The notes under the pieces: model-generated | The model's input: only the letters and a program-made list of their open reading frames with translations | Told to the model about the DNA's origin: nothing | The model's database searches: none | Shown: positions 1-64,000 of the stretch, piece after piece | Numbering within the stretch: position 1 is the stretch's first letter | Layout of the letters: every line of letters begins with the position of its first letter | Position numbers and translations under genes: made by a program | From: the human T2T-CHM13v2.0 reference genome, Homo sapiens | DNA length: 64,000 nucleotides | Direction: 5' to 3' (one strand) | NCBI RefSeq assembly: GCF_009914755.1 | Contig: NC_060927.1

Positions 1-511
1 CTAACGATTAGAGGGTTAGTCTCCATCCTGCTCAGATATGACTCCTGGGCAATTCACTTAACTTCTCCATGGCTGCTTCCTGCTGAATAAATAGGGACAG
101 GCATAATGGATAGGAATGAATGAACTTTTAAGATACTGTCTAGCTCTAAAATTGGAAGAACAAAAAGTTTTAGATTAGAGTCATAGCCTTAATAGCCCTA
201 GTTGTCATCCTGGGAGACAGGCAACAGTAGAGATATTTGAGAGCCTAAAGAGAGGTTTGGCCTGTGGGTTTTTAAGTGGTTATTGAATTGGTATCAGGAG
301 ATCCTGAGGCTGGTAGGGGAAGGTAATTCTTTCTAAGTTACCTCTGTATTTTTCAAGTTTTCTATAAGGAATACACATACACCCACATGCACACACCATA
401 GTTTTTATACAAACAGCAATAACAAAACCAAAAAGATGCCCCTTTTTTTGTAGGGATAAGAAATACATTTGTTTTATACTTCTATGCTATATTTTGCTAT
501 TCAAAATTTAG

Positions 512-1221
<710 letters not shown>

Positions 1222-1817
1222 CCCATCTACATGGTTTTCTTTTTCTTAGTATGGGAGTGTCCATGAATAAATTCATGGGCATCCTCATAACTCTTCCATG
1301 AATGGCAAGGGGTACTTATGGAAAACAGTTTTCCAAAGATCTGATTGTTTTGAAATGTGTTAGATTGGACTTGTTCAAATGTTCATATTTTTGTTCTATG
1401 CTAAATGCATCGTTAGGGGAGTAGTGGTAAATATTCCAGAATCCATATGAAATTCATGAGTTTATTTATGTCTAAAACACTGAAAACTGTGTCCAATATC
1501 GTTCAGTTTCCTGGGTCTTTTTCTTATTAGCACATTTGAGAAAAATATTCCTTTCCTTTATTGTAGTAAATCTATTAAAGGCAATAGCCAATAAAACATT
1601 TTTAATTTTAAAAATTTACTGTGTTTGGCTTTCTGTAAATGTAGTAGGTCTGTTAAACAAAATATTAAATTTCCATAGTACCAGAAATGTTGTAGAGATT
1701 TCTCATTGGAAGAAAAAAATGTTTATCTGTATTCATTGTTTTGAGAGCTTCCATGATAAATGTAAAATCCAAAAAGATATTTAATTATATACATTATGAA
1801 GATTCCCTTATCTATCT

Positions 1818-2206
1818 TTATTAATCTGTTCTTGTGTTTCTATAAAGAAATACCAGAGGCTGGGTAATTTATAAGGGAAAGAGGTTTAGTTGGCTTACAG
1901 TTCTACAGGCTGTATAGGAAGCATGGCACCAGCATCTGCTCCTGGTGAGGGCTTCAGGAAGCTTACAATTGTGGTGGCAGGCAAAGGGGAAGCTGGTGTA
2001 TCACATGGTGAGAGAATGAGGAGGTCCCAGACTCAAACAACCAGATCTCATGTGAACTGAGGGAGAATGCACTCATCACCAAGGAGATAGTGTTAAGCCA
2101 TTCATGAGGGGTGTACCCAGATACCTCCCACCAGGCCCCACCTTCAACACTGGGGATTACATTTCACCATGAGATTTGGAGGGGACAAACATCCAAGCCA
2201 TATCAC
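1818..2206 (-). mobile_element. MST-family MaLR LTR
   Basis: Similar to the 580-1221 element; ends ggggacaaacatccaagccatatca. Confidence 0.75.
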
Positions 2207-3998
2207 TTACCTCTTTAAGTTATGTAATTATGAGCCTTAAGGCCATGCTAGCACATAATAAAAATAATAATCACAATATGGAGTATTTTAAATGTGCCAG
2301 GCATCTTGGTAAATGCTTTTCATATATAACTATTGACTGTTAGAGCATGGCTGTGAGGTGTTGCTATTGTCCTATGGGCTATATGTGCTAGTGCTAGTTA
2401 TTCCCTACAGGAAAAGCTGAAGCCAGCTATTTAAGAACTGAATTTTAAGAGGGTTGAGTAGCCTGCCTGAGTGCCTACCAGATATTTCAGGAAAGAAATA
2501 GTTTGCCTAAGGGCCTACCACTACTCAGCTCCCAGGTAGACTCTAGCTCCACAGTTATCCACTGTACTAAATAAATTCTTAATTTTGACTTGCTTCTGGT
2601 TTGAGGGGGCTAAGAGAATCAGGGACTGCAGAGAGGGGCCTCCTGGCCTTGGGGTATTGGGTGCTTTAGGAACTTTGCTGCAACTTGGCCTTGGCTTCAG
2701 CTTTTCCAGTAGGGAATAGCTAGCACTAGCACACGTCCCGTGGTACCATGCTGGTATTTGTAGGTGCTCAACATGGGTTGCCATTCCACATCCTCAAATT
2801 TCTCCCCCCTTCCCAGTTTGGGACTGTAACCACACCCTGAATGGCGTTGAAATGTTTGGGTACTGTGATTAGTTCAAGTGGATTCAGGTAATCAACTGGA
2901 GTCTGAGGTTTCTTATATCTTTTGGGGGAGGTTTATTTTGTTACTCCTTGGAATAAAGGGAAAATATTCTAAAACATTTTTTAAGCAAATACTTGAGTAA
3001 TGACAGCATTTTAATAAAAATTTCAAACAAAGACCATCAAAGGGTCAAGGCTAGAATGGAAAGCAACTATCTTATCCAGGGTGTTTTTTCTGTAGAGGCA
3101 GCTTGGAGCTCAGTAAGAAACCACAGAGTTAAATGATTACCCTGTGCCTTCCTGATTAGGAACAGGCTGCTCTCTGCAGTTTGATTAGTCTTGCTTGTAA
3201 CTATGGGATTATAGCTTATTAAAACTGACAGTGCTGTGTAGGGCAGGGAGCCTGGAAGGTCAAACTTCCATGCTGAGCCAGCCACCAGCAAGGCTCTGCC
3301 TTTACCTAAAAGTTTGGTATAATTGGCATTCATTTAAATATCCTTTTTAATCTCTTCACTTTCTTTTCAACCTTTGTGTCTCTTAGTAATTTACACCTTT
3401 TCTTTCCTTGCTTCTTCACGAGGTTCCCTGATTTGTGAGCACAAAACCCAAATAACAGTGGGCAAAGAATGAAACAAGCCAGTGTAAGCAATGTGAATTA
3501 GCATAATCGTGCACTCTTCCTCCCGAAAATCCTGCTTCATGCCCCTAGTTCAGGTATAAATACACAGCATCCTGCCCCCGCCTCCACCACCTTTTATTCT
3601 CAAAAGTGCTGGCCAAGTTAAATGGTCACCCTAATGTGAGGGGTAGAGATGATCAAACTAGAGAACAGGTGTTCCAGCTAAATGGGACAGCTGATACCCA
3701 CCTCCAGCTAATTGCTGCTGTGGCTCCGGTGCTGCCAGATATTTCAGTCTTTCAGGAGAAGCCAAAACTCTGGATTTTCAGGTGAAATTTTACAATTTTT
3801 AAATGCTGGGTCAATTTTTAAACAATATTCTGCTAGCCAAACAAAACATGGGGGTGCCTAGTTTGCAACCTCTAGCTTAAAATCTGGAAGAAGGGCTTTG
3901 GTATCTTTAGCATTTAAAAATTTCTCAACAACTGATTGCAATATACAGAAAACATACCTGTAGTTTCTAGTTCCTGCAGCTGTTTAGATTCCCACATT

Positions 3999-4602
<604 letters not shown>

Positions 4603-4625
4603 GGCTGTGTCTTTCCTCTTGGGAG

Positions 4626-5294
<669 letters not shown>

Positions 5295-7719
5295 AAGGAA
5301 TTTAAACATGCACACAGTTCTTTCTAGTTAGCATTTTGGCACTCCTAAATCTCACCACCTATTTTCTGCCGGGCCTGTGCCCTTCTAGGGTCAGCATCGA
5401 TTTCCCAGTATTCACTTTCCAGTGGTTCATTCTGGCCTCACAGGACCAGCTGGTACAGGACATAAGATAAGAGCTCCTATTGCACCTTCCAGCATTAATA
5501 GCAATAGTCCTGGATGACACCGTGAAATCTCAATTACTGTTTGTCAAGTGAACGAATATTCTGAGTAGTTGAGGCATTCTCTTCCTTATTTTGGCCAACT
5601 GAGTGCTGGTTAGAAGTGACTTGCACAACACTATGTGGTAGGACCTATGAGAATGTCAGTGGTGGTTTTATGTCACTTTATGCTAGGCAAGCTCCCAGTG
5701 ACCTGACACATTTTTGGTTTTTCGGATTTTTTTTTTCTGTTACTTGGTACCATTATCATCTTTCAGTGCTGGCCTCAAAGCAATTTCCCCTGCTCTGACA
5801 AGAGGAACTCAGAGTGAACTTTCCTTTTGTTCTCATTCCTCACAATCTACTTTGAGATCAGGTCGGAGTTGCCAAGGAGTTCAAACGGCCGATGCTTCCC
5901 AGTGTGATTCAGAGGGATCCGTGCCTCCTTTCCGCACACTATTCCTAATGCTCACCTCTCTCCCTGAACTGCTCTCGCCTGCTGTCGGCTCCTTTGTCTG
6001 CGAAACACATTTTCTCTTATTATCACCTTGTTCTCTGCCTGCCTTGGATGGTTTCAGCTTGTCTCTTAACATCAAGATGTTGCTATTAACAGTCTTCTCT
6101 TTCTTAACAGCTTACAGTCACTTCCTTTTATTCAGTCCTTTTCCTTTTCCCTCCCAAACCACGTAATCATCTCTTTCAGCCTCAAATAAAAGTTGTATAA
6201 CCATTTCATAACCACTGCTTTAGAGTTGCTATCAAAAAGGCACAAGAAGAAGGACATAAAAGTAAGGGGAGAGAAATCAAAAGGAGAGGAGGTGAGGGAT
6301 ACTCCAATAATTGAGAAACAGGGTGTGTGTGCATCTTCAGAATTCTCCTTTGTTGATTAGCCCTCGAGACTGACCATAGCAAGCTCAGTGGTCTGGTGAA
6401 ATTTTCCTCTAATTTTTATGGACAGATGGGAAGCTGTTCTCCCCTCCGAGGCTCTGTTTTCCTTCCAAATAGTTAAAATATTTTCTTTGAACTCTCCCAG
6501 AATCATTTATTTTTGTCATAAATCCATTCACAGAATCCAATTACATAACGGATATGAGTTTTCCACACCCCCAAAAAGCTAAAATATTTACTCACATTTT
6601 CCAGCATTTTCCATTTTCTACTCATTTATTTTTTAGTTCAACAAAACTTAAATAACATTTCCATCACAATTCTATTTATTGTTCCCCCACAATGCTAGCT
6701 GAAAATACCAACTGGAAATGTACTCCATTCCCACATAGTAACTGCACTTCAAAAGACAAGAGAGTGACAAAGTATGTCCAATTTTTTCTTTTTTACACTT
6801 GAACTGATTTTGGTTAGACTCTCCAGTTTTACATTGTTTTTTGTAGAAAGTTCAGTCATGTTGAAAAAGTCAGTTCCACTTTATACTTTTTCCACCTAAA
6901 CATTCACCTGTTGCCACAAATCCAACGTGTCTAAAACCAAATTTACTATCTTCCTTCAGTCAGACTAGTTCTGCACTTCAACTTCCTTGCACCTGGCTTC
7001 CAGCCAAATCAGCTGGAAACCTTACTCCTTGGATGAATGAAGTAATACATAGAAGGGATGGGTATAAGGCATTTCAAGGAGGATCAGCAAGACTTGGTGA
7101 CTGACTCAGAGGAGGCAGTTAAAGCCTGACTCAAGGAAGATTACCACCCATCCTGCCCCTCACCTCCTCCTTGTCCTCCTCAACTCCACTCTCTTCCTGC
7201 TGTACCAAGGCTAAACTGGCAGCCTGAATTTCTAGGGCCGCCATAATCTGAACCTAACCAATTGCCGTGGACTTTTCCACTTTTCCTAAGTGGTTATATC
7301 CTAATCCTACCCATTCTCAAGGTCCAGCCCAAGAACCAAACCTTCCATAAAAACTTGCTTTTCTAGAATTCTAGAGTCTCAAGATTGGAAGAGGAGAGGC
7401 TTCTATTCTGATTTCCTTTGTTCATAAAGGCACCAGCAACCAGTGCTCTAGGCATCTGATTTAATCAGTGCTTCAGTTCTGTGAGCCTCATCTTCCAACC
7501 AGACTATCAGCTCTGTAAGGGAAAGATAATCCCTCAGCATTTGCCGTGTCTGCACCCTCACCCCTGCCCCACTGAAATTAAGGGAGAATGTGTGATTAAT
7601 TTTCTTCTCATCATGTGTCTGTAGTATGTTCTCTACTTCTCCATCTTTAACACATCACTTTATCCGTTTCTTTTTTCATTATAATTTGTTCAATTCTGTC
7701 TGTGCCTTATCCATTACCT

Positions 7720-7978
7720 TCTTTTTTATTTTTATTTTTATTTTTTTAAGATGGAGTCTCGCTCTGTTGCCAGGCTGGAGTGCAGTGGTGTTCCCGGCTC
7801 ACTGGAACCTCCGCCTCCTAGATTCAAGTGATTCTCCTGCCTCAGCCTCCCGAGTAGCTGGAACCACAGGTGCATGATACCATGCCCGGCTAATTTTTTG
7901 TATTTTTTTTTTTTTTAGTAGAGACAGGGTTTCACCGTGTTAACCACGATGCTCTCGATCTCCTGACTTCGTGATCCA
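7720..7978 (-). mobile_element. 5'-truncated Alu
   Basis: Alu consensus; TSD atccattaccttcttt on both sides. Confidence 0.85.
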
Positions 7979-8055
7979 TCCATTACCTTCTTTATTGCTC
8001 ATGGCAACCCTCTGAGGTTGACATTATCTTTTCCAATTTACAGAGGAGAAATTGG

Positions 8056-8333
8056 GCTGGGTGTGATGGCTCATGCCTTAGTTCCAGCACTTTGAGAGGC
8101 CAAAGTGGGAGGATCACTTGGGGCCAGGAGTGTGAGACAAGCCTGGGCAACAAAGCAAGACCCCTATCTCTACAAAAAATAAAAAATAACTAGCTGGGCA
8201 TGGTGGTACACACCTGTAGTCCTGGCTACTCTGGAAACCAAGGAGGGACGATCACTCGAGCCAAGGAGTTTGAGGCTGCAGTGAGCAATGAACCCCAGCC
8301 TCAGTAACAGAGCAAGACTGTCTCAAAAAAAAA
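8056..8333 (+). mobile_element. AluJ-like element
   Basis: Diverged Alu consensus. Confidence 0.8.
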
Positions 8334-8443
8334 AGACACAAAGCAAGGGATCCAGGATTTGAACTCTGAACTCAGCACTATGACTCAAAAGCCCAGGATT
8401 TTCCCCATTTTACCCCGGACCTTCCTAAATTGTGTTTTTCTTA

Positions 8444-8892
<449 letters not shown>

Positions 8893-10079
8893 TTAAGGAC
8901 TGGTAAGTTGGGATAACTTATTAACTATTCCTCTTTCTATTTGTGGTCTCAGAAATCTGAACTACATTTTAATGATAAGAGGGCTGAGGAGTGACCCAGA
9001 GATGCTAATTTTGTTTTGGTTAAAATCTCATACATTCGCATATAAATGAAAAGCAAAAGGACGTTTAAATCGTAGAAAGGGAAAAAAATAGCTTAGTCTT
9101 TCTCTTTGTCAGAAAGAAGCTTCTTTGGTAACACATAGTGTATGATTTTAGAGCCAGAAGGAATGTTACAAATTATCTATCCAACCCCTTCATTTGACAG
9201 AGGCAGAACCCAGGCCCAGACAGTGTGTGACTAACCCAAGGTCCAACAGGAAATGAGAGGCAAGGCTAGAACTAGAGTCTAGGTTTCCTTTTCCACCCCA
9301 GTTCTTCTCTGAGTCCTTATCTCTTGTTCTGCCTCTATTCAGCCTCGTTGGTAACTTGTACCTCACAAACTAGGTGTGGTACAGACATTATTATTGCTAC
9401 TCTGACAGTGACTATAGCCTTTCTGGCTGCTGGGATAACAGTGATTCTTGAACACAGAGACCATTCTGTTTGTAGATACATTTTAGGAGACTTCGTTATT
9501 ATGACTGTGGATATAATGGAATTTGGCAAAAGATGTCTCAAACCCAGCTCAGAAAGATATATAGACCAAGCCCTTTCCAATATATTATGCCATTTATAAT
9601 TCCCTCCCTGGCCTATGCCCCTCCTATAATTATACTTTAATAATTTTTGTTGGTTGCTGGTTTTTATCAGAAGAGGGGAGGAAGTGAGCATCTTCCAGGG
9701 CCTCATCAGGAGATCCTGTCTTTTTCTCACAGGTCCTTGATAGTCTATGGAATTTGTCCCAGCCGATAAGCACATACAACCCAATCTTAATCAGGGACTT
9801 CCCAATATATTGGTACCAAGGATTTTGCTCATTTGTGTATGTCTTCCCCATCCTAATTCTCTGATACTTAGAATTCATTTATTCACCTAGTCAAGAAAAA
9901 TTAATCCACTGCCAACTAAGTGTCAAGTGCTCTCCAGACACTGGATTAAATGACAAAAACCCTACTTGCCTTCTCGCAATTTATAGACCAGGAGCAAACT
10001 CCAAAATTACGTATATTCTACATAGAGTTAGAAAGCTTCACTTTACTCATGTAGTCTGTCAAATCAAAGTCCAACCTAA

Positions 10080-10805
10080 TGTAACCACCCAATGGGTTCT
10101 CCTTGCCCACTGCCCAGAGAGAGCTGATTTAAGACAGGGGAATTGGAATAGAGAAAGAGTTTAATTCATGCAGAGCCTGCTAAATGGAGACCAGAGTTCT
10201 GTTACTCAAATCAGTCTCCCCCAAAATTTGGAGACTCGGGTTTTTAAAGGATAATCTGGCAGGTAGGGGACCAGGGAGTGGGGGTCGCTGATTGGTTGGG
10301 TCAGAGATGAAATCATATGGGGTCAAAGTGGATTCGTCTTACTGTCTCCTGCTCCTAGGTGGGATTGCAGTGCTGGTTGAGCCAGATTACTGGTCTGGGT
10401 GGCACCAGTTGGTGCATCAGAGCACAAGGTCTGCAAAATATCTTGAGCACCAGTCTTACGTTTTATGATAGTGATGTTATCCCTAGGAGCAACTGGGGAG
10501 GTTTAGAATCTTGTGGTGTCTAGCCGCATGACTCCTAAACCATAATTTCTAATCTTGTGGCTAGTTAGTCTTACAAAGGCAGCCTGGTCCCCAAGCGAGA
10601 AGAGGGTTTGTTTTGGGAAAGGGCTGTTATTATCTTTGTTTTAAAGTTAAACTATAAACTAAGTTTCTCCCAAAGTTAGTTCAGCCTCATGCCCAAGAAT
10701 GAACAGGGGCAGCTTGGTGGTTAGAAGCAAGATGGAGTCAGTTAGGTCAGATATCTTGCACTGTCATAATTCTCCCACTGTCATAATTTTGCAAAGGCTG
10801 TTTCA
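10080..10805 (-). mobile_element. Solo ERV1 LTR, LTR8/LTR8A-like
   Basis: Minus strand starts TGAAACAGCCTTTGCAAAATTATGAC and ends GGTTACA; 4-bp TSD CTAA at 10076-10079 and 10806-10809. Confidence 0.8.
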
Positions 10806-10992
10806 CTAAGAGATGACAGAAGGTGGAAAATCACCACATGACAGTATCTATGGGTAAAGAAAATCAAAATGTTAGTGGTTTACATTTCATTATCTACTCA
10901 TTATTAAGGAAAGAACTACAGACCAAATTAATGAGTTGAATTTGCCTCTTAGCTGCCTTGATTAGCTCAACATTAATTCTGTTTGAGTGTTC

Positions 10993-11624
<632 letters not shown>

Positions 11625-12089
11625 TGAGCGTTCTGCATCTTAAGGTTCCCAACAAATCTGTAAACACCCTAGAAGTATGATTGTTCCCATTTTATATTTG
11701 AGGAAACAGGGCTGAAACAGTCAAGTAACTGTTTTAAATAATTCTGGGCTGGGCACAGTGGCTCATAGCCAGGAGTTTGAGACCAGCCCAGGCAGTATGG
11801 GGAGACCATGTCTCCATTAAAAAAAATAATAATAATAATAGTAAAAATAGGGAGTTTCAGCGCCTACTCTGGCTCAAGAGGCTGCCTGATAAAATAACAA
11901 AATGAATAAAATAAAATCACTTTGACTTCAGGAATATCTGCTTGAAGAGCCTGTGCTATTATTTCTGTTCTCCTTCCCTTCTCACTCACTGTCGCCTGGG
12001 GGCCAGGGTAAGACACTGCAATGAATATAAAAACAATATAACCTCCTCACTCTTAATAAATGTGTTTCTACAAAGTCATGTCCTGATTT

Positions 12090-12405
<316 letters not shown>

Positions 12406-12658
12406 ATGTCCTGATTTTATTAACACAATTTTGGGAAAAGTGATTTAATCTTGACATCTAAGAAGATAATCAGGGGAGTAGAGACCTTTCCTAATGACAT
12501 CGCATTTACTAAAAACCTTTTTGGAGCAACATTTGGAAATAGAGTTCAGGAAAGGAACTCAGACTGGGCAGTACATTCGGTTGAGTATTTCTAATGATAG
12601 CATTGTATATATGCTTTAAATTTTAGAAAATAACAAAGTCATTTAAATCCATGTCTCA

Positions 12659-13908
<1,250 letters not shown>

Positions 13909-15577
13909 GATGCATAGAGCTTTGCTTTACCAAGGGAATAAAATTCCAGGCCACTAATAAAATGGCCTGAAAATTCCTCCCAGATCTGACCATGTTCTTC
14001 CCACAGTGCCCTTTTTCCTCTCTGATTATCTTTCCATCATTCATCCCATTATTCACAATTCGCTGACTGACTAGTCTATGGGAGTAATACAAAAGAAAGG
14101 ATCATTGCCTTCTCTGATAAAACAAAATGCAGACTTCCAAAGTTTAGTACCAGAAAGAAAGTGATATTCCATGAGGGAATGGTTAACTGATCACAGTAGC
14201 TCAGTCTTCTCACTCTGAGTGTTAACTTCCCGTTGGGAGGTTTCATATTTGGGTTAGCGCCATCTCCACCATACTAGCTTCTCCCCTAGGAACACTCTGA
14301 TTCAAGCTGGGTTGGAAACATTTATTTTCTTCCCTGAGAGTAGCTGAAATTTCTTCATTTTTTTCATATAACAGAGTAGATTTAGAGCCACAATCTTTTT
14401 TTTTTTTTTTCCTCAGCAGTAGGGTGGCAGAAATATCGTCCACAATTGGACGTCTGCTTCACAGTCAGAGGAAGCATTCTAGCCATTGTTATAACCTCCC
14501 CTTGGGTCAGAAGTGATTGACAGTAATAACAGCTAATCCTAATTCCATTATCTCATTTGTAGTGGGTTCAATGAACAAGACCCTCTCTATTCTTCAACAG
14601 TAACATTAAACAGAAAGCTGGTGTCATTTTCTTAGTTTCAACCAATCAGCTCATAGCCAATCTTGTGTCTTCTGCATTCTTATTCACTCCCCATACAGAC
14701 ATCACTGGATTATTTTGATGCAAATCCTAGATGTTATATAATCTCATTCATAAATATTTCAATATGCATCTAAAAGATAAGGGCTCTCTTTAAAAACTTA
14801 AACACAGTACTGTTATTATACCTGAAAAGAAATAATAAGCTCTCACTATAACCAAATATTCTGATGGTATTCACGTTTCCTCCATCATCTCATAATTTTT
14901 TTCTGTTAGTTTGTTTGAATCAGCATCCATATGGCTACTCAGTGCTTGAATTGCAACTAGTCTCAATTGTGATGTGCTGATAATGTAAAAATACAACACA
15001 TTTCCAAAACTTAACAGAAAAAGATATAAAATATTAATTATTTTTACATTGATTATAATCAATCAATCAATTGTAATTTCAATGCTTCAATCATAATTTC
15101 AATGATTTTTGAATATGTTAGATTCAATAAAAATATGTTAAAATTGTTTTCACCTATTCATTTTTACTTTTTTAATGAGGCTAGTAGAAAACTTAAAATT
15201 ATACATGTGGTTTGCATTATATTTCTGTTGGATAGTGCTAATCTAAAGGATTGAGCAGGTTCAGGTTTGATTTTTTTTGCAAGACTATTTCATAGGTGAT
15301 GATGTGTTATTCCATCTGGAAGTACACAATGGTGGGCCATCTTTTTTGTGCTAAGATTGATCAGTGGTCCAGGTATTACAGCTGGATACATCCATGTTAA
15401 GTACATCATCAACTTTAAATCCAATGATTGAACATTTATTTTTAATATATTTGATATCATTCTATTTCCTGGTTTGTATACTGATACTTAAAAGCCTTCC
15501 ATTTATAATTTTCCATTTAATGAAAATTCCATATGAATATTATTTCAAATATACTATAGATCTCTACATATGCTTTG

Positions 15578-15776
15578 GACTAATGCTCTCCAACAGAACT
15601 TTCTGTGATGAAGGAAATGTTCCACATGTGCACTGTTCAATATAGTAGCCATATGTAACTACTGAGTACTTAAAATGTGTCTAGAGCAACTGAGGAGCAG
15701 ATTTTAATTTTAATTAATTAAATCTAGATTTGAATAACCATATGTGGCCAATGGCCACTGTATTGGACAACAGCTC
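15578..15776. mobile_element. hAT-Charlie MITE, MER3-like
   Basis: gctctccaacagaactttctgtgatgaaggaaatgttc...gtggccaatggccactgtattggacaac. Confidence 0.6.
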
Positions 15777-16108
15777 TAAACTCACTAGCCTTCAGACTTT
15801 CATTAAAAGCTCGAACTAACATACTTTTTTCCCTTCTTGGAAGCTTCATACATATTCTCTGCTTTGCATGGAACAATATTCCCCAGACTAATTTCAAGGA
15901 AATCTCATTTCTATCCTAGAGGCCTCTTTTACTTCCTCAGATTTGTTTCTTACTTTCTCAGAGTGATCTTCCCTGGCTCTTCAATCTACAGTAACTTAGT
16001 GTTTCCTGTTATTTTTTTCTCATAAAAGCCTCCTTGTTTAATATTGACCCAATTTGTAATCATAGTTATACACTTATGTGTGTGCATATTTATTTAATGT
16101 TTGTCTTT

Positions 16109-16953
16109 TTTTTTTTTTTTAAGAGAAAAGGCATACAAATTTATTAATATACAGGGCTGGGGACCACAGAATGATTACCCCAACCCCTCAGTGGGTTACA
16201 GAAGATTATATATCCTTTCTCAGAGGCAAAAGAGGAGATGGGTAATGTAGACAATTCTTTGAGGAGCAGTAAATGATTATTAGGGAGAAGGAATGGACCA
16301 GAGAGACAGAAATTAACTTGTAAATGATTCTCTTTGGAATCTGAATGAGACCAAGAGGCCAGCTTTATCTTGTGGAAGAGTCCATCCAGGTGTGGTTGCA
16401 TTCTTCAGTCTCTGCAGTAGATAATGGGGTAACAGAAGGCCATTGTGCTTCTTTTGGTAAGAAGCTTTTTTTTGTCAGATCAGGAAATTCCAGAGAAAGT
16501 CCCGCCTTGGCAAGTTTACTTAGCGCTGGTATACTTGGTGATGGCCTTGGTGCCCTCGGACACGGCGTGCTTGGCCACCTCCTCGGGCAGCAGCAGGCGC
16601 TCGGCCGTCTGGATCTCCCTGGAGGTGATGGTCGAGCGCTTGTTGTAATGCGCCAGGCGGGAAGCCTCGCCCGCGACGTGCTCAAAGATGTCGTTGACGA
16701 AGGAGTTCATGATCCCCATGGCCTTAGAGGAGATGCCGGTGTCAGAGTGGACCTGCTTCAGCACCTTGTGCAAGTACACGGAGTAGCTCGCCTTGCGGCT
16801 GCGCTTGGTTTCTTGCCGTCCTTCTTCTGCGCCGTAGTCACCCACCTCTTGGAGCCCTAATTGGGATCAGGAGCGGACTTTGTTGGCTCTGGCATGTCGA
16901 GGGCGCACTACAGGTCGAGGTGAACTAACAGCAGCTCGAGAAAACGGGAATTA
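16109..16953 (-). pseudogene. Processed histone H2B pseudogene, a retrocopy of the polyadenylated H2BC12/HIST1H2BK-type mRNA; former CDS 16516-16895
   Basis: ATG at 16895 gives [12 protein letters not shown] (TAG 16857-16859). A 1-nt deletion lies at about 16807, then [11 protein letters not shown]...[17 protein letters not shown] (TAA 16516-16518). It has a 3'UTR of about 390 nt, AATAAA at 16140-16145 and a polyA remnant. The 17-bp TSD ATTTAATGTTTGTCTTT is at 16092-16108 and 16954-16970. Confidence 0.95.
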
Positions 16954-17279
16954 ATTTAATGTTTGTCTTTACTACCAAACTGTAAGTTTCGTGAGATTAG
17001 GACCATATTTGCATCATTCATTATTATGTCTCTGGGACCCAGCACAATGCCTAGTACATATTAGGACTTCAATAAACAAATGCAAAGTAGCGCATGGGGC
17101 TGCAGCCGCAGATCTCCTGGGCTCTGGGTCTGGGAGCAGGCAGTGGCATCTGACACTTCATATCCCTTAAAGAAGACAAAATGTATTCTATGACAGATAG
17201 GGAACCAGAGCCAGGGACTAGAGTGTGACTCCCTGACTTGTTAGAGGAGGTTGGGAAAAATGGCCTTGACTATCTTCCT

Positions 17280-18675
<1,396 letters not shown>

Positions 18676-18698
18676 TTTTTAGGACACTAATATAATGA

Positions 18699-19013
<315 letters not shown>

Positions 19014-19717
19014 TAACTTGATAACCTCTATCTCCAAATAATGCCATATTCTGAGGTATTGGGGGTTAGGGCTTCAAGATATTTTTTTAGGAGAGGGGAT
19101 AGAATTTAACTCATAATGATGAAACAAACTCTAATCTATATAAAATTGAAGACTGAATTAGAAAGATGAAGAGAGTATTGAGAAATTCACCCAAAATATA
19201 CCCCAGAGAGACAAAGGTGTGTGTGTGTGTTTGTGTGTATTTATTCTGAATACATAGATGTGTATTTGTTTATTTATCTATTTACTTCAGTTAAGATACA
19301 TGAAGGATAGATTGAAAGGTCCCAACATTCCAGCATATCTAATAGTTTTATTGTAGAAGGCATTGGTGGCTGCCTACCCAGTTGCCATTGCTTTTTCGTC
19401 ATCCTTAATAGCAGAATCTTGATTTTTCTTTTCAGGAAGACAATGTGCCTAACTAAAAATACTTAATTTCTCAGCCTCTCTTGCAACAAAGATAGTCATG
19501 TGACCAGTTCTGGACAGTGAGGTAGCAGCAGAAGTTCCTAGGCTGACCATTCTTTTCTTAGTACAAAGTCAAAGTCCCATTAGGAGAAAGTGCTTCACCC
19601 CATAGCGCTTTGCCCACTGCCCCTGACCTTAAGACAGAAGTCCCAGTTGATTTTTATAGAATAATTTAACAAACCTTCAACAAACAGATAATCTCTACCT
19701 TTCAAAAAATAGTGAGG

Positions 19718-19968
19718 GTGTTCTCACTCATAGGTGGAAATTGAACAATGAGAACACGTGGACACAGGAAGGGGAACATCACACACCGGGGCCTGTTGTG
19801 GGGTGAGGGGAGCGGGGAGGGATAGGATTAGGAGATATACCTAATGTAAATGACGAGTTAATGGGTGCAGCACACCAACATGGCACATGTATACATACGT
19901 AACAAACCTGCATATTGTGCACATGTACCCTAGAACTTAAAGTATAATAAAAAAAAAAAAAGAAAAAG
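19718..19968 (+). mobile_element. 5'-truncated L1PA 3' end inserted into older L1M sequence
   Basis: gttctcactcataggtgg...catgtaccctagaacttaaagtataataaaaa; TSD aaaaatagtgagg at 19705-19717 and 19969-19981. Confidence 0.9.
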
Positions 19969-21022
19969 AAAAATAGTGAGGAAAAGCACTCAATTCATTT
20001 TATGAGGTTATTATACTTTTGTAACAAAGCTATTAAAAAAAGACCAGTATTTCTCATAAATACAGATTTAAACATTCTAAATAAAATGTTGTGTGTGTGT
20101 ATACATATGTACATTATATATATATACATACATTATTTATATATATATATTTCCCCCTCACCCCATGGCCAAGATTAATTGATCCTAAGAATAACATACA
20201 ATCAATTAAGAGGAAAAAATATGGTCAATGTAATAGATACAGAAAATAGAAAGCACGTTTGATAAACCTTATGCATTCTCATACTTACTCATTTAAGGGG
20301 AAAAATTAGCAGAATTAGTGTTAGGAGGAGCAAGTTGCTATTATATAAAGTGTTCCTTTTATAGATGACATTTGAGTAGAAGAGGTGAAGGAAGAAAGCC
20401 AGGCATGCTGATATCTGGGGGAAGAATGTTAGGAATATAGACTTTAAGATGGAAGCATGGGTAAGGCTTTTCAATTTATGTAGAAACAACCAACCAAACT
20501 CTTAGCACCTATGGATAGAAGACAATACTCTTAACTGCACAAAAAGTATCTATCAAAATCTTACAAACATTAATGATGAAACTTTATTACACTATATTGT
20601 CACAACCATTCTACATTCTACTGGACCTACGAGACAATGCAATAAGATGAGAAATAATGGAAGGTATAAAACTTACAAAGACATTCCAAAGCAGACCTTA
20701 TTTGCAGTCAACATATTTGACTACATAGGAAATCTAAGAGAATCTACATGAGTTAATCAGAAAGTCATTGAATGCTGCTAGATCCAAGATCAATATAAAA
20801 AAATTGTATTTCTATATACCAGTAATAAGCAAATTGCAACTGTAATAGATAATGGTATATCATCAACAATGGCAATAAAACTGTAAAGTGTTTAGGAACA
20901 AATCATACCCTTTAGATTAGCAAATTAAGTAGTTAATTTAAAAGATTGAATACAATGTGGATAAATGGGAACTTTCATATACTGGGAATGGGAAAGTAAA
21001 TTAATGCAACTGCTTTGGAGAA

Positions 21023-21812
<790 letters not shown>

Positions 21813-22111
21813 ACAGAATGTTCAGCACACATGCTCAAGGATACTTATGCAAAAATATTCATTGTAGCTTTTCAAAACAATAAAGATTTGATAACAAAGT
21901 AAATGAATATCACAGGAAAATACTATGGTTGTGTAGCAAATAAAATAAATAAATGAACTACACTTATGTATATCAATTTATGTGATAAAAGCAAGTTTCA
22001 CATAAAAAAGAATAGTGCTTAATATAAAGTTTAAAAGCATGAAATCCAATATTATAGAGATACATGTGTATGTAACAAAACATAAAGTACGATGAAAAGG
22101 GGTAAACATTT

Positions 22112-22453
<342 letters not shown>

Positions 22454-25042
22454 TTAATGCCAGAAAGGGATTTCTTATGGGCATGGGAGGAGGAAAATGT
22501 TATAGGAGTTTACATATATTTGTAAAGTATCCCTTCTTTTAAAAGATTTGAAATGACCAAATGTTAATGTTTGATAAAGCTATTAGATACAGGTATTCTT
22601 TTAAGTATTCTGAGCTTTTGATATATTTTATAATATTTTCAAAAGTGAGATGATCTTCCAGGAAGCTGACATTTTTTATCTCATGGACCACATCTAGTGT
22701 TGCAGAACTTAGGGTTTCTGCCCAGTGAGTACTCCAATTCTCTCTTAGTTCTCTATCTCCCCTTTGGGAGTTAGTTTGGTCAAACCTGTGTAATCACCAG
22801 GGAAGCACAACAAAAGCCAGCTATTTATTTGTTCTCCCTATGGCTTTTCTTTTTTTTTTTCCCCCTAACATGAATTAAAACTCGTGTTCTGGTTTCTATC
22901 CCCATGACGTTGCTCATCAATTGACATTATTAAGCAAATACTTCAAGAACTTTGAAATTTCTCTTCCAATTCCTCAGGGCGTGGCGATAATTGTGAGTGG
23001 AAAGACAGTGAGGTGGGATTACCAGGCAAGCTTTTGTTTTCTTCTTGATTGAAAGGATTTACTCCTCTTTTTAGCTTCTCATTGAATCGTTTCTTTCTAA
23101 CAAGTATCTCACAGCTTTTCTCTCTCTTTTCCTAAAGCACAATTTAATTTATTTTTATCTGATAAGGCATTTTTTAAACTTCCCTTCTATGTCTACTCCA
23201 CATAGAACAACTTTGCTTATCCTACAGAACCTTTGCGTCCTCATTTTACCTTCCTCTGCAACTCTTGAGCAAGCCCCGCCCTTGTCTCCACGCCCTCCAT
23301 CTTGGTCTCCCAGATGTCTTTGTCTTTATTATATTTTCAAAAGTGAAACAAATCAGTTAAGAAGACAGTGATATTTCTGTCTCTCGAAAACCCATTTCCT
23401 TGGCCTTTCCTTTCTCTTTGTTTGGGTGGGAATAGGACAATTTTTGATTTAAAAAACTCAGAGTTCCCAGCTCAAAATCCTCCCTAAAGTTAATTCATTC
23501 CTGCCCAGTTTTATGTTCAAAAATCCTGTCCTTGATTTTTTAGGCAGCATACCTATGATTAAGCATACACAGTGAATATCCTTTTACATATGAATCATGC
23601 TTTCCAATGTATATTTCTTTGCACATTAATTTTTTCCCCAATAGTTCTGTGAAGTAGACAGGACAGAGAGAATTGCCCTCATTTTACTCCTGAGGAAGCA
23701 GAGGCATAGAGACATTTACTCCTTAGAGTTTGTCAGCTGAAAAAGGTAGACTTTAATTGAAGTCGATAGAAGCAGGACAGTTAGGAAACGGAAAAGCCCG
23801 GCTGCCAGGGGTTACGGACACAGGCAATTCCCTATGAAAGTGCTTTCTTCACTTGCCTTCACTCACCAGATTTCCTTGAGGCAGCGGGTGGGTGAGTATG
23901 CCTGGTATGATAAAGGTTCACTCCAATACATGAACAGAAAGTATTTCAGTTCAACAAAAGCAGAGCCTGGGAGAGAAACCCAGGGGGTTTACACCAATTC
24001 TGGAAGGAGGCAGGAAACAAGCAGAGGGGAAAAGGACAGAAGGAAAGTGAAGGGGGAAGGAGAGTAAGTGACAAAGGAGGAAAAGGTGTGAAACAATTTG
24101 CTCCTAGTTTATGAAAATTCCTCTTTGAAAATGAGATAAAGAAGTAATTATTTGCATCACAAATTAACTCTTCACTTCAAAAGAGTAGTTACCACAGGTG
24201 TGATTCTGCAATGTGAGACTTTAAAAGAACATGACTTGGGAGAGGTGGGAGATTTAAACAATAAAATCCTGATTATAATATAATAGGAAATAATTCCAGT
24301 GATAAAGGGGGAGACAGCTAAAGAAGGAGGTGGTTATACAGGGAGCTCTCTGCAGAGCTCAGGCTTTGAAAAGGACATGAACAGAAAGCAAAGGGAGGGG
24401 ATTATAGATAAGCTTGAACACAAAAGACTATCATGAACCTTCAAGAACAGAATAAAGGAGGCTAAAGCTGAGCTTTACAAAAAAGCGCTAAAGGCTGCAT
24501 TACTTAGAGTAAAGAGAAGCACAAACATGGAGCAACCTGCTCTTTGAGGAAGTAAGGTTGTGTAATGTCAACAGAAGTTCAGCAGTGCTTACTTTTTTTT
24601 AGTGTTCATTTTGCTTCTGTCTTCTCCTAGGTGCAAAAAGTAGTTGTAACTGACATTTCTCTTAGAGAGAGACTGTATTTGCGCAGAAGGAGCACACTGA
24701 TATTATCCCACTAGGGAAAGGGACAGAGATCCCCAGAGTCTCAGCCTCAAAGATAGGAGAAGACTTAGGAGCTCCCTGGCCACATTTGAGAGAAAGATGG
24801 TGAAAAGCAAGTATAGGAGCAACAAAACCAGGAAGACAGTGATCTACCACACCCCCCTTCCCTGCTCTGCTCAAATCTTGTGTAATTCTTCTAAAACTTG
24901 TTAATTGCTTTGTGTGAGTGAATTTCCCATGGAAACAGAAGATGAAACTCAGCTTGGCTCCCTAGGGCACATGGTGAAAATGACAGCCAACTTTCAGATT
25001 AAGGAGCCAAAGGAAAGAGACGTAAGGATATACAACCTTCAA

Positions 25043-25344
25043 TTTTTTCTTTGTTTGTTTGTTTTGAGACAGTCTTGCTCTGTCACCCAGACTGGAGTGC
25101 AGGGTGCAATCTTGGCTTACTGCAACCTCTGCCTCTCGGGTTCAAGTGATTCTCCTGCCTCAGCCTCCTGAGTAGCTGGGACTATACACACATACCACTG
25201 CGCCTGGCTAATTTTTGTATTTTTAGTAAAGATGGGGTTTCACCATGTTGGCCAGGCTGGTCTCGAACTCCTGACCTCAAGCAATCCACCCGTCTCAGCC
25301 TCCCAAAGTGTTGGGATTACAGGTGTGAGCCACCGCACCTGGCC
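25043..25344 (-). mobile_element. Alu lacking an evident TSD
   Basis: Alu consensus; its 5' flank duplicates the flank of the Alu at 32514-32804. Confidence 0.85.
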
Positions 25345-26276
25345 TGGGGTCTGGTATTTTAGGACAAACGAATAACATGGCTACATCCAAAGAAAAGCGA
25401 TAATCTGTTGGGAATTACAGCAAATGGGAGAGGTGCCTGAAGGCTGAAAACTTTTCACAAAGGGGAACAGAATAGATTCTATCAACTAGAGAGCAATAAA
25501 CAAGCATTGACATCTATTCCACTGCAAATGATTAATTCAAGACTAAGCCAATCATGGTATTCCATTCACCTTGCTAGGATGGATTGCTGCTGTGATTTAA
25601 ACCTGGTTAATAAGATAAAAGGGGGAGTTTTGGGAGTATTGGGCAAAGAAATTACATGAGGAGAAGAGTGGTTCTGCAGTTACTGAGCATTGTTGTGACA
25701 GATATGACTCCTAGAATGGCTCCATCATTACTTATGGAGGTGAAGGGTGGGGAGCCAGCTCGAGAGCAAAGCAAACCTCTGGAGTTAGCAGACGGGAGAT
25801 GGAAAGAGCTTGAATCCATGATGACTCTGCTAAGCCACTGAATCTGCCAGTCTGAAGCTCATACTTCATATAGACTTCTTCATGAGTGAGTAAAATAAAC
25901 CTCATTGTTGAAGAAAATCTGAGTCAGGGTTTTCTGATATTTGGGGCAAAGACATATTCTAACTGATACAACGATATATTTAGCTGAAAGAGTATGTGAT
26001 ATTCTGTGCAAGTCCTACAAATAGCGTATGACACTGACTCTGACCCTTAGGATTTAGGCCTCAGTGTTTTTTCAATAACATGACAACATTCCCTTTAATA
26101 TATTCTTCCATTTGGAGATAATTCAAATCTCAAGGGAAGTCTAAGACAGTAGCTATTGTAATTAAAATTCAGTGACTAAGCAGGCTGGAATGCTAGGATA
26201 AAACCAACAAGTCGAATAGATGATGAATACAAGATCCAGCATTGGTTCCAAAAATCTACATCCAAAGTTCAAGACC

Positions 26277-26580
26277 AGGCACGGTGGCTCATGCCTGTAA
26301 TCTCAGCACTTTAGGAGGCTGAGGCCGGGGGGATCATCTTGAGGCCAGGAGTTCGAGACCAGCCTGGCTAACATAGTGAAACCCTGTCTCTACTAAAGAA
26401 TACAAAAATTAGCCAGGCGTGGTGGCACCCACCTGTAATCCCAGCTACTCAGGAGGCTGAGGCAGGAGAATCACTTGAACCTGGGTGGAGGAGGTTGCAG
26501 TGAGCTGAGAACACGCCACTGCATTTCAGTCTTCATGACAGAGCGAGACTACGTCTCAAAACAAACAAACAAACAAAAAT
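26277..26580 (+). mobile_element. AluS-like element
   Basis: Alu consensus; TSD-like caaagttcaagac / aaaagttcaagac. Confidence 0.85.
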
Positions 26581-28983
26581 ACAAAAGTTCAAGACTTGGT
26601 TTAATATAACTTTAGTGGAAAACATCTGAGAATTTTAGCTGAGCACATGTAGCAGATGTTATAGTCTACTGCCTATAGTCTTACATCAAAACTAAGGCAG
26701 TTATTCCCCCAGCTGAGGGGAGTGTTGGTGGCTTATGGCCAGTGGCTCTCAGCTAAGTCCCTGTCCAGGACTGGTTCTCAGCTGAAGAGAACCATCCCTC
26801 TTAGGTTGTGCCTCCTCCCTGGAGACAGATACTTCTTATAACTCAGTAATATGGGCATATAAAAGCCTGTTTTGTATGCCTAAAGCCAGGACAAGTTTGA
26901 AGGGCTATCCCAGATCCAGAGACCCCTATGGGACTGCCAAAGTCCTTGTTACAACTGACTCAGAGTCCCACTCCTCTTCTGCCCAGTCTTCCTTTATCCT
27001 ACGTGAGTGTTGATCCTCAAGTTCCGATAAACTTTCTGCATGTGAATCTCCAACTCAGAGTTTGTGTTTGTTAGGGACCCATGTCATCATGGACCTCCTG
27101 TTGAAGTGAGGTCATATGGGAGCCAGGTAGTACATGTAACATTGGCTTAAGTGTGACTCATGGTGGGTCGTTTTCTTAGTTCCCAAATGTGTAAATTCCA
27201 ATTTGTAATTGGGATGGACATATGTAGCAGTTGGCTGAACATCGTTGTGTGCTTGACCCTGGAGAACTAGTGTAACGGGGAAGGCCAAGTGGGAGCTTCT
27301 GAAACTTCCCCTCAAGGCAAGATAATAAATTTTAAAAATGACGGTAGATGGCATGACAGAAATTAGGGTGACCATTGAAGATCTAGAGAATTCAGGGCTG
27401 ATGGTCTCCACTAATGCATCAGTCTGTCCCCTCCAGACCCTGGAGGATGACAGTAGACTGCCACACAGCCAACTAAGTGGTAGCCCCTAATTGCAGCTGT
27501 GGTGCCAGATGTGATGTCTTTAACATGGCCTCAAGTATATACTATGAGGCCATCAATCTGGTGTGTTTATGTGTTCATTTCCATCCCTATCAGTAAGGAA
27601 GATCAGAAATTCATTCACTTGGGAAGAACAAAAGTTTACATTTACTGCCTTGCCTCATGACTATACAGATTCTCCCATCTGTGGATATAATACTGTCCAA
27701 AGGAAGCTGGACCACATGGACATTTTGCACAACTTTTCATTAGTTTGCTACATCTGTAACATCATATTAATCAGACCAAGTGAACAACTGGCAAGGGCTT
27801 TGGAAGCCTTGGCTAGACACATATACTCCAAAGGGTGGGAGATTTTAAAAAATACTATAAAGATTCAGAGACTTTCCACATTAGTAAAATTTTTAGAGGT
27901 CCAGTAGGCTGGGGAATGCTGAGACATGCACTTCAAAGTAAAGGACAAATTATTGTAACTTGCATTTCCCATAACTAAGAAGGAAACCCAGCACCAATAA
28001 GCGTCTTCTGGTTCTGAAAGCAGCACATTTCACACTCAGAGACACTACTCTAGCACATACGCCAGCTGAAACATGAGTCTACCAGATTTGGAGAGAGCCC
28101 AGAGCAGGAAAGGGCTCTGCAGCAGGACCAGGCAGTAGTGCAAGCTGCTCTGTCATATGATGATTTTGGTCACATGATGTGGTAGAGCCTACAGTATAGG
28201 AGGTATCATTGATAGAAAAAGGCTGTGTACATTTTATGGCAGGCCTCAATAGGCAAACACAAATAGACCCCTAGGATTCAGAAGCAAGACAAGCAATTTG
28301 CAGCAGAGAACTATACGTTTAGATAAATATTCCTGGTGCCCTACTGGTTCCTAGTAGGAACACAGCACCCAACTATGGGATGCCAAGGGTCCACACAGCA
28401 AGGACTGCCCATTGCGAATTCTGACAGACCCCCAAATCATGAAGGCAGGCAGGCCTACCAACAATTGTAAGGAAGGAAATGATACGTTTGGGATCAGGCA
28501 TTAGCAGAGCCAGAGAGCACAAATAAGTTGCACGCATATGTGGCCCAGACTACTAGGTCATCCATCACATTTGCACTGATGCCTCACCCTTAGCTCACAC
28601 TTACGGCAGCATAAAGTGAGGGCAAAAGCTGAGTTTGATTTATGTACGGGTAAGATTGGAATGTAGTAGCAAGCTAAAAATAGACTATTGCTATATAACA
28701 GGACCACATCCTTAGCGTGTCCCAGAAAATTAGGGATGAGAGAAATTCTTCCTAATGGATAAAGCATCAGATGGTGCCTTTGTCGAGAGAAATACTCTGA
28801 GATAAGATATGTATCACTTATAGGCAGTAGTGAATTATTTGGACAGTTGACTCTATACAACCTGGGAAGTAGAATGTCTTAGCCAGTTGATGTCAGCCAG
28901 CTCCTATCAGTGCTGGCACAATAGGCACATTAATGGACCATGGGTAAGGAATGGAGACACCATCCTAACAAGACTAATTGACT

Positions 28984-29283
<300 letters not shown>

Positions 29284-29849
29284 TAATTGACTTTCTTAAT
29301 CAGGAGAAGATAGCTCTTCTCTTACATGATGGCGACAGAAAAGAATACTCCCTTGCCTAATTTTGATGATAAATGGATAAGTACAACAACCATGACTGAG
29401 AAACAGTGGTGGTGATGGAAGCTATTTATAGGCCCAACAACACGTGCTCTCACTTGCTAAGGCTGATCTAGTTACTGCCACTGCTGAAGATCCAGCCTGA
29501 CAGCAACAGATACCATCACTGAGTCTCCAGTATGGCTCCATCCCTCAAGAAGACCAACCAGCTTCTTAATGGCAAATTATTCTTCTTAATGACAAAATGG
29601 GTCCTTTCCACCATGTGATTCCACCCTGTGATTTTGATACGAATGGACACTTATCCTATTCATACAACTTCAGCTAGACAGTGCCTATGTAGCATTTGAT
29701 CCACTGAAACAGGATCCTGCCAAACATTGCATTGGACTAAAGTAACTGCTTATGTTAATGGAAGTTTAACCTTAATTACTTCCTTATAGGCCTTAACTCC
29801 AAATACAGTCACATTGGGGGTTATAGATTCAACATATGAATTTTGGAAG

Positions 29850-30918
29850 GCTCTTCTTTTCCCAGAATTGTCTTTGCTGAAAATCAATTGACCATAAATA
29901 TAACGATTTATTTCTGGACTGTCAATTCTGTTCCATTGGTCTATATGTCTTCTTACTGCAAATACCATACTGTTGATAACTGCAGCTTTATAGTTAGTTT
30001 TGAAATCAAGGATTAAACATTCTCCAACTCCTTTCTTCCCACGCATGGAAAATCACTGATCTCTTTTCTGTCTCTACAGATTTACCTATTCTAGGTACTT
30101 TTCTTTTTAAACAGTGTCTTTTGGCTATTCTAGGTCTTTTGTACTTCTATGTAAATTTTACAATCTTCTTGTCAGTTCGTGATGAAAAAGGCTGGTGGAA
30201 TTTTGAGAGGGATTGTGTTGTCTATATATCAATTTGTAGAAAGTTGCCATCTTAACATATTGAGTTTTCAAATCTCAGAACATAGAATGTTAGAGGTCCC
30301 TGTTCTTTTTTAATTTTAAATTTCTTTTCATAATTTAAACATTTTTTCTATTGAGGTAAAATTCATATAGATAAAATTAACTATTTTAAAGTGAACAATT
30401 AAGTGGCATTTATTACATTCACAATATCGTACAACAACTACCTCTATCTAGTTCCAAAATATTTTCATCACCACAAAAGAAAACTGTGTACCCATCAAAC
30501 AGTTACTCCTCTTTCCTTTTTCTCCCAACCTCGGACACCACAGTCTTCTTTCTGTCTCTATGGATTTACCTGTTACTCTGAATATTTCATATAAATGAAG
30601 TCATACAACATGTGACCTTTGTGTCTGACTTCTTTCGTTAGCACAGTGAGTGTCTTCAAGGTTCATTCACATTGTAGCATGTATCAACTTCATTCCTTTT
30701 GATGACCAAATGATATCCTATTATATGTATATACCACAGTTTGTTTATTCATTGATGAATATTTGAATTCTTTCTACCTTTTGGCTATTGTGAATAGTGC
30801 TTCTATGAATATTTGTGTATAAGTACTCATTTGAATACTTTTTTTAATTATTTGTGGTATATAACTAGAAATTGAATTGCTGGGTCATATAGTAATGCTA
30901 TGTTTAACCTTTTGAGGT
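29850..30918 (-). mobile_element. Old L1M fragments inside the ERV-L
   Basis: ORF 29750-30046(-) LDFKTNYKAAVIN...RHIDQWNRIDSPEIN..IYGQLIF is an L1 ORF2 remnant, followed by L1MB-type 3'UTR sequence. Confidence 0.75.
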
Positions 30919-31234
30919 AAAGATCCTTGTTCCCATATGTCCTCTAGGGCATAAAAATCCCATTAAGCTCTAAATTATGGTTTCCACCTAGTCATTTGGA
31001 GCTCCTCATGCCAGGAGACAAACAACCAACATCATGGAAAGGATAATTAAATCTTGATCTTCAGGAGAAGGTAGGAATGTTGTACAGTGGGAAAATGGAA
31101 GAATGCATTTCGTACTTGGGTGATTCACTGAGGTGTCTCTTTACATCTCTTTGCCTAATTTTGATGGTAAATGGATAAAATGCAGCAACCATAACTTGAG
31201 AAAGTCACCATGTCTCTCAGAGCCACTCCACCAC

Positions 31235-31801
31235 TGTGATGGCTAATTTTAGTTATCAACTAGACTGAATTAAGGGATACCCAGATAGCTGGTAAAGTAT
31301 TATTTCTGGTATGTCTGTGAAGGTATTTCCGGAAGAGATTGGCATTTGAATCAGTAGTAAGGAAGATTCCTTTTTACCCAACATGGGCAGGAACCAGCCA
31401 ATCAACTGGGGATCCAGATAGAACAAAAAGGCAGAAGAAGGGTGAATTTGCTTGCTTTCTCTTCTGGAGCTGGGACACTCATATTCTCCTGTCCTTGGAC
31501 ATCAGAACTCCAGGTTCTCTGGCCTTCGAACTATGGGATTGCAGCCGTGGTTTCCTAGGTTCTCGGCCTTGGGCCTTAGGCCCAGAGTTATACCATCAGC
31601 TCTCTTGGTTCTCAGGCCTTTGAACTTGGACTGAGCTAAGCTACCAGCTTCTCTGGTTTTACAGTTTACAAATGGTGTATTGTGGGACTTCTTAGCCTCC
31701 ATAATTGTGTGAACCAATTTCCATTATAAATCTCCTTTCATGTATCTATATCTACACATATCCTATTAGTTCTGTTTCTCTGGAAAACCCTGACTAATAC
31801 A
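31235..31801 (+). mobile_element. Solo MLT2-family (ERVL) LTR
   Basis: TGTGATGGCTAATTTT...CCCTGACTAATACA; 5-bp TSD ACCAC at 31230-31234 and 31802-31806. Confidence 0.85.
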
Positions 31802-32485
31802 ACCACCTAGACCAGTAGAGTGCTAGTCAATAGTGAGGAGAATCTGGAATAGATCGTAGAAAAGGGTGATGATGAGAATTACTTTGGCTCTAAGACCAGC
31901 TGCTGTGACAGAGACTACAGTTTGTCCCACTAACCTTCTCCAGGAAGAGATACCAGCTAGATTCCTGATAAAGCTGTTTCTAGCATTTATTATTTGAAGA
32001 AACTAGAGCCAAGTGGCATATAGTGTAGACTACAGTGGATGCTGTGATGTGCTACCAAGATCTTACTGAGGAATTTGTTCCCCCAGTTGTTGGGAGTGTT
32101 GACAGCCAAATGTTTTCAATTGAAGAGAGCTTCTTTGTCTAAGCATGCCTTCTGCCAGAGGCAGCCCCCATTTAATAACTGTCTGGGGCCATAAATGCCC
32201 AGCCCTCTACAGAGCTCCCTGTGGGATTGTCTGAGTTCTCTGTGTGACTGCATTATAGTACAACTCTTTCCTGTGCTGAAATCTACTTCCTTCAGTCTCC
32301 TATAGGTGTTGATCCCTAAGGCGTACCTCATTAAACTTATCCATTCTCCATGCAAATCTCCTTCTCAGAGTTTCAATGAGCCCTAAAAAGTCAATGCAAT
32401 TTGAGTTGGGTCATTAAAAACTGAATATTCTAATCATGGGAAATAATGAGTTCATGGCACTCTGAACTGGTTACACAACATTTAG

Positions 32486-32804
<319 letters not shown>

Positions 32805-34513
32805 TGGGGTCTAGTATTTTAAGACATACTAATAACATGGTTACATCCAAAGAAAAGCAACCAAGATGGATAGTGTAAGAAAATATTACATCAAGTAGAG
32901 GTAAAGCAATGGAAGCTTTGGAGAACTGTTTTAATCCCACAAAGACTGCGATGAGGAGGAAAGAATAGAGATTTCTGTGCTAGAGGAGAGAATAGGAACC
33001 AAAAGGAGGATTTTATAAGGCAGCAGATTTGGGTTTAATGAAGAGAGGAATTTTCTAAAGGATGACCTGTCATGTGTCTTAGGAAGAAGTGAGCCAGCTT
33101 CTTAATACAGCTAGATGATCATGGGTCAGAGATGTTCTAGAGAGAATTTCTGCAATTACTAGCAGACTGGGCTCAAGTCTCTTCCAACTTTCAAATCCAA
33201 CGATTGTAGGTTGTGATAAATTACAGGCTTCTTGAAAGTCTTTCATATGGAGTCTTAGGGAATCTGTCCAAGCATAATAAAAGACTCAATTATATCAGTT
33301 TTTCTTAAAGAGAAAAAATACCCCCATCACTATTAGTCAGTCTGGACTGGTGCTGCATGAAATAGGATAAATACAGGATTTTCCTTTTTCACTTTCCCCA
33401 ACTCCAATGAGTTTGCTATTAAATTCCTTTTTTTAAGACACAGAAGCAACAGATTGTCTTTGTACAGGTTTACTTTTTATTAGTAAACATATTTACAGGT
33501 TTTTAGGGCTCAGAAGATAATTCATGTCCTTCTAGAATTATTTTTAGCCTGTCTTATCATAGCCTTAGGAATCCAGACTTACCATATTTACTGATAAGAA
33601 AGTTGAGCTTTAGTAAGTTTATAGACTTGACCCAGGCCATCAAACAGACTACACGCCAATGCTGGAAGCTGACATCTTGTATTCTGAATGAAACAGCCTT
33701 TGCACATTTCCCCTAGTCATCCAAATTCCAAGTTCTCTTGCCTGTCATACCACTCTCACTATATTTTATGGATTGAATTGTATCTGGCAAAAAGATTTGC
33801 TGAGGTCCGAATGCCTGGTCTTTGATCCTGTGTTGAAAAAGGGACTTTGCAGATATAATCGAGTTAAGATAATGTAATATTGCGTTAGGGTAGGCCCTTG
33901 TGATTAGCCTCCAGAACGGTGAGAGAATCAGTTTCTGTTGTTTTAAGACATCCAGTTTGTGGCATTTTGTTATGGCAACCCTAGGAAACTAATAACACCA
34001 TATCCAAGGCATTGCACCCAGGCAGGAAGAGATGGAATAAGAGGAAGGGGTGTCAGGCTCAGATTTCACAAGGGACAAAGACAGAAAGTCTTAAAGAATA
34101 GATGTGTTCTGCTCCTCATTTTCTGGCCGGAAGAGGAACACAGTACCCAAGTTAGTCTTTAGCAAGCAAGTATCTGCCACCATCAGCCTGGGTATTAGAG
34201 CATAACATACTTGTGCACTGCACTGTGTAAGCAGGAGAAGGTGCCCTGTTAGGTACTATCCATTTTTCTAACAATCAGACTACAAAGTCAGCCAAGTATC
34301 CTGGGCACGTATAGGGAATAAAAGACAACAGAAAAATCAGATTTTCTGTGAGAGATTGAAAACACTATGCCAAGTAAATAGGCTCTGGGTGGGCTGTGAA
34401 CTAGACAGATATGATAGGAGTAGTTGCTTAGGGTGAAAATAATAATCACAAGAGTACCAATGATAATAATAATCTCTTACATTTGGTAGGGCTTTACAGT
34501 TGACAAAACACTT

Positions 34514-34916
34514 CTGCTATGGTTTGAATGTTTGTGTTGCCTCCAAAATTCATGCTGAAACTTAATCTCCAATGCAACAGTATTAAGAGGTGGGACCTTC
34601 AGGAAGTGATTAGGCCATGAGGGCTTTGCCCTCATGGGTGGGATTAGCTTCTTATAAAAGGGCTACAGGGATCTACCTGTGCCTTTTGCCCTCTGCCATT
34701 TTACCACACGAGGACACAGTGTTTACCCCCTCAGGAGGACTCAGTAACAAGGTGCCATCTTAAAAGCCGAGACCAGGCCCTCACCAGACACTGAACCTGC
34801 CAGCACCTTGATCTTAGATTTCCCAGCCTCCAGAACTGTGAGAAAATAAACTTCCATTATTTATAAATTTCCCAGTCTGTAGTATTTTGTTACAGCAGCA
34901 AGAATAGACTAAGACA
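34514..34916 (+). mobile_element. MaLR LTR (MST/MLT1A type)
   Basis: tgctatggtttgaatgtttgtg...aatagactaagaca. Confidence 0.75.
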
Positions 34917-34976
34917 GCTTTTAATATGTGATTTTTATCTAATCTTCAAATATACTAGTAAGGAAGATCGGGCTGT

Positions 34977-35115
34977 GGCTGGGCGCGGTGGCTCAGGCCT
35001 GTAATCCCACCACTTTGGGAGGATGAGGTGGGTGGATCACCTGAGGACAGGAGTTCAAGATCAGTCTGACCAACAAGGTGAAACCCCATCTCTACTAAAA
35101 ATACAAAAAAAAAAA
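34977..35115 (+). mobile_element. Left-arm-only AluS with TSD
   Basis: Ends at ctactaaaaatacA(n); TSD AAGGAAGATCGGGC at 34960-34973 and 35116-35129. Confidence 0.8.
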
Positions 35116-36435
35116 AAGGAAGATCGGGCCTTCAGGTCACTGTTTTACTCACGAGGAAACTGAAGCTCATGGAGGTTAAACCACTTGCCCAAAGTAACTT
35201 GTCTGTGCTAGCACTAGAATGCCAGTCTTTGACTCATTTCTGTTCATTTTCTTTCCCACAGGGTGGTCAGAACCACCCTGGGTTCAGCCCAGCTCCCTCT
35301 CTGGGACACATGTATCCTTGGAGGCCTGTAGCCACCACTCACTCCTCTCAGTGCCCTGCAGACTATACACAAAGCAGGAGTCAATGCACAATAATGGAGA
35401 TGGGGTGATTAATTGAGGTGAGGGTGGGTGGAACAAGAGGTCCCAGGTCTTGTGCTTGGCACGAACTCTCTGGTTCTGCCTCTGCCAATGTGTGCTGCAG
35501 ACAGCTAAGCTGACACTGGCATCACCTGCACTGAGTCTCTGTGTCATGAGGTAGTCATGGAAACTCACTCCTTCCTAAGGTAATGAGGAGACAATTAGGT
35601 AGAAATGAGAAATCGAGTTAATTGCTTGTCATCCCCTCTCTGCTCTCTGTGTATTTATTCAAATTAAGCTTTTTCAGTTTTCTAGTGTCAGCAGATACCA
35701 ATGATCGGAGCACAGGCTTGGGAGCCAGGACCTCCAGGAAACAGCCAGTACTGCATGAATCACTTGCCCTTCCTGCCTCTTTGTTTAGTCCTGACCCAAG
35801 CATTCAGGAAAACAAATCTCTTTGCCTGACCTCCCTTGGCTTCTGACCGAAAGTCTCTGAACTGACTTAATTTTAACCATCTCTGGCTCCACATGCATTC
35901 AGCTAGTCATTCCTCTTCTTTTAGAGAAAAAGGGAGGAATTCAAATTAAATTCTACATTTGTGGAAATCCAGTGTAACTCAGAGAGATGTAGTTAAATAA
36001 ATCAGTGATGGACGTTTTGTGGTGTGTATTGTCCGCATGGAAGGTAAGGAGGCAAGACCTAGAGGTCATTTGTGAGTAGGGCCCCCATAGGCTCAGCTGC
36101 CACTTGAGCAGAGCAGGAAAAGATCTGCCAAGATCACACCCTTTCCTTCCCTGTCCTTTCCGTAGGGTCTCTTCTCTACAGCAAGATGGAATTATTTGAA
36201 ATTCCTTTCATGGTCCTTGCTTCTACTTATCTTTAGCTCTTCAGAGGTCTGCTCTGTCTAGAATGCCTTTCCTACTTTTTTATTACATCTCAACCCTGGC
36301 AATACTTGTCCAAGAAGCCTTCTCAAGGCTGAATATGGGGCTTCCAAGTTCATGAATTTCAAGAATTCGTGGGTTTCCAAACACCATGAATTCTCTTTTT
36401 TATAGACAACAAGGAGTTCATCACTGTACGCCTAA

Positions 36436-39422
<2,987 letters not shown>

Positions 39423-39897
39423 CTAACAGCTCTTAAAAGTAAATTTACTGAAGTTCAGGATGTTTCATAAATTATCTATAAATTGTATCTTGATTCTGCA
39501 ATCAATAAAAATAGCTTCTGTAGGTGAGAAGTTAAATGGCGAGAATATTCAGGTTCCTTCTAAATGTGGTTTTGAATAACATTTACAAATTATTTCTGCT
39601 ATACCTTTAATCTCAGTTGTTGGAGGGGTGACGTTTAGGATCTGCACCAGGACTTTGCAAAGACTGTCCATGTGATGGCTTTGGACAGCCACCCCGCCTG
39701 GTGCCATCAGTCCTGAGGTCCTCTGGCAGTCCAGGTGAGTTCCTACCCCCCTTAGACAAGTAAATGGGCAAATATAAAAGCAGGAAATGAGCTCCCTGAG
39801 GGCAGGAGCTGTGTTATTCATTGTTGTATATCTAGAACCTGGGGAAGTGGCTGGCACTTTGTGGACACTACTTAGTGAGTCTCAGAGTCTGAGAGTA

Positions 39898-41104
39898 CAG
39901 TCACACATTGTTTAACTACAGGGATATGTTCTGAGAAATGCATCATTAGGTGATCTCATTGCTGTGCAAACGTCATGTAGTATACTTATACAAACCCAGA
40001 TCATATGGCCTACTACACAATTTAGGCTATATGGTGTAGTCTATTGCTTCTAGGCTATAAATCCAGACAGCATGTAACTGTGCTGAATATTGTGGGCAAT
40101 TGTAACACAATGGGGAGTATTTGTATAACTCGCGTAGAAAAGATACAGTAAAAATATGATATAAAAGACAAAAAACGGTGCACCTATATAGGATTCTTAC
40201 CATAAATGGAGCTTGCAGACTGGAAGCTGAGTTCAGCTGTTAAGACTGGGTTAGTCAGTGAGTGAGCGGTGAGTGGATGGGCAGGCCTGGGATATTACTG
40301 TATGCTACTATAGACTTTATCAACACTGTACACCCAGACTACACTAAATTTATTTTAAAAGTTTTTCTTTCTTCAATAATAAATTAATCTTGGCTTACAG
40401 TCCCTTTTTTACCTATAAACTTAAATTTTTTTTGACATTTTTGACTCTTTTGTAATAACACTTAGCTTAAAACACAAACACACTGGATAGCTGGACAAGA
40501 ATATTTTCTTTCTTTATATACTTACTCTATATATTTTTTTCTATTTTCAAAACTATTTTTTGCTTTTCAAACTGCTTTGTTAAAAATTAAGACATAATCA
40601 CACACATTAGCCTAGGCCTAAACCGGGTCAGGATCATCAATATCACTGTCTCCCACCTCCACACCTTGTCCCATTAGAAGGTCTTCAAGGGCGATAACAC
40701 ACAGGGAGCTGTCATCCCTTATAACAATGCCTTCTTCTGAAATACCTCCTGAAGGACCTGCCTGAGGCAGTTTTATGATTAACTTTTTTGAAATAAGTAG
40801 AAGCATACTCTAAAATGGTGAAAAGTTTAGTATAGTAAATACATAAACCAGTAACATAGTCATTTATTATCAATATTAAGTATTACGTACTGTACACAAT
40901 TGTATACTTTTACACGACTGGCAGCATCATTTTGTTTATACCAGCATCACCACAGACATGTAAATAATGCATTGAGCTATGATGTTGCAACAGCTATGAC
41001 ATCATTAAGTGATAGAAATTCTTCAGCTCCATTATTATCTTATGAGACCACCGTTGTATATGTGGTCCACTGTTGCCCAAAATGTCATGATGTGGTCCAC
41101 TATA
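39898..41104 (+). mobile_element. Tigger3b-like DNA transposon, near full length
   Basis: Starts cagtcacacattgtttaactacagggatatgttctgagaaatgcatcattagg; ends ...gagaccaccgttgtatatgtggtccactgttgcccaaaatgtcat. Confidence 0.8.
40863..40868 (-). terminator. Candidate DRD3 polyadenylation signal AATAAA
   Basis: First canonical AATAAA I find downstream of the DRD3 stop on the minus strand, followed by T/GT-rich sequence. Confidence 0.55.
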
Positions 41105-41975
41105 TTGGGTCCCTGTTAAGCAGAAATGGAGATGCCCTGGGTAGGAAAATTTGGTAGTGTTATGAAAAGCATATCTAAGGTATGTTCTGAACCATAAGTT
41201 TCAACAGTGAAACTACAATGGGATGTGTCATTCCGTCTTCAGAAAATATCCCCATCTTGAATGATTCTGGAAGTTGAGACTCTGAGATTTCCTCTAGAGA
41301 GTAAAGGAATGGAATCAGAAAGCCTTCTTAGCTAAAGCTAAAATACAAGGGTAGCAAAGTTTGAAATGAAGCCCCCATCCCAATGTGGGACAGTGTTTCT
41401 CTTGGTGTGAGAAATTCACCTCACCAAATGTAGCCCATCGGATTCTACAGAGAGGTAGAAGCACTGGCCTTGCCATTCACAGTTCCAGATACAGTGAAGG
41501 AAAGAAATGACCAAGAGGAACGGGCCCGTAAAAGTACAAGGTTAGCCTGACAGTTAATTAGAGGTTTGAAGGAAGACAGACTGGCTGTTCTAGAAGGTGG
41601 TTTACTGGCTGATTTCAAGGACCCCTGCAAGTTGAGAATGATGAGATCTGTTCATTTTCCTTCAGTGTAATGAATCATGCCTCTGATGACAATTTAGTGT
41701 GAGTCATGTTTTATCAGCTTCTTTCTGAATTATTGCTTATCACTTGGAAGCTCCCCAGTCATTTGAAGATTGTCAGAATGAAGTCAGATTTTAGCTGGGG
41801 AGGTAGAATATTCTGTTTTGGAGGACACATCTGGTTATACCTGACAAGCAGGGACATCCTGGCTCCAGGAATCTTCTTCCTACTGCATGCCGGAGGACAC
41901 TGCACAGTCTTTCTGAGTGGGCCAACAGCCTGGCAGCTAGAAATGGGTACAAAGAGTGTTCCCTCTTCTGCTCCC

Positions 41976-42172
41976 TCAGCAAGACAGGATCTTGAGGAAG
42001 GCTTTCCGGAACTCGATATTGAAGGTGGTATAGATCACAGGGTTGAGGGCGCTATTCACGTAGCCCAGCCATGTCGTGGCACTGTAAAGCTCTGGGGACA
42101 CGTGGCATGTCTGGCAGTGGGTATTGAGAACATGGGTCAAGAAGAAGGGCAGCCAGCAGACAATGAAGGCCC
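41976..42172 (-). CDS. DRD3: Dopamine D3 receptor, last coding exon (TM6, TM7, C-tail), 197 nt including TGA
   Basis: caacttag|GG GCC TTC; (G)[64 protein letters not shown]; CWxP and NPxxY motifs, terminal Cys. Confidence 0.98.
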
Positions 42173-42256
42173 CTAAGTTGCCAAATAAGAGAGAAACTGG
42201 GTAAGGGATTTGCTTACTCCTTTTGTTATAACATGAGAATGACTCACGGTTGTCTA

Positions 42257-43982
<1,726 letters not shown>

Positions 43983-44377
43983 TAAAGTAATCTAGATTTT
44001 ATCATACCATATCACAATAGTGTTTTGCATTCTTATTTTTATCACTTAATATTTTAAATAACTAAGCATTTGTTAAATATCCAATATGTACCAGACAGTT
44101 TTATTGAATCATTATCTTACTTATTGTTTGATTTATGTGTTGTAGCTCCATATAATGGACAGCGCAGTTAAGTGGCTTGTTCAGCTTCATAAATTTCAGC
44201 CTAGGTCTTTTGAATTTCCACCAGAGTTAGCATTTATACACAAATACTTTTCAATTATATTGTGAACATTTGATAAGTATTACTGTCATCAAATTTCCGA
44301 TAGCATCTTCTACCAGCTCCACTTAACTTAACACAACCTAACCCAACCCAACACAGCTCAAGCCAACCCAAACTTAC

Positions 44378-44660
44378 CAAGCACAATGGCCACCATTTGG
44401 GTTGCCTTCTTCTCCCGAAGTGGCACTCCCCGAGGTTGCAGGGGCCCCAGCTTCAAAGATGTCGATAATCTGCCATTGCTGAGTTTTCGAACTTCTAAGC
44501 TGAGCTTGGGCGCTATGGTGGGACTCAGGGAATTCCGAGTCTTCTCCTCTCTTTTCAACTCTCCTCCTCTTTCTTGGAAGCCTGGTCCACCCAAGGCAGT
44601 GTCCTGGCAGATGCTGTAGTAACGCTTCAGCTCCAGATGTGCCGGGTCAGGAGAGAGGGT
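44378..44660 (-). CDS. DRD3: Dopamine D3 receptor exon 6 (third intracellular loop to start of TM6), 283 nt
   Basis: cctgcag|ACC CTC...GTG CTT G|gtaagt; [20 protein letters not shown]...[15 protein letters not shown]; phase 0 to phase 1, matching the neighbouring exons. Confidence 0.97.
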
Positions 44661-44723
44661 CTGCAGGTGTGACAAGAGGGAATCTTGACATTTCTGGGGG
44701 TATTGTTTATCTTCTGAATGTTC
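44661..44723 (-). other. DRD3: Intact 63-nt in-frame 5' extension of DRD3 exon 6 from an upstream acceptor ([21 protein letters not shown])
   Basis: ttctctggccctttcag|GAA CAT TCA...; open for 21 codons; resembles the recalled rodent D3 sequence. Confidence 0.8.
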
Positions 44724-44870
44724 CTGAAAGGGCCAGAGAATTCAAAGAAGGAAGACGGCAACACAGTTGTGGGAAACCTACAAAGGGAACATCTGAGGGA
44801 GTGGTGGGACCATGAGAAGTTAAGGGAAATGAAATTTGCTTTAGACTTTACAACTAAAAAGCACCCACCA

Positions 44871-45843
44871 TATCATCAGAGTGAACAGGCAGCCTACAGA
44901 ACGGGAGAAAATTTTTGCAATCTATCCATCTGACAAAGGTCTAATATCCAGAATCTACAAGAAACTTAAACAAATTTACAAGAAAATAACCCCATTAAAA
45001 AGTGGGCAAAGGATATGAATAGACACTTCTCAAAAGAAGACATTTATGCAGCCAACAAACATATAAAAGAAAGCTTGTCATCACTGGTCATTAGAGAAAT
45101 GCAATCAAAATGACAATGAGATAACATCTCAGGCCAGTTAGAATGGCAATCATTAAAAAGTCTGGAAAACAACAGATGTTGGTGAGGATGAGAATAGGCA
45201 CGCTTTTACACTGTTGGTGGGAGTGTAAGTTAGTTCAACCATTGTGGAAGACTGTGGCGATTCCTCATGGATCTAGAACCAGAAATACCATTTGACCCAG
45301 CAATCCCATTACTGGGTATATATCCAAAAGATTATAAATCATTCTACTGTAAAGACACATACACATGTATGTTTACTGCAGCAATATTTACAATAGCAAA
45401 GACTTGGAACCAAGTGAAATGCCCATCAATGATAGACTGTATAAAGAAAATGTGACACATATACACTATAGAATACTATGCAGCCATAAAAAAGAATGAG
45501 TTCATATCTTTTGCAGGGACATGGATGAAGCTGGAAACCATCATCCTCAGCAAACTAACATAGGAAGAGAAAACCAAACACCACATGTTCTCACTCATAA
45601 GTGGGAGCTGAACGGTGAGAACACATGGACAAAGGGAGGGGAACATCACACACCAGGGCCTGTCAAGGGATGGGGGGCAAGGGGAGGAAGAGCATTAGGA
45701 CAAATACCTAATCCATGCAGAGCTTAAAACCTAGATGATAGGTTGATAGATTCAGCAAACCACAATGGCACATGTATACCTATGTAACAAACCTGCACGT
45801 TCAGCACACGTACCCCAGAACTTAAAGTAAAAAAAAAAAAAAA
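44871..45843 (+). mobile_element. 5'-truncated L1PA (ORF2 end, 3'UTR, polyA)
   Basis: DLEPEIPFDPAIPLLGIYPKDYKS L1 ORF2 motif; L1 3'UTR; TSD core gcacccacca at 44861-44870 and 45847-45856. Confidence 0.92.
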
Positions 45844-46200
45844 GCAGCACCCACCACATATAGAACATTTGATAATCACAACAACCTCTTGAGCAGGGTA
45901 GCACAGAATTGTAGTCCGGCCTTTTTGAGTTAGAATGACCTGGTGATACAGAGAAACACATTAAGTGACACCACTATGACATAAGCCCCGAAATGTGGAG
46001 TGTGGGAAACTCCACAAGACAAATGACTCAGTTTCTTCAACAAATAAATTTTAACAACAACAATGACAATACTTACCAGTTGCAAAATATGTGCCTTATT
46101 TGAATTTTGATTCAAACAAACCAACTGTAAAATAATTTACAAGACAATTGGGGAAATTTGAACATCAATTGGACATTTAATGATATTAGAAAACTATTAA

Positions 46201-46548
<348 letters not shown>

Positions 46549-46883
46549 CAACAGTCTGTATTCTTTAGAGGATCTTGCAGAAATATTTTGGGTTGAAATA
46601 ATACGGTGTTTAGTATTTGCTTCATAGCAATCCAGTGGGGATGTGTGAACGTAGGTGGGATTGTAGATGAAATAAGACTGACCACGAATTGATCACGACT
46701 GAGGCTGCCTGATGGCTACTGGGGGGTTGTTATATTTGTCTACTTTTTTATTTTTGAAAACTTCCATAATAGAAATTAAAAAAAAAAAAAAGAAAACCCA
46801 GGATTTTCTTCTCAGCTCTCTTACTTAGTAGATGTATCTTTAGGCAAGTTAATTTAATATCTCTGAGCTTCCTTTGTAAAACA

Positions 46884-46995
46884 GAAAAGAAATAGGGAAA
46901 AATGGGTTTGGGATGAGTAGCCTCTGAGAATGGAAAACTGAAAAGAAATAGGGAAAAATGGGTTTGGGATGAGTAGCCTCTGAGAATGGAATACT
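46884..46995. repeat. 56-bp tandem duplication (2 copies, 1 mismatch)
   Basis: gaaaagaaatagggaaaaatgggtttgggatgagtagcctctgagaatggaa(a/t)act at 46884-46939 and 46940-46995. Confidence 0.95.
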
Positions 46996-47572
46996 GAAAT
47001 ATGTTAACTTTTCTGGTATGGAGGGGGAGGTGTGTGTGTGCCCAACTTGAACTTCTTTTCATGTTTGAAGAATCAGACTATTGTGTCAGTCTTGAACAGG
47101 AGGCAGAACTCAACTCTTCAACTCCCATTACTGATGCCATAAAAGCCAGATATTCACTTCATACCTCCATTCCCATGCAGCTAGAGCTCAGGCACATGCA
47201 CAAAGCCCAGTCAATTGCAGATTCACACCTGAGACTTTGAACTGGAACTTGTGAAGCAGGGAGACTTCAGAACTCCTCTAGTAGTGGTGGCATTCAATGT
47301 CCAGTGTGTTAGGTTTTCTAACTAGATTATTTCTTAGGCATGAATAGCATCTTTCTGAAGCTGTTCTTCAGCCTTCTCATTGAGCCTGTGAGCCACCTGA
47401 CAGCTTTCCAGTAAATTTGTTTTCTACGTAAGTTATTCAGTGTCAGCAACAAAAACCCCTCGCTTTGGTTTCCTTAGTTCAAGGAAGCAGTCTTCTAGGT
47501 ACACAGAACTGGCACATTGTACATACTCAGAATGAATGAATGAATGCAAGCGGTCTTCAAGACTATTTAGTG

Positions 47573-48982
<1,410 letters not shown>

Positions 48983-50230
48983 CCAAGATTATGTTTACAA
49001 TTAAACTGGCACCTACTGATCTTCTTAAAGTGACAATATTTGACTTCTAACGCATTATTTCTAAAACTAGGGGATGGGAAACAAATTCTTGGGATTGCCT
49101 AAGAAATCTCATATTAGCTGGGTGCAGCCCAAGAGTTCAAGGCTGCCATGAGCTGTGATCACACCACTGCACTCCAGCCTGGGGAACAGAGTGAGACTCT
49201 GTCTCAAAAACAAAAACAAAAACAAAAAAACCTCATATTTGAAAACATTGATCTAGTATACCCTGTTTCCATTTTACAGATATGGAAATTCAGTCCTATA
49301 GTAGGAAAATGATTCTTCCAAGATTATATATTGGTGAGTGTATTTTTCAGCTCTGTCTGCAAAACCTGATCACTACTTCCATGACTGACATGAGGAAACA
49401 CTGGATTCCTCTGGGTCTGGCTGGCAGAGCCCTCCACTCCCAGATGGCAGGACAGAACCTAATTCTCCACACTCTTGGAAATGCCAGTCTCTTGGCTGTC
49501 TGATCTCTCTTTTGTATTCAATATTTTTCCTCCTCTTGGCCTTGAAGCCTCCTTAGACCTTGGATCAGCCATAGGCAACTTTGAGCTGCATAGCTATTAT
49601 CGTTTAAAATGATTATCTCCAATTACCACACCAGGCCTGTGTAGAAAGTCATTAACTATACTGAGATTGAACAAAGCTCAGACCTTAATTATTACAAATT
49701 TTTGAAGTTTTATTTCTAATGTGGAATTCAGAGAGGAATACTGTTCTCATATCTAACACCTCCAGACTCCACTCTGCACTCTGCTAGCTGGGCGAGGCAG
49801 GCCTGGCTTGAATTGGAAGAACAAGGCTAATGGTGACCATGAAGTTGTCTTGGTTTTTCCCACATTCAGTGGTAAATATGGCACTTGAAATTTTCCTTTC
49901 TCTGCCTGGTTTTTGCTCTGTCCATGTGTGTTCCCTTGACATCTGTTTCCTCTAATGCAGGTGGCCTTGGATGGCATTGTCACACCGTGTGCAAGAGTCA
50001 TTGGCTCCAGTCACTAAGGTCAAGTCCAATAGTCATATGCTTTCTCAATATCTTCTGATGAATTCTATTCTGAAGCTTAAATTAGGAAGAATTTCAGATC
50101 TTGTCTTATAGATATATGTGTGGGAATCAGGGTAAGGTTTCATTCTGGGGTGAGAGTAGAATCAAGATAAGCCAGTATTGTGGGAAAAGGTCTCTTATTC
50201 TTTCTCTATGATCAGACATGGCCCACTTAC

Positions 50231-50308
50231 CATTTTTCCTGTGGCATGTGATGGAAATCAGGCCCTTACTGACAACTGCTGAATGGGGTGCAGGTGCAGA
50301 CAAGAAGA
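50231..50308 (-). pseudogene. DRD3: Vestigial or poison 78-nt DRD3 exon (SSCLHLHPIQQLSVRA*FPSHATGKM) in intron 5
   Basis: CTAAC branch site 50341-50337; ccttcttctacaccccctgcccag| acceptor; ATG|gtaagt donor; phase 0/0; TGA at 50258-50260; resembles the recalled rat D3 loop. Confidence 0.85.
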
Positions 50309-50562
50309 CTGGGCAGGGGGTGTAGAAGAAGGAACAGTTAGTTGTGGGTCTAGCCATGTCATTGATAGCCATGGGACATGATAATATTTTGAATGCAATA
50401 CTTTCATATCCTCAGCCTTGGGTCTTGATCTCCTCTTTCATGGGGATTAATAGTCTTGTTTCACTCAAGCCTTGGGACTTCAACTTAAGAGTCTGACCTT
50501 CATTCATACTTTTGACATCATCAAAGACCTTAACAGGTCATCAGAGATAATGTAGGTCATCA

Positions 50563-51251
<689 letters not shown>

Positions 51252-51280
51252 TTACTCTGTCTATGGAGCCCTTTCCTGAG

Positions 51281-51637
51281 TGTATTAGCCTGTTTTCATG
51301 CTGCTAATAAAGACATACCTGAGACTGGGTAATTTATAAAGAAAAAGAAGTTTAATGGATTCACAGTTCCATGTGGCTGGGGAGGCCTCACAATCATGGT
51401 GGAAGGTGAAAGGCACGTCTTACATGGCAGCAGACAAGAGAAAATTTGTGCAGGGAAACTCCCCCTCATAAAACCATCAGATCTCGTGAGACTTATTCAC
51501 TATCATGAGAACAGCAAGGGAAAGACCCACCCCCATCATTCAGTTACCTCCCACTGGGTCCCTCCCATGACACATGGGAATTGTGGGAGCTACAATTCAA
51601 GATGAGATTTGGGTGGGGACACAGCCAAACCATATCA
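51281..51637 (-). mobile_element. Solo THE1 (THE1B-like) LTR
   Basis: Minus strand TGATATGGTTTGGCTGTGTCCCC...GCTAATACA; 5-bp TSD CTGAG at 51276-51280 and 51638-51642. Confidence 0.9.
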
Positions 51638-52491
51638 CTGAGCATATTGGGTTTTCTCTTCTATAACCTCCAGAGCACTTCATAATTGAGTGCTTAATTG
51701 TCTTCACCTCACATTTGGCAAACATCCTATTCAGCTCTGGGATCTTCATTAACATTGAGTGGAGGGGTGCTTTATTTGCTTTTCTAGATTCTAAGCTCCA
51801 TGAAGGCAGATGCTGTTTAATGTTACCACTGTCCCTTCCCTAGTAGATTTCAAGTGATCGGTATATATCCATTCATGCTTCAAGTACATCGTGGGAAAAC
51901 TACTAAGTGCCAGGCAATGGGGTAAGGAGAAATTAAAGCCCTAGCAATTAGAAGATCATTGCAGAGGCAATGACATTTCTTTTCAGAGCCTAGAAAGATC
52001 CAATAAAATGCTTTATCAGCACCCTATCCCACCAGCTTGTCAGTTCCTTGACACACGGACAGATCCAGTAAGGAAAAAAGGCTTTGATGGACCCCAGTGA
52101 TTCTTGGCATGAGTGGTTTAGACAAAAAGTCAGTTCTGGGAACCCACCAGCAGTGCAAGGTACAACTGCTGCACTTAAACTTCAAAACCTGTGGGACATC
52201 TGAGCTGCTGCCCATTTGGGGAAAATGAAAGACTTTGAAGGGAAGCAGAACAAGCCCAGGAGCTCTCCAATCACTTTGCCAGGTAAGGCAGGCTCTAGAG
52301 GCAACTATCAATGTTTTCTTGAGATTGGATTTCCTACCTTCAAAGCGCAGCCAAAATTAGCAGATTCCAAAGTCGGTGTCAGATTTGTGTCTCCAATTTA
52401 GCTAAACGGCAAAATCATGCACTGCTGGACACAGGCTGGGAAGTCAGGAGATTGGGTGTTGTCTTCCCTCTACCCCCTCCAGGGTACTTAC

Positions 52492-52688
52492 TTGTTGGGG
52501 GAAGCCAGGCCTGACACTGTTGCACTGACTGTTCTGTCGAGTGAGGATCCTTTTCCGTCTCCTTTGTTTCAGCACCACATAGATTCTGGCATAGACAAGG
52601 ACAGTCACTCCAAAGGGCAGGTAGAAGGACACCACTGAAGAGTAGATGACAAAATCAGGGTTGGAGATGGAGCAGACAGTGGGGTCCC
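52492..52688 (-). CDS. DRD3: Dopamine D3 receptor exon 5 (ECL2, TM5, start of ICL3), 197 nt
   Basis: ctcatccacag|GG GAC CCC...CAA CAA|gtaagt; (G)[65 protein letters not shown]; TM5 catechol-binding serines. Confidence 0.98.
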
Positions 52689-54022
52689 CTGTGGATGAGA
52701 AGGGGGAAGGTAAAGCAGTTAGCAAGTATCAGAACTCAGTAAGGAGCATAAAACACGGCTCCATGTCACGTGTGGTGCCTGCACTTTCTGCTGCACAGGG
52801 GGTGGGAAGGATGCAGTCTCAGATACGTATACTGTCAGGTCCTTGAGGGTAGAAGGTCTAATTCATCTTTGAGTTTCTTACAGCTTGCTTAAAATAAAAA
52901 GTTACCAACAATCATACGCCAGACACTGGGGCTACAAAGATGAATGAGACACCATGTCTTCTCTCAAGGGAGCAAACAGTCTAGATAGACAGATGATCCC
53001 TTTCATAGGATGTCACAAGTGTCACACAGAGACATGCAGCCTGGGAGGCTGGGGAGAGCATTACAGGGCAACAGGGCAGAGGCTCCCAGGAGGGATGCAG
53101 CCCTCAGAAAAGGGCCTGCTGGTGCGGAGGCATTGGAGAATTGTTTGAATGCAATGAAAGGAAGAAGCCTTATTTGCTGAGAATGCCAGTTCTCCAATTT
53201 TGAATCTGGGATGGAGGGCAGATGGCGGCTGAATACAAGACAGAGATTTGATTTTTCAGGGAATCCCAGCACTTGTCAGAGGTGGGATGGGAAAAAGGCA
53301 GGTAATGATATTGTGACATGGAGAATGTGCACTTAGAAGGGTCCTTGTCCCTGCTTTATATCCTGAAATGTTCCTGCCATTTCTCCTTGGGAGGTCCCTC
53401 TAGCTTTGCCTTCTTCATAGCAGATGCTGAGATTCCTCCAAGGCCCAAGATGGGCCTGAAACGTGCCCCATCTTGAAAAAGAAAAGAAAAGCAAACTAAT
53501 ATCTGCCAGGCGATGAGCCAAGAGCTTTGTACCCCTTATCCCACCTAATAATTATGGCAACGTTATATGAGACAGGTGCCATTATTACTGTCTCTCTTTT
53601 CGGATGAGCAGATTAAAGCTCAGAGAGGTTCAGTAAGTAGCCCAAGGCTGCACCTGAAAAATATGTTCTTGCAGCCAGTTTTATGCCCAAGCCAATGTTC
53701 TTTCTATAATTTTAACTCCCCATCCCTCTTTACCATTGTGACATGGAACATCTGTGCTTCATCCAGCACTGTGAGCAACAACTGTTGGTACACCCGGCCA
53801 GTCTTCATAAAGGGTTGGGGATTCTCCAACCTCAAAGTTGGCCTTGGAAGATGAAGCCTCAGGTGTGGGCTGGTGGGGAGAGGGCAGTGGCCATGTAGGA
53901 CCCTTATTCTGCTTCTTGGTCTTCTGAGGTAGGTGGAAGCCAGAGAGCCTTCAGTGTGAGATTCAGGTCTGCTATTTATTAACTGTGTGATCTTGGACAC
54001 GTTTCTTTAATTAATCAATTAA

Positions 54023-55078
<1,056 letters not shown>

Positions 55079-58000
55079 TGGCTCATAGGCTCTGTGTAGT
55101 TCACCAAATTGGCATCTGCTGGTATTTGGGGGTGATGGAGTTGGGGAGAGGGATAGGGTGGCAGTGCGTGGTCTTTCAGAATCTCTAGGGAGCCACGTTG
55201 GTGGTGATCTGCTCCTTCTCTGAAGTCAGCTTTTCTGTTGTCAGCATCTGACTATGGTTTTAAAACCTGCCTGTGATAAGGAGGCGTTTCACATGTCTCA
55301 CGTGTGAGAAGAGGCCAGTGGGGTGGCACTGCCCATCTTGTTGCCATCCTTGGTGTCCCGGATATTCCCTGTTGGTCCCTCCACCTAACTTTCTACCTTT
55401 TCCTACCCACTCTGGGTTCTGGGAGGCTGACCTCTAAATTTTATATATGAGCTACTTCTTTTAAAAAGTCAGGGTCAGATAGGGGTATGGTATGCTTCTA
55501 TTTGTGTAATAATGAATACACATACACATACATAAACATATTTGTGTATGGACATGCACACTGTTGCAAGCATTATCTTGCAAGAATATTAATGTTTGTT
55601 TCTAGGGAGGGAGATGGGAGAATGTAGTAATCTGGGGTAGAAGGGAGACCTACATATAAGTATGTATGTATCTCATGGGCACCTTATGAATGTTTTATGT
55701 GCAAGCATTTATTTCTCCATTAAAAATATTGAAAGAGAGAGTTGAGAGGGCATATAGCTATTTCAGGGTCCCTAGTCAACGAAGGCTCTCACATATAATC
55801 ACAGAACCTGCATTGCCATCTCTTCCTTCCTCCCCTATCTAAGCAAACAGCTTCCCTTTCTTAGATCAAGCATTGCAGCCTCTTCCAGAATGTCCCCATT
55901 GCAGGCAGAGTGACACTGGAGGTGGGTGGCCAATGAGTAGGGCCTGCCCCAGCCCCCAGCAGGCCTGGCCCTGGGTGTGTGTCCTGTTGGCAGGGCAGAG
56001 TGATGCACCACACAGCAGCAGTTCTGAAACCTTCTCTGCTGTGTACCAAAGAGGTAAGGAAAGCTGTAATGCCCCCCAGAAGCTGACACTTCCCCAGGAG
56101 ATGAGGTGCCTTGTTTTGATGATTTAACTGCAAGAGTGTTGTTTTGTTAGCACAATAGTTATTGAGCAAGTGCATAAATAATAAATAAATGAGCAAAATG
56201 TACAAATGAGCATTTTATATAAACACATGAGCACTCACTGACCAGAGGATAATGGAGAAGGCCTGTGCCGGGGGAGGGGAGGTTACTCCTCCTCTGAGAT
56301 TAGAGATGCTTATCCCAACTAATCTCAACATTTCAGGAAGAAAGGATGATGATGAAGAGTCATCTATTTACTCATTCTACAAATTTTGTGGAGTACGTAC
56401 TATGTTTAAAGCACTGTGCTGGGTGAAAAAGACAAAGGCATCTATGAGGCTTTTGCAGGCTGTCTTGGGAAACTGAGACCCACCATGATGTGGACAGCTT
56501 GGCTCAGAGCAGGTTTACTTGAAAGATTCATGAACTTCAAATTCATTGATGGATTTGACCCCAGCTTGATTCCAAAGACATGCGGTGCCAATGAATCTGA
56601 TTTTAGGATGGGCCTGTTATTCTTTTAATTTTGTGCTTCTACTATTCTCTTAACTTTTTGTGCAACTAAGCTCCCCCTCCCCCAACCTAGCTCCAGTGCT
56701 CTGAAAACTAGGTGAGATGTTCTATTGATGAAATCAAATAAATAGCACTCCTCCATTTCCTTCTTTCAAAGGAAAATCAAGCCAGCTGATAGAGTTTTCT
56801 TAACTTTAAGTTTCTCCTCCCTTGAAGATTTCTTAAACTCTTATCATCAGCTTATTCACTCTTTGCTTATTCATTCTAGATTTTTAAAAATAACACAATA
56901 GCTTTCTGATTTAGCAGGAATTTAAATACTAGTTATTTTTCTTATCTATGCAATGAAAGGGTTGGGCTGCTCATTCAGGCATCTTCAGAGTTTCCTTTGG
57001 CACCAGCACACCATGCTCTGCTGTATCAGGATCTGTTGATGATGTGATATTTGCCTAGACTGCTGGGCCTCTGCTGGGAGTTAAGGCAACCCTGGCCAGC
57101 CAGGCCCCTGCCTCGGAACTCTCTCACCCAAAACCCTGCCTCATATTGACCTTTCATCTGAGAACAGGAGCAACTCCAAGTTGGAAGAGACTGAAGTTCA
57201 ACTTTTCTGTATCTTATGTTCTCTAATAATTCACAATTTCGTGTGGCAGCCCATGGCATTAAAAGAAGAGCTCTGCCAGAAAGTTCTTTTTTTGTGTTGC
57301 ACTTATTAGTGAAAGTCCAGCTGCTTCCAATATCAGGTGTTATTGGCAGGATCCTGCCCTCTCCCCCTTGATTTTCCACAGAAGGTGTAGAAAAAATGAC
57401 TGAGAAGAGTCCTTTATATTGGGCTTTCAAATGAAGTTGGGAACTTCCTTATAGATGAGAGAATTGCTGCAGGAACCCACATCTATCAAGATAATGAAGC
57501 TGTACAGTGAAGGTCAGCTTGAGGCAGAGGAGGACAGCTGGGCCTGAGCTTCACTTACTAAATCCCCTAACTGTGTTCTAGGAAGGGGCGACTGATCTCT
57601 AAAACCATCAGCAGAACTCTTACGACTGCAGATGTATAGTTACATTTTGATGTATAAACTTTTCCAATAAATAATAACAACCATAACACCAGCTAATATC
57701 TACTGAGCTCTTACAATGGAACCTGACACTTTAACACAATATATGAATAATTGGAAGGCTTGCTAGAGTGCTATTAATAAACTTAAATGTAAAAGACAGA
57801 GCGATTGTGAGAGACGAGAGAGAAGTGAGAGCGCACATACTAAGTCACAGGCCTTTTCTGCCTTCTCAATTCTATACTTAAAAATCCTTTTGGAAAAAAC
57901 TTTCCTGAATTTTGTTTCTGGAACAATAATGATCTCACTGGGGGCAACAACACTGCAAATTCATCATTCTTCTTCACTCTGGATGTCGACATTAACCGAG

Positions 58001-59413
58001 AACTCAGTCTAATGTCAGCTTTTGAGATTGTTTCAACTGTTTCCAGTGTGGTGTGTCTGTGAGAGTGAATAAGACCGCCTCCACCAAGAATGAGTCAGGG
58101 GAACCACAGTCAGCCCAGCAGATGTTGGCAGGGATTTGCTTTTGGCTAGAGGGTAAGAAGTGCCTTGGTCTAGCAGTGGTGAGTTTCCCACACTAGAATT
58201 TCCAACTAAGAATGCATTTTCATATAGAAACAAGGTTACAGAAGGTGACTTAGTTATCAGACTAACTCATAAAGCACATTTAGCATTCACGAAAAATGAT
58301 ATTTTAGTGCCACAGAGTCAGCCTCTGTAGCTGTGTTAAGGGATGTTGCTTTGTACTGGGCAATGTGTGCATGTTTGTGTGTATAAAGTGTCATTCAGTT
58401 AAAATAACAAAGTAATGAAAGGTAAACAGTAACGCAAAGATAACATCACCATATTTTGAGAATAGCCTGGGTTGAACAGGCAAATATTTGTTGATAAGTT
58501 GGCTAGTTACCCTTTACTGTGGCAGAGAAACAAGCCAGCCTTGAGTAGGCGGTACGTGCTTGGCATATTTACATATGTTATCCCAATTTAATCCTCATTT
58601 AATGGCAAAAATCTCTCTGAAGAAGTTGGAGTGGAGTTATATGTAGTCTTAGATTCTAAAGTCAATAAATAAAGTGAAAATTATATAGACTCCAAATTTG
58701 CCTTGAAAATCTGAATCACATGTAAAGATATACATGGTTTTATTATAACCCTGCAGAGTAATAAGTTGTATGGTACATATAGTAATATATCATATATTGT
58801 AGAGTTCCTATGGAACATATAATTTTAGAGATGAAATTGCTGGGCTCATTTGTAGGGGGTCATATATAAAAATAAATATTAAAAATGTCTTAACTAAATA
58901 TGTAGATCAAGTTTACTTATTTTAATTCACTCAAGTGTATGCTCCACTGTAATTTTATCCCACATTTACCAATGAGGAACTCAGAGAAGTTAAGTAACTT
59001 GTTTAAGGAGAGACAGCTAGTAAGTCTGGACTTTGATTTGGAGTTTGGACTTAGATTTTACTTACTCCAGAGCCTATACCTATCTTCCAAAATATATTTT
59101 GATTTCTAAATCATTGTCCAGCAAATGACACTTGGAAGATTACTTAAAGTTAGAATTTGCCTGTATTTATATGTAATATGTTACATATAATATCTGCATA
59201 CACACAAGCACATGGCTATGTGACTGGTACATATATACTAGACATTTACAAACCTGGAATATAGGCATTGAATGAATCAATTCAAATGGACAAAATAAGA
59301 AATCCAGATGACCACTGGAACACTAATCAAGCAGCTTTTCCTTAGCACGCAGTGTATATTGTCAATACCCATCATGTTACTATGTGGGTTAATACCTTTC
59401 ATTCGACACGTTA

Positions 59414-59815
<402 letters not shown>

Positions 59816-60405
59816 TCAGACATATATATTGTCCATCCATCCATCCACCCAGGAGATGTACCATGTGCCAACCATCATACCCAGAATTTTTATATTAAAA
59901 ATAGAAAATATACTCTCCAGGAATTTGGGAATCTATACTGGTTAGTTCTGAAGAATTGGAAATTATTCTTATTGAGTAAAAAGTTAGAAGTATATATCCT
60001 ACTATAAGACTTTTACAATGTGTTATTTTGCATTGTAGGTCTGTTATGAATTGTTATCTTTTTATTAGCAAACCTTGCCTGAATTATTAATATATATCTT
60101 GGTTTTTTTAACTGGTACATTTCTGCAAATGAATACAATGACATTTCTTTCAAAATAAAGATGAGCCAGACTTTTCATTAATTGGGGCAGAACTTTACCC
60201 CCTGTGCCAATAATTGATGAGGTTTTGCTTTATATTTTATTTATAACCCACAAAGGCCAAAGCTTTGCATTCTGTGGCATTCTCATTTAATTGCAAAGTA
60301 CACTGACCGGGGGTCAGAAATTGCAGGGCTGAGCACAACTCACAGCCAGTCATTCAGCTGTGCTGTGAATCACATGGATGCTAGAAATGAAGCCATCACT
60401 GTTAC

Positions 60406-60548
60406 CTGTGGTATTAAAGCCAAACAGAAGAGGGCAGGACACAGCAAAGGCCAGTACCCAGACGGCCGTGATCATGAGGGCCACGCGCCGACAGGAGCTC
60501 TGTCCCGTGCCATGCTGGTAGTGAACGGGCATGACCACTGCAGTGTAC
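60406..60548 (-). CDS. DRD3: Dopamine D3 receptor exon 4 (end of DRY motif, ICL2, TM4), 143 nt; earlier exons lie beyond the window
   Basis: gctttttcag|G TAC ACT GCA...ACC ACA G|gtaac; (R)[47 protein letters not shown]. Confidence 0.97.
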
Positions 60549-60599
60549 CTGAAAAAGCAAGGGGAGAGGGGATAGGCATGGTGAGATGGAATGGGGTAC

Positions 60600-62148
<1,549 letters not shown>

Positions 62149-62486
62149 TAAAAAAGGAAACAAATATGTTAATATAAAATGAAGAGTACCATGAAAGAAA
62201 TACACTGGGTGATGTGTTAGAGAACCAGGGAGGAGGTAAAACTAACACAGAGTGAGCAGGGAAGTGAGTGATACGAGAGGGAGCCAGCCATGAGGTCAGA
62301 CGGGGGAGGAACATTCCAGGTCCTGTAAATTTATCCATTGCAATATCTTCCCCATTTATTTATCCACCTATCCCTTTCCTGCTACCTGATTTCTATGATG
62401 GCTACAGCCTCCTCGTTGGTCTCCTGCTGCCAGGTTCCAAAAATAAATTTCATCACGTCTCCCCATCTCCCCACCTGAAAATTATC

Positions 62487-63062
62487 TGAGATAGGCAGGA
62501 CTCTAGGATGGCCCCAAGATTTCTGCCTCATATAATCCCCTCCGTTGAGTGTAGGCTGAACCTGTGACTATAATGCAATATCACTCCTGTGATCAGATTA
62601 CTGATCAGTTGAGGTTAAGTTAATCAAAAGGGAGATTATCTTGAGTGGGCCTGACCTAATTAGGTGAGCCCTTAAAGGGGACTGAGAAATTATCCTTTTG
62701 GCCTTGAAGGAGCAAACTGCTATGTTTTGGAGAGGGTCATTTTTTAGGAGATGGCAAAAGGCTTACAGGAGCTGAGAACAGCACTGGTTGACAGTCAGCT
62801 AGAAAGTAGAGACCTCAGTCCTGCAACTGCAAGGAACTGAATACTCCTAACAACCTGAGTGAGTGTGGATGAGGACCTCAGGCTCCAGATGAGAACACAA
62901 CCCAGTCTACACCTTGATTTCAGCCCTGTGAGATCCTGAGAAGAGAACCTACCTACACTGTGTACACAGTGCTGACTTACAGACTCTGCAAGATAAACAT
63001 GGGTACAGTTCAAGCCTCTAAATATGTGATAATTTGTTCCACAGCAATAGAAAATGAATACA
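62487..63062 (+). mobile_element. MLT1-family MaLR LTR
   Basis: tgagataggcaggactctaggatggccccaagatt...cacagcaatagaaaatgaataca. Confidence 0.7.
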
Positions 63063-64000
63063 CTGTTGATGGCTCCTCTTTCACCTATAAACCAAGCTCA
63101 GCCTTCTCCAACATGACCTCAACTTACGTTGCCAATCTGACCTCCCACTGATCCTGACACTCACTCACAGCTCCAGCCACACTGGCCTGGTAATGAGTAC
63201 TCTTCAATAGTCAGAGACTGGTGTCTTTGTTCAATTAATCATTCCTTCTTCCTCCCTGGGCAACTCAATCTTGCCCTCCATTAATCTCAGATGAACTTTC
63301 CAGCCACCTTCCCACTTCTTTCCATCATGTACAGAGACTTCTAACTATGAACTCTTAGCACTTCTATGCAAATCAATTACAATGCCCTCCTGCATGCAGC
63401 TGTCTTGCCTCATGACTGAATTTGCCTCGTGGCTGGAGAGAGAGAGCTCCATATAATTTTAGTTACTTCAGGATCAAATCTTTTTACAACCTTGATATTT
63501 TCCATAGGTCCTTGTACAAAGAAAGTAATAAGAAACTGTTAACTGTCTGCCTCATGGGTCACGAAGGCCTCCTTTCCTGTAAGAGGGGAAGGCTTCCTTC
63601 CCTTCTAATCCTGGCCAGGCTCAGGGATCTAAGGTATAAGCTGGATCTACCAATGGCTCAACATTTTTTGTCTTGTCAGTTTCCAAGGAACCTGGAGCCT
63701 CCTTAACCCTTGTTGTGCACCTCAAGGCCTGGGATTAAGGAAAGGAAGGACAGATGCTGGGCTCGAAGGGATCGGGCAAGGCTTCCTGAGGCTCCTCCTG
63801 TGTGTTTCCCCTGCTCCTATGCGCCAGCACTGCCCGAATCTGCCTCTTGTGCATCTTGTTGTAGAGTAGTAACATTTGCATTCCCAGAAGGGCAGATTAC
63901 AGTTAGCTGTGAGTTCTGAGATGAAGGTAAACTGTGCAGGACTTGGCCTTGACACCATGCTGTATGACAAAGGTGGCTTCTTTCTCAAAAGGGAAAAATT

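What the first reader, a model, noticed from the sequence alone, without database searches (positions are those of the whole stretch)
44661..44745. Upstream acceptor preserves an open 21-codon extension of exon 6 (rodent D3-long segment)
Seen: ttctctggccctttcag lies 63 nt upstream of the annotated acceptor, with an open frame [21 protein letters not shown] running straight into TLSPDPAH. Recalled: rat has [21 protein letters not shown] (19/21), and mouse D3 long/short isoforms differ by 21 aa through an internal acceptor. Inference: annotated human D3 corresponds to the short-acceptor choice, and an unannotated 421-aa human isoform with a longer ICL3 is encodable. The 26+21 codons account almost exactly for the 46-aa human/rat length difference.
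Basis: partly seen in the sequence, partly recalled or inferred. Interest (0 to 1): 0.8.

Follow-up and report, generated by a model that had tools for sequence, protein, structure and literature searches.

The report
Intact rodent-type D3-long segment in human DRD3
Just upstream of a human dopamine D3 receptor exon lie 63 intact bases matching the extra 21 amino acids of the rodent "long" receptor, so a 421-residue human form could be encoded, but nothing here shows it is made.

Summary
On the minus strand, ttctctggccctttcag (44740-44724) precedes 63 open, in-frame bases (44723-44661). They read [21 protein letters not shown] and run into TLSPDPAH. Exon 5 ends in phase 0.

The homology is real. 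The 21 residues taken alone from five mammals hit only this spot in the 64-kb window (E 3e-12 to 4e-8). Matches are 19/21 to Rattus rattus, 20/21 to tree shrew and 21/21 to a fruit bat. The annotated human acceptor aligns with the mouse D3Short junction. Six models in other mammals join exon 5 directly to the 21 residues, for example pig X3 at 421 aa.

Use in human is not shown. The supplied RefSeq table has no exon starting at 44723. None of 3 anthropoid cluster representatives carries the segment, and all 6 solved D3 sequences are the short form.

An in-frame TGA disables them, so only 421 aa, not 447, is encodable. This contradicts a 2025 paper that calls this exon deleted in human.

Verdict: a real orthologous relic and a possible minor alternative acceptor. 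Interest is moderate.

The parts
44724..44740 (-). Upstream candidate 3' splice site: pyrimidine-rich tract plus AG (AG at 44725-44724)
   Evidence: sequence. Read in frame, the tract has TGG (GG at -11/-10) where 13 of 14 non-primate genomic read-through ORFs have a Phe codon and 1 has Cys.
44661..44723 (-). 63-nt open extension encoding [21 protein letters not shown]; orthologue of the D3-long-specific 21 codons. Under the current annotation it is the last 63 nt of the intron, and it ends with the AG of the used acceptor (44662-44661).
   Evidence: It matches the consensus of 36 mammalian models at 20/21 and Rousettus P0008 at 21/21. It contains four internal AGs (G at 44714, 44711, 44694, 44684).
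44378..44660 (-). Annotated DRD3 exon (RefSeq exon 6 of 7; equals mouse 'exon 7' entered at the short acceptor), encoding the rest of intracellular loop 3
   Evidence: Hub annotation table; translation. All 6 distinct solved D3 chain sequences match query residues 21-115 only.
52492..52688 (-). DRD3 exon 5, ending ...PGFPQQ in phase 0 with donor gtaagt
50231..50308 (-). Relic of the 26-codon cassette exon (mouse 'exon 6') inside the same intron. Acceptor ...ccctgcccag| and donor ATG|gtaagt are intact; an in-frame TGA lies at 50260-50258.
   Evidence: tblastn with macaque P0032 gives E 1.3e-8; loris, rat and tree shrew queries give E 2.5e-7 to 4e-7. It matches the consensus of 35 models at 19/26, below every one of them (range 20-26).

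Best explanation
The 63 nt at 44661-44723 are the human orthologue of the 5' part of the intracellular-loop-3 exon that rodents include in the 'long' D3 receptor and remove in the 'short' form by using an internal acceptor 63 nt downstream. In human the downstream acceptor (exon start 44660) is the one annotated and the one present in every cloned or solved receptor seen here. The 63 nt therefore now behave as the 3' end of the intron. They must also hold the branch site and pyrimidine tract of the used acceptor. This is inferred: the nearest upstream AG is only 23 nt from that acceptor's AG. The old upstream AG and most of its pyrimidine tract survive and the frame is intact. The site is therefore best seen as a preserved, at most minor, alternative 3' splice site whose product would be a 421-aa receptor with a 21-residue longer loop. 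Shown here: orthology, the intact frame, phase compatibility, and the equivalence of the human acceptor with the mouse short acceptor. Inferred: low or no use in human, and the dual role as splicing signal.
For: Sequence and frame. Orthology: tblastn alignments with loris, rat, tree shrew and pig proteins run without a break from the 21 residues into the exon, and the 21 residues alone give E 3e-12 to 4e-8 at exactly 44723-44661. The segment is widespread. Of 114 hits among 404 candidates, my pattern found 36 regular models carrying it. In one search, which also included the 14 short ORFs fetched, 31 carriers follow the 26-aa exon peptide and 6 join it straight to exon 5 (P0005, P0010, P0012, P0013, P0016, P0020). 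Mouse D3Short (P0082) and macaque P0032 start the exon at the position homologous to human 44660. Evidence for low use in human: the supplied RefSeq table has no exon at 44723; 0 of 3 anthropoid cluster representatives (P0032, P0035, P0099) carry the 21 residues, while the strepsirrhine Nycticebus P0007 does; neither region-restricted search found a near-identical primate protein (best 88%; 36 hits of 39 candidates, 15 of 15); all 6 distinct solved D3 sequences cover only the short form. The human tract has GG at -11/-10 where 13 of 14 other mammals have TTY, a possible weakening. Eight full-text searches found no open paper reporting a human +21-aa isoform.
Against: By the crude matrix the upstream acceptor scores higher than the used one (5.47 against 1.64), and it lies upstream, so some use would be expected. 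The human peptide matches the mammalian consensus at 20/21, as well as in species where the segment is annotated as coding (range 16-21). In contrast, the neighbouring 26-codon relic has decayed (19/26 with a stop). That contrast hints at continuing constraint. It is not significant by my own binomial arithmetic, run in no call: 1 against 4 human-specific changes gives p about 0.26. It could also reflect selection on splicing signals. Absence from annotation is weak evidence for a gene expressed at low level in few cells. The protein database is clustered at 90% identity, so a primate +21 isoform could be hidden inside a cluster. No RNA data, primate DNA or proper splice predictor was available.
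Confidence: 0.7

Rival explanations
1. One reading: the upstream acceptor is a genuine, functional alternative 3' splice site in human, producing a 421-aa D3 receptor with a longer loop 3 that is simply missing from the annotation because DRD3 is rare and cell-type restricted.
For: Intact frame, phase-0 compatibility and conserved AG. A heuristic acceptor score above that of the used site. 20/21 identity to the mammalian consensus while the adjacent cassette relic decayed. The same exon5->21-aa architecture is modelled in 6 other mammals.
Against: No transcript evidence could be reached. Nothing is listed in the supplied RefSeq table. No anthropoid protein carries it. The models in other species are computational predictions whose RNA support I could not see. 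An intact 63 nt is expected even under neutrality over the relevant time in a slowly evolving lineage, and the stretch has no CpG (sequence). An equid genomic ORF shows the segment can be lost without losing the receptor. Recalled, not seen: human and green-monkey cDNA clones are 400 aa, and RT-PCR studies across loop 3 reported only shorter variants.
Confidence: 0.2
2. The stretch is conserved only as intron: branch point, pyrimidine tract and splicing enhancers or silencers for the used acceptor. The open frame is a by-product, and the upstream AG is never selected.
For: The used acceptor's AG-free zone is only 22 nt (nearest AG has its G at 44684), so its branch site must sit inside the 63 nt. 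The single human-lineage amino-acid change (Pro->Ser, CCC->TCC implied) keeps a pyrimidine.
Against: No strict branch-site motif (yTnAy) was found inside the 63 nt. Splicing signals rarely demand conservation of all 21 codons. The upstream AG with a good tract is hard to hide completely from the spliceosome.
Confidence: 0.09
3. Chance open frame with no real relation to rodent D3-long.
For: A 21-codon open frame has about 0.36 chance, and frame +1 is open too.
Against: The segment alone gives E 3e-12 to 4e-8 at exactly this position and nowhere else in 64 kb, at the orthologous place next to the same exon.
Confidence: 0.01

Closest known systems
Mouse Drd3 long/short isoforms (UniProt P30728-2 'Isoform D3Short', seen as P0082; original description by Fishburn et al. 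1993 is recalled, not seen)
   Same: The same exon, the same 21 codons, and the same pair of acceptors 63 nt apart. The human annotated acceptor aligns with the mouse short junction.
   Different: In mouse both acceptors are used, and the exon is entered from the 26-aa cassette exon. In human only the short one is annotated, the cassette exon is disabled, and the upstream tract carries GG at -11/-10.
Predicted 421-aa D3 isoforms of other mammals (pig X3 P0010, Arctic fox P0005, Hipposideros bat P0012, Cnephaeus bat P0020)
   Same: Exactly the architecture proposed for human...PQQ joined directly to the 21 residues (QQ|EHSEDK... in pig; variant first residues in some), then the common exon. Pig differs from human at 1 of 21 residues.
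   Different: These are computational gene models in species that still have an intact cassette exon. Their RNA support was not visible to me.
DRD2 D2L/D2S, and the 26-aa Drd3 'exon 6' cassette of Peglar and Fryxell 2025 (PMC12198306; I read the abstract, sections 6, 12 and 15, and term passages)
   Same: Also length variation of loop 3 by alternative splicing with phase-0 boundaries.
   Different: That is a skipped cassette exon, not an alternative acceptor. The paper does not mention the 21-aa acceptor choice (0 occurrences of 'acceptor', 'Fishburn' or '21 amino'). It states that exon 6 was deleted in Homo sapiens, whereas the window holds it with a stop codon.
Human 367-aa DRD3 isoform (removal of 44426-44524 inside the same exon)
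   Same: An annotated in-frame loop-3 length variant of the same exon (hub table; gt at 44524-23 and ag at 44427-26).
   Different: It shortens the loop by 33 residues through an internal intron, and it does not involve the 5' boundary of the exon.

Membership tests
Drd3 long/short alternative 3' splice site (rodent D3L/D3S type) | The extra segment is positionally orthologous to the 21 codons that differ between long and short forms | tested here: met
   contiguous alignment at the exon boundary; 19-21 of 21 identical to placental sequences; the mouse D3Short gap equals these 21 columns.
Drd3 long/short alternative 3' splice site (rodent D3L/D3S type) | Upstream AG preceded by a pyrimidine tract, 63 nt from the internal acceptor | tested here: met
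   Heuristic score rank 7 of 542 (matrix recalled from memory). The tract is interrupted by GG, which 13 of 14 other mammals lack.
Drd3 long/short alternative 3' splice site (rodent D3L/D3S type) | Open frame and phase compatibility with the upstream exon | tested here: met
   no stop in 21 codons; exon 5 ends in phase 0.
Drd3 long/short alternative 3' splice site (rodent D3L/D3S type) | Both acceptors actually used in mRNA of the species | not testable with these tools
   No human RNA-seq, EST or long-read data were reachable. The supplied RefSeq table has no exon at 44723.
Drd3 26-aa cassette exon (mouse exon 6) | Homologous 78-nt exon flanked by phase-0 splice sites | tested here: met
   50231-50308, flanked by cag| and |gtaagt.
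Drd3 26-aa cassette exon (mouse exon 6) | Intact reading frame | tested here: not met
   In-frame TGA at 50260-50258; 19/26 to consensus, below all 35 models.

The most novel reading that the evidence does not exclude
Human DRD3 still makes, in a restricted cell population, a 421-aa 'D3-long-like' receptor through the preserved 44723 acceptor. The nonsense-bearing 78-nt relic at 50231-50308, which keeps strong splice sites, could also act as a poison exon that tunes DRD3 output. Both would be missing from current annotation and from all pharmacology and structures, which use the 400-aa form.
Probability: 0.15. Interest if true: 0.65.

Novelty: new member of a known kind. Interest (0 to 1): 0.4.

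Why it matters
D3 is a major target of antipsychotic, anti-parkinsonian and addiction drugs, and intracellular loop 3 governs coupling and trafficking. All human work and all solved structures seen here use the 400-aa form. If the preserved acceptor is used, there is an unstudied human receptor variant, and rodent D3-long data would have a human counterpart. Even if it is not used, the locus shows how primates reached the short receptor. The cassette exon was disabled by a stop codon rather than deleted. That finding corrects a 2025 evolutionary account (PMC12198306). The acceptor choice was fixed on the downstream site while the old coding segment stayed intact.

Tried and rejected

2. Papers. 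Eight full-text searches found no report of a human +63-nt or 421-aa D3 form. The primary papers that might bear on it were not held: Richtand 2006 (PMC1815380), Schmauss 1993 (PubMed id and PMC47477) and Schmauss 1996 (PMC6579200). Fishburn 1993, Giros 1990 and Griffon 1996 were neither found nor seen. The supplements of PMC12198306 were not opened and may list how human exon 6 was judged absent.

3. Primate evidence. Two region-restricted protein searches found no anthropoid sequence with the segment. This is weak evidence because clusters are at 90% identity. No primate DNA collection was available, so dN/dS or a frame check across primates could not be done.

4. Branch-point search. No strict yTnAy motif lies within 60 nt of either acceptor, so it was uninformative.

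5. Splice strength. MaxEntScan and SpliceAI were not available, so the scores are heuristic.

6. Constraint test, 21 codons against the 26-codon relic: 1 against 4 human-specific residue changes, p about 0.26 by my own arithmetic. This is not significant.

7. A stronger-scoring AG 54 nt further upstream (exon start 44777, rank 2) was rejected as a coding extension, because a TGA lies in frame between it and 44723.

Full report
**What is in the sequence**

DRD3 lies on the minus strand. One search shows ...gaattctctggccctttcag at 44743-44724, then GAA CAT TCA GAA GAT AAA CAA TAC CCC CAG AAA TGT CAA GAT TCC CTC TTG TCA CAC CTG CAG at 44723-44661. The annotated exon follows, starting ACC CTC TCT at 44660.

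One search translates 44723-44378 without a stop. It reads [21 protein letters not shown] followed by [15 protein letters not shown]... Searches show that exon 5 (52492-52688) ends ...CCC CAA CAA|gtaagt, in phase 0. A junction 52492->44723 would therefore insert exactly 21 residues into the 400-aa receptor. All coordinates and strings in the finding are correct.

**Is it more than chance?**

Openness alone is not. Twenty-one sense codons occur with probability about 0.36, and frame +1 of the same 63 nt is also open. The homology is decisive.

A search of the 5.8-billion-protein collection with the 115-residue translation returned 114 D3 receptors among 404 candidates. I cut the 21-residue segment out of five of them by script and searched the six-frame window. 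Each hits only 44723-44661:

| Source protein | Identity to human | E-value |
|---|---|---|
| Rousettus (fruit bat), P0008 | 21/21 | 3e-12 |
| Tupaia (tree shrew), P0023 | 20/21 | 1.4e-11 |
| Nycticebus (slow loris), P0007 | 19/21 | 6.8e-11 |
| Rattus rattus, P0039 | 19/21 | 9e-11 |
| Gracilinanus (a marsupial), P0087 | 15/21 | 3.6e-8 |

The next-best hits have E >= 0.19.

**How the segment sits in other mammals**

A note on numbering. RefSeq calls 44378-44660 exon 6 of 7. Peglar and Fryxell (PMC12198306) number by mouse, where a 26-codon cassette is exon 6 and this exon is exon 7.

One search lists the loop-3 junctions of all 114 hits. Four architectures recur:
- cassette plus 21 residues (about 446-447 aa);
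- cassette without the 21 (425-426 aa), including mouse 'Isoform D3Short' P0082 and macaque P0032;
- no cassette but the 21 residues (421 aa), in 6 models: P0005, P0010, P0012, P0013, P0016, P0020;
- neither (399-400 aa).

In the alignment the gap in mouse D3Short and in macaque covers exactly the 21 columns filled by the human translation. The annotated human acceptor is therefore the homologue of the mouse internal (short) acceptor. The rat-type protein has 26+21 extra residues and one single-residue gap later in the loop, which gives the known 46-aa difference.

**The 26-codon partner**

tblastn with the macaque, loris, rat and tree-shrew proteins also finds the cassette exon inside the same human intron, at 50231-50308 (E 1.3e-8 for macaque, 2.5e-7 to 4e-7 for the others). 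Searches show an intact acceptor (...ccctgcccag|TCT), an intact donor (ATG|gtaagt) and the translation SSCLHLHPIQQLSVRA*FPSHATGKM. The TGA lies at 50260-50258.

The relic matches the consensus of 35 mammalian models at 19/26, lower than any of them (range 20-26). Four of its residues (H5, L12, the stop and H21) are unique to human when compared with macaque, loris, colugo and tree shrew.

Peglar and Fryxell conclude from protein alignments that exon 6 was deleted from the human gene by recombination between its flanking introns. The window shows instead a nonsense-disabled exon with its splice sites intact. For the present finding this means that a rodent-like 447-aa form is not encodable in human. 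Only the direct exon5->44723 join is.

**State of the 63 nt in human**

I compared the human peptide with 36 models that carry the segment. Models that my pattern did not fit were left out, among them the marsupial with an 8-residue insertion. The human peptide matches the consensus at 20/21, within the upper range of species in which it is annotated as coding (16-21). The following 21 constitutive residues match at 17/21. The single difference, Ser for Pro at position 15, also occurs in pig, camel, fruit bat and a marsupial.

This contrasts with the decayed cassette relic, but the numbers are small. With 1 against 4 human-specific changes over 63 and 78 nt, an equal-rate model gives p about 0.26 (my own arithmetic). 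The stretch also has no CpG. An intact frame is therefore what neutrality would give over a few tens of millions of years in this lineage.

The stretch must also carry splicing signals for the used acceptor. AGs occur with their G at 44714, 44711, 44694 and 44684. The AG-free zone before the used AG is thus only 22 nt, and the branch site is presumably inside the 63 nt. That last step is inference.

**The two acceptors**

The upstream site scores 5.47 and ranks 7th of 542 AGs between exon 5 and this exon. The used site scores 1.64 (rank 37) and the cassette relic 0.52 (rank 59). On that crude measure some use of 44723 would be expected.

Against this, the human tract reads, in frame...I L W P F Q. 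Fourteen genomic read-through ORFs or models from non-primate mammals have Phe (13) or Cys (1) at the Trp position. Human therefore has GG at -11/-10 where the others have TTY or TGY. No strict branch motif was found near either site.

**Evidence on use in human**

None could be obtained directly.
- The RefSeq table supplied with the finding lists four transcripts, none with an exon starting at 44723.
- Among cluster representatives, 0 of 3 anthropoids (macaque P0032, titi P0035, gibbon P0099) carry the 21 residues. Of the two strepsirrhines seen, Nycticebus P0007 carries it and the Otolemur X2 model P0102 does not.
- Two searches scored only on residues 1-40 found no protein above 88% identity (36 hits of 39 candidates; 15 of 15). 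Clustering at 90% identity could hide an isoform.
- All 6 distinct D3 sequences in the PDB (10 entries) align to query residues 21-115 only, the short form.
- Eight full-text searches found no report of a longer human form.
- A review (PMC5562332, passages only) lists a D3S form lacking 21 residues among D3 variants without naming the species. Another review (PMC7830622, passages only) says UniProt has two described human isoforms and one computationally mapped one.
- The primary papers on rodent isoforms and human RT-PCR were not held. My recollection that human and green-monkey clones are 400 aa, and that only shorter variants were reported, is recall and not a result.

**A natural control**

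One unnamed genomic ORF (P0129) is 95/95 identical to Equus przewalskii D3 over the constitutive exon part. Upstream it reads ...RNIQKINNI, the +1 frame of the segment, before returning to PQKCQDPLLSHLQ. This implies an indel inside the 21 codons. The Equus model is 426 aa, with the cassette and the short acceptor (P0046). The long segment therefore appears to have been lost in at least one lineage with the receptor retained, which argues that it is dispensable. A sequencing error in a C-run cannot be excluded.

**Conclusion**

Human DRD3 keeps the D3-long-specific 21 codons intact, in frame, behind a surviving AG, and the annotated protein corresponds to the short-acceptor choice.

The functional claim remains untested. 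The most likely state (about 0.7) is a preserved relic that now serves mainly as the 3' end of the intron and is at most a minor alternative acceptor. A genuinely used 421-aa isoform has perhaps 0.2. The kind of event is already known in mouse and modelled in other mammals, so this is a new member of a known kind. Interest is moderate. The accompanying discovery that the cassette exon is nonsense-disabled rather than deleted is a useful correction to the literature.

Noticed in passing
window 50231-50308 (-), TGA at 50260-50258: Relic of the 26-codon Drd3 cassette exon (mouse exon 6), with intact acceptor and gtaagt donor but an in-frame stop. A 2025 paper (PMC12198306) states this exon was deleted from the human gene. 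With its splice sites intact it could act as a poison exon.
   Followed up: partly
protein P0129 (unnamed genomic ORF; 95/95 identical to Equus przewalskii P0046 over the exon): The 21-codon segment appears frame-shifted in an equid (first part read in the +1 frame, then back in frame). This fits horse models having only the short acceptor (426 aa). A sequencing error in a C-run is not excluded.
   Followed up: partly
window 44777-44779 (-): Another high-scoring AG (exon start 44777, rank 2 of 542 with the recalled matrix) lies 54 nt upstream of 44723. An in-frame TGA lies between them, so it cannot extend the coding frame.
   Followed up: yes
window 44684-44685 (-); proteins P0043, P0048, P0100, P0109: Some mole, mole-rat and bat models start the exon at ...QQ|DPLLSH, using an AG at the end of the Gln-13 codon inside the 21-codon segment. 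In human that codon is CAA, so the AG there (caAG|at) is out of frame.
   Followed up: partly
window 44426-44524 (-): The 'other transcript' in the hub table removes 99 nt bounded by gt...ag inside the exon. This is an in-frame 33-residue loss giving the 367-aa isoform. The same form is modelled in gibbon (P0099) and several rodents.
   Followed up: partly
window 44731-44733 (-): Read in frame, the pyrimidine tract of the upstream acceptor has TGG (Trp), where 13 of 14 non-primate genomic read-throughs have a Phe codon. This is a candidate primate-lineage weakening of that acceptor.
   Followed up: partly

What the first reader, a model, noticed from the sequence alone, without database searches (positions are those of the whole stretch)
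50231..50341. Hidden 78-nt DRD3 exon with intact splice signals but a single premature stop: lost exon or poison exon
Seen: on the minus strand there is a CTAAC branch motif about 30 nt upstream, a pyrimidine tract, cccag|, 26 codons (SSCLHLHPIQQLSVRA*FPSHATGKM) and |gtaagt. It is symmetric phase 0 and fits between exon 5 (...FPQQ) and exon 6. Recalled: rat D3 is 446 aa versus human 400 aa, and carries [26 protein letters not shown] at this point (18/26 identical, from memory). The TGA sits at an Arg, consistent with CGA>TGA CpG decay. Inference: there are no indels and the splice sites are consensus-grade, so loss was recent or the exon is retained as an NMD-coupled cassette. Inclusion would truncate D3 at about 257 aa, after TM5. 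It also lies at about the same position as the alternatively spliced DRD2 long/short exon. I do not know whether this has been reported.
Basis: partly seen in the sequence, partly recalled or inferred. Interest (0 to 1): 0.9.

Follow-up and report, generated by a model that had tools for sequence, protein, structure and literature searches.

The report
Dead ancestral exon inside human DRD3
Intron 5 of the human dopamine D3 receptor gene still holds the 78-base exon that rodents, dogs and macaques use to code 26 extra residues of the receptor's third inner loop, but in humans a stop codon and several odd substitutions mark it as an evolutionary relic, which explains part of why the human receptor is shorter.

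Summary
Window 50231-50308 (minus strand) is a 78-nt, phase-0 segment with a CTAAC branch motif at -30, a 17/20 pyrimidine tract, an AG acceptor and an ATG|GTAAGT donor. It has one in-frame TGA at 50260-50258.

It is the orthologue of the 26-codon exon in the third intracellular loop (ICL3) of other mammals' D3 receptors:
- tblastn with five placental D3 proteins hits exactly this place, between exons 5 and 6 (E 1e-8 to 1e-6; 18/26 identical to rat).
- 43 of 116 mammalian D3 models carry the exon.
- Its frame is open in two Old World monkeys, Macaca fascicularis and Cercocebus atys. The stop therefore arose after the ape/monkey split.

The human copy looks unconstrained. It differs from macaque at 6/26 residues, against 3/159 in the flanking exons (p=3e-4). 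Four human states are seen in 0 of 41-43 orthologues.

Best reading: a vestigial exon. The 21-codon rodent-type extension of exon 6 (44661-44723) is still open in human.

A poison-exon role could not be tested, because no RNA data were available. The lack of conservation speaks against it.

Ten literature searches found no report of the vestige, but the 1990s gene-structure papers are not held. Interest is modest.

The parts
50309..50341 (-). 3' splice region of the vestigial exon. It holds the CTAAC branch motif (50341-50337, branch A at -30), a pyrimidine tract (17/20 at -23..-4) and the AG acceptor (50310-50309). No other AG lies in between.
50231..50308 (-). 78-nt vestigial exon (26 codons, phase 0-0). 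It is the orthologue of the ICL3 exon found in 43 of 116 mammalian D3 models.
50258..50260 (-). In-frame TGA at codon 17. Of 43 orthologue models, this position is R in 41, K in 1 and Q in 1 (Cercocebus).
50225..50230 (-). GTAAGT donor, preceded by exon bases ATG. It is the same hexamer as the donors of exons 5 and 6.
52492..52688 (-). DRD3 exon 5 (TM5 and the start of ICL3). It ends ...GFPQQ on a codon boundary and is the upstream splice partner.
   Evidence: hub table
44378..44660 (-). DRD3 exon 6. It starts TLSPD on a codon boundary and is the downstream splice partner.
   Evidence: hub table
44661..44723 (-). 63-nt open in-frame extension of exon 6 ([21 protein letters not shown]) behind a ctttcag acceptor. 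It is the orthologue of the 21 residues that follow the 26-residue exon in the long D3 forms of other mammals. Together the two segments make 47 of the extra residues of the 446/447-aa forms.
50569..51191 (+). Alu-like repeat block in the intron upstream of the exon (upstream in the sense of transcription). It is antisense in the DRD3 pre-mRNA and forms inverted repeats with the block at 47566-48981.
   Evidence: hub table
47566..48981 (-). Alu-like repeats in the intron downstream of the exon, sense in the pre-mRNA. The arms 48677-48862 and 50828-51013 are 186 nt long and 80% complementary.

Best explanation
The segment is a vestigial (dead) exon. It is the human orthologue of an old 78-nt, phase-0 exon of the D3 receptor gene that codes 26 residues of the third intracellular loop. 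The exon is coding in rodents, carnivores, bats, ungulates, afrotherians, a loris and Old World monkeys. It is recognisable in a marsupial and in a much more distant D3-like protein. Many mammals have gene models both with and without it, so it behaves as a cassette.

On the lineage to humans, after the split from Old World monkeys, the exon stopped contributing to the protein. It then accumulated a nonsense change at codon 17 (most simply CGA to TGA at a CpG) and replacements at otherwise invariant residues. The human 400-aa receptor is made by splicing exon 5 directly to the inner acceptor of exon 6. This leaves out both the 26-codon exon and the still-open 21-codon extension, which accounts for the shorter human loop.

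Shown here: position, phase, homology, open frame in monkeys, and excess change in human. Inferred: the order of events (skipping first, then decay), the CpG route, and that the intact splice signals are simply too young to have decayed.
For: - Sequence and signals.
- Frame fit between exons 5 and 6.
- Homology by tblastn: 5 of 5 placental D3 queries hit 50231-50317, in exon order, with E 1e-8 to 1.2e-6. The marsupial query hits the same place at E 0.27.
- Orthologue sequences: the rat model has [26 protein letters not shown] followed by [21 protein letters not shown]. The macaque 426-aa model has [26 protein letters not shown]. The Cercocebus 273-aa model has [26 protein letters not shown].
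- Distribution among 116 models: 31 have exon plus extension, 12 exon only, 9 extension only, 64 neither.
- Relaxed constraint: human and macaque differ at 6/26 residues in the exon, against 0/65 in exon 5 and 3/94 in exon 6 (Fisher p=2.8e-4). The human residues at positions 5, 12, 17 and 21 are seen in 0 of 41, 43, 43 and 43 orthologues.
- Age: an unnamed D3-like protein only 51% identical to rat D3 aligns through the exon.
- The hub's RefSeq table lists no human transcript that uses 50231-50308.
Against: - No transcript data could be consulted, so some inclusion of the exon in human mRNA is not excluded.
- Its splice signals are as good as those of the neighbouring real exons: pyrimidines 17/20 against 15-19/20, and the same GTAAGT donor.
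- No ape sequence and no orthologous DNA was available. The stop is dated only to after the ape/Old World monkey split, and synonymous changes could not be counted.
- With 26 codons the excess of change rests on small numbers.
- The monkey and many other sequences are automatic gene models, not cloned cDNAs.
Confidence: 0.8

Rival explanations
1. Poison exon. The exon is still recognised in a regulated fraction of human DRD3 pre-mRNAs. Inclusion brings in the TGA, the transcript is removed by nonsense-mediated decay, and receptor output is tuned in this way.
For: - The acceptor, branch motif and donor are intact and of consensus grade.
- The stop lies 27 nt before the exon's end plus 283 nt of exon 6, that is 310 nt upstream of the last exon junction (coordinates and the hub table). 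This meets the standard >50-55-nt rule for NMD (established knowledge).
- The exon is used in other mammals.
Against: - There is no conservation beyond that of the neighbouring sequence. Instead there is an excess of change at otherwise invariant residues, unlike typical functional poison exons.
- No RefSeq transcript uses the exon (hub table).
- No paper was found (only the search listing, and passages of one irrelevant paper).
- Intact signals are expected by chance after about 25-30 million years (inference from recalled rates).
Confidence: 0.08
2. Splicing noise. The relic is occasionally included because its signals are still good. This gives rare unproductive transcripts, or a 256-residue TM1-5 fragment, without any selected function.
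For: - The splice signals are as strong as those of the real exons.
- Its ancestor was an efficient exon in other mammals.
- The Cercocebus model shows that annotation pipelines do pick the exon up in a monkey.
Against: - There is no direct evidence of inclusion in human.
- Inverted Alu-like repeats flank the exon and could favour skipping (the effect is an inference).
- This rival is compatible with the best explanation rather than opposed to it.
Confidence: 0.3
3. Chance exon-like stretch with no relation to rodent Drd3.
For: Exon-like signal combinations do occur by chance: 9 in the window, 6 of them with <=1 stop.
Against: - tblastn gives E 1e-8 to 1e-6 with five placental proteins at exactly this place and in exon order.
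- Length and phase are identical and there are no indels.
- The stretch is single-copy.
Confidence: 0.01

Closest known systems
The 26-residue ICL3 exon of rodent Drd3 (present in the rat 446-aa-type model P0041 and in the mouse 'D3Short' isoform P30728-2, P0084)
   Same: - It has the same place between the ...GFPQQ exon and the next exon, the same 78-nt length, and the same phase.
- It is 18/26 identical to rat.
- The 21 residues that mouse D3Short lacks correspond to human 44661-44723.
   Different: The human copy has a TGA at codon 17 and four residues seen in no orthologue. No listed human transcript uses it (hub table).
DRD2 exon 6, the 87-nt cassette that separates the long and short D2 receptors
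   Same: It has the same alignment column for the upstream exon end (11 residues after the last aligned pair in both genes), the same phase 0-0 and a similar size of 29 versus 26 codons. Its donor is GTG|GTAAGT.
   Different: - There is no detectable sequence similarity. Global alignment z-scores against shuffles are 0.4-1.25, with p 0.12-0.34, for 4 D3 versions.
- The D2 exon is open and in use in human. That it is the long/short exon is recalled knowledge; the sequence comes.
Poison (NMD-coupled) cassette exons such as those of splicing-factor genes
   Same: A cassette whose inclusion brings in a premature stop well upstream of the last junction.
   Different: Known functional examples are strongly conserved and are seen in transcripts. 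Here conservation is worse than in the flanking exons and inclusion has not been shown.
Lineage-specific exon death (vestigial or pseudo-exons left in introns after a cassette falls out of use)
   Same: It is an ancestral coding exon with an open frame in sister lineages. In one lineage it carries a nonsense change plus relaxed constraint while the splice signals linger.
   Different: Nothing material; this is the class it fits.

Membership tests
Orthologue of the mammalian D3 26-codon ICL3 exon | Lies between the ...GFPQQ exon and the TLSPD/PLSPG exon, on the gene's strand, in exon order | tested here: met
   For all 6 queries, the tblastn hits run in order 60.5 kb, 52.5 kb, 50.3 kb, 44.7 kb and 42.1 kb.
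Orthologue of the mammalian D3 26-codon ICL3 exon | Significant sequence similarity to the exon's peptide | tested here: met
   E 1.0e-8 to 1.2e-6 and 65.5-69.7% identity for 5 of 5 placental queries. The marsupial query gives E 0.27.
Orthologue of the mammalian D3 26-codon ICL3 exon | Same length (78 nt) and phase (0-0), flanked by AG and GT | tested here: met
Functional coding exon of human DRD3 | Open reading frame | tested here: not met
   TGA at codon 17.
Poison exon (NMD-coupled cassette) | Inclusion places a stop more than 50-55 nt upstream of the last exon junction | tested here: met
   27 nt plus the 283-nt exon 6 gives 310 nt (hub table).
Poison exon (NMD-coupled cassette) | Exon is included in transcripts, and inclusion isoforms rise when NMD is blocked | not testable with these tools
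   No RNA-seq or EST resource was available. The hub's RefSeq table shows no such transcript.
Poison exon (NMD-coupled cassette) | Sequence conserved at least as well as the neighbouring coding exons | tested here: not met
   Human and macaque differ at 6/26 residues here, against 3/159 in exons 5 and 6. There are 4 human-only states. The test is at protein level only, because no orthologous DNA was available.
Paralogue of DRD2 exon 6 | Same intron position and phase in the D2/D3 alignment | tested here: met
Paralogue of DRD2 exon 6 | Detectable sequence similarity of the two cassettes | tested here: not met
   z 0.4-1.25 against 2000 shuffles each. Such short peptides give little power.

The most novel reading that the evidence does not exclude
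The relic is still spliced into a meaningful, regulated share of human DRD3 transcripts. In this reading a hominoid-specific nonsense change turned an ancestral coding cassette into an NMD switch, or into the source of a 256-residue TM1-5 fragment comparable to other truncated D3 forms. That would give humans a way of setting D3 receptor levels that rodents and monkeys lack, which matters for how rodent D3 pharmacology transfers to humans.
Probability: 0.08. Interest if true: 0.7.

Novelty: new member of a known kind. Interest (0 to 1): 0.33.

Why it matters
It gives the genomic reason for part of a long-known species difference. The long D3 forms of other mammals carry 47 residues in the third intracellular loop, 26 from this exon and 21 from the exon-6 extension, that the human 400-aa receptor lacks. 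The third intracellular loop is the part of the receptor that faces G proteins and scaffolds. Rodent and dog D3 receptors used in drug work therefore differ from the human one at a signalling surface. The difference is fixed in humans for the 26-residue part, because the exon is broken. It is not fixed for the 21-residue part, which is still open. The result also shows that the monkey exon is intact, so macaque and human may differ here. As a piece of biology it is an ordinary case of exon death, and the poison-exon idea remains untested.

Tried and rejected
Literature searches (all 10 used). These returned nothing:
- 'dopamine D3 receptor' + 'third intracellular loop' + '46 amino acid' (0 papers)
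- 'DRD3' + 'poison exon'
- 'DRD3' + 'pseudoexon'
- 'dopamine D3' + '46 amino acids' + human + rat
- 'human D3 receptor' + 'rat D3 receptor' + 'amino acids' + 'loop'

These returned papers, none on this exon:
- D3L/D3S search (4 papers)
- 446/400 amino acids (5 papers)
- Fishburn/short isoform (17 papers, 12 listed; all listed titles except one review are about D2 or unrelated topics)
- 'DRD3' + 'novel exon' (1 paper, on ROBO1)
- 'DRD3' + 'nonsense-mediated' + 'exon' (12 papers; judged by listing only, except the one below)

Passages read:
- PMC5562332 says the gene has 6 exons and that D3S lacks 21 residues.
- PMC7830622 says the prevalent human isoform has 400 aa.
- PMC9832385 had nothing relevant.
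- PMC13441968 was irrelevant.
- PMC1815380 is not held.
- The original cloning and gene-structure papers of 1990-1996, which I recall by author only, are not in the library. I cannot say they do not describe the relic.

Other steps that led nowhere:
- Rfam scans of 49500-51000 and 47000-52400 found nothing at the exon, only Alu-type SRP and miRNA-like matches nearby.
- D2/D3 cassette similarity was not detectable.
- The search of 50%-identity representatives gave unnamed proteins only. One (P0127) was useful. P0120 is a frameshifted human-like variant unrelated to this exon.
- Dating the stop within apes was not possible, because no collection here holds primate DNA.
- MaxEntScan, SpliceAI and gnomAD were not available.
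- The first count of the extension used too low a score threshold, which let in false matches to the ...LELKRYY... stretch. It was redone.
- The column counts used a pattern that fixed some residues. They were redone without that bias.

Full report
**What is there.**
Read on the minus strand, the window shows a textbook exon outline.
- A CTAAC motif lies at 50341-50337, which puts the branch A 30 nt before the exon.
- A pyrimidine-rich run follows with no intervening AG, then the acceptor AG at 50310-50309.
- The exon itself is 78 nt (50308-50231), followed by GTAAGT (50230-50225).

One search translates the 78 nt as SSCLHLHPIQQLSVRA*FPSHATGKM: 26 codons with one TGA at codon 17 (50260-50258). 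The annotated DRD3 exon upstream (52492-52688) ends on a whole codon with ...GFPQQ. The exon downstream (44378-44660) begins on a whole codon with TLSPD. A phase-0, 78-nt cassette therefore fits.

**Is it more than chance?**
The signals alone would not settle it. In the 64-kb window there are 29 GTAAGT sites. Nine segments have the form AG...GTAAGT with length a multiple of three (48-300 nt) and at least 15/20 pyrimidines upstream. Six of these have at most one stop; one is this segment and one is real exon 5 with an upstream AG.

The homology does settle it. A protein search seeded with the human exon-6 region returned 114 mammalian D3 proteins among 404 candidates. I ran tblastn with six of them against the window:
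- All five placental queries (Rattus rattus, Grammomys, Lycaon, Macaca fascicularis, Nycticebus) hit 50231-50317 on the minus strand.
- E-values were 7.6e-7, 6.8e-7, 1.2e-6, 1.0e-8 and 3.0e-7, with 65.5-69.7% identity.
- There were no gaps, and the hits ran in exon order between the hits to exon 5 and exon 6.
- The marsupial query hit the same place only weakly (E 0.27).

The rat model reads [26 protein letters not shown] at this point. The stretch 50180-50400 is single-copy in the window's own genome. Rfam finds nothing at the exon.

**What it is.**
I scored 116 D3 models without a pattern filter:

| Content of model | Number of models |
|---|---|
| 26-residue exon plus the following 21-residue segment | 31 |
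| Exon only | 12 |
| 21-residue segment only | 9 |
| Neither | 64 |

The 64 with neither include the 399/400-aa forms and shorter variants.

The lengths 446/447, 425/426, 421 and 399/400 aa seen correspond to these four combinations. In many species both long and short models exist, so the exon behaves as a cassette across mammals. These are mostly automatic gene models, however.

The 21-residue segment also has a human counterpart. The 63 nt directly upstream of exon 6 (44661-44723) are open and in frame. They read [21 protein letters not shown] and follow a ctttcag acceptor. The 26 and 21 residues together make 47 residues. They account for the difference between the 446/447-aa forms and the human 400-aa form.

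The exon is old. An unnamed D3-like protein only 51% identical to rat D3 aligns through it.

**State of the human copy.**
Two Old World monkeys have an open frame:
- the Macaca fascicularis 426-aa model reads [26 protein letters not shown];
- the Cercocebus atys 273-aa model reads [26 protein letters not shown] and then runs on into the intron.

The stop is therefore younger than the split of apes from Old World monkeys. I could not date it further, because no collection here holds primate DNA.

Human and macaque differ at 6 of 26 residues in this exon, but at 0 of 65 in exon 5 and 3 of 94 in exon 6 (Fisher p = 2.8e-4). Human and Cercocebus differ at 5 of 26. Comparing with the other mammals to find the ancestral residues, five of the six differences fall on the human side. 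The human residues at positions 5 (H), 12 (L), 17 (stop) and 21 (H) occur in 0 of 41, 43, 43 and 43 exon-bearing orthologues. Position 12 is F in all 43.

At codon 17 macaque has R, Cercocebus Q and human TGA. A CGA ancestor explains all three by single transitions at one CpG. By contrast, the 21-codon extension in human is 21/21 identical to that of a bat model (P0010).

The pattern is that of an exon released from coding constraint on the human lineage. It is not that of a conserved regulatory element.

**How it most likely works.**
It no longer works. The human pre-mRNA is spliced from 52492 to 44660, which skips the relic and uses the inner acceptor of exon 6.

The splice signals of the relic are as good as those of the real exons: 17/20 pyrimidines against 15-19/20, and the same GTAAGT donor as exons 5 and 6. 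With only a few per cent divergence expected since the monkey split (a recalled figure), a few dozen signal bases would usually survive unchanged. Their integrity is therefore not evidence of use (inference).

Why the exon is skipped is not shown. One observation is that Alu-like repeats of opposite orientation bracket it. There are plus-strand matches at 50703-51164 and minus-strand matches at 47599-48981. One pair of arms (48677-48862 and 50828-51013) is 186 nt long and 80% complementary. Such pairs can loop out an exon. This is a lead only, because inverted Alu pairs are common.

**The poison-exon alternative.**
If the exon were included, the stop would lie 310 nt upstream of the last exon junction: 27 nt to the end of the exon plus the 283-nt exon 6. 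The transcript would meet the usual rule for nonsense-mediated decay. Failing that, it would give a 256-residue fragment ending after TM5.

That much is met. The defining features are inclusion in transcripts and a response to NMD block. I could not test these. The hub's RefSeq table lists no transcript with this exon, and conservation is poorer than in the neighbouring exons. I put a regulated role at about 8%. Detectable but functionless inclusion is more likely, at about 30%.

**Relation to DRD2.**
I located DRD2 in the own genome and fetched its ICL3 region. I then read its 87-nt exon, which codes 29 codons ([29 protein letters not shown]) with a cacag acceptor and a GTAAGT donor.

In the D2/D3 alignment the upstream exons end at the same column. 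Eleven residues follow the last aligned pair in both, after one single-residue gap. Both cassettes are phase 0-0. The two peptides show no detectable similarity (z 0.4-1.25 against 2000 shuffles for four D3 versions). Common descent of the two cassettes is therefore plausible from position but is not shown.

**Is it known?**
- the human receptor is about 46 residues shorter than the rat one in the third loop;
- mouse has long and short forms that differ by 21 residues.

A review passage confirms the 21-residue short form and a six-exon gene (PMC5562332). Another gives 400 aa for the main human isoform (PMC7830622).

None of my ten searches found a paper that describes the relic exon in the human intron or a DRD3 poison exon. 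The library lacks most subscription papers of the 1990s, where the gene structures were compared. I therefore file it as a new member of a known kind (lineage-specific exon death) and allow that it may already be noted in older print or in genome-browser cross-species tracks.

**Verdict.**
- The homology and the lost-exon reading are supported.
- The poison-exon reading is untested and disfavoured by the conservation pattern.
- Interest is modest (0.33). The finding neatly explains a known species difference in a drug-target receptor and notes that the 21-codon extension remains usable in human, but it is an ordinary evolutionary event.

Noticed in passing
window 44661-44723 (minus), acceptor AG at 44725-44724: The 63 nt upstream of DRD3 exon 6 are an open, in-frame extension behind an intact acceptor (pyrimidines 15/20). 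They are 21/21 identical to the same segment in a bat D3 model. Models of 421 aa that use this extension without the 78-nt exon exist for pig, fox and bats. The hub table lists no human transcript using it. It may be an unannotated +21-residue human isoform, or it may be conserved only because it holds the branch site and pyrimidine tract of the 44660 acceptor.
   Followed up: partly
window 47566-48981 and 50569-51191: Alu-like repeats of opposite orientation bracket the vestigial exon. The inverted arms 48677-48862 and 50828-51013 are 186 nt long and 80% complementary. They could pair in the pre-mRNA and favour skipping or back-splicing. This was not tested.
   Followed up: partly
L009:3978-4064 (minus; own genome C11): The DRD2 87-nt cassette exon lies at exactly the same alignment column and phase as the D3 78-nt exon, but shows no detectable sequence similarity to it.
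   Followed up: yes
protein P0118 (Cercocebus atys model, 273 aa; cluster of 7 members): This monkey gene model includes the 78-nt exon with an open frame and then reads six codons into the intron before stopping. It is therefore a truncated D3 model ending at this exon. Whether it reflects real transcripts or an annotation artefact is unknown.
   Followed up: no
protein P0120 (327 aa, unnamed representative, 97% identical to macaque D3 over residues 1-240): A human-like D3 variant that leaves the normal frame just before the end of exon 5 and continues in another frame of exon 6. It is one of the frameshifted splice forms and is unrelated to the vestigial exon.
   Followed up: no
window 50050-50115 (plus): A weak sub-threshold Rfam match to a C/D-box snoRNA family (SNORD77, 24.9 bits against a gathering score of 35, E 0.12). 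It is probably chance.
   Followed up: no
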